From: Yuukianura sp. NJ FZ-2021
Lineage: Eukaryota
Reading direction: 5' to 3'
Length of the DNA: 64,000 bases
Assembly: GCA_046563655.1 (NCBI GenBank)
Contig: CM102283.1
Span: forward strand, 558,001-622,000
The translations under genes were made by a program, and so were the position numbers. Shown here in pieces: positions 1 through 64,000 of the stretch. The notes under the pieces were generated by a model. It did no database searches. It worked only from the letters and a program-made list of their open reading frames with translations, and was not told the DNA's origin. Position 1 is the stretch's first letter. Each line of letters opens with the position of its first letter.

Positions 1-1990
1 CCACGAGTTTTGGAGAAGCGCTAATTCCCTCCGAGGTCAACCTAAATCCAACAAAATCAACATTTTCCCGCATGAACTCACATTTTTCCCTCTTCAGAAA
101 AAAGTTGCGGTCCCTCATCCGCGACAGAATGAGGCGTAGGGTGTTGAGGTGGGTTGTCTCATCATGCCCCGTGCAGATGACGTCATCCATGTAAGCACCA
201 GCTTTTGGAATTCCAGTCAAGAGTCCATCCATGAACTCTTGGAAAATCGATGGTGACGATGAAATGCCCTGAGGAAGTACGTTGTACTGGTATAACCCCT
301 TGTGAGTGTTGACTACCAAGTACTTTCTGCAACTTTCGTCTACTGGGATTTGGTGGAAGGCGTCAGGGCCATCTAATTTTGTGAATTTCTGTCCACCAGA
401 AAGCAAGTTAAACAAATCCTCAGTACGAGCAATGGGATACTGGTTAATGTTCAGTTGGCAATTAACAGTGTTTTTGAAGTCCCCTGTAATTCTGACTTTA
501 CCGTTGGGCTTTAAAACGCAAACGAGAGGTGATGCCCAGTCAGAATGCTCGACTATTGTCAGTACTCCTTGACTCACCATTAGATCCAATTGTTCGTCGA
601 CCTTTGACCTGAGTGCGAACGGAATTGGACGAGCCTTGAGGAATCTGGGTTGTGCGTCTTCCTTCAGGACAATTTTTGCACGAAAATCCGTGACTGACCC
701 AGTTGGATTTTCAAAAACCTGAGAAAATTCAGTTAGCACACTTTCCAGGGTTAAATTTTTCATCATGTTACAATGAGACAAATTTTTTCCAATTTCAACC
801 CAATTTAGTTTTACCTTTCCCATTAAGTCACGACCAAGTAGGGAAGAACCAGTTGTCACTGGAAATTGGTGTGACACTTTTTGACCATGGTACGTGACTG
901 TCGTTGGTAACTCACCCTTTGGTCGAAACGTCACGTCAGGATATCCTTTGAAGACGAGGCTGGACTTTTTCAAAGTCGGAGATCCGAGACTGGCCCAAAA
1001 ATCCTCCGAGAGCAGACTGTGCTCACAACCTGTGTCTAATTCAAAGGAATGTGGAACACCATTGACAATTAGACTTACGCACAGTTCCTTACGTTTCCCA
1101 TAATGAACATGGTTGACAGACGAGATGTTTGAAACTTTCCCGTGTCCAGAATTGTCACGTTGGGCAGGGACTGACTTGCCCTTTGACCTGCAGTATTTTG
1201 CGTAGTGGCCCTTTTTCCCACACGAGTGACATTCTACGTCCTTCTTGTCACAGTCCTTGGCAGTCGAGTGACGATTGGATCCACAGTTCGGACAATTCTT
1301 CTTCTGATTTTGACTTTCCTGTGGAACATGATTAGGTTTCGGTTTAAACTTTTTACCGTTTCCTTTCCCTTTACGTTGAAATACTGCGTTGACTGTTTCC
1401 TCTTTTTGCTCTGTTTTCCCGTCTCGGATCAGCTGTTGTGATTTAATCGCAAGTTCGTGCGATTGAGCGAGAGAGAGTACGTCAGCCAGGGAAATATCAT
1501 CTTCCTTCGTGAACAGTTGTTTTTGTGCAGCAGCATTTCCTAAACCTAGAATGAACTGGTCACGGAGGCGAGTATCGAGACAACAAGTGAATTTGCATGT
1601 AGTTGCCAATTTTCGCAATTCGGCCAAAAATTCAGCAACCGACTCACCATGTTGCTGTACCCTTTTTCCAAACTTAAAACGTTCGGAAATTACCTTAGGA
1701 GACGGTTTGAAGTGCTTAGAGAGTGTATCGATTAGCACTTGCAGTGTTTTGGATGTAGGATCCTCCGGCGAAAGGAGATCCTTTAGGAGCGTGTACGTAC
1801 GCATCCCTAGAGACGAGCAGAAGACGGCCTTACATCTCGTGTCCTGTTCCTTTTCGTCGATACCGTTAGACAGGAGGAAAAATTTGAATAAGTCCGTCCA
1901 GTCGTCAAAGTCATCTTTGTCATGATCAAAGGACGGAACGGAGCCGATGACGTTAACGAACTGAGTCGTTTTAGAAGAGCCAGAAGCCAT
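1..1990 (-). CDS. Gag-Pol polyprotein of element A (partial)
   Basis: Hand translation from ATG 1990: MASGSSKTTQFVNVIGSVPSFD..., knuckle CHSCGKKGHYAKYC, protease FELDTGC, RT GAYMDDVIC in the same frame near 190. Absence from the ORF track fits a frame open to the window edge. Confidence 0.9.
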   Translation of the reverse strand, partial: MASGSSKTTQFVNVIGSVPSFDHDKDDFDDWTDLFKFFLLSNGIDEKEQDTRCKAVFCSSLGMRTYTLLKDLLSPEDPTSKTLQVLIDTLSKHFKPSPKVISERFKFGKRVQQHGESVAEFLAELRKLATTCKFTCCLDTRLRDQFILGLGNAAAQKQLFTKEDDISLADVLSLAQSHELAIKSQQLIRDGKTEQKEETVNAVFQRKGKGNGKKFKPKPNHVPQESQNQKKNCPNCGSNRHSTAKDCDKKDVECHSCGKKGHYAKYCRSKGKSVPAQRDNSGHGKVSNISSVNHVHYGKRKELCVSLIVNGVPHSFELDTGCEHSLLSEDFWASLGSPTLKKSSLVFKGYPDVTFRPKGELPTTVTYHGQKVSHQFPVTTGSSLLGRDLMGKVKLNWVEIGKNLSHCNMMKNLTLESVLTEFSQVFENPTGSVTDFRAKIVLKEDAQPRFLKARPIPFALRSKVDEQLDLMVSQGVLTIVEHSDWASPLVCVLKPNGKVRITGDFKNTVNCQLNINQYPIARTEDLFNLLSGGQKFTKLDGPDAFHQIPVDESCRKYLVVNTHKGLYQYNVLPQGISSSPSIFQEFMDGLLTGIPKAGAYMDDVICTGHDETTHLNTLRLILSRMRDRNFFLKREKCEFMRENVDFVGFRLTSEGISASPKLV

Positions 1991-2176
1991 GTTTAGCTGT
2001 TCCTCAGATTTAATCAGTTAGCACTTACAAAGATTATGAGGTAAGATTTTGATTGGGGAGAGGTCAATTCAAGTGATTGCAATTACCGTACCCAAAAAAC
2101 CGTGATTACCGTGAATCTGTTGTGTAGCTGTGCCTTCTTCCGATGACTGATTGATTGGTTAACTAGCCACGCCAAA

Positions 2177-2391
2177 TGTGGTGTATTTGGCAATTTAAAT
2201 AAATGATTATTTATTTAACTGAAAAACTTAATACTAAATTAAGTGTGGGTTGAGCGGCACTCAAACATTGAGTGCCAAAACTATGTGATTTTGAGAGAGT
2301 GGTCGTGACTTAAAAGTAACCGCCACTCTGGACACAAAACTTAAACTTACGGGGAAGTTGAGACTGCGCTGAAAAGCGCAAATACATTACA
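2177..2391 (-). repeat. 5' LTR of element A (about 215 bp)
   Basis: Plus strand starts TGTGGTGTATTTG and ends CAAATACATTACA; partner LTR is outside the window. Confidence 0.75.
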
Positions 2392-5312
2392 TTCGGAATT
2401 ACCATTTGGTCCCAGATTTTCATGACGGTACTTTTTCTATTCTCGGAACTAAAACAAGAGGTCGACTTGAGTACGATTTTCAAAACCGTGAGTATTTGTG
2501 TGCACTGCTTGGCCTCAGTGACACGCAAACTCAGGAACTTAAGAGCTTGACCGATAGTTTCCCATCACTTTTCTCCTCTCAGTTAGGCCAAACTGATTGG
2601 GTCAAGTGTGAGTTGACACCGTCTCCCGGACCTCCCATTTCCTCAAAACCCTATCCTGTGAGTCCTTTCAAACGCCAACTCATTTCAGACAACATTTCGG
2701 AAATGTTGAAAATGGGAGTCATTGAACCTTCTGATTCCGAGTGGGCTTCCCCTGTATATATGCACACCAAAGACAAAGGTCAGTCTTGGAGGTTTACTTT
2801 AGATTTGAGAAAAGTAAATGCTCGTCTTCCTCACGATCCCTTTCCAATTCCTAGATTAGATTATTTGTTCCACAACTTAGGTCAAGCTAAGTTTCTTTCG
2901 GTTATTGATCTTAAAAAGGGCTACTGGCAAGTAGCCATGGACCCAAACAGCGCCAAGTACACTGCCTTCATTTGTCATGAAGGAAAGTTTCAGTTTACTC
3001 GGATGCCTTTTGGTTTAAAGTCAGCCCCTTCTCTTTTTCAACGTCTTGTAAATAAAATTTTGGGTACAGCGCGAGGTCGCTTTGCTGACGGTTACATAGA
3101 CGACATCATCGTCTATTCAAGTTCTTGGAAAGAACATCTAGAACATCTCAAATACGTTTTTGAGAGATTGAGTTCTGCCGGGCTCACTGTAAATATGCAA
3201 AAATGCGAGTTTGGCAAAACTACTCTTAAGTACTTAGGTTACATTGTCTCTCCAAATGGAATTGAGAGAGATCCGGAAAAGATTTCTGCTGTTTCGGAGT
3301 TTCCCAGGCCGACGACGCCTAAACAAGTACGTCAATTTCTCGGTCTTTGTTCATGGTATCGGCAGTTTGTCGACAGGTTTTCGGAGCTGAGTGAGCCCTT
3401 GAACCGTTTATTGCACAAGGATGTTTCTTTTGTTTGGTCAGATGAGCAGGAGTCTGCCTTTTTAAAGCTCAGAGCAGCTATTTGTTCGGATAATTTGGTT
3501 TTGGCTTTCCCGGATTTCTCTAAAGAATTCATTATTCGGACGGACGCGTCACGAATTGGAGTATCCGCGGTTTTAGCACAGGAGGTTAACGGTTTTGAAC
3601 GTCCCATTGCTTTTGCGAGTCGATCTTTGAATAACGCTGAGAAAAATTACGGTTCAAGCGAAATTGAGTGTGTTGGCATTTTGTTTGCGTTAAAGAAATT
3701 TGAACATTACATTGACGGTCAACGATTTCGCCTTGAGACCGATAACAAAGCTTTGGTTTGGTTGGACAAAATGAAAGATGTCAACAGTAAGTTTACACGG
3801 TGGGCACTTAGGATTCAGGACTTTCAGCCCATTATAACGCATTGTCCCGGTAAACTTAACGTTGTCGCAGACGCACTGTCAAGAGCTCCCGTGGGAGAAA
3901 GCGAGGATTGTGAAGATCACAGAGAAAAACTTAATTTTCCATTAAATTGTTCTTCACCCGCCATTTTTCTTTCACTTACAAGCGAAATTTCATTGGATAA
4001 GCTCAAAGAAGAGCAAAGTAAAGACTTAGAAGTCCAAGCGCTGCTAACGGACATTGGTAAAGACTTCGTAGTGCACGACGGGGTCCTTTATCGCTTAGGA
4101 AAGTACGCTGGAAAGCTCCCTTTCATTCCAAGTTCTTTACGTACTCAAGTTTTGAGCTATTTTCATGATAGACCAGAGTCAGGTCACATGGGTTTTCGCA
4201 AAACGCTCTATCGTCTCCTAAGGCGCGTCTTTTGGTTCGGTATGCACGAAGACATTTATAAGTTTGTTCAATCTTGCGACATTTGTCAGCGTACCAAGAA
4301 TCCTACTTCCAAACCGGTCGGTGAACTGCAAAGCGTTCAAACTCGCGGTCCTTGGGACATGCTCGCATTGGATTTAGTTGGGCCCCTTACAAAAACGCAG
4401 CGTCAAAATACTTTCTTGCTTGTGGTCACTGATCATTTTACTAAATGGGTAGAGTTATTCCCAATCAGAGAAGCTACCACTTCTCAGATCATTAAAAAAG
4501 TCGAGCAGGAAATTTTTTGTCGTTTCGGACGTCCCAGAGCACTATTAAGCGATAACGGTTCCCAATTTACTTCCGATCTTTTCAAAAAGCTTTGCAAAAC
4601 ATGGAACGTCAAATTAAAGTACACTTCGACTTATCATCCGCAGGCAAATATCACGGAGCGCGTAAATCGTAATGTCATCGCTATTCTTCGCGCCTATGTC
4701 GCGCGTAAGCACTCGAAGTGGGACGAAAATCTTCCGGAGGTTGCCATGGCTCTGCGCACTGCGATTTCTGATTCTACCGGTTTTAGTCCCTCCATGCTTA
4801 ATTTTGGTCGTGAATTGTCAACTCCTTTTGATCTTGCGCTTGACGCCTCTGAAAACGACGATTTTGCTGAGTGGACGCAGTACCAACTCACTTTGATTGA
4901 GCGTCTTTCGAAAGTTTACCGTTTAGCGCGAGAGAATTTAGAAAAAGCTCAAGCGTCACAAGCCAAACATTATAATAAGCATCGGCGTTCAGATGCGTTT
5001 CAAGTTGGCGATTTGGTACTTTTGCGTACGCACGAGAAGTCGGACAAAGCGAAAGGCTACATGAAGAAATTTGCGTTTAAGTGGGAAGGCCCTTATATGA
5101 TTTCTGAGAAGGTCACTGATTTAGTTTACGGCCTGAGTTTCTGCGATTCCGACGAATCGGCAGGTCGTCATAATATCGTAAACCTGAAACGATACTTTTC
5201 GAGACCTTCAGCGATCATTTCAGCGCCTGTACCGCCTTCTAAAGTCCCAAAAACTAAGCCTGAGCCTATCGTTAGCAATTACAATTTGCGCAGTCGTAAT
5301 ACAGTTCACTGA
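2392..5312 (+). CDS. Pol of element B (protease tail, RT, RNase H, integrase), interrupted at its 5' end by element A
   Basis: YIDD (RT), TDAS/ETDNK/ADALSR (RNase H), HHCC, DLVGP, SDNG, YHPQAN-TER and WEGPY (integrase). Confidence 0.95.
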
Positions 5313-5340
5313 TTTTCGTTTCTTTTCTTTTGTTTTCAGT

Positions 5341-5931
5341 ATGGCTTCTCAACAACGTTCAGTCCAAGCAAAATTACATTTTCCTCAATGGGAAGGCGAA
5401 AAAGTTAGGGATTTCATTCTCCGACTGATTACGAAGTTGAAAAGCCTGCTGAATCGACAACCATCGGACAAAGAAATCGTTCACTACGCGAAAAGGAACC
5501 TAAATCCTGCTATCCTAGTCGCTATTCCTACTCGTTGGCACAAAACCGGACTTACTACGAGCAAATTAATGCACTTGGACTCGGTTCTGCGCGAGAAGTA
5601 TGCCCCGAGCATTTATTTTTGGAGTCGCCCACGATCTCCTTCTCCTCCGTCACCGGAAGCACTTCCAGACCTTGTAGTGACAGTCCAGAGTCGTCCAGTT
5701 CCTCCTAACGTACCGCAAAGGGCTCCTCCGCCACCGCCACCACCTCCTCCTCCTCCTCCAGTACCTCCAAGGGCTCCTCCGCCGCCTCCTCCTCCGCCTC
5801 CAGCGCAGCCGGCACCTCGTTGTTTTCGCTGCCGCCGATACGGCCATTTTGCCGGAACCTGTACTGTCCGAAGACAGAACAGATTCAAAACGAACAAGAA
5901 ATTCAATCCCCGTTATGCTCGACAGCCTTAA
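5341..5931 (+). CDS. Extra ORF of element B: Gag-like (capsid C-terminal-like, polyproline, CX2CX4HX4C knuckle), 196 aa
   Basis: QWEGEKVRDFILRL...DKEIVHYAKRNLNPAI; CFRCRRYGHFAGTC; preceded by CACTGAT, a pyrimidine tract and CAG ending at 5339. Confidence 0.75.
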   Translation: MASQQRSVQAKLHFPQWEGEKVRDFILRLITKLKSLLNRQPSDKEIVHYAKRNLNPAILVAIPTRWHKTGLTTSKLMHLDSVLREKYAPSIYFWSRPRSPSPPSPEALPDLVVTVQSRPVPPNVPQRAPPPPPPPPPPPPVPPRAPPPPPPPPPAQPAPRCFRCRRYGHFAGTCTVRRQNRFKTNKKFNPRYARQP

Positions 5932-6266
5932 AACGACGATCTTGTGTTTACTGCTAGTTAAGCTGGGGCTAGAGCCCCTTAGTTAAGTGCCTTCAGCACC
6001 ATTTCCAAAATTATTTCTTGTTTTCTGCAAATTTTTGTTCATTTTTCCATTGTTTCTTGATAGTTACTAGTTTTTGTCAACTTTGCCTATAGTCAATTCC
6101 AATTGTTTAGTTTAGTTTGCCAATTTTTGTTTATAGTCGGTTCCATTGGCTTAGTTTCTTTTTCTGTTTTTCAGTTTGCAAATATTTTTTTGTTTTGTTC
6201 ATACTAGAGCTTAGTTTAGCCCTCGTCCAAACCCTGGAGCAACGCTTCATGGCGCGGAGGGGGTGA

Positions 6267-6826
6267 TATGAGGTCAAGGGCCTCATAGGAGAGTTAGTTT
6301 AAGTGTTTAGATTAATTAAAACTAAATTAGTTAGTTAGGGCGAATGCCCATAAGTGTTTGTCCCCTGTCTCCCTCTCCTTTTGGAGTCGGCAGAGCCGAC
6401 AGAAGAACCCAGCGGCACTTCTCCTGCAGCAGCCACGCCGTCAACAGCTCTGCCTTGCTCCGTCCAGCCACAAGTCTGCTTCCCCGGTCAACTGGAGGTC
6501 AACCAGGTCAGATCAGCGTGTGGCCAGTGATTGGCCTAGCCAGTGATTGGCTTGTGGTGGCCAGTGATTGGCCGTAGCCAGTGATTGGCTTGTTGTGGCC
6601 AGTGATTGGCCTCCCTTCCCCCGGATCCGCATTTCGGTTGGTTATGGCCCTTAAGGCCCGTTAGTTTAGCCACAAGGGCTCCTTTGTATTTAGTTAGGGT
6701 TTGTTTGTTTCGTTCGCTACGATTTAAAATAAATCGTAGCCACAAAGATCATCGGTTTTGGGTTTGTTTTTGTTTATTTCATTGTGAGGCTGGAGCAGTG
6801 CAGAGAGGCACTGCTCAAGCCTCATA
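6267..6826 (+). repeat. Putative 3' LTR of element B
   Basis: Follows the PPT; ends TATGAGG...CCTCATA; internal GGCCAGTGATTGGC repeats at about 6522-6612; AATAAA near 6728. Confidence 0.65.
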
Positions 6827-7439
6827 GGGTGGCCAAACCTTGAGGATAGCGTGGGTCAAATCGTAGGTTATAAATACAAGTGGAAACTCTGTAAAAGTAA
6901 CGAATTACAAAGGAACCTATGTGATCAATCTTCTCGGTGTTTGCTTTACGTATTGATGGAATGTTACTACATTCCTAACCTAACCAGGCGCAACAATTCG
7001 AATTCCGGTGAATTCATGAATGTACATCTTGTCCAGAAGGGGATAATGCTGTTAAAAAACAACGAGAAAAACGAAGATGAAAGCCAAAATCCGCGGAAAA
7101 AGTTTCAAACTAAGACAAGAATTTAACTTAATATAAGAAAAAATCTAGATAACCTAACCTACCGGAATCTATTTGTAATTAGAAAGTCGAATTTACTTAC
7201 AGCCATTGTAGGTATTAACGAGTAGGTATATATATTAACAAACGAGATGAGAGTTAAACTCAAAGTTTAGAACAGAAAAACACAATTCAAAAAGTCGAAA
7301 TTAGTTGGTTCCAAATATGATCAAATAACAGCTGATTCAATCAAATTTCAGACAATTGGGGGGTGGAACAGATTCAGTTTTTGCAAAATTTTAATCCTTT
7401 TAAAAAAATAAAAAAGCAAAAATTGAAGGAAACTACTTT

Positions 7440-7580
7440 ATCACAGGGTGAATAGGTCTCGCAGGGTGACTAGGTGTCACAGGGTGGATGGATAGGTCTC
7501 ACAGTGTGACTAAGTCTCACAGGGTGGATAGGTCTCACAGTATGCATAGGTCTCATGGGGTGAATGAGTCTCACACTGCG
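7440..7580. repeat. Degenerate minisatellite (GGTCTCACAGGGTGAATA-like, about 18 bp)
   Basis: About 7 imperfect tandem copies. Confidence 0.7.
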
Positions 7581-7945
7581 ACTGTAGATGCCATGAGGGG
7601 AAATGAAAAGAAATCTCAAACTCAAGAGATTATTGAATCGGAACAAGTTAATTAAAATATATAAGACAAAACAGTTGATCAAACCATTTGTTTTTTGGAA
7701 AAAACTGGGCGCCCCTATTCCTAAGAGTTAACAAACAGTGCAATCTAGAATAATATGGAAGGTTGAGAATAGGAGCAGAATTTGAAAAGAAACTTAAAAT
7801 TTGTTTAGTTTGTTCACTCCATACAAATTCGGAGTCGATGTTATTTGAAAAAAAAAATAATTTTTTAATACGATTAGTTCAGAAAAGTATGGAGAGGGAA
7901 ACATGGGAGTCAGCATAAAATTTCATTTTAAAAATTTTTTATATA

Positions 7946-8634
7946 CAGGGTAGGCGAAGATTAATAACAACAAAACCAAATCGGAACTTGAGATTTTTTG
8001 ATTTTGGGTTGGCGGGAAACAAAAATTGAGCGGGAGTCGGCAAAATTTACCAAACAAAAGACTCAACCCCGTCAGCATGTAAAGTTGAGTTTCCAACAGT
8101 TTGCTTCTAGGAATAGTTAATTAGACTCTATAATTAATTAAGTATTCGTCTTGATTACTAAGGATCCTTTCCTGACTGTTGTAGTGACTGACTTGATTAG
8201 TAAAAAGCCTAAAATTTTAGGGCAGCAGTGACACTTAACATGAAACGCTCCACTCTAAGATATCATCGGAAAACCTGGTGGTCCGATGAAGCAACTTTTA
8301 ATCTGAATGGGACCGTAAATAGGCACAACTGTAAACTGTTGTTATTACGCCAAACAGAATCCGAAGATTCAAGTGCCCGTGCCAATGAAATCGGTTGGAG
8401 TGACAGTGTGGGCTGCCGTTCCGTGTCAAGGCTCTTCCGTGTGGGCCCTTCTTCTTTGACAAGGAAGAAAAAAATGGATTTTCTAATAAACTTAAATTTG
8501 CTAAAAAAGAAAAATAATTCTTGTCATGTTTATTTTGTTATTGATAAATAAATAAATTGCCGACCTTTGGGGACGCTACCACGGTTCATCTTATGAGCAC
8601 GAGATTTTGTTGTTATTAATCTTCGCCTACCCTG
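7946..8634 (+). mobile_element. Non-autonomous Tc1/mariner deletion derivative
   Basis: TIR CAGGGTAGGCGAAGATTAATAACAACAAAA at both ends, TA flanks, transposase remnants WWSDEATFNLNGTVNRHNC and frameshifted VTVWAA/GPFFF. Confidence 0.9.
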
Positions 8635-10232
8635 TACATTTACGAAAGTTCGCAAAAGAAAAACGGACAGGAAAAACGTACTACTTTGAAAAACCTCTTG
8701 GATTTTGAGCTTACAAGAGAATAGGCCTGAGGCAAAATACATTCCAATTCAAATTTCAAAAAGAGTTGATTGAAAACCGCCTGAGGCATCTCCGGTTCCA
8801 GGTCAATAAACACAAAATAACATACGTAGGCGTAGAAATGCTGAAGAATAAGTTGAAGTAACAATTAACGTTACTAAATGTCCATAAACATTAACATGAA
8901 ATTTTGCATTGCCGAGACCAAAAACAAAGTTCTGAATAAATTGATTATAATTGAAATTTTTCAATTCTGCGCTCAGGTTCAATTGAGTTTCAAAATTTCG
9001 GAATTTTGGCACTGAAATTTTTTTCCCTCAAAAACAAAGATTGACTCAAATAGCCTATCTCCACTGTCAGCCTTGGAATGAAGTTGTGCCAATGACGAAA
9101 CGCCCCAAGAATCAAGTTTTCCAATAGAGTTTTGAAAAATTTGACGTCACCTCCAAAGTTATGAAATTATTTTTCGAGTGGAGGAAAGAATCCTACACAA
9201 TTTCCTTGTATCGAAATGTTCCGACCGGACACGAGTGTGACAGCCAATTGGTATGACGAAAAAATAAAGAAAGTCCTAGTAAGTAAAAGTTTTCGCATCA
9301 GTAAAAACAGAATTTAGTCCGAACAGAAAAATGAAAATATGAAAATTTTGAGAAAATTTTCTACAGACCACTGCAGATTCGTCTCATTGTCATATCAGAA
9401 TTAAGGTCATTTTGGAATAGTAGAATTCAAATTTTGAAATTGAGAAGGGGGACTATGTGTTCTTTTCATGGATTTCAAGTCAGAATAATTCAGATTCGTT
9501 GCAAATCGCAAAAATCTAGATAATGTTGTATCTTTTGGAAAAATCTCTCATAAAATTTTGAAAACTGCAGGTAAAAGTATATGAACTAGAAGATAACTCA
9601 TTGTTAATTGTCCAACGTCAATCGGTTGGGTTAGAAAAAAGGCAAAATCAGTCTCTGTTGAAAAACAGACGTTGGCATATTTGGTCGTTGTCACTCAAAA
9701 CCCCCGCCGAAAACTCAAAATTCTAACAAATTTAAAAATTTAGAGATCCTCAAGTCGAGACTTGTCACATTGAACTCTTGAATACATCTGTTAAAATCAG
9801 TTCTAATTGTTGAAGAGGTTGGGATACTTCGGTTCCGTTCTGCCGAATACAACACCACGCTCTTCCGCTAATGGTGATAACATGCTTAACATTCTATGTT
9901 GACCCTACGATTTTTTAGTTAATGTTAGAAAATGAAAAATTTTATGGAGTTAAGAAAAATGTTTGTTTTTTTTTTCGGAAAATTACGCAACTCCAACGCA
10001 GTATGAAATACATGAATACACAAATCCGAATTCAGCGTAACAAAATCAAATCGATCAGTTGTACGATTCTAGAATTTTGTTTTTCAAGGAAAAAAGTGCG
10101 ATATTTAGGCATGGAAAACTTGATGTACAATGTAAGTGTACTTCGTCATCAACTAGAAACAGATCATTGTTCATAAATTTGTAAAAATAACTTTATTAAT
10201 TTTTTCTTAAAGAATTGCATATTGGTGAGTAA

Positions 10233-10674
10233 TGTTGAAAATACCAAACAAGATTATGATTAATTACTTATTAGGATTCATGACTTGTTCTGAATGACTA
10301 ATTAAGGTCTAGGACTTTTTACTACGTAAGTAGGAATCAGGAACAGGAATTGGTCGCCTACAATTAATTAGGTTGTTAATACAAGGTTATTCTTTGTGTA
10401 TAATTTGTTAGAACCAGGAACCAGGAAAATAGTTATAAGGTCAGTTCTGACGCACACTCTAGGAAGAATAACGTTTTAGTTAATGTCACTAGGAAATGAC
10501 TAGTGTTAAGTCTAAGTCACTAGGTTAGTATAAATACTAGTTACCTAGATTGTTAGAAGTAGTAGTGCCTCGTGGAATTTTGGTGTAACAACTTTATTTG
10601 TTATTAAATAAAACTCTCAGAAAATCCAAGTTCAGTTGTGTAGTTTGTGTGGCCTTTATTAAATAATTTCAACA
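10233..10674 (+). mobile_element. Solo LTR
   Basis: TGTTGAAA...TTTCAACA ends, 5-bp TSD AGTAA on both sides, TATAAATA near 10529, AATAAA near 10607. Confidence 0.85.
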
Positions 10675-12686
10675 AGTAACCTTAACGTCAGGAGCAGGAC
10701 ATAAATTGAAATTTTTTTTTTGTGAAAATGGAGTGGGCAATTAAAGATTTCCTAAGTCGTAGAAGACATCAAACAATTCAAGGTGGATTTCTGGTTAAGA
10801 ATCGTTAGGCACAAAAAACACAAGGAAAAGTTAGTCCATTCGAGGTCAGTTTTGATTTTTTTTCGATTTTTCGAAAAAGTTGCATCATAATGCATTGAGG
10901 GGGCGAGGCTTAAGAAAAAACGCTACAAAGCAGTTTGAGCAAGAAATTGAGATTCCCTTTGTTGAAACACATAGAAAGGAATCTTACAAGGAAATAGCCA
11001 GAGGGCTAGAACAATTCGTATGTAAATTTCAGAGAGAAATGGTTACAAAATCCAAGGGCAGTGGACTCAAAAAATTAGCACGTAAAAGTTTTAAATTCAG
11101 AAATTTTAAAGTTACAAAAAAGTTAAATAGAATACTTAAAGGCACGGGCCCTTATAAATAGTTTTTGCAAAACCGAGGGGCCACAAGATTTTCTGCACTA
11201 AAAAGCCAGTCACGTACAGTGTCACCCAACATTTTTTTAATTTTCGTCTCAATACTTTCACAATAAATTTGAAAATAGCTTAAGAATTCAGATGAATTTG
11301 TATTTTTAATAGGAGGGCTGTCACTTTGAGTGAAATTATAAACAACACAAGAATTGGTTTTAGTTGCCAAGGCATTCTGGCCACCACCTAGACTAGACCT
11401 AAATGAATCGAAAAAATCTTCACAGAGCAACTAAACTGGACGTAAATTCAAAACGATGACAAATTAACCTTACTCCACTTTTACTAAATACTCTGATAAG
11501 TTTGGTACTCGTAAGTTAGACAAATTTCACCGAAATTCACCACGTCAACGAAAAATTTGAAATTAATAGGAATTTTGTTTTACTGATGACAACAGAAAGT
11601 TGGAATGACAACTTAAAATCGAGATGAATCTGGCAAAATCAAACGTACATCACTTTCCAGATAACGGCTTTAAAAATTAGAAAATTTGGCGAATAAGTAA
11701 TAAATTATAGAAAAATTTGTTCTCAGTTCTCAAGCACGGAGTAATCAATTTTTAGTATTTCAAAATTCAAGATTAAAAATTTTTCAGAAGCCTAATTTTG
11801 GAGAAGGAAGTCAATAGAGTCGTAGAGGCTGGTATTTGGTTCTACTCCTTCCGGTGAGCGGAAAGAACGGAGTGGCTTAGAGAACGAAAGCGCCAGTAAG
11901 AGTCGAAGGCCGAATTTGGCAATTCGGAGTACATTAATTTAAAAATCCGGAAAGCGTGCAAATCAAATTTCGATGACAATATGAAAAAATTGAAGGGCAA
12001 AATCTTAGTGGTTTTATGAAAGAATTTCTAAAAAAATCTGGAAAAGTTCTGAAACAATAAAATTTCAGTTTCCTTTCAGTTCAAAATAATTTAGGAATAA
12101 TAAAATTTTGATCCAGTCATATTTTAGCTGTTAGAGTGGAAAACGACAGGAAAACGTCAAAAACGGACGGACGGAGCGACAGTTTATTATGGAGTTTTAA
12201 ATTAGAATCTTATGAAAAAGGAGGTTGTTAGGTTTAAGTTCACTTTTCCAACAAGGAAGGCAAATTTGATTGTGGAAATTTTTTTTGACTTAGCAATGAT
12301 ACAACTTTGAAAAGGACAGTTTTGGTGAGAAAAGCCAAAACTCTGACGAGTTTGCCAAAAAACAATTGGGGTTCATGTCAAAGGGCATGTCAAAATTTAG
12401 GATTGGAATTCCTTAATTGGAGGGGCAGGAAGCCGAACACGGGATGCTTCTCTGTCCCCTCGACCAACAACTTGGCATTAAAATTAATTCAATAAAAGCA
12501 GAAATTCGGAAGTTAGAGAATTCAGCCGCGATAAAGTGAAATACAAATTGATAAAATTTTGAATTTCTCAAATTAGAAATGAAATATTTGAATTTTGGTT
12601 GAAAAAACATAAAACAACAGGTAAGAATTATAAAATATTAAGACGCAGTAGATTGATGTACATAAAAAATGATTTTCCAGACAATC

Positions 12687-12920
12687 CGAGGTCAAGTTTT
12701 TTGTTCATTCCATTTGGAAAATTTTTTGAACCGTAGTTTATTATTACGAAGGTATGACGAAACCAGACACTTCGAGGTTAAGTTTTTGTGAATTTTATTT
12801 TAAAAATCTTCAATCGTAGTACATTGTTATGAAGGTATGAAGAACTCAGACGAGGTCAACTTTTTGTTCAAATTCAAGTTGAAATTTTTGGAGGCGTAGT
12901 ACAATGGCATTGAGGCCCTG
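12687..12920. repeat. About 80-bp degenerate tandem repeat, 3 copies
   Basis: CGAGGT(C/T)AA units start at 12687, 12773 and 12851. Confidence 0.7.
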
Positions 12921-15221
12921 AAAAACCGATTAAAAACTGGTTTAAACCAGAATCTGTGAACACTGGTTTTTCCCCTCCCAGAGAAAAATAATGACTTTCG
13001 CAAAGGGGGAAGAAACTTAAAAATTTTTTTTTTAGCCCCACGGCAATACCAAATCAGAAAACCAGCTCCCTTTAAAAAATCAGCAGAGATGCAAGAAATA
13101 TCCTTTTAAATATTAAATATGAAATATTTAATAAAAAGATTTTGGCATTAAAAACGAACATAAACATAAATATTTTTCCAAATTTTTAACCGTTTCTGAA
13201 AAATTAACAAAATTTTTGTAAAGCATTGGGTTATCTCAGTGTTTTTCAAACCAAAATTATGGCACATTAATAACATCTTTCCCGTTTATGGTTAGAAATT
13301 TTTTTGTGTGTCTCCAAACGATAAAGAGACACTAAGAGCCATCCTTAGAAAAATTGGATAGACTATTAATGTTTAAATCAAACAGGAAAACATAGCACAG
13401 ATTCAGAAACACTTAAAATCCTGATTACGATAGAAGTATCAGCTGATAAATTAGAAAAGGCAAACTTCAAGTCGAAATTTTAAAACTGTGAAAATATTGA
13501 ATAGGTTAACAAATATTTTCTTAAATATAGAGCAGCTTTCAGTAAAAGTCTCAATAAATATTTTGGTTTTTTTTATTATTGTAAATATTTTTTGCAACTC
13601 TGATAATCAGGGAACATCATTTGGCGGATGGGGGCCAGTAAAGAGTAGAAACCCAAGCTTGGGAGGTGAAAATTTTTCAAAGTTTTTGAACAACGAAAAG
13701 TTCAACAACAGTTCGATTCTGACAAGGGGCGAGTAAACTTAGTACCAAGGAAACGTCAACCCCACCGGGACAAAGCCTAAAAGGTGGAGGGAAGAACCAA
13801 GGTGAAGAACCACTGAACAATATGGCTAACTAAATAGGGAACAATAAGAAATTTAATCCATGAGACGGACAACAAAAAGTGAAATTCGGACAAAAAAACT
13901 GTACTTTACACACGTAGTGTTCAAAAGTAATGTTTTCAACGTTTAGTGAGGAAATTTGGGGCACTACGTGAGGGTCTCCAGAGCAGCACTGCGCCAAACA
14001 GCGTGGAGAGGTATTTAAGAATTCAGCTTCAAAGAAAATGTAATTTCATATTACTTTATTTCCTAAAGAGATTGATGTGATTTGAGATTGACAATATTCA
14101 GTCTATCAGAGGCGGGCCGTTGTGTCGTTGTCGCTCGGTAAAAGGTGGACAAGAGAGCGTCTAATGTTGTTCGTCTGGCAGAGGCGAAGCCGAACTCTCG
14201 TAACGTTTGGGAGTGGCGTCAATGTCGGGTGTGTATTTTGAAATTTGAGTTCAGGCAAGGTCCGCAATGTTTGCTGGATTGTATCGGCATCTCGGCTCGG
14301 TAGTACCCGACCACGAACCGACACTACACGACGGCGGGCCTAGTCAAGTCACATCAGTGGGTAGATCGGGAGAGGTAATCGGAGGATCGATAATGGTGGC
14401 CAATTTTAAATTGAGCTTACGCATCGACGAAACTACATTCGACTCTCCCCGATCTACTCGATAATTATCATCAACATATAAGAGGAGTTAGAAAAATTAG
14501 TAGTAATGTAAATCAAATGGTAATTACAGGGAAAGTCAGATCAAAGTGGTCGGTTCAAGGGAGAACCCCTAAGAAGTTTGAGAGAAGGACGGAGAGATTG
14601 TGATGCATATAGTCGCAACAATATTCACAAACGATGGAAGGGACGCCATCTACAGAGAAAGTAGGCCACGAATTAACAACGCATTCAGCCCATCTAATAC
14701 GACTAAGTGATGTATTTAAGCTAAGTTCACAAATACGACTTCACAACGTAAAAAATGTAAATTTCATTTGTTTTTCCATAATATCTAACAAAATTAGTCA
14801 GGAATCGGACCAAAAAGCGTTTATCCGTATTTTGGAAAGTGAATTTGTAAGATAATCAGTGAGGTAAATTTTAGATGTGCTAGAGAGAACAAAATAAGTA
14901 TAACGCAAACAGTATTAACAATTAGAAGACAGTGGATAAATTTGTTTCAAACAAAATACGAATGGGCAAATTTTAATGAGACTGGCTGCTGTGGAATGCG
15001 AATTACAAAAAAGAAATCAGCCCGTCTCATTGTCGTTTTGGCAAAAACAAGACCGAACGGTTGACTTTCCCACAGTCGACATCCTGGCCATTGATATTTT
15101 TACAGTTGACACTTTTGATGTATATAACTTAAAACGATCAGTTTTTTCAGTTGACATTTTTACTTATATTTTACTTACTGGGCACACTATACAACAATAC
15201 AACAGAAATAGAAATTAAAAT

Positions 15222-16923
15222 TTAGCTTACATTATGCTGGTTATGTGTTAAACTTACATTAGGCACCACACTAGGATCCAGAAGTCTCTCTCGAATGAGG
15301 CTAGAAAGTTTTCTTAAAAACTTTCCAGCAGCATCAGTCTCATCTGGAGACAATATAATAGGATTCGTAGCATCAGGAAAATCATGCTCAAGCAGAGTAC
15401 TTACTGAACGTTGCAAATTCTATAAATACAATTACTGATGTTACAAAAAAGAGAATTAAATAACATGCACCTTTAAAAAGGACCAAAACTAACATGCTTT
15501 TCAGCAATTCGTCGTATCAGTGATTCGCAGGGCAGAAACATTTCGTAATAATTGAATAGTGGAGGAGAAATTGAGTTAAGCACATTACTGCATTTCGACT
15601 TGAGTTTGTTTTGCAGTTCCCAGAAACTGAGCTCAGACATAAAAGCAGTCCATTTTACAGGGAATTTTTTAGTTTTCGCTCGCTTCACCTCTCTTACACG
15701 GGGAATGCTAATGAGCCACTAAAAAATTTAAAAATTCTTAAATTACTAATTCTAAAAAAAAATTCATACGAAAATTTTCCCTCACATCACAAATTATAGG
15801 TAGAAAAGTGGGCTGAACCTTTGAACAAGAACTTATCTTTCCAAATGCCCAATGGACTAAATTTTCCGCGAAATAAAGTTTTTCTGCGAGATTTTCGCAA
15901 CATTGCAACAAACATCCCGGCATGAAGGTTAACTACAACATTTTTGTCAAAACACAAAGTTAAAATCAAAAATATAACAAAGATGGAAAAGTAAAATTTG
16001 TTTAAACTACTAACCTTTCCCCAGATAGAGGAATTATAAATCAGATGAGGAAGGATTAAAGTCCATACGAACTGAATAATTTCAATTCCAAAGCCTTGGA
16101 CCCGTAAAGACGGAATGATCTTGAAATTCCAAATCGCTTTGTCCTCATTTGACAACTTCCTATTGTCAGGGTGTTCAGCACGGTCAAGTAAAATGTCAAT
16201 AGCATCAGTTAGCTCCGCCCGACTCGAGTTCGACAAAACTCGAATAATAACTGGAGTTTCAGTTCGGTCAGCAACTTTCGAGCGAATAGCAGACGAGTTA
16301 GTATTGTTAGCATTAGATGTAATAGTAGTTGATGGAGTTGACATCATTAGTTCGACATCAATTGGTCGAGCTAAGCAGAGTAACTCCTTCGGGAAAATTT
16401 GAAAGTTCTCTTAAGTCTTCAGCATTTTCACCCTCTTCAGATCTGTTGAAAAGAAATAATTTAAGATACGGGATCCCAAAATTAAAAAATTAAAACTTTT
16501 TGAAAAAATTTACATTGGAGAAAAATCAGGAAGAGAATCCTCGGTCATGGAAATCTGAGGAGTCAGAATTGGCATAGTTTCCACAAAATCGGAATGGGGT
16601 TCATACGTGGGAGTAGTTAGGGAACTTCCAGTTTCATTTGAATGATAGGAACTCCTCCACAACTGTATTGGACTTTTTGAGCAAAAAACGCTGTTTGGAG
16701 ATTTAGAAATGGAAGAAATAGGAGAGCCCGAAACAGTAATAGTAGTGAATGATTTAGTCAAGTTAGTTAGGAGTGGCAAACGTTCTAAAGGGACGGAAAT
16801 CGAGGAAGTGATTGTACTAGAACGTGTAGAGGTAGAACATGGAGACTTGCTAACACGAGAATCGGAACGAGGCCTGATTTTCCGAGGAACTGATTTCCGA
16901 GGAACTTTTCTATGTCTTCCCAT
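15222..16923 (-). CDS. Putative multi-exon gene of unknown function with a basic, Ser/Thr-rich N-terminus; possibly degenerate
   Basis: Successive minus-strand ORFs joined by plausible GT-AG introns (WGK|LTFMPGC...IICD|HSRVREV...KH|NLQRSV); frame conflict near 16350-16440. Confidence 0.4.
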
Positions 16924-17232
16924 GATTTTAAAATCTATCAAGAGAAATTCAAACAAAAACCCAAAAAATTAAAAACTGAAAATAAAAAGTTATTAATTTT
17001 AAATAAAAAATAATAAAAATTCTGTACATTAGTGTACATACGTACATGTAAAGTTCCACACTATTTTTACATCACAAGAGATTGGTTGCATATTCAGAAA
17101 AACAGACGACAGAACAATCCAAAACTTTCTAAAAAATTATAAAGCGCTAAATTCATAAACAAGAACTAACTGATTTTATTTCAAAAATTGATTGCTAAAA
17201 TAGGAAATTTTACAAAATATAAAATGATTACA

Positions 17233-17751
17233 TTAAATAATTATAACATTTTCTAAGTTTTCCTCAGTATAAGGCCGATTCAAGAATTCAAGAACGCTCC
17301 TTCTAAGTTCTCTTAAGCGACGATGCATAATAGCTTCATAAATTACGATAAATAGTGAAATTTCGTTAAAATCATAGTGAAGCTCATTTTCAAATGGTTC
17401 GGAAACCATAAAATCAACAGCTAAATCCAATCGATTACGTCTAATCACAGCTAATACTAATCGATAGTTATCATATTCTAACCTAGCATAACGAGGCACT
17501 GAGCTAACATGAATCAAACGGTCGTTAGCCCCGTTCCCCCGACAAACATGACTATTTGACAATAATTTTCGGAAATCAGTTAATCCCATAAAATTTTCTA
17601 AAAAATTTAAATTAATAGTAATATCAGGAGTGTATAACAAGAAATCTAAAATTGAAATAGGAAAACTGCCTAAGGCAATTGATCTCAAACAGCGCGAAAC
17701 ATACGACAAACCTGGAGGGCCATAAACATCTAAGTCACTAGACATTCCCAC
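17233..17751 (-). CDS. Hypothetical helical protein (172 aa)
   Basis: Long ORF in AT-rich DNA; no family recognised; start uncertain. Confidence 0.35.
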   Translation of the reverse strand: MGMSSDLDVYGPPGLSYVSRCLRSIALGSFPISILDFLLYTPDITINLNFLENFMGLTDFRKLLSNSHVCRGNGANDRLIHVSSVPRYARLEYDNYRLVLAVIRRNRLDLAVDFMVSEPFENELHYDFNEISLFIVIYEAIMHRRLRELRRSVLEFLNRPYTEENLENVIII

Positions 17752-17783
17752 ATCAAAAAGTTCACCCTGAGTGGTAGCTAAGT

Positions 17784-18101
17784 TTAAATTTGTTTGATTA
17801 TAATGTTGAAAATTGGAAAGAAATGCGCTATTTTAAGAACATCTTCAAAATTTAAATAAGAAGCAATTTGTTTACAAACGCAATACGGCAAGTTGAACAA
17901 GGGATGCTCGTAAGCCGCGGCCTCTTCATTTTCAAAATATCGCGGTAAATGTTGAAATAATTCCCTCCTTTCTTCTTCCTCAATGTCAAGGGAGAAAAGC
18001 AAATGACGTAAAATAAGTCGATTGAAGTACCCACAAGCAGACACAAAATTATAATCCGAATAAGGAGTGAATTCACACGAACTGAACTCCCGTTCTGTCA
18101 T
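17784..18101 (-). CDS. Small protein with a C-terminal F-box-like motif
   Basis: LFNLPYCVCKQIASYLNFEDVLKI fits L-x-x-LP-x5-I-x-x-YL-x3-D. Confidence 0.5.
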   Translation of the reverse strand: MTEREFSSCEFTPYSDYNFVSACGYFNRLILRHLLFSLDIEEEERRELFQHLPRYFENEEAAAYEHPLFNLPYCVCKQIASYLNFEDVLKIAHFFPIFNIIIKQI

Positions 18102-20864
18102 TCTTTAGACAAAAGTAGAACTATAAAATAAAAATTTTTTTTGTTGTTGTGTCTGGGCTTCTTAATACATGACTATAGGGCTGAAAGCAACCAATAGAAA
18201 GATGTTTTATAAGAAACATTTGAAATTTGAAAAAAAAAATTTTTTTTGGAAACAGCAGATTATAGATTAACAAATTCCTCAACTGCATCTCCATGAAGCA
18301 GTTAACAACGTAAAATAACTTTGTGTCACAAAGGACTTGACGAAATGCTTAATTTGAAAAGCCAAAATTTCATAAGTAAGAAATTTGCAAAAATTGTACT
18401 TAAATACTCACTATATAAATCGGAAGTAGCTGGTCCCAAAAAGCACACACTTGCAAATCGACAAGTTCAAGATTTTAAAGTTCAAGTTGAGGTTATCTTT
18501 CACTCTGTAAAAAGAAAACACAAAAAGGAAGTTATAACAGACAATTCTGAGTTTCAGAACTATGACCGCTTTAACTAATGCTCGGAACTCAAAATTCACG
18601 AAAATCTTTAGCATTTTACGGAAAACATCCTAATTCAGATTCATTACTCTCACCCAGACTTAGTTAAGTACAAAAAATAAAGTTAAAAGTAGTACAGCAG
18701 TTTTAGTGCACTTAAGGTATTTTTGTGCAGTAAAAACAAACTTCGAATTTGAACCAATTTTGAGGGGACATTAAGTAGCTTAAAAGAGGGCGACGGAAAA
18801 ATTCTTTGAATTGACCTGTGACCTCGGGGAAAGGTCACAGGGTAGTACTCTATAGAACAAAAAATGTTCCACTGATGACACTCAACAATTTTCATAGGGA
18901 TCGTTTTTGAGGTTGTCAGAGGGCAACTTTGACCAAAATACTTAGAAAATTTTCAATACAGGGGAAAGCATGGGAATGGGACTTATGAAATGTTCACTGC
19001 TTGAAACTTGCCACAACCCACTCACGGCAATAATATAAAAAGAGAAAGTGGAAAACAGGTTGAGAGACTCACTATCTCGATGATCCCGATGTGAATTTCC
19101 AAAAAACCCCAGGGGTCCTTTTTTAGTCTGTAAGAACCGAACAGATTTGAGATTTCGACTTGAACAGGTAGACTTGGGGCACTTAAACGGAACTTTTAGC
19201 ACCTTTTAGACGATCCAAGAATTTTTATGACACTTCACAATAGGTAGATATAATGCTGGGTCAAAATACTAAAACAGAATTCAAATCACAATAGGGTCAA
19301 TACCGTAAATTCTTTGAAAAAATGACATTGTACACAAAATTGTAAAAAAAATTTTCACTATGGCCGCTGTTTCAAAAGGTCACAGAAGGACCTGTCTCGA
19401 AAGAGCCCTTTACAGGTCCACTTAGGGAAATGGCGTAAAGCTGAGTGAAAATAATAATTCGAAGCGGAACTCTAAATAGAATAAAAATTTTACAATTTAA
19501 AAATTAGAGATAGTCCTCTCACCCCCTCACTAAGTTTTGCAAATGTAGGTCAGGAATCTGCATAGCGTTGGCAGAGGTCAAGACAAATTTGTCCAGATGC
19601 CAAATCTGGAAAAACAACATATAGAAGGCCAAATGTCAACAAGAGTCGAGTCGAAGGTAGTCAGCACAAGAAGTAGACTTGTGAAATCTATGACGATGGA
19701 AGTTCTTGGCTTGAAATTCTTTTCGAAATTATATTCAAGCATAAAATCCACTTTGTTGGATGAAAAGCAAGGAAAAAGTTAGCAAATTCACCGAAAAATA
19801 AAAATCCGTCAAAAAATCCGAATTTTTGCAAATTTTGCGAAATTTTACCGTAAAGTTTCCTGTACTAGGCAATGGCACGCAATTCTTTTGCCCATATTTA
19901 AACCAGTAACAAAATCAATTTTTCTAAAAAATTAGTAGGGAAGTAGATTAACTACATTAAATCTTACACTAACAATTAGGTTTAGAAAAAAAAAATTTCA
20001 TAAACGTAATTTACAGAGAGGAAAAACTGTAAATTTCACGAATACCGTAAAACTCTCAAAGAGAAGTATTAGCTATCAGCATATAAGTAGGATTCACTTT
20101 ACGACAAGCCAGTTGTATAGAAAAATCAGCACTTGGAATTGAATATTTACGGTATTTTTAAACTAAAAAACTCAAGTTCAAATTAACTTGAACAAATCAT
20201 AAGAATACTATACTTAATATTAGTTAGCTATAACATCAATTTTATAAACATTTCAAGAAGTAGACAAAGCAAGGACCATTAGAATTCATTACCCATAACA
20301 TACCGACCACTAAAGGAAGATTTACGGTATTTCCAGAATCTAAGTCCAAAAGTGCAAAAATTTTGAACTATTTTGGAAAAACTTTCAATTATCTGAAAGA
20401 GTCATAACCAAACAACGTAATGATGGGTTTTTGATTAATAAAACCAAAATTTTGCAAATTTTTGCGCGAAAGTCTAAAATGTGAAACAGCTGACTAAAAA
20501 CGACGTACCTAAAGTACCGAGAGATAACTCATCTGTAAATAAAATAAATTTTTACTTAATATATAGCAGAATACGTTTAACTTAATGAGAATAGTTAGAA
20601 ATTTATCAGAAAATTGAAAATTTTGCTGAAAATTTAAAATAATTAATTTTCGAAATTTTGAGTTTTCACCACAAAGCACACAATTTAAGATAGGGAAGGC
20701 ATATAGAAAAAATGTATAATTAATTATGACCAACAACTTTTGTATAGGTCAAATTCCATGTTTATATAGGAAAGGAAACGTTACTATTGACCTTTGACCC
20801 AAACACATATAATTTTTTTGAATATTCTTATGAGAAATAACTAAGCAAGGTCAAAGCTACTAAA

Positions 20865-21150
20865 TTAAACCCATTTCCGAATTTGAGCATATTCATGATC
20901 AAAAGTAGTCAGACATACAGACAGACAGACAGACGAACACACAGACATATATAACAACAAAGTAGCTTTTATTAAAATTTTTGACAAAATTAAAATTGAA
21001 ATTCCCAATTTGGTCAGTGACAAGCAGACAGACGGACACACGGACATACATAATAATAAAGTATTTTATCAATATTTCGGAAAAAAATTAAAATTAAAAT
21101 TTACAACTTCGAAAATAACAGGCGATCAGACAGACTGACAATAAAGATAC
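20865..21150 (-). repeat. (GACA)n-containing repeats resembling non-autonomous Helitron 5' ends
   Basis: Three GACAGACA blocks each followed by A/T-rich ATAATAA-like sequence; similar to 23700-23740 and 55975-56015. Confidence 0.4.
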
Positions 21151-22093
21151 CATAACGTAGACGTAGTCTTTTTTTAAAAAAAAATTTTTACTAAAAAATC
21201 AAAATTTTTGCAAAATTTTTTGAAAAATTCTCATATGTTAACTGGTTCAACCCAGTTTCCATAAAAATCTGGACCTGTTTTGCAAAATTAAAATCCGGGA
21301 TCAGAGAGAGGTCACATCTGTCAAAAAGTGACCGTTGGGATTCCTTATGGGCACCATAAGGAAAACGCTTTTTTTTGAGGCCAGAAGATTAAAAGATTTA
21401 CGACTATGTTTTGAACTTTTGACATGGGAAAAGATGTTGACCAGACATCGAACTCAAAGAAACCATCAGTCCAACATGTGGCCTCAACACTGTTGCCCAA
21501 TTGTGATTGGAAGGCGCACTGTATAAACTCCGCCCACCCAAGCCAAAGCTTGGGAAGAATTTCCTTACAAAGGGGGAGACTAATACGATGAGTTCCTGAA
21601 TTTAAGTATTCAATTGAAAAATTAATCTTCTTTTTAGCATGATAGTTTAAATAAGCTATTTAATTAAATTAAATTACTTTAGTAACACAGAATCACTGGA
21701 GTGATATTTCATTTTACTAAACCAAATATACTTTTGTTTTTCAGCATTTACACACATATAAAGCATAAAAATTCAAAGAGGACAAAAAAGGAAAACCAAA
21801 TAAATATCTACAAGGCAATTAAGTCATCGAGGGGAATTATAACAACGACTCAAGTGGTTGCATCACTTAAAGGTAAATTTGGTTTCTTTTAAACTAAACC
21901 TTATTTTTTTGGGGACACTATAAAGAGAAATTAGGCACTCGACTTTTGGAAAAATTTTATGCAAGAGGGTGACTAATAAACAGATTTAAGAAATCCCATT
22001 TGACAAAAGGAGGGTAACAAATACTCGGATTTTTTTCTCGCCTTAAGTTAAGACTGGAGGACATTAAATCTAGTATAAGACATTAGTTAAGTA

Positions 22094-23537
22094 CAGTGAG
22101 AGGCACGAAAACCTGCACACCCCAAATTTGTTGCCTTGGTTACAATTGAAACCATGGAGGGAAATTCTGTTCATCAACAACCTGAGTTCAGAATTCTAAA
22201 TTTAAAAAAACTGAAAAATTTGTATTTTCGTTTCCACTATCTCCACTGCGTTCAAGTTTTAGAAATGGCGCAATACACAAGCCAGCAAAGGGGTCAAATG
22301 GCTGCCCTTTATCACGAACAAGGGAGTTATAGGAAAGCGCGGGAGGTCTTCGCTGGAATTCATCCTAACTTGCCAATTCCTGCCGTCAACACTGTCAAAT
22401 TGGCCGTTCAGAAGAATGCAAAGCTAGGAAATCAGGAAAACCGAAAATACAAAAGAGCAAAACCTGCAACGAACGATGGAATCTCAGCGGCAGTTGTAGC
22501 GTTTTTGGATGCTAATCCACATTCAAGTTTGCGGGACTTGAGCAACCATGCTGGAATTTCGAAGCGATCAATTAAGCGAATTCTGAAAGTTCAGAAGTTC
22601 CATCCCTACAAAATGAAATTTCTTCAAACGCTAACAAACGATGACCCAAAACACCGAATTGAGTTTTGTGAGCAGTTGATTGACCTGTGCGACGCAGACC
22701 CACATTTAAGTTCACGAATTTGCTTTAGCGACGAAGCAACTTTTTTTTTGAACGGAAGATTTAATCACCAAAATTTCAGGTTCGAAAATTACCGAAAAAT
22801 TATTTAACCTTCAATGGTACCATGCTGCAGCCACTCAAAAGCAGGAAAACATCACTTCCTTTTAGATATTGGTCTCAAGTCAACCCTCACTGGATGTCAG
22901 ATTGTAAGTCGCAAAATGCCCCAAAAGTAAACGTGTGGGCTGGTGTCCTAGGAGACAGAATTGTCGGCCCCTTCTTCTTTGAAGGTAATATCAACGGGCA
23001 AGGATATTTGGAAATGCTTCAAGATGAAATTGGGCCGGCATTGGAGCAAATTGCTGGAGACGATGAGATTTACTTTCAGCAAGACGGTGCTCCAGCGCAT
23101 TGGCTGAAAGATGTACGAGCCTATTTAAACGATACATTTCCTGGAAGATGGATTGGTAGGGATGGACCAATTCCATGGCCTGCTAGGTCTCCTGACCTTT
23201 CACCTTTGGATTTTTGCATCTGGGGTATTATCAAACACCAAGTCTTTCTGGTACGTAGCCCTACAATTCAAGACTTGCAACAACGAATACGAGATACTTT
23301 CGCTGCCATCACTCCAGATACACTTCGAAACGCTCGCCGAGCATTCTATGATCGCTTGGAGTACTGCATCGTTGCTGAAGGGAAGCACTTTGAACATGAA
23401 ATCTAGTTAAATCTTCGAATTTATACTTAGACACAGGATTATTGTTAGGTTGTTTGTGCAACAGTTTTCCCCCCAGATTTGGCAAAATAAACAAAATAAT
23501 TACTATGGAGGTGTGCAGGTTTTCGTGCCTCTCACTG
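22094..23537 (+). mobile_element. Full-length Tc1/mariner superfamily transposon, DD41D (rosa/VS) type
   Basis: Perfect 28-bp TIR CAGTGAGAGGCACGAAAACCTGCACACC with TA flanks. Confidence 0.95.
22265..23406 (+). CDS. DD41D transposase, 2 exons (22265-22779, 22866-23406)
   Basis: CFSDEA, FQQDGAPAH, WPARSPDLSPLDF; 41 residues between the 2nd and 3rd Asp; an 86-nt GT-AG intron restores NFR-YW. Confidence 0.9.
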
Positions 23538-23819
23538 TACATTTGAAAAATGCAGTTAATTAATTAAATTAAAATTTATTCCTTTTATTTCAGCTCCAAG
23601 CGCAAAGGTTTTATTTTTTGAAAAAGACAATAACTACGCCTAACATTAACAACAAAAGGTAAATTTTAATTGCAATTTTATCTTAATTATTATATTTAAT
23701 ATAAAATCGAGACCCTGTTTATCTGTTTGTGTGTCCTGCTACTCCTCCGAAACTACTGGACCGATTTGGACAAATGAGGTGTCCTTTTCTTCGTGAGGTC
23801 ACCCCGAAGAGCATAGGCT

Positions 23820-24680
23820 ATGTCACATGTTGATCTGACCTTTGACCTTTGACCCAGCGCAGTGACCTCATGTAAAACCAAAGGAAACATAGGCATGTAG
23901 TATATCAATCGAAATGGTAGGTCAAATGGAGTCGACTGACGTATTACATGATGACCTCTGACTTTTGACCTTTGACCTAGCGCAGTGACCTTATGTGAAA
24001 CCAAGGGAAACATAGGCATGTAGTATATCAATCGAAAGGGTAGGTCAAATGGAGTCGACTGACGTATTACATGATGACCTCTGACCTTTAACCTTTGACC
24101 CAGCGCAGTGACCTCATGCGAAACCAAAGGAAACATAGGCATGTAGTATATCAGTCGAAAGGGTAGGTCAAATGGAGTCGATTGACGTATCACATGATGA
24201 CCTCTGACCTTTGACCTTTGACCTAGCACAGTGACCTCATGCGAAATCACAGGAAATATAGGCATGTAGTATATCAGTCGAAAGGGTAGGTCAAATGGAG
24301 TCGATTCACGTATCACATGTTGACCTCTGACCTTTGACCTTTGATCTAGCACAGTGACCTCATGCGAAATCACAGGAAATTGAAGTAGGCTATCTCACAA
24401 CTTGACCTGTGACCTTTGACCCTTGACCTAGCGCTATGACCTCACAAAATCACACCAAACACACGTAAATGACATGTCATTCGAAAGCAGAGCTCAAATG
24501 CAGTCGGTTGATGTAAGACACATTGACCTGTGACCTTTGACCCTTGACCCAGAGCGGTGACCTCACATAGAATTAAACCAAACACAGGCGAGTGACATGT
24601 CATTCGAAAGCAGAGCTCAAATGCAGTCGGTTGAAGTAAGACACATTGACCTTTGACCCAGTGTGGGTGACCTCATGGCA
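23820..24680. repeat. 123-bp tandem array (about 4.5 copies plus 2 diverged units)
   Basis: Matching units at 23938, 24061 and 24184, rich in TGACCT. Confidence 0.9.
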
Positions 24681-24684
24681 TGTG

Positions 24685-24910
24685 TTCCCCAAATTTGTTG
24701 CGGGTTCCCAAAATTGGTAGCGGGTGCCTAAAGTCATAGCGGGTTCCCCATATTGGTAGCAGGTTACAAAGGTGGTAGTAGGTTCCGCAAATTGGTAGCG
24801 AGTTCCCAAAGTGGTATTGGGTGCCCAAAGCGGTAGCGGGTTCCCAAATTGGTAGCGGGTTCCTAAAATTGATAGCAACTTCCTAAAATTGGTAGAGGGT
24901 GCCCAAAGTC
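24685..24910. repeat. About 20-bp tandem array GGTAGCGGGTTCCCAAA (resumes at 25385-25470)
   Basis: Visible tandem copies split by a MITE. Confidence 0.85.
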
Positions 24911-24921
24911 GGGTATAGTTT

Positions 24922-25379
24922 TACTATCGTGCGGTATTTCGGATTTTGATCATTTTTTTTTCAAAACACCTTATTAACACCTTATTGACCCCTTGATTTG
25001 CAAGAATATATTTTATTTTTCCCGGAAATAAAATTTCGAGTTGTTGGAAATTTTTGAAATATGACAATTCCCCATAAGGTTGTGTTATTTTTTTTTTTTT
25101 ACAAATTTATTTGATTTTTGTCATAAATCAGTAATGCTTTATTAAATTAGCCGAGCAAAGCGAGGCCTGTTAGGTTAAAAATCAAATAAATCCATAAACT
25201 GAATAAAAAAATTAACGTGTAACCTTATGCGGATTTTTCAAATTTCAAAAATTTCTAAAAATTCAAAATTTCATTTCCGCGAAAAACTAAATATATTTTT
25301 GGTATGAAGGCGTTAGGTCAATAAGGCGTTAGGTTTGAAAAAAAAATTTGATCAAAATCCCAAGTAGCGCCCGATAGTA
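24922..25379. mobile_element. MITE with imperfect long TIRs
   Basis: TACTATCGTGCGGTATTTCGGATTTTGATCA...TGATCAAAATCCCAAGTAGCGCCCGATAGTA; related copy at 30022-30314. Confidence 0.7.
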
Positions 25380-28300
25380 AAATTATTCCCAAAGTCGTAG
25401 CGGGTTCCCCAAATTGGTAGCCGGTTTCCAAATATGTAGCGGGTACCCAAAGTCGTAGCGGGTGCCCAAAATTGAGATGCTTTCCTATGTGCTCGCTTAC
25501 ACTACCACAAGAGCTAGCCCCGCTTTCAGAAGCGGGCATTCTACCTTGTATTTAATAAAAAAGTAGTGTAAGTATGTAACACTTACATTAAAACTAAAAT
25601 AAGCTGGTATAATTTGACAAATATCAATACACCATAATTATGTAAAGGTATATTCACACAGGAATTGATACATAAATTGAAAATTAAGTTTAATCTACGA
25701 TATTTTGACAAATATGCCAAACAATTTAAGCACTGTTAAGCATATGAAGCGGGTAGCACAAATGTTGCATAATATAAAAAGAAATACGCAGCCTACAATA
25801 AGAAGAATTTGGCGATTAATATTGAGCTTAAGTCAAACCCATCCAAACACTAGACGGCTCATTCAAAATACAAATAGAAATATTAGTAAATTGCACAGAG
25901 TAATTGCAAACATGCGTGAATATACAATGCACATGCACTGTATTTCAAGAAAAACACAAATACTATTAATCAAAGAAATTTATTCGATAGCAATATGCAG
26001 TTTATTTAGGAATATCACAAGAATAGTAACTAATATTAACCCTATCATTACGGAAATAACATGCATAATTAGAAGAATGATATTAAAAATAGCGCAACTT
26101 CCACATTCAAGCATTAGTCGAACTATAAAATATGAGAGGAACCTTCGTTGTCCCTGCTGGCAATCCAGGTGGCCCGATGTCACAATACCACTACTATGTA
26201 AATGGGGTGCTTTAATACACTAACCTTTAGGTATAATCATCTTAGTCGCATTGTTCAATGCTAGCTATGTTCAGCACATGTTACGCACGTTGGATACCGA
26301 GATCCAATGGGGAACTACTACTCCCCCTGAATGACGCGAAATACGGAACCAGCAGACGTCATGTCACATGGTATAAGTGGCCGACTACTATCTACAGTAC
26401 GGCAACAACTTACTATTAGACTTCCCGTCCCTTTCGTATTACGTCCAAGGGTGAGATTATGATGGACAATATGAGTCCTCTTATGCCATGCCATGTTACT
26501 ACAGAGTTCTGCAACATCGTACATTCAACCATCGTTTGCGGGAAGAAATATAGCATTTCTCAGAAGTAGACGGTACGCGCATCTCAATCAAACCTGTTTA
26601 GTAGGTCAAACGTTCATCTGCTGCCCTTCCGTTGGAGTGTTTGTTCAGTGGAGTTCGAGTTCGAGTTACCGTTATTATTTTTATACCTGGATTATTAATT
26701 ATTTTAGGATTAGCAGATTCAAGGTGTGTCCGGGAACCCCGTTCGGTATGGTGCTTGAAGATGAAGATGCAATATGAAGATGCTTCCATGAGCCTACAAC
26801 ATCGGCGTGTGACGGACACATCCGCAGGAGGTCACTGTCACCCTTTTAGGCGGCATACTTCCGGAAGTCGGCTTGACCAGCAAGGGCTCCTGGGATCTCT
26901 CTGGTTCTGGTTTCCCCGTACTCGGAATCCGTGAGCCGTCGAAACGACCAATGATGCCGAGCTCTGACCGCAAGCCAAACAGATATCGGCCTCTTTGCAA
27001 CTACAACTCCGCTCTCGGAATGGGAATAAAGACTGTAATCGGCGGTGTAATATGCCTCGGATACAACACTATCGTATCTTGAGATAAACTCTAACTCAGA
27101 AACTATAATAAAAGTCAGATGAACAATAGGGTTGTTGAGCGTCTTATGTTTATTGAGATCTAGAAAACTCCCTACCATGAAGACTTCACCGTATGTATCA
27201 AAGGTCAGAGGTCACCTTCAACTTAACCTTCCTTATATGGCAACTGCCAACTAACCTATTAACAGGTCTATAAGTTAGGATAACGATATGCTAATAGACT
27301 CGTGACCTCTTGACCTCGGCCGTCGGACATCCAACGCCGGTCAGGACTTAACTATGGCTCCTCCGACTCAGACTCCCGCGGAGCCCAAGCACACTATCCC
27401 CTCCGATTCACTCGGAGTCCAGATATCAACTCTCTACATATAAAGAGATACTCTCAAGGTAAGTATGTATATGACTCATTCGTTGTAATGGGAATGCCTC
27501 CGGGCTTAGTAAACCTGGGGGGATTCCAGCTTATTGGCTCATGCGCCATAAAGTGGCCTTGGGCCCAAATATGAGCTAATACTTATAGGCTTATTGCGCC
27601 TTAGAGTGTGAGTGGTTTAATCCGCTTAAACCGCTCACAGTCACCACATAAAGCAACTTAGGCAAAGGTCAGGATCCCCAAAATTGAAGGAATAATAAAG
27701 TTTTTTTGGTCATATCAACAAGGAATTGAAGAAATGGGACAGAAAAATTGCTATAAGCTAATGCCCTCTGTAAGGGGATTTTCGTAAAATTTCGATTTTC
27801 TACAAATTGCCCCAAAATTCAATCCAAGACGGCCGCCATCCTTGTCAACACCCTGCATCTGCACAATAACGTTTTGTGCCATCAATGACATCATCAACCC
27901 CCTCCCCCCATTTCCGCACCCCACATACCCCATATATATACTCACTCCTTAGCCCCACGTGGCCCAAAATCACGAGATTTTTCTTGGTGGATAGTTTTCG
28001 TGCTTTCCAAAACAGAAACATGGAGTTTCAAAAAAAATATTAGGGACATATTTTTTGCCTTGCCGGTCTATCTTTGCAGGCGTTATGTAGCACTAATATC
28101 ACTCTTTCCGATTGCTTTTCCGATGAAATTAATACATAAGCACTCGTCAGTGTTATAGCCACGCTAAAACATGATCTTGATCATCAAGTGATAATGACTG
28201 TGCTGTAACTAGTACGATAAATAACTCCAAAATATACTAGACGAACTTCCTATCTTTTAGTATTCTCTAATGCCTAACCTGAAAAAAAAAAACATTGTAG

Positions 28301-29005
28301 TAGTTCTTCTACTGAGCCATCAGTTAAAAAAAAGAGCGTTTTTGAAAAAATCCCAGTTAAGACCCCCACCCCCAGTATACATTAAAAAATGTTTGAAGAA
28401 AAAAAAATCTAAAAACAAAAGTTTAGAAACTTTTTCAATACACAAAGCGAAAGGGAATCATCACTTCCTTTTCATAAAGCAGAGATAATGTCTGTTTGTC
28501 CTCTTCCAAAGTTCGGCACTTCTGCTACACTCCCCAAACTCTCGGGTCGGGGTGGCAACTCTTGCACCGATCCAAAAGTTGTTTTTGTTATCCGGTTAGT
28601 TCGAGCGCCGCCGGGAGGCGGCGCCACGGATTGCCTAGTTCATCATAAATTATTCAGCTTTGTTTAAACGTTATTTCTTAAATTAATTGTAAAGATTTTA
28701 CAGCTTTTCCGTTATATTATGTTGTTCAAACAATTTCGCGTTTGTTCTTGTGAAAACAAAAATGTTTTGTTCTTCGCTGATCGCTCATGAGAAAAACTCC
28801 TCATGTTTTTATTCCCAGTTTGGGTTCCTTTCCTAGTAGGCAATCTAGGTAATGAGCATCTTAACGAAGATAAAGTAAGTATAGAATAATGAGTAGTAGA
28901 GTTATTGCTACATACGTAGTATTTTAGCACACATTAAAGTCCTTGCATGTTTAAACTAATCAGTAACCAGGAACTGAAGAATCTTGGATGCCAATATCTA
29001 CATCC

Positions 29006-29737
29006 TTAAGCTTTTGTTCCGTAGTAGATATAAATTGGAAAGACGATGTGGATGATGGCCGTTGGAGTACCAAGGATGAAGCGCAGGGCTGGGATCCTGG
29101 TTCGGAAAAACAACACCAAGGTGATCCGGACCGAGTTAAGTCCGGTGAGAACAATTAAACTCGGGAAGAAGAAACGATCCGAGATTTGAGTTAAGAGTAG
29201 AGTAATTGTTGAGCCTACCAAGCCATAACCACATAGGCAAAACAGTTCACTGGAAATTGAATAGACAAGCATTTCAAAAGTGAAAGAAAACCATATAAGT
29301 TAATGACTGTGTCAGTCTCACCGAAACGTGATTCTTGTTCTCGTAAGTTTTGAGACGAGAAAAATGAAAGTTGTGAAGGAAATAACGTAGAGCGTAGGAA
29401 GAGTCATTGGAAAAAGTCCGCCATTTCTTCCGCCACCAGTTCGACTGAACAAAACTGCCGTTAGGAGGAAAATGGAGAGCGCTGTACCTTCATAATCCAA
29501 GGGTGTCTGTGCAAATGGCCCCAATGGAGGAAAAAACGACATAAGGAATCTGGCCAAGACGGATTTACTGGAGAAAAGATGCTGGCGGAATGTTATTTGC
29601 GGGTCGCGACGGTGAAAACGTCCACTGCTGGGATGTGCGTCACTTTTATCTTCACGGTCAGCAATGTCGGAGTAAATAGGGATCGAAGTGTATGTTATAT
29701 CTGACGATGTCAGAGGAGAGATCTTTTGTCTGAACAT
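29006..29737 (-). CDS. YIPF3: YIPF3-like Yip1-family membrane protein, 2 exons (29737-29322, 29249-29006)
   Basis: VLARFLMSFFP, CGYGLVG and GLNSVRITLVLFFRT...AIIHIVFPIYIYY parallel YIPF3; clean intron. Confidence 0.7.
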
Positions 29738-29780
29738 GGCGATAGCAATAGTTTGAATAAAGAAGGAAATCACAAGCCTG

Positions 29781-31276
29781 CTAGTTCCCCAAGTACTGCT
29801 TCAAATTCCCGCCTTCAAGGGTAACCATCTCCTTGTATTTTCGAAGCAGTTTCTTCTTGAGGATCAGTTGCTCCTGCAATGCTTCGAACTTTTGAATCTG
29901 AGCCTCCTTGCTGAACTCTATTCCAGGAAGAACTGAAATCTAAAAAAAATCCAGTATATTCTAACCTTTCATTTCTTCTTCAAAGATTTTACAAGGAAGC
30001 AGAACAGTATCAGGAATAATTTTAATATCGGGCGGTATTTCGGATTTTAGATTACCCTTAACCTCGGTGACTTCGCTTCGCTCGGTAATTTAATAAAACA
30101 GTACTGTATTATGACAAATATCAAATAACTCCGTAAACTGAATCAAAAATTGTTTCGAAAGAAAAAACTCAACTTGTAACTTTACGGGGATTTTTCAAAT
30201 TTCAAAAAAATTCAAAGTTATATTTAGGGAAAAAAATTATGACTTTCTGTATCAGGGGGTCAATAGGGCGTTTTTTAAAAAAATGAAAAAAATTGGAAAT
30301 ACCGCCCGATACTAAAATTTTACCCAGAATGAGGCTTTTACTAGATCAATAAGTACGGTTGCCCGCTAGTTCGATTGAAAATGAAATTTTGCTTTTGTTT
30401 TGGGGTGGCTGATGAGAGTGTTCGTTAAGAAAATTTGAAAATAATTAAGTCAGAAATGAGAAAGAGTTTTCACCTCACCATTCACCAATTGGTCAGTAAT
30501 ATTAAAACAATGAAAACCTTAGGTTCTGATGTAAATGGAATATATATAAAACTGGAACTGATATGAACGTTCAATCCAAAAAATTTTTTCCCGTGCTCTT
30601 TAGCCTGACCTGCTTGCGACTTCCGGGAAAGTGTCATAGGGCAATACTTCATAATGACAAAAAATGACCTACTTATAACCCTAAACAACCTTCATAGGGG
30701 TCATGCTTGACGTTGTCTAAGGTCAAGTTTTACAAAAGTATTTCAAAATTTTCAATACATGGGAGAGCATGGGAACTGGACTTAGAAAATTTTCAATGCT
30801 TGAACTGACACTTGCACCAATCCACCCAGAAAAAAAAAACGATCATTTTATGCTTACAATCGAACTAGCGGCCGGCCCAGAATCATGAACCGCAACAGGA
30901 TTAATATTTAAAAAAAAAATAACTTACCTGCTGTCGAACTTGCTCTAGTTTCTTATGAAACTCTACAATCTTCTGGCTGCTTTCCTCGGTCCGTTTTCCA
31001 GTGGTGTCATTACTCTCTCGCTCAATACTATGTAAAAACAAAATACGACAGTAATTAGTAATTGTAATAGTATCCACCTGAACCTGACTTCATACGGAGT
31101 TGTATTTATTATCTCTCACAAGGGCAACTATGAAACTATGATAATCAAGTCTAGCTTTGAATTGTAAAAATTAGACGTCATCTGATAAGTTTTGTAATTT
31201 AGTAATGACGATAGTCTTACCACTTCAGAATTTCGTAAATCTCTGCCAAAAAATCAATGTCTTCTAAAGAACCCAT
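29781..31276 (-). CDS. MED9: Mediator subunit 9, 3 exons (31276-31221, 31027-30928, 29939-29781)
   Basis: Spliced product IDFLAEIYEILKCIERE...EESSQKIVEFHKKLEQVRQQISVLPGIEFSKEAQIQKFEALQEQLILKKKLLRKYKE. Confidence 0.85.
30022..30314. mobile_element. MITE (family of 24922-25379) in MED9 intron 2
   Basis: TATCGGGCGGTATTTC...GAAATACCGCCCGATA. Confidence 0.7.
30357..30877. mobile_element. Second MITE in MED9 intron 2
   Basis: CCGCTAGTTCGATTG...CAATCGAACTAGCGG inverted ends; interior resembles about 18890-19010. Confidence 0.6.
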
Positions 31277-32346
31277 GTTCCTACTTCGCAGGTTCCGATG
31301 TTTACTTTTACGTCGGGCGAACACGGGATAGTCACGGAAGAAAGTTAAAATGAAACCGAAAAGCTGTTTTCAAATTGAAACGAAATTCAAGCAAAACGTA
31401 GGCGGAAAGACCTTCCAGAACCCAGATGCAAAGGGGGAACACAGGGGAGCACAAACAGTACGAGATTTGTTGACTTAACCGCCACTCCACTGGTTATGTA
31501 GTAAAGCGTTCTAGTCTGTGTGTAGTTCATCGTCAGCCAACAACAAATTCCTTTCAAAAGACGCCAAGTCCATGCCCCTCCGATTGTTGGATTCCATAGT
31601 TACCGAGACACATCAAAAGAGGTGGGTGAGTACATAGGTGCGGTGAGCCCTTAGGCGTTTTCTCATTGCCGTCGGAGGCATAGAGCTTTCAAACCCTGCA
31701 TACCAACACGCCATTCCTTGAATCTTATGAGCGGAACGTTGTAGACCACTGGTTTATGGACGCCACTTTATAGATATTACTCTAATAGTGACAAGGGGCA
31801 TAACCAAACCACACAGCAAAATATCCAAAGGTCACCGCCTATTCCCTCCCGCTAGCTACCGTCCATTTGACTACATGGGTACATAAGCAGAAGCGTCGGG
31901 TTACGCCAACAAAATCCGTTAATTTGGCAATTTCAATTGCCAGTGCAAAATCTATGGCAAATTTATGGCATTTGATCTTTAGTCCAAACTTTTTTTTCGA
32001 AGTAAACAAAAACACTTCCGGTTCCGGACTCAGGAAGTCAAAGTGTTTGACCACTTACTTCCATTTTTCATTGTAAAACGAAGCTCCTTGAATTACAATT
32101 CGTTTTGCTTTTTAGTATTCCACATGGATATCTCGACAGCTCGTTACTGAGTCCAAGAAAGTGAAATAGTTAATCAAAAGAGGTACAAGCGAGGTAAGTC
32201 GTTCGCTGAAGCGAACTGGTTGTTCAGCTGATCAGCTGTTTCTTTATGATTTATGAGAAATTACCGTAGGCTAGATACTAAGTCTATTTTGAAATGTTCT
32301 TGACTATATAATTTCTGCTAAATTTAGGTACATATTACATAACAAT

Positions 32347-34315
32347 ATGGGGAGTTGGTGGAGTGATGCATCTCCTTCAGAAACAGAAGAAGTCACCCAG
32401 GTGACAACGCACAATCCGTTTCGTTTTCCTCCAAAGGGAGGTAAATTAACGAATTCGCTTAGATACTAATCAAACAAGTCCATTCATTGATTTTGAAATT
32501 GTTCTCGTCTTCATGTTTTAGGTGGATCATACTTTGGATCTCATTTTATCATGGGCGGGGAGCGCTTCGAAACTTTTGGCGACAGTTATTTATTTGGCGA
32601 TAACTCAGATCTGAACTTCCTCGGAAGCAAACCTGTTCCGGTATGAGCATGATCCTTTAAACTTGACATGGAAATTCGAAATTTCACGCTGAATTAAAAT
32701 ATTACTCTTCTCGTTCCAGTTTCCTTACCCTGCTCCCACTGGCAATGAACCCACGAAAGCACTCAAAGCATTAATCTACATTCGGAAGGAAACAATCAAG
32801 TTTGTCCGTGTGCCAGACTCCAAAAGTTACACCATTGAATTTGTCTTTGACTCGGATTGCCGATGTCAGATCACAATCATGTACTTCTGTCGAGAGGAAC
32901 TCACGCCTTCCGGAGTTATGTACGTTATTTTACGTCTATCTGGACGTTATTAACTTCAATTAGTTTGTTGGTTCTTAAAGTGTTTTACATTTATGCGACA
33001 GTTATCGTCCTCAAGACGCAAAGTTGTGTTCCGAGCCGATTCGTTTCAAAGTCGGGGCAGCACAACGTTTTATAAACCCGACCCATACGTTTACGCCTTC
33101 GCTTTATCCAGAAGCCGAACTGCAATACGACTTGGACGCAGAAGTTTATCCCGTCGTTATTCACTGTGTGGCTCTAAGCGGTGATGGTGAGTTCATTTAA
33201 TTTGTTACGTTTTAAGGTTGCAAATATTTTCGTGTTTTGTTTTTTCATTTCAAGAGCAATCCCATTCAACAACTGCATTTGTCGATAAGCACGGAGAGGA
33301 CACTTACGTCTTAAAACCATTGAAACAAAAGTTGTTTGTCGACGGTTTGGCTTTTTTGCTTCAAGAGATTTATGGAATCGAGAACAAGCATGTGCAGAGA
33401 GAAGGAGACGATGAGTCACAAAATGCAGAGTGTGTCGTCTGCCTCTCAGAGATGCGCGACACCATCATTCTTCCCTGCCGCCACCTTTGTCTATGTCACT
33501 CTTGTGCGGATTCGTTACGATACCAAGCACAACTTTGTCCAATTTGCCGCTCACCATTTCGAGCCCTATTGCAAATCCGAGCTGTGTACAAAGTTCCTCC
33601 AGCTCCACTCGAATACCCAAGCATACCTTTGTCACTTGATGTAAGCTTAACATTGAAATTGTCTTTTGACAAAATTCTATTGGCTTTTCTCAACTTTTTC
33701 TTTCAATTTCAGGTGCCGGTCGTGCAAATGAATGCAATTCCCGGATTTGAAACTGTGCCGCTGATAGAAGCTCTGAACGGTCCATTTCGTCGGGGTTCGG
33801 CAGATGCTTCGCAGCAAGGCCTTCCTTGCGTCGCTGTCCACGCTGCGCGGGAATTGAAAAGTAGCGACAAGTCAGACTCGGATCAAGAGAATCCCTTTTC
33901 TGTTCCAATTGCACTCAAAGTCATGGTTGCATCTTCGGCTGTTCCTCGGCAAGTGGAGCAACATGGACAAGTTGAAGTTATTGTCAGTCCGACTCCGCTA
34001 ACTCCAGCAGCAGAAAGTGACCTTGAACTTGACGTTGACGAAGTGGACGAAGATCCGGAAGAACCGGAACCCCAAGTCATTGTGGTCACAACGGCGAGTC
34101 ATCAAAGTGAATCTTGTCAAGCAACACCAATCTCCAGGCACAACAGTGTGAACAGGCAGGAGGAGCAACAAGGCTCCTCCCTTCCCACATCACCCAACAT
34201 GCACACAATCCCTGTTTCTATGACCAATGTGTCGACACGATCCAGCGGAGACTCTTTCACTTCCGCCGGTTCCACAAAGCAACTTCTATCGGTGTTGCAA
34301 CAGGAGGCAGTTTAA
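32347..34315 (+). CDS. MGRN1: Mahogunin/RNF157-family RING E3 ligase, about 6 exons
   Basis: MGSWW start, YFGSHFIMGGERF, LLQEIYGIENK, RING CVVCLSEMRDTIILPCRHLCLCHSCADSLRYQAQLCPICRSPFRALL. Confidence 0.92.
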
Positions 34316-34953
34316 ATTCAAGCAATCCCCAAAACTCAACTCGTCAACTCACAATTTCACTTTTGCAATCGTCAAAGTTTTAAATCTTAAACATTTCGAT
34401 TCATTTTAGGCTACTACAAGTTAGGTTTAGCGTATCGGACACACGAAATGTTCACTTTCAGCGTTAGGTTAATTTGAAGTTCCAAAGTTTCAAAATCCGT
34501 TTAAAATTTTCCCTTCAGCTACACTTGATAGCGTGCTAAATTTAGTGGAAAATGGAATTTTTAGTCACATTACTCAAATTTCAAATTGTCTCAATTTTTT
34601 TACCCTGATATGATCGTTACATATTCATTGCTCATGAATGTTTATTGTGTTATATTAAGTCTTTACATTCGAACATGCATTCAGCTAGGAAGTGACGATC
34701 TTCTGTCTAACTCAGATTCGTTTCTTGGAATTTTAAGTTTAGAATATTGTTGACCACTTTTGGACGTGTATAAAAGGGTGAGATTTTGCGTGTCCACTTG
34801 TCATTCTGTCTCCGGCACTTTCCTCCAGTCTTTCATCGCTCTTCTCTCTTCACCTCTTGCACACTTCCAAAATTTTTGTAAGTTCAAAACTTTTTTGGTT
34901 ACTAGTTTTTTGAAAAAAATTTATTTTGAATTTTGACTTTTTCGTAGAGAACA

Positions 34954-35542
34954 ATGGCCTCATCTGGATCTGCTGCTTTGGTTGCTCTCCTCTTCCTTTT
35001 CGGATGTGCGATGGCTCAGAGGTAAGATTCTGATTCAAAACTAAATAAAAAACTAAAAAGGAGTCAAATTCTTAGAAAACTAATTCTTTTTTTTAATGTT
35101 ACTTTAGAATTGACGCTTATCGCCGCTGTCCAACTCGAGTACAGTCGGCAGAAGAAGTGAGCCGGCTCCGTGAAAGTTGCAAATACGGTGTCTACGAGGA
35201 CAACGTGAGTACAACAAAATTAAAATTAATTGTATACAAACTAGATTTGTCAGCGTACCATTTAGGAGAACATAAGTCGACCTATCTATGAAAATTTTTA
35301 TGAGTCTTATAACCCTTTATATTCAAGTTTTTGATTTTTATTTTGTTTCACAGTGTTCTCGATACCACTGTGCCAAGGGTCCCAGTGAGCAGTGTGGAAA
35401 TCTGAACTCAATGTTCCGGTCCCTTGGTCAGTGTGGCGAAGGGCTCCGATGTGCCTGTGGTCGATGCATGGGGTGCAGTTCTTTGGCATTCCCTATCGAA
35501 TGCTACGACAAAACGTGCAACCGTGACGAAGACTCAAATTAG
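34954..35542 (+). CDS. Neuroparsin precursor, 3 exons (34954-35021, 35108-35204, 35354-35542)
   Basis: Signal peptide, then CKYGV...CAKGPSEQCG...GQCGEGLRCACGRCMGCS. Confidence 0.85.
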
Positions 35543-36811
35543 ACAGAACACGACCCGAAAAGGTTAACCTAAAGAAACCCAAGACAATTCTCAGGAACCT
35601 CTTCAAACTCCAATGCTTTTAACGTTCGCACTTAATCTCTTCTGCACCTTGTTTACGCGGAAGATCTTCCTCCACAATTTATCACAACCTTGTTTCTGCT
35701 AAATTAAGCATTTTTTTACTCAGTTAATGTTTTAATTTATTTACATTGTATTTAAGTGTGTCTGAAGTGCTGGATCTATTTTAATGCAATGCAAACAAAG
35801 TAGGCTAGGCTCAGTTTGACAGTTGCGGAGTGAACATTTCGTTATCACGTTATTTCCAAATGTCATTTTTATTACCACTTCCTTTCGCGTCAAAATGAAA
35901 GTGAAGAGACCTATTAAACTTGAACTTGCAAAAAGAAAATAATAGCAAAGCGTTACTATTCTTATTCAGCTTGTTAACATCACTGAAACTTATTTGAGTA
36001 CGAGCATTTCATTGGAACTAATCTGTTGTAGGACGCCTTTTCTGGTGGAACGGAGAACGTTAAATTAGTTTGGAATCGTAAAAATAAAGTAAACATTTTT
36101 TTTGGAATTGCAAAAATAGTTTTAAATATTTTTGTGAGAAGATACTGTTTGTAAAGACATTAACGGTATTGCTTAGACTATTTAGTCCGCGCTTTCTTGT
36201 TTTCTAAAAGTGTCAGAGGAATCCGTCAAGTCGGTGAATTAGAATACCACTCTGGGAGGCTAAATTTGTTGACGGCGCGAAATCAGAAAATTTGAACCAA
36301 GTTCAATGTCAAATTATTTTATTCAATTTTTCGTGTAATATGGTTGACATAAGGGTGCATGACATTTGTTGTAAGCACATACTGCAGCCACCAACGTGAC
36401 ATGTGTAGCCTTTCGGTGGCTACAGCGAGCGGCTGGCTACGTAAAGTGGTTTAGTTCTGTTACGCATAGGTTTGTTACGCATAGTTTTGTTCCGAAAAAT
36501 AGAAGTTCAATAAAGGTTTTAAAAAGATGCGGTTTTTTTAGCCCTACAACAACGCCTTAGTGGGACATGAATATTACAACGGCTGTGATTTATCCTTACC
36601 GCAACCGGCAAAGTTTATCAACTTTTTTTATTTTTTTTTCTCGCGGTCATCTGCCTTGTCTTTATCTGTCTTCCGGACAATTAAGTTGGTCTCTGGACGG
36701 AGGATTCTTCTTCACATTCGTCATATCTCCTCATCTCTTCTTTACGGAAGCGTAAAAGTGCCAACTCACTTCCCGATTACCTCCTCCATAAGCGATACAT
36801 TGGAGTTGAAC

Positions 36812-38061
36812 TGCGCGGTTCCCAGTACCCGGTGCGCGGTTCCCAGTACTCGGTACCCACTACCCGTACTAGTACTCAGTGCGCGGTTCCCAGTACTCGG
36901 TGCGCGGTTCCCGGTTCCCAGTACCCGGTGCGCGGTTCCCAGTACTCGGTGCGCGGTCCTGATTTCCCAAGATTCATTTCCCGAGATTCGTTTCTCGAGA
37001 TTCATTTCGCGAGATTCATTTCGCGAGATTCATTTCTCGAGATTCATTTCCCTAGATTCATTTCTCGAGATTCATTTCTCGAGATTCATTTCCCAAGATT
37101 CATTTCGCGAGATTCATTTCTCGAGATCCATTTCCCAAGAATATTCAACACTTTACTCACAACCCATGGCGGAAAATTCCAAACAGTGAAATTAATCTAA
37201 TGAATGAATTTTGAAAACAACGATTACCAGAATATTACCAAAAGAAATTCAAATTAAACAACTTCAATTTTAAATCGCAGTTCAAAAAAGCACAAAACGT
37301 TTAGTGAGTCACGCGAGTAGTATTCTTCAACTCTTAACAAGTATGAAATTTAACATGCCGGCATGTTAAATTTCAAGTTCGAAATTTTCGAAATTTTCAA
37401 AGTTCGAAATTTTGGAAAATGTTGAAAAAGAGTTGAGAATTTTGAAAAAAGTTCAGAATTTTAGTAGCAAGAACCGAACCGCAACCATCCTTGTCCCCAG
37501 CAGTAGTCTCCTGAACACGTAGCCAGCATTTGAGTCCGTATTTTGAAATTTAATATGCCGGCATGTTAAATTTCATACTTGTTAAGAGTTGAAGAATACT
37601 ACTCGCGTGACTCACTAAACGTTTTGTGCTTTTTTGAACTGCGATTTAAAATTGAAGTTGTTTAATTTGAATTTCTTTTGGTAATATTCTGGTAATCGTT
37701 GTTTTCAAAATTCATTCATTAGATTAATTTCACTTTTTGGAATTTTCCGCCATGGGTTGTGAGTAAAGTGTTGAATATTCTTGGGAAATGGATCTCGAGA
37801 AATGAATCTTGGGAAATGAATCTCGAGAAATGAATCTCGAGAAATGAATCTTGGGAAATGAATCTCGAGAAATGAATCTCGCGAAATGAATCTCGCGAAA
37901 TGAATCTCGAGAAACGAATCTCGGGAAATGAATCTTGGGAAATCAGGACCGCGCACCGGGTACTGGGAACCGCGCACTGAGTACTGGGAAGCGGGTACCG
38001 AGTACTGGGAACCGCGCACTGAGTACTGGGAAGCGAGTACCGAGTACTGGGAACCGCGCAC
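36812..38061. mobile_element. Foldback-like element: about 520-560-bp inverted arms with internal tandem repeats around a 170-bp spacer
   Basis: 36812-37376 is the near reverse complement of 37543-38061; 21-bp TGCGCGGTTCCCAGTACTCGG and 14-bp GAGATTCATTTCTC arrays. Confidence 0.85.
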
Positions 38062-38305
38062 TGGGAAGTGGGAAGTGATTTGACCCTTTTAAGCTTCCGT
38101 ACTTCTTCCCTGGTTGGTTTGGTTGTCTCACCGTCGTCGCCCCTTCATCGTTTTCGCATTTGTGAGTTGTGACTCAGAAGGCTCAGTGTCAGGATTCAGA
38201 TTCGAAGACTTTCTTGACTTTCATTTTTGCACTCCGAGGGTTAGTTTTCAGTATCCAGTGCAAATTTAGTAGGTCACCGTTGGGACGACCGACATCTCAC
38301 TGGCA

Positions 38306-39320
38306 ATGAGTTCCTCGAAAACCACTTCAAGAACTGCGTCAATTGAAGAGAAGGTGGAAAACTATGAGGAGGATTTCTCAGGCCATTTCGATCTGATCAA
38401 ACTGAACGGCCACTTGCGCCTTTGTCTCAAGTCAAACACTGATGAGGATGCCGTCGACAGTGATGCGTGTACTACCGTCGACGTTTCCATGGACGAATAT
38501 ATTGAAATCTTTCATCAGCTGTACAAGTGAGTTATGCTTTGTAATAGTTGTGCCATTTAGCAATGCAGTGCTTTGTCATCGGGATTTAATGGTTGTAAAT
38601 TTCGATACTTGCAGGTTCTTCTGCATGTTGGGAACTGTTTTTGGCTTTGTTGCATCTGACGTTAAGGCCAAAGTGGAGATTCTATCGGACTATCGGAAAG
38701 GACCAAATGGACATCAATATGAATTTGTTGGGAAAATGATCATTTATGAGAGGGAGTCCGGGTACTTGAAAGATAATAGAGATGGAAACGCCTCCAGAAC
38801 GTTTCTTCGCCTTCACAGAGCATTACGTAAGTAACAGCGACCAGCACATATCGGGGAGTCGCCCCCAATGAGTACATCTTCGATTACCAGTTCTTAGTTC
38901 TTATCATTTTTTTTTTCAATTTATTAGTATTTGTATCTGAATTTCTTCGGAAAACCTTGACATTGGCAGAAGAGGACGGAACAGGTCAGATAGCTCGTGA
39001 GACGTACAAGGAAACATTGGCGAAACACCATGCTTGGCTCATCCAAACGGGAGCACTGATGGCCATGTACACTTTACCCACGAAGAAAGACTTGTTCAAA
39101 CAGGTACAATAGCTAAATTCAATAGATTCCAATTTTCGTGTTTATTTTTTGGTGGATAATTGTTAACACTGTTTTCTTGACGAACCAGCTCGGAGTGGAG
39201 AAACATTTTGAGCCACATGAAGTGAGTGAACAGCTCAACGAGGGTGTCCGAATTACGAAACAAATTTACGACGCTTGTCAAAAGCTTTACAAGAACGAGA
39301 ACTTGCTCAACCTTCCGTAA
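38306..39320 (+). CDS. CPTP: Ceramide-1-phosphate transfer protein (GLTP fold), 4 exons
   Basis: FFCMLGTVFGFVASDVKAKVEIL, ASRTFLRLHRAL, LAKHHAWLI, C-terminal LLNLP. Confidence 0.88.
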
Positions 39321-40495
39321 CATCAATCAAATCTTGTTATTTTCTTCTACTTAGGAGATAGTAACACTAGTTACAAATGGCTCATCATCATGTTGTATGC
39401 GCTGAATCACATTCCATCCCCTTCACCGGTGAAATTCTTTAAATAACACTTAAAATCATGAACCAATTATTTGTATAGCAATTAAGTCTAAAGATATGTG
39501 AAGCAATAAACAAAGACAAACTTTGTGTTGAGTATGACTCTATGACAGGTTGGCTATTCGTAGTGTGGCTGATTAATTCCTTAATTAGTAGCGGTAAGAT
39601 TTACGAATGATTTATTTTTTATGATGTTAAAGTAAATCGTAAGTTTACTAAAAAATCTTCTTTGTGAACTTACTCGCGTCTACTAAACTTCAAGCGCCTG
39701 CCTGCACCTTGGTGTCCAAAGTTTGCGTTTCACTAATGCCTTTGCTTTCTAATTTCATTTTACACTTTTTGTATTTTGCATTGCAGTTGAGTTCTTTCGC
39801 TTTTTACTTTTTTCACTCTCCCGCGCCCGCTGGTTTTGCTTGTTGTTTGGGTTGAAGTAAGGCACGCGTAGTGAATGGGTACATCGCAGCGTTTTACATC
39901 CTGACGTTGCATCCCATGGAAAGTGTTACGTTCGGTTGCGTAACAAGGGATGCAACAATGGAGATACGCGACACCGCTTTCTGGGGTATAAGAACTGCAA
40001 GGAAACATAAGCAAGATGTAACACAGGGCCACTTTTGCCTTACAGCAACCTTTATTTGTGCCGGATCTCTCGGTTCATTTTTTTCTTCAGTAGAGTTCCT
40101 CATTAAAGTTAAAGTTAATTGAGTTCCTCGAGTGTCCTTGTCCAGACGAGTGACCTCCCTTGACCTCACTTTAGTTCTACTTCGTCGTAGTAGTCCGGTA
40201 TCAGCCCAGCAAATTCGACAGGTCTCGATTCTTGAACGTTTTAGTAAAATATCATTCACTTCCACAGAGGCATACCGCAAACCATCCAGCCTTTTTTTTT
40301 GTTACACACTCTTATAAGAGCTGGAGTAACCTGGTTTGTACATTCAGAGGACTCTCGGACTCGGACCATCGCGGGTCAAACCCAAGGGCGGAATGGACAG
40401 GAAGCAAGGCCATTCTGGTTTGAATTCTACTAAACCAGCCTTAACTAGATTGGAGAGTAGAGTGAACGGAAGCAGGCATAATAACCCAGCTGGAA

Positions 40496-42113
40496 TGGAT
40501 CTTGAACCTTACATCATGGACAATTTAAACGCTTTTCTCAATACGCATGGAGGCACTGAAGTGGAGCTTATTACCAAGGACCTTCCTCTCGAATGTCAAT
40601 TCTATGAACTTAAAGGTACACAATTCTGATTGGATTATGTTGAAATGGAGAGGTTCATGTACACTTTGAGTCCAATTCAATACTGGTTCTTGATTATTGT
40701 TTTGTTTTGCTAGAGCGCGAGTGCCTACGGGAATTGCAAAGGTGTGCCGAGTCGATTGACGCTGAAATTCAACGCAAGCACACTTCTTTCTTCATGTCAC
40801 TTCCTCGGGAGGTACTCAAGACAAAACTCTCTGCATTAATCGCTCGGGTAAGTCCACGTTGTTGTGAAACAGAATTCCTAAAAGGTTGTATCCTCTTATC
40901 GCTCGCTTTAAATTAAGTATAAAGTTTCATGTGAGATTTGATTTGTATCTGCTGTAGGCGGACAATGCGCCTAACTTTGAAGTAATGAAGCAACGGCTTT
41001 TGGAAAATATCGGTGAAGATGGTAGCGAGGATGAAATCGAAAATAATGCATCCGACGACACTCAGGAATCGATTCCAGCTGCTGTGAACGTGAACGAATC
41101 CCCGCGGGGCATTCCATCCACTCAAAACCGTCATGCACCAATAGCAATTCCTTCCGATCCAGCTCCAGTTCCAGCAGCTCCCGTAGCTACCACGGCCCAA
41201 AGTGCGATTGATGATCTTGCTTTACCATCCACCCCCAAAAACACTTCAGGTTCTTCAGAAGAGTTCTTTCAAACTCCCCGCACACATTTTGATGGGACCA
41301 CCACACTCATGTAACAAAATTGTTAATATTATTGCTGCTTTAAAAACCAAACAGAATTGAATCGTTTTTTCTTTTATCAGGTTCAACCAGAACCAGACTC
41401 GCGCCAGAGGCAAAACTATAGTCCTTCCTCCAAGAAATGATGCGGGCACTTCTCGCCAGCCTGTAAGTCGAACATTAATCAACTCTTTCTCACTTTACAA
41501 ATTTTTCAAGTAATGCTAACAATTCGCAACATCGTTTCAGGGAGAATTTTTTGTTTTCCCGCCTCCACCAGTCTTCCAAGAACCAGCAGCTCCTCCAGTT
41601 TTTCAGTTTGTTGGAAACACAGCCAAGGAACCGCGTTTGTTGAAACCGGGCGAAGTTCTTTTCTCCTCCACCGGCTCTCCGATTGCAATTCCACCGCAAA
41701 GTGCTCCATCGTCAGTTGCATCTTCTGTTCCTTCCATGCCAGTTGAGGCCGGAATTATGACACCACCTCCACAGGGTACTGCTGGGCTCAAGACGATCCA
41801 TTTGAAGGTGGACAACCCCAATGGACCGGTAAGTTTTTAATCTGTTGAAGATTTAACTCCGTCCCTTATCTTTGGCTTCTGTTTGTTTTATCACAAGGCT
41901 TTTCAAGTGGAAATGGTATGTCGCGAGGATGGGCGGGAACAACAGGAGTTGTTTCGAAACTTTGTGACTGACGTTCGTGGATTCATTACGACGCGTTCAA
42001 TGGCCCAAAACAAAGTGATGGCTCCGCGTGTCATTGCCTCTTCTGCTACTAGAAAAGGAAAAGGAAAACGCAAATGTCCATCTTCTTCAAGGAAACCACA
42101 ATGGCGTGTTTAA
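40496..42113 (+). CDS. Borealin (CDCA8)-like protein, multi-exon; internal boundaries approximate
   Basis: N-terminal helix ending SLPREVLKTKL, S/TP-rich middle, KPGEVLFSSTGSPI motif. Confidence 0.55.
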
Positions 42114-42258
42114 GCATTTTGGCGCTCTACGAACATATCAAACTCTCCTGATTTTTTTCTTCTACATCTGAAGCATTTGTGAATTTTAACGAAACTCTAC
42201 GAAAAATTATGCACAACGCTCTTTGGTCTATGCTACTGTAGGTAAGTAACTAACTATC

Positions 42259-45200
42259 TGTTAGGCTCGGTCGTAGTCGACTAACCGTTGACTACCGGAA
42301 CACTGAATGTGGAAGGACGTGATCGAAAAAGGGTTAATTTCTGGATAATTTATTCTCTATTTAATTAATTGCTAAGAGGACAATACTTTTCACTCCTATT
42401 CTCTCCTAGCTCTAAAACCTTACTTCTTATTATTACTAAAAAACAAAGGAACCACGCCACACATACTCACACAGGACGCGGACGACTTTTTGAATTCCCA
42501 CTCAAAATTATGTCTCAAATTGACAAGAGCAGAAAACTAACTTGAACCTATTGTTCTAACACTGCTAAAACATATTTCTTAACCTAATGGTCGGTGGCCC
42601 TAATTTATCGTCTAATTTTTACCTTTAAAATAAAAACTCTAGAACGAAAATTTAACCTAGCCTAATCTAACTTCTAACTTATTGTCATCCTAACATTTCT
42701 CCCACCTTTTCTTTAAGAGGAAACTATTAAAGAAAAAACTAAAACAAGAGGAAACTCTAAACGGATTGCACAAAATGCACCATTAACTTAACCTAAAAGT
42801 TCCACGTTCCATAACGCTGAGGTTTCTTGACGAGACGTCCTTTCCGAGTGGTTACAGTTTCGCCATCGGTTGTTTCCGGCTCATCATCTTCTAAGATCAC
42901 TTTCGCCCGGTTCTTGACCTCTTCTACAATCTCCTTCCTCATGGTCTTGAAACGCTCTTCCCTGACGGACATCTCCAAAGGATAAAGGCGTTGAAGAGGG
43001 CGAGTGAGGGTTGTACAGCTATAGTCTCCGGGGACTTTGGGTTTACACGCAATCCTGACTTTGGCTACTCGTACTTTACCATCGGCTCCTGTTCCGAGTT
43101 CCACAATCTTCCCGAGAGGCCATTGGAAGCGCTTTCGGTCATCGTAGCCAATCAAAACGACATCTCCCACTTTCGGCTCAACTGACGGTTTCTCGTTCCC
43201 CTTCTGGACCAGCATCGCCAAATACTCTTTTCGGAATCGGGCTCGGAGGGCCGCCTTAAGCTCTTGCAACTTCTTGAAGGCACCTCTCAACTGTGATGCT
43301 CCGATTTCGTCACCTTCTGGAAATACAGCGATTGGAAGGTCCCTCATAAACATTCTTGGGGTAAGGGGAATGAGGTCTCCGCCATCCTCGGTTAGCGTTG
43401 TCAATGGGCGATCGTTGATCGTTCCGGACACCGTTGCTAGGCAAGTGAGGAGCTCCTCCTGGGTCAACTTGGCGCTTCCTAGCATTCTTCGGAGCAACTC
43501 CTTTGTTGAGCGAACCATCCTTTCCCACCAACCTCCCCACCAAGGCGCTGCGGGTGGATTGAAAGTCCACTTGATTTCTTTGGCTTCAAATTCTCGTTCC
43601 AAAGTTTTCCAGTCCAGCAGTTTCATGACGTTCCGGGTGCCCACGAAATTTGTCCCATTGTCGCTGTATAGGCGGTTGGGCCGGCCGATCACACTCACAA
43701 AACGTTCTAACGAAGAAATGAACGCTTCCCAGGAGAGTGAAGTGACGAGATCCAAATGGATTCCTCTATAAACGGCACAAGTGTAGAGGACAATCCATGC
43801 CTTGCTTCCTCCCTTCAAAATCACCGGTCCTGCTAAGTCGACTCCAGTGGTTTGGAAGGCGAAAACCGTTTCAACGCGGTCCTTTGGGAGTGGAGCAGCT
43901 TCTGGTTGTAGACTATGTCCTTTATGACGCTTGCACACTACACACCGCTGTAGTACGGCTCCAACAGTTTTGCGACCCTGTGGAAGCCAATACTTCTCTC
44001 GTAACTTCCCAAGGACGAATTGTACCCCTCCATGACCACTGCTCCTATGAACATGATAAACGAGAAGATGTACCATGGGATCTTCTTTTGGTAGCAAGAT
44101 CGGGCTTCGGAACTGATCTGTGTCTGTCTTGTATGTGAGCCGTGATTTCACCCGCAACAGCCCATCTTCACCAAGAAACACATCCAGATTTTTCAATTTC
44201 GGAGTTTGGCCAAAATACCGCCTTTGAATATCTCTGAGGATATCCGCTTCTGCTGCCAACAACTCCTTCTTCCCAATGCTTCCACTCTTGATTCGGTCAG
44301 TTTCAGACTTAACCTTGGAGTTGTACAGGAATCTTTTGACCCAGGCTGCTACTCGTACATTCTTCAAATAAGACGAAAACCTTGGTTCTACTGAGTCAGT
44401 TTGGACGGCAACGAGAGTAGTTTTCTTCTTTTCAGCGTTTACCAGTTGCTCGTCCACAACAGCTTCTGATTTGGGCCAGTCACATTCCTCTTGGTAAAGC
44501 CACTCCGGTCCCTCCCACCATTTTGACTGGCGGAGCTCCTTGTGTGGACATCCTCTTGAAGGGAGATCCGCCGGGTTCAAAATCCCAGGGATATGTCGCC
44601 AACTTGAGCCTCCTGTTAACCTGACGATCTCACTAACCCGGTTCCCAACGAAAGTGCCCCAGTTTCCTTCTTTTTGAATCCAGGACAGAGCGGTCATTGA
44701 GTCGGTCCAAAAGTGACTTACGACATTCTTCGTGTCCAACGCTGTAGCTGTAGCTTCCCACAGTCGAGCACCAACGAGACACCCAAGCAGTTCCAATCGG
44801 GGAATGGTGACTCGGTTCTTCTTCTTTTTGTCGAGTGGAGCTACACGGGCTTTAGATGCTAGTAATTGAACCGTAATCAGACCATCTCCATGAGCCACTC
44901 TCACAAATACTGCACCAGCATACGCCAACTGACTTGCATCAGTAAAAACATGGAGTTGAATGCGGGCGGGGCCTGATGACAATCCAACGGCGTGTCTTGG
45001 TATTCGGATGTTCTCTAATTCACTGATCTCCGAGTACCATTTTAAGAATGCTTCTCTTCGGTCATTGTCCCATTGGTCATCCCATCCCAAATCGGTTGCC
45101 CAAGCTTCCTGTAGCATCAACTTCGGTTGTAGACGTGACGGGCTTGCGTATCCAATGGGCTCAAACACTTGGGACACCAGCGACAGAACGACCCTCTTCG

Positions 45201-48200
45201 TTATAACTTCTGACTCAAAATCCTTGGGCACTTGGCAATACAGGGTATCGTTATTCTTGTCCCAATGTAACCCCAAAACGGTCGTGACACTTTGGTGAAT
45301 GGGAGTTTGATCCACTTGTGACTCCCATTGTCTCAAATCCATCTTGGCCTCACTCAGGATGTCAATGGCTTCGATTTTGAACTTGCGATACTCTTCTTCG
45401 TGGTTGAAAGACGTCACACAGTTGTCCACGTAGAGTGACCGCCTGAGTAGTTCCGCAGTACACTTCCATTGCTCCTTGACCTGACTCAAATGAAGGTCCA
45501 GAATCGCCGCCAAAATGAAAGGACTACACGTCAGTCCAAATACCACTCTGCAATGTTGGTATGGCTGTAGCTCCTTCTTGTCACCATTGGCGCGCCACCA
45601 GTAAAACTTCTGGTACTTACGGTCTTCTGGTGCTACGGAGATCATCTGAAAGGCTTTCCTGATGTCGGAGATGACTCCTATCTTCTTTTCTCTGAACCGG
45701 ATGAGCATGGCAGGGATCAGTTCCAGCCAGTTTGGACCTTTTTCCAAACACTGGTTGAGTGACGGGCGTTTTGTCATACGGCACGAAGCGTCAAAGACTG
45801 GTCGCACCGGGGTGGTCACACTTTCCTTGAAAACGGGGCGATGAGGTAAGTAGTGTCCAGACATGGGGTCAACTTGCACTGGAATTTCGATAATCCCCTC
45901 TTCCTCCCACCCTTTGAAGACTGCATCATAGGTGTTAAACTTGCCTTGTCTTTCCAACTTTGCAGTGGCAGAGTCCAGCCTTTTAACACTCACAGACTCG
46001 TTTGTAGGGAGGTGACACTTTACATCTGCATTCACCCATGGGAGACCAACAACATACCTTCCCGTTGTTTCACGGGTCACTTCTTTCTGGAAGGTCTCCT
46101 TTAGCTTCCGATCGCTGTCCAGTTCAGTAGACTTTTGTACGGGATCCCGAATGCCTAACAAGTCCAAATCCCAAAGTTGACAGACGGATCCTGTGAGGTA
46201 ACTGTGAATAACAGTTTCACAAGCACTAGTTTCAGCCTTGAACACAGGGCCACACAACATCCAACCAAAGAGAGACTGAACCGCGTAGACTCCATCTCTG
46301 AGATGAATCCTCTTGCCGGTCATCAACTGCTCTCGATAGTCACTCCCAATCAAAATGTCTATGTCTTGTCGGTGTTGGGTATTACCACCGTGGTCTTCAA
46401 TTGTGATGCCATTCCTTTCCAGTTCTTTGCTCCACTTCCCCAATTGAGCACGCGGCGGAATACCTCCAATCACTGGTCTCTCCCTCAGCAACAGTTTGAC
46501 CTTTGACCCAGCAGCGTCCAGAACGGTGAGTTCGTGTTTGTAGAAGAGGGTCCCTGGAGACACTTTACCGTCAATCATTACGGTCTTGACTCGCTCCTCT
46601 CCCACCGGCTTACTGGACACACTGTGGACGACGTGACTGGTCACATAACTGCTTTGGCTGCCCTCGTCAAAAAGCAATCGAGCCAGCAGCTTAATTCCAC
46701 TTTTACCCACAACCCACACTAGCATTGTTTTGAGCAGAACGTCACCCCCACACTGTACTCCACTATTAACAGCAACAGTTTCAGTGGAACTTTGAGTGAC
46801 TTCTTTTACCTCACGAGTTCCATTGTTACCAGGCGGTTTGTCATGGGCTTGCTTTAAAGCGTGAAGGTCAGGGCACATGAAATGGTAGTGCTTCTTGGAA
46901 CACAGTGAGCAACGAACCGGAGCCTTACACGCCTTGGCCATGTGACCTTTAAAGCAAATGTAGCACCCTTTGGAGTCATTCACTTTCTTTCGTTTTTCTT
47001 CGAGTGACATGTTGAGGGCCTTGAAACACTCATGACTCTGGTGATTGGTTTTAGCACAGAAGATACACTTTTCCTTGCCTTTGCCTTCGAACAGTCCCGC
47101 CGAAGTGGAAACGTCTTCTTGACCAAGTTCCTTCTCCGGTCGTCGGTGTCTTTGATGCTTTTGAGTAGAAGGGCCCTCTAATTTGGTCAACTTCCGCTGT
47201 TCCTGGTTCTCGACTTCGACGCGCAGAAAATCGAGTAGGTACGAAAGTTCCGTCATAACTGGGTCTTCTTGGCTTCCATCCTTCAAATAATTCGGGTGAC
47301 GTTGCCACACAATCATCAGTTCTTCCGGAAGGCATGACTCCACCATTGGATAGAGGAAATCAGCTGCCTGCTCTGTGGTTACGCCCAGCGATGCTAAAGC
47401 CCTTGTGTGCGAATCCAGTGCATAGTAAAGGTTTGACACGGCCTCTGCAGACTTGCCACACGGACTCACCAACTTCAGTAGTTCTTTGATGTAATAGTGT
47501 TTCAGCAGCTTTTCTTTCCCGAAGCGTGTTTTCAACTTTTCGATCACCTTCGGGTAGTTTTCCGCTGATTGTGGATACGCATCCAAGACTTCCCGAGCCC
47601 TTGATCCTGCCACTGTCGACTGATACAGGTACTGGAACTTATCAGTGGGGTCAAGGGACTCATCCTCGTGAATCTTGCGAAACTGCGCCCACCACCCTAG
47701 CCACTCCTTCAGATCCCCATTGAACGTTTTGAGTTGGATCTTCGGGAGCTTGAACTTTCTTGTGGTCGTGGCTGAAGATTGGATTGATGCTGCGTCATCC
47801 TGACTGCTTACCTCCTCACTTCGTTTGTCGAGGTAAGAGTTGATGCTGCCTTGACTGACAAGGATCTTTTGGAGGTATTCTTCCACTTGAATCTGCTCAC
47901 CCTCCAACGTCTCGTCATCCGCTTCACTATCCAGCAGACCATCCAGCACTTCACGATCCAAACGTTGAATGTCATGATGAAGTTGATCCAGCCGGGTGAA
48001 CTTCGCTTGAAGGATGGCTTTGCTAACCTCGTCCTTGTCTAGTTCTCGATCCACTTCATTCGTGATCTTCGTGATCGTGCTCCGAACCACCTTTCTTTCT
48101 TTCTTGACTCGATCCATTTATCAGCTGTTAGAAGATTCAAAAGAACGGAAAGAATCCGATTAATTCGATTCAAATTAAGCTTAAGCTGGAACGTTTTCAC

Positions 48201-48784
48201 CTTATCCACCCCCGAATGCTCAGGGTGGGGCCCACAAAGTGGCAGGACGTAAATCAATTGATACTAGTTCCTCCACACGGCACGGATGAATCGTCCAGTA
48301 CTTCCTTCTTGACCTTTCTCGAACACTGCAGTCCGGCCAGGGTCACCAAAATGTTAGGCTCGGTCGTAGTCGACTAACCGTTGACTACCGGAACACTGAA
48401 TGTGGAAGGACGTGATCGAAAAAGGGTTAATTTCTGGATAATTTATTCTCTATTTAATTGCTAAGAGGACAATACTTTTCACACCTATTCTCTCCTAGCT
48501 CTAAAACCTTACTTCTTATTATTACTAAAAAACAAAGGAACCACGCCACACATACTCACACAGGACGCGGACGACTTTTTGAATTCCCACTCAAAATTAT
48601 GTCTCAAATTGACAAGAGCAGAAAACTAACTTGAACCTATTGTTCTAACACTGCTAAAACATATTTCTTAACCTAATGGTCGGTGGCCCTAATTTATCGT
48701 CTAATTTTTACCTTTAAAATAAAAACTCTAGAACGAAAATTTAACCTAGCCTAATCTAACTTCTAACTTATTGTCATCCTAACA
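42259..48784 (-). mobile_element. Complete BEL/Pao LTR retrotransposon
   Basis: LTRs 42259-42695 and 48352-48784 (TG...CA), TSD CTATC, PBS TGGTGACCC, PPT AAAAGGTGGGAGAAA. Confidence 0.97.
42793..48117 (-). CDS. BEL/Pao Gag-Pol polyprotein (1774 aa)
   Basis: KLPKIQL gag, three Cys/His knuckles, FDEGSQ protease, YVDN RT, TDAS/IPRLEL/NPADLPSRG RNase H, DLAGP/SDNGTNF/WERMV integrase. Confidence 0.97.
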   Translation of the reverse strand: MDRVKKERKVVRSTITKITNEVDRELDKDEVSKAILQAKFTRLDQLHHDIQRLDREVLDGLLDSEADDETLEGEQIQVEEYLQKILVSQGSINSYLDKRSEEVSSQDDAASIQSSATTTRKFKLPKIQLKTFNGDLKEWLGWWAQFRKIHEDESLDPTDKFQYLYQSTVAGSRAREVLDAYPQSAENYPKVIEKLKTRFGKEKLLKHYYIKELLKLVSPCGKSAEAVSNLYYALDSHTRALASLGVTTEQAADFLYPMVESCLPEELMIVWQRHPNYLKDGSQEDPVMTELSYLLDFLRVEVENQEQRKLTKLEGPSTQKHQRHRRPEKELGQEDVSTSAGLFEGKGKEKCIFCAKTNHQSHECFKALNMSLEEKRKKVNDSKGCYICFKGHMAKACKAPVRCSLCSKKHYHFMCPDLHALKQAHDKPPGNNGTREVKEVTQSSTETVAVNSGVQCGGDVLLKTMLVWVVGKSGIKLLARLLFDEGSQSSYVTSHVVHSVSSKPVGEERVKTVMIDGKVSPGTLFYKHELTVLDAAGSKVKLLLRERPVIGGIPPRAQLGKWSKELERNGITIEDHGGNTQHRQDIDILIGSDYREQLMTGKRIHLRDGVYAVQSLFGWMLCGPVFKAETSACETVIHSYLTGSVCQLWDLDLLGIRDPVQKSTELDSDRKLKETFQKEVTRETTGRYVVGLPWVNADVKCHLPTNESVSVKRLDSATAKLERQGKFNTYDAVFKGWEEEGIIEIPVQVDPMSGHYLPHRPVFKESVTTPVRPVFDASCRMTKRPSLNQCLEKGPNWLELIPAMLIRFREKKIGVISDIRKAFQMISVAPEDRKYQKFYWWRANGDKKELQPYQHCRVVFGLTCSPFILAAILDLHLSQVKEQWKCTAELLRRSLYVDNCVTSFNHEEEYRKFKIEAIDILSEAKMDLRQWESQVDQTPIHQSVTTVLGLHWDKNNDTLYCQVPKDFESEVITKRVVLSLVSQVFEPIGYASPSRLQPKLMLQEAWATDLGWDDQWDNDRREAFLKWYSEISELENIRIPRHAVGLSSGPARIQLHVFTDASQLAYAGAVFVRVAHGDGLITVQLLASKARVAPLDKKKKNRVTIPRLELLGCLVGARLWEATATALDTKNVVSHFWTDSMTALSWIQKEGNWGTFVGNRVSEIVRLTGGSSWRHIPGILNPADLPSRGCPHKELRQSKWWEGPEWLYQEECDWPKSEAVVDEQLVNAEKKKTTLVAVQTDSVEPRFSSYLKNVRVAAWVKRFLYNSKVKSETDRIKSGSIGKKELLAAEADILRDIQRRYFGQTPKLKNLDVFLGEDGLLRVKSRLTYKTDTDQFRSPILLPKEDPMVHLLVYHVHRSSGHGGVQFVLGKLREKYWLPQGRKTVGAVLQRCVVCKRHKGHSLQPEAAPLPKDRVETVFAFQTTGVDLAGPVILKGGSKAWIVLYTCAVYRGIHLDLVTSLSWEAFISSLERFVSVIGRPNRLYSDNGTNFVGTRNVMKLLDWKTLEREFEAKEIKWTFNPPAAPWWGGWWERMVRSTKELLRRMLGSAKLTQEELLTCLATVSGTINDRPLTTLTEDGGDLIPLTPRMFMRDLPIAVFPEGDEIGASQLRGAFKKLQELKAALRARFRKEYLAMLVQKGNEKPSVEPKVGDVVLIGYDDRKRFQWPLGKIVELGTGADGKVRVAKVRIACKPKVPGDYSCTTLTRPLQRLYPLEMSVREERFKTMRKEIVEEVKNRAKVILEDDEPETTDGETVTTRKGRLVKKPQRYGTWNF

Positions 48785-49541
48785 CTATCCTTACCATAGC
48801 TAAATAAGTTAGTATATGTATGATTTAAGCGAAACTACAATCTTTTTTTTTCTCAAAAACTTCTGCGCCTCAAATTGCGCAATACATTACGTATTAGAAT
48901 AACTGAATGTGCTTCTTAATCTAACTTTTCTACCAATTCATCCCTGGCTTTACTCCGATTCTTCTCCGCTACTAATGATAAACAAATTTTTTGAAGCCTA
49001 CCAACGGTACATAAAATTAGGAATGCCTTAATAATGCAACTACGATAAGCTAAATATGACGGAATAAAAATTTACTTATTTTGAAACTTAGATTTAAATA
49101 TCCTGTTAATAATTTTTTTAATTTCCATATTTCAAATAGTCTGTTGAAGGATCAGCGAATAGCAGCGCAGATTGCTTCAGATTTTCTGCTTTTGTAAGTA
49201 AATCGACGAAGGTCAAGATGAAGTAAGCGTCTCGTGATTACTAGTTTAACCCAATAGGTTTAAATCAGTAAGCATAATTAAGTCATTCTAATCAGTTGAG
49301 TGTGACAGATACAAAATGCCCGGCCCACGCCATGCTCTATTTCAAAAGGATCCAAGTGACCTCTGCTGACCCCTGCTTATTTCTATGCTTCTTGGGCTTT
49401 TCAAGTTGAAAAAATAGAAGGCGATTAGGACGATGACAAATTGACTTGAAACCTTTGAAGAAGGCGACTCTTTCAGTTCTTTTCCAGATTTCAACAGAGG
49501 TGTACGTGACTAAAAGTCTCCGTCAACTTCTTTGAAACAAA

Positions 49542-51534
49542 ATGTCAGGTCGAAGCAGCGTAAGTTAACTTGTCAATTACTAATACTAACTTCAGTTTAA
49601 GTTGGATTTAATAAAAGTTTTTGATTTGCAGCCAAAGTTGATGAAAGGAGGAAACTACATTCGAGAAGGAAATGACAAAAGTACTTGCATCATTTTCTCA
49701 CTCCGAGAAGAAGTAGGAGCACTGGCTGCAGCTCTCCAAATTTTCAAGGTTCGTCAAGCTCAACTCAGTTTGAGTAATCAATGTTTGTGTTATTACGGAT
49801 TAATTGATTTGCTTTACTTTTTGGATTTAGACTCACAATGTCAATTTGACCCACATTGAGTCCCGGTCAGCCAAAAGGAGTGACCGAGAGTATGAGTTCA
49901 TCGTGGAATTTGAAACGGATGGTGGGAATGTCACGTCGGCTTTGGATCAGTTGCGAGAGGCCAGTTCTTACATGACGGTCATTTCACGCAATTATCTCAA
50001 CAACTCGGGTAATTTTCGTGAAAATGGATTTTTCAAAAAAGTTTTTGAAAAAATGTTTTTTGTTGTGATTTTCAGATGTGACACCATGGTTCCCCAGGAA
50101 GATTCGAGATTTGGATCGTTTTGCTGACCAAATTTTGTCGTATGGCTCAGAACTTGACGCTGACCATCCAGGGTTCACTGACCCCGTGTACAGGGCAAGG
50201 AGAGCAAAGTTGGCTGATGTGGCATTCAACTACAAATAGTAACTGGGCGATACATTAATTTACATTAATTAATTGTATTGATTAATATTTTATGTTAATT
50301 TAATTGCAGTGGAGAGAAGATTCCGCGTGTGGAGTACACTCAGGAGGAAGTTGAAACATGGGGAAAAGTGTTTCGTCAGTTGACGAAGCTGTACCCCACG
50401 CATGCGTGTCGGGAACACAATCACATCTTCCCGTTGCTCATTGAAAACTGTGGCTACCGTGAAGACAACATTCCACAGCTTCAGGATATCTCGGAATTCC
50501 TCAAAGGTAAGTACTAGATGAATGATTTTGAGTTTTTCAACTTTTTGAAAATTTCAGGGTTTTACGAAAAAACTGAATTTTCTGTTTATGTAGTACATTT
50601 TCTAATTTAAAATTGTTTTAGATTGTACTGGATTTACGCTTCGACCAGTCGCAGGACTTCTGTCATCCCGTGATTTTCTAGCTGGTCTTGCCTTTCGTGT
50701 CTTCCATTCTACGCAGTACATCCGCCATCACAGCACACCGTACTACACTCCAGAGCCGTAAGAACGTTTACTCTGACGCTAAAATGTAGGATTTTGAAAA
50801 GTTAAAAAACAATACTAGATTTGACCTTTTACATTCTTTTCGTTCCAGAGACGTTTGTCATGAACTCTTGGGTCATGTTCCCCTGTTTGCTGATCCGGAC
50901 TTTGCCCAGTTTTCTCAGGAAATTGGACTCGCATCGCTCGGAGCACCAGATGAGGACATCAAGAAACTGGCTACTGTAAGGAATTAGCAGTTTTTCAAAT
51001 GTTTTTCAACTTTGAACACAAAATGATAATTTTTGTTGCGAATTTCAATTGCAGTGCTACTGGTTCACGGTAGAATTTGGACTGTGTCGTCAAGATGGCG
51101 TTGTGAAGGCTTTTGGAGCTGGTCTTCTCAGTTCCTACGGAGAATTGGAATACTGCTTGAGTGACAAGCCAGAACTGCGACCTTTTGACCCGCCCAAAAC
51201 TGGAATCCAAGATTACCCAATCACAGAGTACCAACCAGTTTACTATGTCGCCGAGAGCTTCCATGATGCCAAGGAAAGATTGATGTAAGTCCAATTAGTT
51301 TAAATTGAATTATAAATTATGAATTTACAAACTATTCTAACAATGGATCAATACTTTGTTTGTTACAGGAAATTTGCTGAGACAATTGAGCGTCCATTTG
51401 GGGTCCACTACAATGCTTACACGAACAGTGTCGAGATTCTGGATTCCAAGAAACAACTGGAAAATATTTTGGGCGACATCAAACAAGAAATTTGTCGTGT
51501 CCAAACATCCATCAACAATGTCAACTTCGTCTAA
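49542..51534 (+). CDS. PAH: Phenylalanine 4-hydroxylase (Henna), about 9 exons
   Basis: [14 protein letters not shown] (ACT domain), [51 protein letters not shown]. Confidence 0.95.
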
Positions 51535-51773
51535 AAATAGAAATGCTTACTTGATTTTCGTGTTTGAATTACTTCTATGAATTTCTAAATCATATTTCAA
51601 TCAAAATATATTACGCCTTCAAGGTTCGTGAAATCCAAAATTTGTCCATTACCAAAAATAAAACATGATTATGCATATTTGTAACCAATGCTGTTAGTGG
51701 TCTGAGTTTAATTGCAAACAATTTGTCAATTTGAAACAAAAAAAATTCTGAAAAACTATGTGCATGTTAGGAA

Positions 51774-52287
51774 TTATTTTCCAATTTTGAATATAATGCC
51801 TCCATCCACACTATTCCATCCAGAATTTGGTTAAAATTGAATGGCCAGTCATCCCTGAAATTCGAAATAATGAATATTTTTGTAAAACATTCTTACTAAT
51901 TTTTTTTGCAACAAATCTCCTCGGCAGAAGTCAGAATTTCAAACTTTGAACTGTTTAGAACTCAGGTGAATGTCCTACATACTTGATATTTTTGGCGGAA
52001 TATGGAGCGCCGTAACTGGTAGATGGTGAACCGTAGTAGACATTTGCACCAGAATAGCCGTAGTAACTGAGGTAATAAAAGTAGTAGAAAATGAGTGCTG
52101 CTCCTGATATTAGAAACAGTATGGACAGGACGCCGATGGCAATGTTCCAAATGTTCTGCGACACGATGCTGGCCCACAAAATTTCGAATACTGCCAATTG
52201 TCTGTCTGTCCCTAAGCTCAAACTATGTTTTTCCACTACCGGGTTGCTAAATTTTTCAAGAAATTCCAATATTTGTTGAAGCTTCAT
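51774..52287 (-). CDS. Small single-pass membrane protein with a Tyr/Gly/Ser-rich segment, 2 exons
   Basis: Hydrophobic IAIGVLSILFLISGAALIFYYF; in-frame second exon DDWPFNFNQILDGIVWMEALYSKIGK*. Confidence 0.55.
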
Positions 52288-53134
52288 TTTCCGAGCGTTG
52301 ATAAAATTGAAAGATTATGAAAACCCGTTCTGAGCGTGGCCACTTTGTGAAAGGTTTTTAAGATCTTAAAATGCATTTAGGTTTAAACCGTAGTCACTGT
52401 AAATTTTACTCCCAAATAATACTATTATGCAGCAGCATAATTACCTGTTCCTACAAGTTTAATTGCTTTTCTAAGCTAAACTGTCACATTGAAGTGCGCA
52501 TTGTTTTTGCTAAATGTGACTGTATCGAGTCTTTGGTTATAATTTCCTCCAAGCCCATGTTCCTTCCAAAAATGAGTCAAAATTTTGAATAAAAAAAGCA
52601 ACAAAGTTTGTTCTTTTTAAACTTGTTTGTTTTGAATTCTAAATTTCTTAGTCGTTTCGTATTGGAATTTTTTGGTATTGAATGCGTGTTGAATTGTCTC
52701 CGGCGGAGATTCATAAAGTTGTATAAGCTAAAGTTGTTTTTCTTTTTCAAAGTAATTTCAAAAATGAATTGAATAAGCCGGTTGTAAACCGCCCGCATCC
52801 ATAATAATAATAGCTCAGGGAATGCGGGGGTTTTTTCAACCTTACAAAATGAAATTGGAATGTCCCGTGCCTAGAAAAGAGAGTTTAAACGAGTAAGAAC
52901 CGGAGACTGACCGGTTTCCATCTATTTTCCGCCGCTATAAGAAAGTCCTCTCATTCCTGCTTGACACTTGCCCCAATCCACCCCTACTATAGTAGACTAT
53001 ACAGTTTACTTTTACTATAGTACAAACGTTACCAAATTACATTTAAAGTTAGCTGAATTCAGAAAGTAACGTTGTATCGGATCCGGACAACAAAACATCA
53101 GTCACCAACGGTAACTTAATCACGTGTACGAGCA

Positions 53135-55028
53135 ATGGCTGAAGAAGTACATGGAGTTGGAATAGATGATCTTCCACAAGAGGTAAACTGTTAAAATGAA
53201 CTAACTCAATTTAACGTAGTAATTGATGCTCAGTTGATAAACAACATTCATCCATCGATGGCTCATCTAAACTTTTATTTCTGAATTCCAGCTTCTCGTG
53301 AAATGCTTGGATTACTTACCACTGAAGGATTTGCTAAACGTTCGTCTCGTTTCTCAACAATTTTATGTTGCATCGGGGGATTCATGTCGATCTCATCGCA
53401 ACGTTGGCATCTATTCCTTCGGATTTTATAAGTCGCCGGACGTCGTGCTTAGTGCCTTTCCCGACAAACGTAACCTGCCATGGTCTTCCATTGACGTGAC
53501 AATTTCGAGTGGCTACGTAGGTACCTGCGTGAATCGAAAAATAGCTGATGCATATGGAGACAACATTTGTTCGCTTGAAGTACATGTTGATGACCCAAAC
53601 TACGACAACCTTCTGTACATGATGTACCGCATGCCAAATCTGCAAGTTCTGACGTTCAATCACCACCAATCTTCAAACGCGTGGTTAAGCAAACCTAACG
53701 AAGAAGGAGAGGATGAGGAACGGTATTATCACTTACGCTTTTCACCGATGGACGGGGAAGAGCAAATTACACTCCCTTCTCTCCGTGAAATAGAGGTTTG
53801 CGGACTTGGAGTTGATTTTGGAGTGGACTTGGATTTTCTGGAGTTCGTTCTAAAGCGCACGGGAAGATGTCTAACTGAATTTCGTCTCGAGGTTAATTAC
53901 GAAGCACCAGCACAACCGATATCCAGATTGCTAGAACTTACTGTTAATGTAGCGAGAATCTCCTTGGAGCTACATTATCCTGCCAACGAAGAAGTACTCT
54001 GGGAAAAATTATCGCAGTATAAAAATTCAAATATACGGGTGATGTCTGTCCGTATTACCCACAGACGTGGAGTGGATCCAAGGCCAGTGCTATTTGAGCA
54101 TCTGGAGCAGTTCATTGCCAACTGTCAACAACTGCAAAGACTTTACTTGGAATGGTGTCGTGGTAACCTGGAGTGGACGGGGCCAGTTCCGCGCCTTCCC
54201 CCAATTCCAACACTGGAATTACTTGATCTGACGTACTTGTTCCATCTCCGAGGAGGTGTAGAAACGGTGGCAGTTTCCAAATTTCCGTTTCCGTTGCACA
54301 GTGGTAACATCTCTCCACAATACTTTCCAGCTCTCAAGGAGGTCCATCTGCGGATGAATGATTCATGTGGAATCCAACCCGTCGACTATCGTCACTTATT
54401 TATATCTGATCCAGAAGCAAAGTTTACTAAAGTGAAGAAACTCACTGTGCAGTCCTACAATCTACGGGATGACTGGTACACTATCTTCCCCAATCTTCAA
54501 GTTTTAAATTGTTCTGTTGGAGACCCAAGGTGCTTGGAAGATATTTTCAAGGAAAGGAAAACTGTCACGGAGTTGTCTATTCTGATGGACCTTGGGTCAG
54601 CAGTCATTGAGGATTTCGACATCGCCCTTTTTAGATTCATGAAGCCATCAAGTATGTCAGGTAAGAAATATGTGCTTGAGAACCTGTTAATTGAATAATT
54701 CCAACTGAATTTCGCTCTGCTGCTTAACAGGTATAAATAGACTGACGGTTGCGGGTCCCTTTCGAACAAGATATTCAATATCCGAGTCTGCCGCCATTTT
54801 GTTCTCGCTCCTCCCCCGATTGGATTTTTTACAACTTTTATGGCTTGGCAAGGTGAGATTCTGTAAAGAAGAAACAAAGTTTCGCTCATTCATCCATGTT
54901 TTTGTTTTCTTTTACATTTTTTTTTCTTTTATGTAATCTAGATTTCAGAGGTCTGCCGAGAGAGAATTCGGGAACAGCATAGCGTTGTCGTGTTTTCAAG
55001 CAGACATATTTCATTTACTTTCTACTAA
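53135..55028 (+). CDS. F-box protein with an LRR-like body, 4 exons
   Basis: IDDLPQE|LLVKCLDYLPLKDLLNVRLVS; LxxLxL repeats; exons 53135-53182, 53292-54660, 54731-54852, 54942-55028. Confidence 0.85.
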
Positions 55029-55839
55029 ACATAAGCTTGCTGGGTCTAGTAGCATTAATTATGGATAACCCTTCTAGATTTAGGGACACAATTCAAAACT
55101 CTCCTACACCACATATGGACAAACCCAATTTAATGTACTCGCATCCAATGAACAGCTGATGGCAGTACAGTAAATTTCCATAAACGGTTTAATCTTGCGA
55201 TAATTTTAAAATAAGTTAAAAATAATTTTCAATCAAATTCGACGATTTCCTGACTACGAATTAGCTTAGTTTTTCTAAATTAAGTGTCCTTTTGAAATGC
55301 CCATTTCCGGTTTAGTTGTTGTAAAATATCTCAACACGTACACAGGGCCCCAAAAACAAATAGTTTTTTTTTATAACTGTCCATATGTGATGTGAATAGT
55401 TTGCCCGTATGCGTTACCAAAGTCCCTAACTTTTATTTGGTATATGGTAGGTAATGCTACTAAACCCAACTCAAACCAAAATTTAAATCCAAAATTTCCA
55501 CCTCAAATAAATTTTTCTTAATTCGGATATATCGTCTTGTTGTGCCAATCTGAAAAACTTCTTTAGTTGCTTGAGTGGTTGAAACTTTGTTCTGATGTCG
55601 TGTTTGATTGAAGTTGTGCTTCTGACTGTAAGTTTAATTTTCATATTCATATTCATTCAAATACAAATAATGTTTCATGTTCATTTTTTAAACTATACTT
55701 GACGTTTGGTGAACAAGACGAAACCGACGAATCCTTTCGCCCAACGAGCTACAAAGGAAGCTTCCAGACGACGCTGTTCCACAGCAGTTGGGTCAATCGG
55801 ACAAGCGGTCAATCGGTCAATCGTTGGAGCAAATGATTA

Positions 55840-56018
55840 TTACCTTGACCTTTGACCCGGAAGGAGTTGACACACGGGGGTCATATTCAATAGCGTAGTC
55901 GGGGTCATGGGATGCTGATAGGTGAAAACCGGAATCAAATCGGACCAGTAGTTTCCGAGGTACATGATCCGGGCGGACAGACAGACAGACACACAGACAC
56001 CACTTTTATCATAATAGC
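55840..56018 (-). mobile_element. Fragment of the Helitron-like family seen at 23681
   Basis: ATCGGACCAGTAGTTTCCGAG nearly matches the reverse complement of about 23744-23765; GACA tract; TGACCT motifs. Confidence 0.55.
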
Positions 56019-56743
56019 GAAGCTATTATAATAAACGAATAATCAACTGACGACTTTGCCATTTTACAGAATGAAAACGGAAGGTCTAAAAATACTAAAA
56101 GACATTGTGATTTTTGTTTCGACATTAATCCTGACCTAACATAAATCCAGTACGCCTCGTCTCGCAATGAAAGGTTTTTCTTTACATCGAATTTCACAGT
56201 TTGCCAACTCGTAAACGTTTAACACCTTTTCATTACTTCAACAATTTAAAAAGAGTTTGAAAAAAAAGAAGAAGAGCATTAGGCTTCAAGACTGAAACCG
56301 TTAAATCAACCCGGGAAAAATTATTCGCAAGCAGTTCTTATGTACAAAATCCTAAGTTTAGACACGCTTGGCTAAATCATAATTTCTAATGTTAGTCAAG
56401 ATCCGGCTCCGAATTTTAGGCACTTAATCAAGACCAGCTCAATACGACTTTAATTTCCAATTAGTTATTAATTTATTAAAATATTCACTAAAACTAAAAC
56501 CCTCACTCTTCTTTTAAATTCCGTCAGCACTTAAACTTGAAATTGACAAGGTCGCGAAAATCTACGTCAGAAAAGTCCTACAGTCGTGTTTACAAATTAA
56601 TTATGGTTGATCTACATTAATAGCTGACCTATTTAAGCCCAAATTTTTAAAGCCTCAAAATTGCATTCCAGAAAGCATTTAACGTGCAACTTGTCTTCGC
56701 TTTGGATTTGAAATCTGAATTTTCAAACTTTGATGTTTGAAAC

Positions 56744-57517
56744 ATGTCCCCTTTCCTGCATACCTTGAGTTTGGCGTTAGTTTTTCTTGTAATTGTGACA
56801 GGTTCAAGCGGACTCTCGCAGTATCCAGTTTGTATTCCAACCAAAGGTTAGCATGGCTTTAATTAAAATTAAAAACCTTTCAAATATATGTTGAAATTAA
56901 TAATACTTTTTATTTCAAATTTTCAACTCAACTTAGAATGTCCAAATAATGCAGTAGTCTTTCGCACTCCGAACGTCAATGTTCCGCCAACCCATGCAAT
57001 TTATGAGTTTGGTTTGGATGAAAACGGACAACGCTTGCGCATTTGTCGAGCCAACGTAACTGGGCCCAACGGAACTTGGACAATGTACTTTGGGAAAGGA
57101 ATTGAAGCTGGACGTTGGGTGAATAACAACTGGGTGTATTACACTTGCTGGGTAAGTGCTGCCAACGGGTCAGAGGTTGCAGTGAACGAAAACAACAACA
57201 ACAGAGTCCAGTTCATGTACTACAACAGACAAGTTCAGTTGACTTGGATTCGAAAAAGTATTTTTCTGATACCGCCGAATACGACGACTCTTGTTCCGAA
57301 CCCGGTGGGCTCAACTCTCTCGTCCTCCGGACGACCATCCAACAGGAAATACTTCGTGGCCAAAGGAACTTATAGAAACGACGCTGATTATGACATTGAC
57401 ATGCCAGGCGTCGTTAGAGATGATGACCTCAGCATTGCAAAATTTACTTATGCTGATCAAACTTTGGAATTTACAGACTACTCTCTTCTGTTCTGCATGA
57501 ACGACAATTCCTATTAA
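56744..57517 (+). CDS. Secreted protein with DM9-like repeats, 2 exons (56744-56846, 56937-57517)
   Basis: Signal peptide MSPFLHTLSLALVFLVIVTGSSG; VPPTHAIYEFGLDENGQRLRICRA resembles DM9. Confidence 0.55.
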
Positions 57518-57888
57518 ACAAAATCATGGATTTGACACTTTTGGAATAAACTTTGCCAAATTATTCGGATAACCATTATGGAAAATATAATTTGGAATTA
57601 CAAAATAGGCACTGTTTATTATATTATTCACTTTAATAATTATATTAATTAGCCTCACTCTTATAAAAATCGACAAATTGTACTTTCTGGTTTACTGTAA
57701 ACGAGATATGTAATTAAATGTGATAGAAATTTTAGAAAAAGACAATAAATTCAAGATCCTTAGTTGCAATTTCGGATGAAATATTTCCATTTTATCGTTA
57801 CAAATTTTTAGCCTCCTTCTCCCAAAACCTAAGAAAACAAAAATGTATGAGCAGAATATGTATTGTGTTCAGCACAGGTTTTATATTC

Positions 57889-58128
57889 TTACGGCGTTTG
57901 ATCCGAATAGTAAACATCACCATCAAACAAGACGCGTGAATTTCTGTGTCCTTCGTTGGTTCCTGCGTCGTCGTAAGCCAAAATTGGCTGCTGAACGTGA
58001 TACCTCACGTACGGATCGTTCATGGAGTCAGCAGTAATGAGTGTTGGTGGTGCAGCGGAAATCAGCATGGGTGACGCTAAAAATGCCAAAAATCCAACTG
58101 CGCAAAAATAAAGCCCAAGCCCAGACAT
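57889..58128 (-). CDS. Small secreted peptide (79 aa), function unknown
   Basis: Signal peptide MSGLGLYFCAVGFLAFLASPMLISA. Confidence 0.45.
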   Translation of the reverse strand: MSGLGLYFCAVGFLAFLASPMLISAAPPTLITADSMNDPYVRYHVQQPILAYDDAGTNEGHRNSRVLFDGDVYYSDQTP

Positions 58129-58798
58129 GGTGAAAAAAAAGCAAAACCAAACTTTAAAAAAATGTAAGTTAAAAAAATTGGACTCTATACGGGTTATTTT
58201 TAATCGAGACAATAGGGAAGACTGAAAGATGCTTGAAATGCACCTCAGTCACAACCACAATCGTAACTCATCACAATTGAAGATTGAAAATGAAAATTCT
58301 AAAAATACAAATCGGTAATGTTTACTCCAAACAAATAGATTTGGCATTGAGATTTTTCTTTCAACACCATCCCAGTAGTGAATGGAATAATTATGCTGTA
58401 TGATGAAATTATTTTGCAATTCACACTTTGCAACTCACCAACCTTTTTTAGGATCTTCATCCATTCGTATCTTCTCACCACAAACGTAATGAAAAAGAAA
58501 TGGAAAATTTTTCGAAGATTTATGTTTCGTGGAGTACGTAACACAGAGTGGTTATGTAAGCTTGCATGCTTCATTATTACATAATTTCAATTAAACCAAA
58601 AGGTTAGCTGGTACATTAGTTATCGAAATCAGCTCATTACTTAAACTGTTTAGCGTGTAGCACTTTAACCTCAGCGGTAATCCAAAAACCGCATAAATTT
58701 AATTTGCAAAAATGGACTTGAGGTGGTATCTGCGATGTATATGCTTTGGAACTATTCAAAACCGTTTCTCACTTTGTTCTTGCCGTTCATTGAACATA

Positions 58799-60208
58799 AT
58801 GTGGTACTACTTGGAACAGCCAGGTCACTTAGTTGACCTCGTGACTTTTTACGTTCGTGGCGTAGGAAACAAGAATGAGTCGAAACTGATTCCATCAGAT
58901 GCCACTGAAGACTGGATTTGGGTCTACGAAAAGTTACGCGGAACGAGTCAAACATACTGTCTCTCTGTTCTAGCTTAACCCCTGAACTCCGCAACCCACT
59001 GACACTGTTCTACATTATTCTAAGAGCACTGGACTCCATTGGTAAGGTCAAACAAAAAAGGCTTAAAATTTGGGTTAACCTAACCTAATCTTAACCCTGT
59101 GGGGTTGCAGAGGATGATACGAAGCGATCAGTTGAAGATAAAAAGCCAGAACTTTTACAATTTTACAAACATCTTGATCAACATGGACACAAATTTAGTG
59201 GATGTGAGAATTTTACCTTAACTTAGACTTACTTACGTTTTTTTAACAAAATTTTTCATCTTTACAGATGGATCCACCCAGGAGGAAGTTGACCTCCTTG
59301 AAAATTTTGACCGGGTCATCAACTGTTTTCTGCAAATGGATCCAAAGTATCAGCAAATCATACGAACTGTTGCAGCAGAAATGGGCATTGGCATGGCCAA
59401 GTATATAGACAAGGAAATTGTAACTTTTTGCCAATGGACGGAATACAGTCATTATGCTGCAGGTCTCGTCGGTCAGGGTCTGTGTCAGTTCAGCGTCGCT
59501 GCAGGGATTTGCTCATTTCCTGATTTTTCAACTGACGTGATTAATGACAATACGGCGGTGCAAATCAAAAACGACGTGGAGTTAAATCAAACTGTACCGC
59601 CCAAAATCCTTCGACTTTTTGACTCCATTGGCATCTTCTTGGACAAGCTTAGCATTATACGGGACATTGTTGAGGATCTGACGCAGTCTCCACCGCGCGT
59701 CTTCTGGCCCAAAGCTGTTTGGGCAAAATATGTTGAGCATGTGCTTATTGTAACGAACGACGCAAGTCCGTCGAATCCAGACGAAGTGGAAATCCAACAA
59801 CTAAAACGACTGGCTTGTCTTAACGAACTTATTACAAATGGAGTTAAGCATGTGATTGATTTGATTGATGCATTAGCCATGTGCAAGTGCGACACAGATC
59901 AAACATTGTACAATACAACTGGGTTCTTGGGTGTTATGACCTTTGCATCGTACTGTCGCTGTTACAACAATGACCAAGTATTTCGTACTACTTTCAAACT
60001 TTCAAAGGGGGAGACTTTGCAAATCCGAAAATTGTGCAAAAATTACTCCGGAATTTTGAAATTACTTATTCAGTATTCCAAAGAACTGAAGAGGAAGGCA
60101 CGCGGAGTTGTGAAAAACAATCCAGTGGATCCTAGCGCAACGGAACTAATGACATTTATGGACTATGTTATTGATAAGTGCAGACGCCATGATGTGAAAC
60201 CTTCTTAA
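58799..60208 (+). CDS. Divergent squalene-synthase-like (head-to-head isoprenoid synthase) gene, 3 exons (58799-59041, 59111-59203, 59268-60208), with a 1-nt frameshift near 58976
   Basis: FYIILRALDSIEDD, MGIGMA, YSHYAAGLVG, IIRDIVED, FWPKAVWAKY, CLNELITN and CYNNDQVF are colinear with FDFT1; upstream in-frame ATG at 58712. Confidence 0.9.
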
Positions 60209-60947
60209 AGTTGCTATTTAAAAAATAAAATAAAAACTACATCACTAATTAGTTGAAAAATTTGAAGGAAACGTTTTTATAATATGCTACCTACTAATTA
60301 AAACTTCTACTGGGACCACGTGATTTCACTTTATGAATTAACTGCTAAGCGAATTACTACTACAAAAGATCAATTATTTTAACAATTTATTAACAACGGC
60401 AGATTATTTTAACGTAAATTACGTTTGATTAAGCTTTTAATCATTAAGGGGAGGTTTTGTTTTCTCAACAACAACTTTCGGAGTAATTTGACTGTCGCAT
60501 TAATTTGTTTTGCAATTAATTCATTCGGTAAATTGTCATTCCCAACAGAGTATTAGGTTACAACTCGTGCTCTTTTTCAATCGACACGCAACGGAATCTT
60601 TAGCCCAGATAAAAACAAATCCTACTAAGCAATTTCAAAACTATTGGATCCTTTAACAATATTCCATTTTGCAATCAACTTTTAGAAATCTCTTAGAAGC
60701 TGAATCTCAAATGTTTTCGAAAATTTATATTCTTGAACAATAAGCAAATTCCAAATTCATTCAACCACAAAATATCACTGTACGTCCTTGAGCCCAAAAT
60801 GTTTGCAATTCCATGTGAGAAGTTAAATTTGAATTTTTCGTTCGAATGCCTCTAGCAGTTTAGAGTTTGGAACGAAACAAGTCAGAACGGGGTACATTGA
60901 GACTAAAGTCAATTTTCAAATTTGGGGCTAAATTTGGAAATCGAAAA

Positions 60948-62678
60948 ATGCGACTGATCTTTGTGGTTGCCTTGCTATTTTTGGCATCTGTTAAAGCTCA
61001 GACGTCAACTTTTGAAAAAATTGACGCTCTGGAAAAGGCGTTGATCGCAAGGGGATTTCCGAGTAGAAATTTTGTGACACAGACGGACTATGAGTACATC
61101 TTCCTCAACGAGCCATGGCAACTCAAACCACCAGCAACACATCCGCTGGCCTTTGTTCTTCCGAGAAACGAACGTGATGTCATGGCAACAGTATCGTGGG
61201 CAGCAAAACTCGGACTTCGAATTGTGCCAAAGGGAGGTGGACATTCATTTGGAAAGTATTCATATGGAGACGACAATTCCGTTGTTCTGGATTTGCGCTT
61301 GCTCAACTTCGTGGAGGTAAATTCAAAGTCTCACACGGCGTCGGTGGGGCCTGGACTTTTGGTGGGACAGCTCGGATGGCGTTTGTGGGAAGCAGCAAAA
61401 GTCATGACTCCGACACCATTTTGTCCCACCGTTGGAATAGGAGGTGAGGAATTCAATATTTTATTGTTTAGATTTACTTGCAACGTTTTATCTTGAACTT
61501 TTCGATGTACGACATTTGTTTTTATTGAAAAAAAAATTTGAGGCAATTTCTGTTTTTTTTTCAACTTTTTTTCTCTCAAATTGAAAAATCTAATATTGTA
61601 AAAATATTTCCTTTGCATAATAAAGTTTAATTGTTACATTTTTTAAGGGAGTGCACTTGGAGGAGGTCTTGGAAACTTTGCTGGAACGTATGGCCTGACC
61701 CTGGACAACATTGTGGAGCTACACGTTGTTAACGCATTGGGTCAAATGCTGGTGGTCAACTCAAGGTCAAACAGTGACCTGTTCTGGGCCATGCGTGGAG
61801 GAGGTCAGTCGCTGGGCATCGTCACGAAATACGTGTTTCGAACCTACCCCGCTCCTGAAGCCGTTTTCGAAGGAATTTTGAACTACAACATGACCGATTT
61901 CCCCAAGGTTGGAATGGCTTTTCAAAATCTCCAAGCAGCACAGACTTCACCCAGTGACTTCACGGCGGAATTACGTGTTGGAAACTCCACAAACTTTCGA
62001 GTCAGATTCACCGATGTGACTGGCACAGATCGGAATTTTGAAAAACTTCGAAAACTTTTTCCGCCAACTTCCGTTGTTACTAAAATTTCGCTTCCCTTTC
62101 CCGACTTCCTTTTTTATCAAGCCAAAACGCTTTCAAATGAATTGCTGCGAAACGACTCTCTATTGACCGTTCCATCAGATCTGGGGAAACTTTCACGCTT
62201 TTCTAGCCTGCCTGTCTACCAATTTCTCAAAAACTTCTACGTTCAAAAACCTGTGGGGATTTTTCCTTGGTTCCTGCTTGGAGCTTTACTTGAAACGATG
62301 CCCAACAATACTGCGGTGTGGTTCCCCGGTTATGGAGGCGCTGTGAGATCTGTGCAAATCAATGACACTGCTTTTGTGCATAGAGGACCGACATTGTATC
62401 TGGCTGCGGCGAATTACGAGGTCACTGACCCGTCTGATGAACAACAAAACCAAGTTGGCCAAACTTTCGTTGAAAATTTTTATGACCTTGGACTTCGAAT
62501 TTTCAACCACACCGAGTCGTATCAAAACTACATCGACCCGGAAATGCCCGACTACTTGGCTCGCTACTACGGCAGCAACTTGGACCAACTTGTTCAAGTT
62601 AAAGCAAAGTACGACCCAGGAAATTTTTTCAACAATCCACAATCTATTCCTGTCAAACTCAACCAACCAATAATTTAA
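60948..62678 (+). CDS. Secreted berberine-bridge-enzyme-like FAD oxidoreductase, 2 exons (60948-61443, 61648-62678)
   Basis: Signal peptide, KGGGHSF, CPTVGIGG, DLFWAMRGGG, YQNYID...YYGSNLDQLVQVKAKYDPGNFF. Confidence 0.92.
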
Positions 62679-63050
62679 AAAAAAAGTCGTCATTATGATT
62701 TATAATTGTTACTGATTACAATTTTTTTCAAATCGGACTTTGACAAAAACCTTTTGTTGGAATTTTTTCAAATAAAGCCTTAGTCAGAATCATTAAACAT
62801 TTTAAGAAAAAATTATTTTATGTGATTAAACTCCTCACGACTGCATGTCGGCTGGCAATCTATAATCGAGTTACTCATAACTTTTTAAGAAATTAAGGTC
62901 ATGCTCTAGGTCAAACGTGTGTCTTGTGAGCTAAATCTTACTCTTATGAAATTATCTAACGTCATTGATTTACTTAAGTTGAATGCACTCCCTTCTGATT
63001 ATTTACTTAAAAACTTCAATTTGAATTTCCTAAAAATAAAATACTTTATT

Positions 63051-63945
63051 TCACCAGTCGTCGGCATTGAAAATGACTCGACTGCAAGTTTGACTCCTGG
63101 TTTTAAAAGATCCGCGGGGACACTTGGTCGTAAATGCTGAAAACGCAAAGGAAAATTTCTTCGCAAACCCACAAATGAGCGTCGATCCATCATCATCATC
63201 AATCCGAATGGTTTCTTTGGCTTCAGAATTTTCTGGAACTGCGCCTTTATTTACACAATTTGAGCCGAGTTCAACGCACCTTCCTTCAAATGGAATCAAA
63301 AGTTTCCGAGCCCATCGTCGGAAACACGGATTTTTTTGGCAGCGGAGTTCAGCCGAACCGGCACGCGCTGGCACCAAAATGTGACCTCGTTTGCAAAATC
63401 CCTGGGAAATTAGCACACACGACGATTAGGTTTCAAAGAAACTAGTATGTCTAACAATCTAACAAATTAACGTAACTTGGCTTAGTTAAGCTAAGGGTTA
63501 ACCTGTTCATAGACCGAGTAGCACTTGTTGTGTGGTGGGTAGTAGGCCGTTAGTTTAGAAAGTTCTGTACATTGACACGACCCGTACAGGTCATCCACTG
63601 AACTAAAGGTCATTTTGGTATTGGTTCCACAAGGCCCAGTGGATGGCATAGGGTAGCACTGTTGCGTTTCATTGTGAAATCTACTCGTTACTAGTGCATC
63701 CGCACATGCCTGGGCTCTAAAAACAGTAAAAAGGAACAAATTTTATAAATCAATTTATTCTAAAAATCAAAAACTCTTACTATCAAACAGAATGAAACGC
63801 TTACGTATGTATTTAATTTTTTTTTGGTATTATTTACAAACCTTTGAAACAGTTCAGTTTCCGACAGTGGCCTTTGACCTCTCGTGAGTTGGCAATTGAC
63901 CAAGGTGAAAATAAGGAAAAAGCACACGGATTTGACAGTTTCCAT
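63051..63945 (-). CDS. Secreted Cys-rich DUF4789-like protein, about 3 exons
   Basis: Signal peptide; HNETQQCYPMPSTGPC and YPPHNKCYSVYEQ|GFC repeats. Confidence 0.7.
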
Positions 63946-64000
63946 TTTTTAAAGTTTTTAACAAAGTTGATGTTTCTCCGGAAAGTTTCCGTAGAATAAC

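Follow-up and report, generated by a model that had tools for sequence, protein, structure and literature searches.

A frameshifted squalene-synthase-like gene in a probably arthropod genome belongs to a divergent, protist-like clade

Arthropods are the textbook example of sterol auxotrophs without squalene synthase (SQS), and the presence of an SQS-like gene in the assembly of Yuukianura sp. NJ FZ-2021 (GenBank GCA_046563655.1) raises the question of what such a gene encodes, whether this copy can work and where it came from. The gene lies in a stretch of 64,000 nucleotides of contig CM102283.1 (positions 558,001 to 622,000), analysed here in full and hereafter called the window. A reading of the window from sequence alone had considered SQS unexpected in an arthropod and proposed a neofunctionalised soluble enzyme making a non-squalene product. 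For springtails the surprise is weakened, since squalene and cholesterol are nearly universal among the species examined, hopanoids and unusual higher terpenes are reported, and gene evidence, which in the accessible part of that source consists of BLAST matches only, includes an SQS match in Folsomia candida (PMC11321324); PMC13638087 covers microbial-type terpene synthases only. No description of a divergent SQS-like clade in springtails was found in the literature searched. We favour, with a probability of about 0.6, the reading that this is a genuine member of a small, very divergent SQS-like (SQS_PSY) clade, that the present copy is broken, that the intact form would be soluble with an altered second catalytic step, and that the clade to which it belongs is protist-like.

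As had been proposed, the gene contains two spliceosomal introns, and both Asp-rich motifs as well as the tyrosine of YxHY are retained, with DSIEDD straddling intron 1 and DIVED and YSHY encoded further downstream (Table 1). The insertion noted ahead of the second Asp-rich motif is likewise present; it exceeds that of the nearest relatives by about 11 residues. The C-terminal membrane helix of the opisthokont enzymes is missing, again in agreement with the first reading: the C-terminus is hydrophilic and no hydrophobic segment was detected in the gene product, the highest Kyte-Doolittle mean over 19 residues being 1.37, at an internal position. Some Botryococcus squalene-synthase-like enzymes also lack a membrane anchor. 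Within the 64-kb window, tblastn with SQS, the BBE-like sequence and the cyclase-like sequence of contig L002 described below as queries recovered neither a second SQS-like copy nor a cyclase.

Table 1. Features of the SQS-like gene in window coordinates. L001 and L002 are metagenome contigs; X1 and X3 are public sequencing runs.
Feature	Position	Strand	Remarks
SQS-like gene	58799-60208	+	two GT..AG introns
Exon 1	58799-59041	+	frameshifted; tblastn with exon 1 of L001 and L002; ATG, N-terminal helix region, flap variant SQTY, LFYIILRALDSI, first base of the Glu codon of DSIEDD
Frameshift site	58958-58960	+	one base short; ATG frame versus homologous frame; X1 and X3 contigs
Intron 1	59042-59110	+	69 nt, GT59042..AG59110; splits the DSI/EDD motif
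Exon 2 (EDDTKRSVEDKKPELLQFYKHLDQHGHKFSG)	59111-59203	+	ends in phase 1
Intron 2	59204-59267	+	64 nt, GT59204..AG59267
Exon 3	59268-60208	+	313 codons and TAA; SQS_PSY domain core, hydrophilic C-terminus
YSHY	59444-59455	+	exon 3
Clade insertion ahead of second Asp-rich motif	59516-59617	+	exon 3
FLDKLSIIRDIVED	59636-59677	+	exon 3
SPPRVFWPK	59687-59713	+	exon 3
Second insertion	59744-59809	+	exon 3
TTGFLGVMT	59915-59941	+	exon 3
KLSKG	59996-60010	+	exon 3

Exon 3 exceeds the gathering threshold of the SQS_PSY profile (PF00494; 43.7 bits, cut-off 26, E 3.5e-11) and aligns with chains of human SQS structures (E 4e-37); a library search returned 699 matches, the best of them at only 44-52% identity, and a search of the ESM Atlas with the same exon retrieved generic SQS_PSY clusters only. 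Scored alone, exon 3 reaches 176.7 bits with TIGR01559, below the equivalog cut-off of 286.75, as do P0001 (248.3), P0008 (180.7) and the L001 part (157.7), against 355 for the canonical P0003, which is as partial as the window exon, 424.3 for P0004 and 461.8 for Elysia. Compared with the eukaryotic enzyme (FDFT1/ERG9), the gene is of the same fold family and retains the DxxED motifs, the equivalents of Tyr171, Arg218 and Arg228, CLNELITN and CYNN, but it is frameshifted, has two insertions, lacks an anchor at either end and has F288, C289, I291, P292 and Q293 replaced. A homology this strong lies far outside what chance would produce, and the identification of the gene as a divergent SQS homologue is supported.

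The substitutions affect segments that are indeed strongly conserved in SQS, at 90% or more in 83 canonical rows, as the sequence-only reading had maintained. At the sequence level, and with the frameshift set aside, the gene has the motifs of the first half-reaction, namely Tyr171 as the catalytic residue and two DxxED motifs. The flap SRSF (residues 51-54) reads SQTY in the window and GRTF in L001, and is retained in L002. In place of FLQKTNIIRDYLED, with its invariant Q212 and N215 (conserved at a fraction of 1.0 in the same 83 rows), the window has FLDKLSIIRDIVED (Q212D, N215S). Among the elements of the second half-reaction, F288 with FCAIPQVMA has become TTGFLGVMT, and the JK loop VKIRK, the proposed NADPH site, has become FKLSK (residue roles after PMC10378455 and PMC12219392); the changes described for FCAIPQVMA and for KIRKG, which reads KLSKG, are both borne out.

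This copy is nevertheless unable to encode such an enzyme in one piece. Translation from the ATG yields ...GTSQTY CLSVLA up to a TAA (58976-58978), ending after 59 codons and ahead of the first Asp-rich motif, whereas the homologous continuation, SLCSSLTPELRNPLTLFYIILRALDSI, lies in a different frame. With the unbroken exon 1 of L001 as query, tblastn matched residues 9-59 to 58805-58960 and residues 60-85 to 58960-59037 in the other frame. Consequently, the SQTY flap and the first Asp-rich motif, although the letters of both are there as had been described, cannot be translated as a single protein, and the uninterrupted frame with both Asp-rich motifs that characterizes SQS is missing from the window copy. 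Two routes of rescue were considered and rejected: the downstream frame offers no upstream ATG before the first Asp-rich motif, its first Met following exon 2, and inspection by eye revealed no usable donor and acceptor pair, a pyrimidine-rich AG at 58971-72 giving no open frame with any upstream GT.

Public read sets (five runs from two studies, X4 belonging to a second study), compared as assembled contigs, which drop rare variants, show both states of the site. Contigs of X1 (144.8/144.8) and X3 (164.5/164.5) carry at full depth one more C behind 58960, by which the frame and the spacing found in canonical SQS are restored. By contrast, an X2 contig covering 58799-59018, with 7 other letters differing, also lacks the extra C (0/6.85 depth), and X2 carries the letters of the window at 59642-59652; the broken state is therefore not an assembly slip. 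The change of FLQKTN to FLDKLS, one of the more striking claims made for the gene, is present in the window but confined to the broken haplotype: in X1 and X4 contigs the segment is FLQKLN, with Q and N kept. The D and S that replace the Q212 and N215 equivalents are derived. The intact sequences in the public read sets represent other haplotypes or close copies; the broken state could be that of one haplotype of a gene working in most individuals, the X1 and X3 DNA contigs being intact at this site.

No RNA run is listed among the five, and X2, from the same sample as DNA reads compared here, is entered as ‘DNA?’; it nevertheless appears to behave like RNA, since it covers exons only and one of its contigs skips the GT..AG intron of a neighbouring gene (61442-61645). 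In the SQS-like gene an X2 alignment begins exactly at the first base of exon 3, the six letters before it being unaligned, and among the matches listed no X2 contig joins the SQS-like exons across an intron. Apart from the frameshift, the gene model runs through 425 codons without a stop, which implies that any decay is recent. A rough count of the exonic differences listed between the window and the run contigs gives about 9 synonymous and 8 non-synonymous changes, that is, fewer replacements than neutrality predicts and a hint of past purifying selection. The clade members, at 33-50% identity, are too diverged for a meaningful dS. We read the window copy as a null allele or a young pseudogene, probably still transcribed.

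The proposal that this copy works as a neofunctionalised soluble enzyme, with a head-to-head terpene other than squalene as its product and a frameshift that is erroneous or bypassed, has to be weighed against these results. The downstream frame has 366 codons free of stops, both Asp-rich motifs and the tyrosine are kept, and the locus appears to be transcribed in X2. Moreover, the changes at the T/N of FLQKTN and in the JK loop fall at positions that convert SQS to a peplusol synthase (PMC12219392), and lycopane-type and other unusual terpenes occur in springtails (PMC11321324). However, the window and the X2 contig show the frameshift independently of each other, neither an in-frame ATG ahead of the first Asp-rich motif nor a plausible intron removes it, and the D and S residues belong to the broken haplotype alone. 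Accordingly, we regard a functional product of this very copy as quite unlikely, and neofunctionalisation as possible only for the clade, above all for L002.

That clade unites the window gene with three metagenome contigs, L001, L002 and L003, and is recovered with SH-aLRT values of 98 and 100 in quick trees and with 92/75 in a careful tree. Its members are only 33-50% identical to each other and have two intron positions in common: that of intron 1 recurs in L001 and L002, and that of intron 2 in L002, with the same phase (72 nt), and at the same place in L001 and L003. Of the 72 columns conserved at 90% or more in the 83 canonical rows, eight (F187, E193, M207, C289, I291, P292, Q293 and A296) have been lost from all clade members present, and the FCAIPQVMA segment and the JK-loop arginine are missing throughout, whereas Y171, D223, R228, P232 and W236 are retained in all four. 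Disabling changes affect three of the four members: besides the frameshift in the window, L001 has an in-frame TAG (5606-5608) and L003 has IIQG instead of IIRD, losing the equivalents of R218 and D219. L002 is intact and keeps SRSF, Q212, N215 and F288; 1.6 kb downstream of its SQS-like gene, on the same strand, lies a squalene-hopene-cyclase-like ORF with DVDT in place of DxDD.

Judging from the residues retained and lost, the product of the intact gene would be a class-I isoprenoid synthase without membrane attachment. The first half-reaction, in which two prenyl diphosphates condense to a cyclopropyl diphosphate of the presqualene type, may have been preserved, the required parts (both DxxED motifs and the equivalents of Tyr171, Arg218, Asp219, Asp223 and Arg228) being kept. 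The F/C-A-I-P-Q segment and the JK-loop arginine, tied in the published work available to us to the NADPH-dependent second half-reaction, are lost clade-wide, and with these elements gone the product of intact members is probably not formed by the canonical reductive route. We therefore infer that the intact function would be that of a soluble head-to-head prenyl-diphosphate condensing enzyme with an altered NADPH-dependent second step. In the haplotype sequenced here, the loss of a base in exon 1 just past the flap motif cuts translation from the ATG short, and the equivalents of Gln212 and Asn215 are exchanged as well (FLQK.N to FLDKLS).

A functional parallel is offered by the peplusol synthase of Euphorbia (EpSS-L1), a duplicate of SQS that produces a linear triterpene alcohol. 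It keeps both Asp-rich motifs, but the T/N of FLQKTN and the conserved basic residue of the JK loop are altered, which in the view of its authors is connected with the loss of the NADPH step (PMC12219392). The window gene and its clade are altered at the same places. Unlike them, EpSS-L1 is a plant enzyme of proven activity, about 72% identical to its SQS sister (PMC12219392), whereas the clade shows 30-40% identity to any canonical SQS and is known from sequence alone, the window copy being broken. The SSL-1/2/3 enzymes and lycopaoctaene synthase of Botryococcus, SQS paralogues that split or redirect the half-reactions or accept GGPP, provide a precedent for non-squalene head-to-head terpenes (PMC4823828); they are algal, and no specific tie to the clade emerged in trees in which no Botryococcus row was knowingly included.

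Alternatively, the gene could be the ordinary squalene synthase of its lineage, serving sterols or hopanoids, with motif changes that represent tolerated drift and a window copy that is a null allele. The occurrence of squalene and cholesterol in almost all springtails examined and the F. candida match, at 34.6% identity to human SQS (PMC11321324), would fit this explanation, as would the intact L002 gene, with its canonical residues and its position upstream of the cyclase-like ORF; indeed, L002 could still make squalene. Yet P292, Q293 and the JK-loop arginine are missing from all clade members present, every clade score lies below the equivalog cut-off, lesions in three of four members would be odd for an essential enzyme, and the L002 cyclase has DVDT where DxDD is expected. 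We consider this explanation unlikely and retain the reading of a broken gene with an altered second step.

The phylogeny called for by the first reading places the clade with protist-type sequences and outside the opisthokont group, in quick and careful trees alike. Forcing it together with six metazoan rows costs 33.5 lnL units (p-AU 0.018), a value to be read with the proviso that the group was chosen after the tree had been seen. The spacer between D223 and R228 comprises four residues in all named opisthokont rows and six, ending in PPR, in the window, L001 and L003, as in Arcella and kinetoplastids; neither the metazoan grouping nor the spacer expected under vertical descent from animal FDFT1 was thus observed. 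The nearest canonical relatives of the clade are the protist-type (Arcella-like) sequences P0003, P0004, P0009 and P0286 (UFBoot 87/SH-aLRT 92, careful tree), the sequence of Arcella intermedia being 58% identical to P0009. They share with the clade LLENFD[RK]VI and the two-residue longer spacer and, like the window gene, have no C-terminal anchor, but no canonical motif is missing from them, their scores (355-424 bits) exceed the equivalog cut-off, and P0004 and P0009 carry a hydrophobic N-terminal extension missing from the window gene. Collectively, these results make a protist derivation of the clade look more likely than descent from animal FDFT1.

These protist affinities, on which the trees agree, could also be explained by contaminant DNA or by protist or fungal DNA inserted very recently. 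The gene, however, is embedded in a 64-kb stretch bearing BEL/Pao and Gypsy retroelements together with RING, F-box and GLTP ORFs and a BBE-like oxidase; its exons (GC 42%, GC3 43%) resemble the neighbouring ORFs and its introns are AT-rich, as is that of the neighbour. In addition, X4 contigs bridge its 3' end and the adjacent spacer, the spacer and the gene beyond it are represented in further contigs, and two intron positions are common to four members as divergent as these. A foreign origin of the DNA itself is accordingly highly improbable, as the sequence-only reading had argued, and the evidence supports a gene resident in a eukaryotic, probably arthropod, genome. The arthropod neighbours invoked in that reading amount to a lead: the Atlas clusters closest to the Pao element come mostly from arthropods, and the closest named matches of a neighbouring gene, from sciarid flies and Folsomia candida, are only 32-35% identical. 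The BBE-like neighbour was considered as a pathway partner and is unsupported in that role, having a signal peptide and being missing from L001 and L002.

A broader history can be sketched tentatively, and we hold it to be conceivable rather than probable: a soil-arthropod lineage whose ancestors had lost SQS would have regained a protist gene, which acquired introns and became a soluble, NADPH-independent head-to-head synthase of secondary metabolism, only just knocked out in one haplotype. The product of such a synthase would feed lineage-specific terpenoids, either unusual cuticular terpenes or, to judge from the gene pair in L002, the substrate of a hopene-cyclase-like enzyme. For expression work the results carry a caution, the assembly copy being frameshifted and its most striking motif change stemming from the broken haplotype; an intact allele or a gene of the L002 type is better suited to that purpose. 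If protist-derived, the clade would represent a case of gene transfer from a eukaryote to an animal, and, as a separate SQS-like lineage with introns in a genome of this kind, it would offer a concrete candidate for the terpene chemistry of springtails.

The squalene synthase (SQS)-like gene of the window comprises three exons on the forward strand and two GT..AG introns, in line with the sequence-only reading. A Pfam search identified SQS_PSY in exon 3 (312 aa; 43.7 bits against a cut-off of 26, E = 3.5e-11) and nothing in the three short exon pieces on their own. The PDB search returned 10 distinct chains at E ≤ 0.001, all squalene synthases or a putative farnesyltransferase, the best being human SQS (4e-37, in two stretches). 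All motifs quoted in that reading were found, as were the extra residues inserted ahead of the second Asp motif: DSI/EDD, split by intron 1; YSHY; FLDKLSIIRDIVED; TTGFLGVMT where the canonical segment is FCAIPQVMA; and KLSKG where it is KIRKG. The lack of a membrane anchor was likewise confirmed, the highest Kyte-Doolittle mean over 19 residues being 1.37 and the C-terminus hydrophilic.

However, the gene had also been taken as intact, and this did not hold. The ATG frame reads ...EKLRGTSQTY CLSVLA and then meets TAA at 58976-58978, the homologous continuation, SLCSSLTPELRNPLTLFYIILRALDSI, being in a different frame. Exon 1 of the closest relative, on metagenome contig L001, is a single continuous frame that matches the window in two (residues 9-59 and 60-85) abutting at 58960, indicating that one base is absent from window exon 1. 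The downstream frame contains no ATG ahead of the first Asp motif, and reading of the sequence and its frames uncovered no splice that would restore the frame. We regard the window copy as most likely either a null allele or a young pseudogene derived from a lineage-specific SQS-like gene, with a probability of roughly 0.6.

Five public runs from two studies, none recorded as RNA, contain parts of the window; four (X1-X4) were aligned to it, all as Logan contigs, which are no proof of absence. Every contig that covers the site in X1 and X3 has an additional C after 58960 (144.8/144.8 and 164.5/164.5 depth, respectively), with which the gene model is open for 425 codons and the flap-to-helix spacing equals that of canonical SQS. 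In contigs of the same class from X1 and X4, codon 238 is CAG instead of GAC and codon 241 is AAC instead of AGC; they read FLQKLN where the window has FLDKLS (canonical FLQKTN). An intact, more canonical version of the gene exists as well. By contrast, X2, which shares its sample with X1 and X3, has the extra base in 0/6.85 depth and the window's letters at 59642-59652, so that the frameshift together with D and S is a real haplotype or close copy. We infer that X2 is RNA-derived, because its coverage is confined to exons, one contig starts to align precisely where exon 3 begins and another contig jumps the intron of the neighbouring oxidase gene; the frameshifted haplotype or close copy is apparently transcribed. 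Since X1 contains only 0.48 of the sampled words of the window, the source animal is not necessarily represented by any of these runs. Among the exonic differences listed, a subset of the total, about 9 are synonymous and 8 non-synonymous, which is no more than a hint of past constraint. Over 4.6 kb (window 58300-62900), very many variant contigs occur across X1-X4, with 222 in X1 ranging in likeness from at least 99% to below 90%, and runs from the one sample disagree at some sites (e.g. 59103 and 59107). The variant contigs suggest that the sample was pooled or highly polymorphic, or that extra copies exist, especially over the oxidase gene.

A word-index search yielded 7 proteins at E ≤ 0.001 from 675 candidates, and an exhaustive HMMER search 699 proteins (336 at ≤ 1e-10 and 13 at ≤ 1e-30), the best HMMER matches being the metagenome proteins P0001 (44% identity), P0002 (52%) and P0008 (36%). 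A scan of metagenome contigs gave seven loci, L001-L007, of which L004-L007 are canonical; the genes for P0002, P0001 and P0008 lie in L001, L002 and L003, respectively, and these three form a single clade with the window. Support was SH-aLRT 98 in a quick tree of 88 rows (the four clade models, named rows, P0014, P0003-P0060 and every fifth of P0275-P0386, the numbered ranges limited to rows of at least 300 aa), 100 in a 50-row quick tree selected by us from these with each group represented, and 92/75 in a careful tree. All four members have an intron at the place of window intron 2 (in L002 at the same position and phase, 72 nt), and L001 and L002 share intron 1 within DS(T)I(V)/EDD.

We examined 72 alignment columns, each at least 90% conserved across 83 canonical rows, numbered after the Elysia row, in which Y171, D219, D223 and F288 fall at the human numbers quoted in the review PMC10378455. 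The window keeps 45/71 of the conserved columns, L001 37/55, L002 47/57 and L003 30/54. Residues F187, E193, M207, C289, I291, P292, Q293 and A296 are lost in every member present, and Y171, D223, R228, P232 and W236 are kept in all four. Where canonical proteins have VKIRK in the JK loop, the window has FKLSK, L002 has VKISH, and both L001 and L003 have VRIPK; the flap, read directly, is SRSF in L002, GRTF in L001 and SQTY in the window. Eight losses were scored by script as private to the window, five of them falling in exon 1, for which the other rows offer no residues, leaving three that are truly private (Q212D, F286Y and V314F); N215 (S in the window) is changed elsewhere only in L003, to H. 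On the NCBIfam squalene-synthase equivalog model, for which the cut-off is 286.75 bits, window exon 3 scored 176.7, P0001 248.3, P0008 180.7 and the L001 part 157.7 bits, compared with 355 for the canonical P0003, as partial as window exon 3, 424.3 for P0004 and 461.8 for Elysia. According to PMC10378455, Asp219 and Asp223 are essential and 314-VKIRK-318 is the proposed NADPH site; according to PMC12219392, peplusol synthase departs from its SQS sister at the T/N positions of FLQKTN and at the basic residue of the JK loop. Set against these published roles, the shared losses hit the part serving the second, NADPH-dependent half-reaction, and first-step residues stay. Such a pattern would be expected if the second half-reaction had been altered in the ancestor of the clade, and the residues may reflect such a change.

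Signs of decay are not restricted to the window. The sister gene of the window copy, in L001, contains an in-frame TAG (5606-5608) opposite a conserved aromatic residue ahead of the FCAIPQ segment. L003 has an open frame, with IIQG where IIRD is expected, so that the equivalents of R218 and D219 are gone, and YAHC in place of YCHY; the residues it lost include ones reported essential for SQS activity. Only L002 looks intact. Three of the four members are damaged, and the lesion differs in each case, which argues for a gene that several lineages can dispense with and for reading the window-specific changes as decay, not design. The L001 contig also bears a thaumatin-like ORF (231-920, -) and a subtilase-like ORF (6894-7232, -).

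Features of the window and of contig L002
Feature	Location	Strand	Details
SQS-like gene	window 58799-60208	+
Exon 1	window 58799-59041	+
Intron 1	window 59042-59110	+	69 nt, GT..AG
Exon 2	window 59111-59203	+
Intron 2	window 59204-59267	+	64 nt, GT..AG
Exon 3	window 59268-60208	+	TAA at end
BBE-like FAD-linked oxidase	window 60948-62678	+	PF01565 + PF08031, 509 aa, intact
Its sole intron	window 61442-61645	+	GT..AG
Gypsy-type pol ORF	window 2373-5312	+	RT, RNase H, integrase
Further RT fragment, window edge	window 2-2017	-
Tc1/mariner-like transposase remnants	window 22100-23406	+
GLTP (glycolipid-transfer-protein) domain ORF	window 38406-39112	+	E 4e-13
BEL/Pao polyprotein ORF	window 42793-48117	-	1774 codons, uninterrupted
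SQS-like gene, intact member	L002 19-1438
Squalene-hopene-cyclase-like ORF	L002 3049-5172	+	708 codons; PF13243 3e-106, PF13249 6e-81

Next after the SQS-like gene, in the same orientation, comes the BBE-like oxidase. It has an N-terminal signal peptide, and its best named relatives are from sciarid flies and Folsomia candida, at 32-35% identity, followed by glomeromycete fungi; it is a candidate laterally acquired oligosaccharide-oxidase-type gene. Given the signal peptide and its absence from L001 and L002, where it was searched for, we did not accept it as a partner of the SQS-like gene. In L002, the cyclase-like ORF lies 1.6 kb downstream of the SQS-like gene on the same strand, with five QW motifs and DVDT at the expected DxDD; no Met is close to its start, which suggests an upstream exon. 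According to PMC11321324, springtail cuticles contain squalene and cholesterol along with trace amounts of diploptene; the paper also gives a BLAST match for SQS in F. candida and mentions a putative hopene cyclase. Elsewhere in the window, the BEL/Pao element is apparently young and the GLTP-domain ORF probably represents a single exon of a host gene.

For P0003, P0004 and P0009, the canonical proteins closest to the clade, the nearest named relatives are Arcella intermedia (Amoebozoa, 58% identity) and protist transcripts from EukProt. The careful tree makes the clade plus the long-branch P0014 sister to this Arcella-like group (UFBoot 87, SH-aLRT 92) and places the named animals and fungi elsewhere; constraining the clade with six metazoan rows cost 33.5 log-likelihood units (p-AU 0.018), in a test that involves long branches and a group named after tree inspection. 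The D223-R228 spacer, a character independent of the tree, agrees: it has four residues in all named opisthokont rows (among 37 such rows), six ending in PPR in the window, L001, L003, Arcella and kinetoplastids (35 rows), and seven in L002 (16 rows). The window gene is compositionally at home (exon GC 42% and GC3 43%, versus 42-46% for neighbouring ORFs), has AT-rich introns and shares its contig with Gypsy and BEL/Pao elements, the Atlas clusters nearest the Pao element, mostly arthropod, offering a lead. An old transfer from a non-opisthokont eukaryote to an animal lineage is the best, albeit only suggestive, reading. The Arcella-like P0004 and P0009 are without a C-terminal helix and have a hydrophobic N-terminal extension instead; the anchor topology of these protist-type proteins seems to differ from that of animal and fungal SQS.

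An SQS-like gene in springtails is already in print, given the F. candida match in PMC11321324, and its presence is therefore not new. In the papers that our literature search covered, we found no description of the distinct clade, its second-step losses, protist affinity or repeated inactivation. The earlier idea of neofunctionalisation may survive at the level of the clade, but not for the window copy, and is a question for the intact allele or an L002-type gene.
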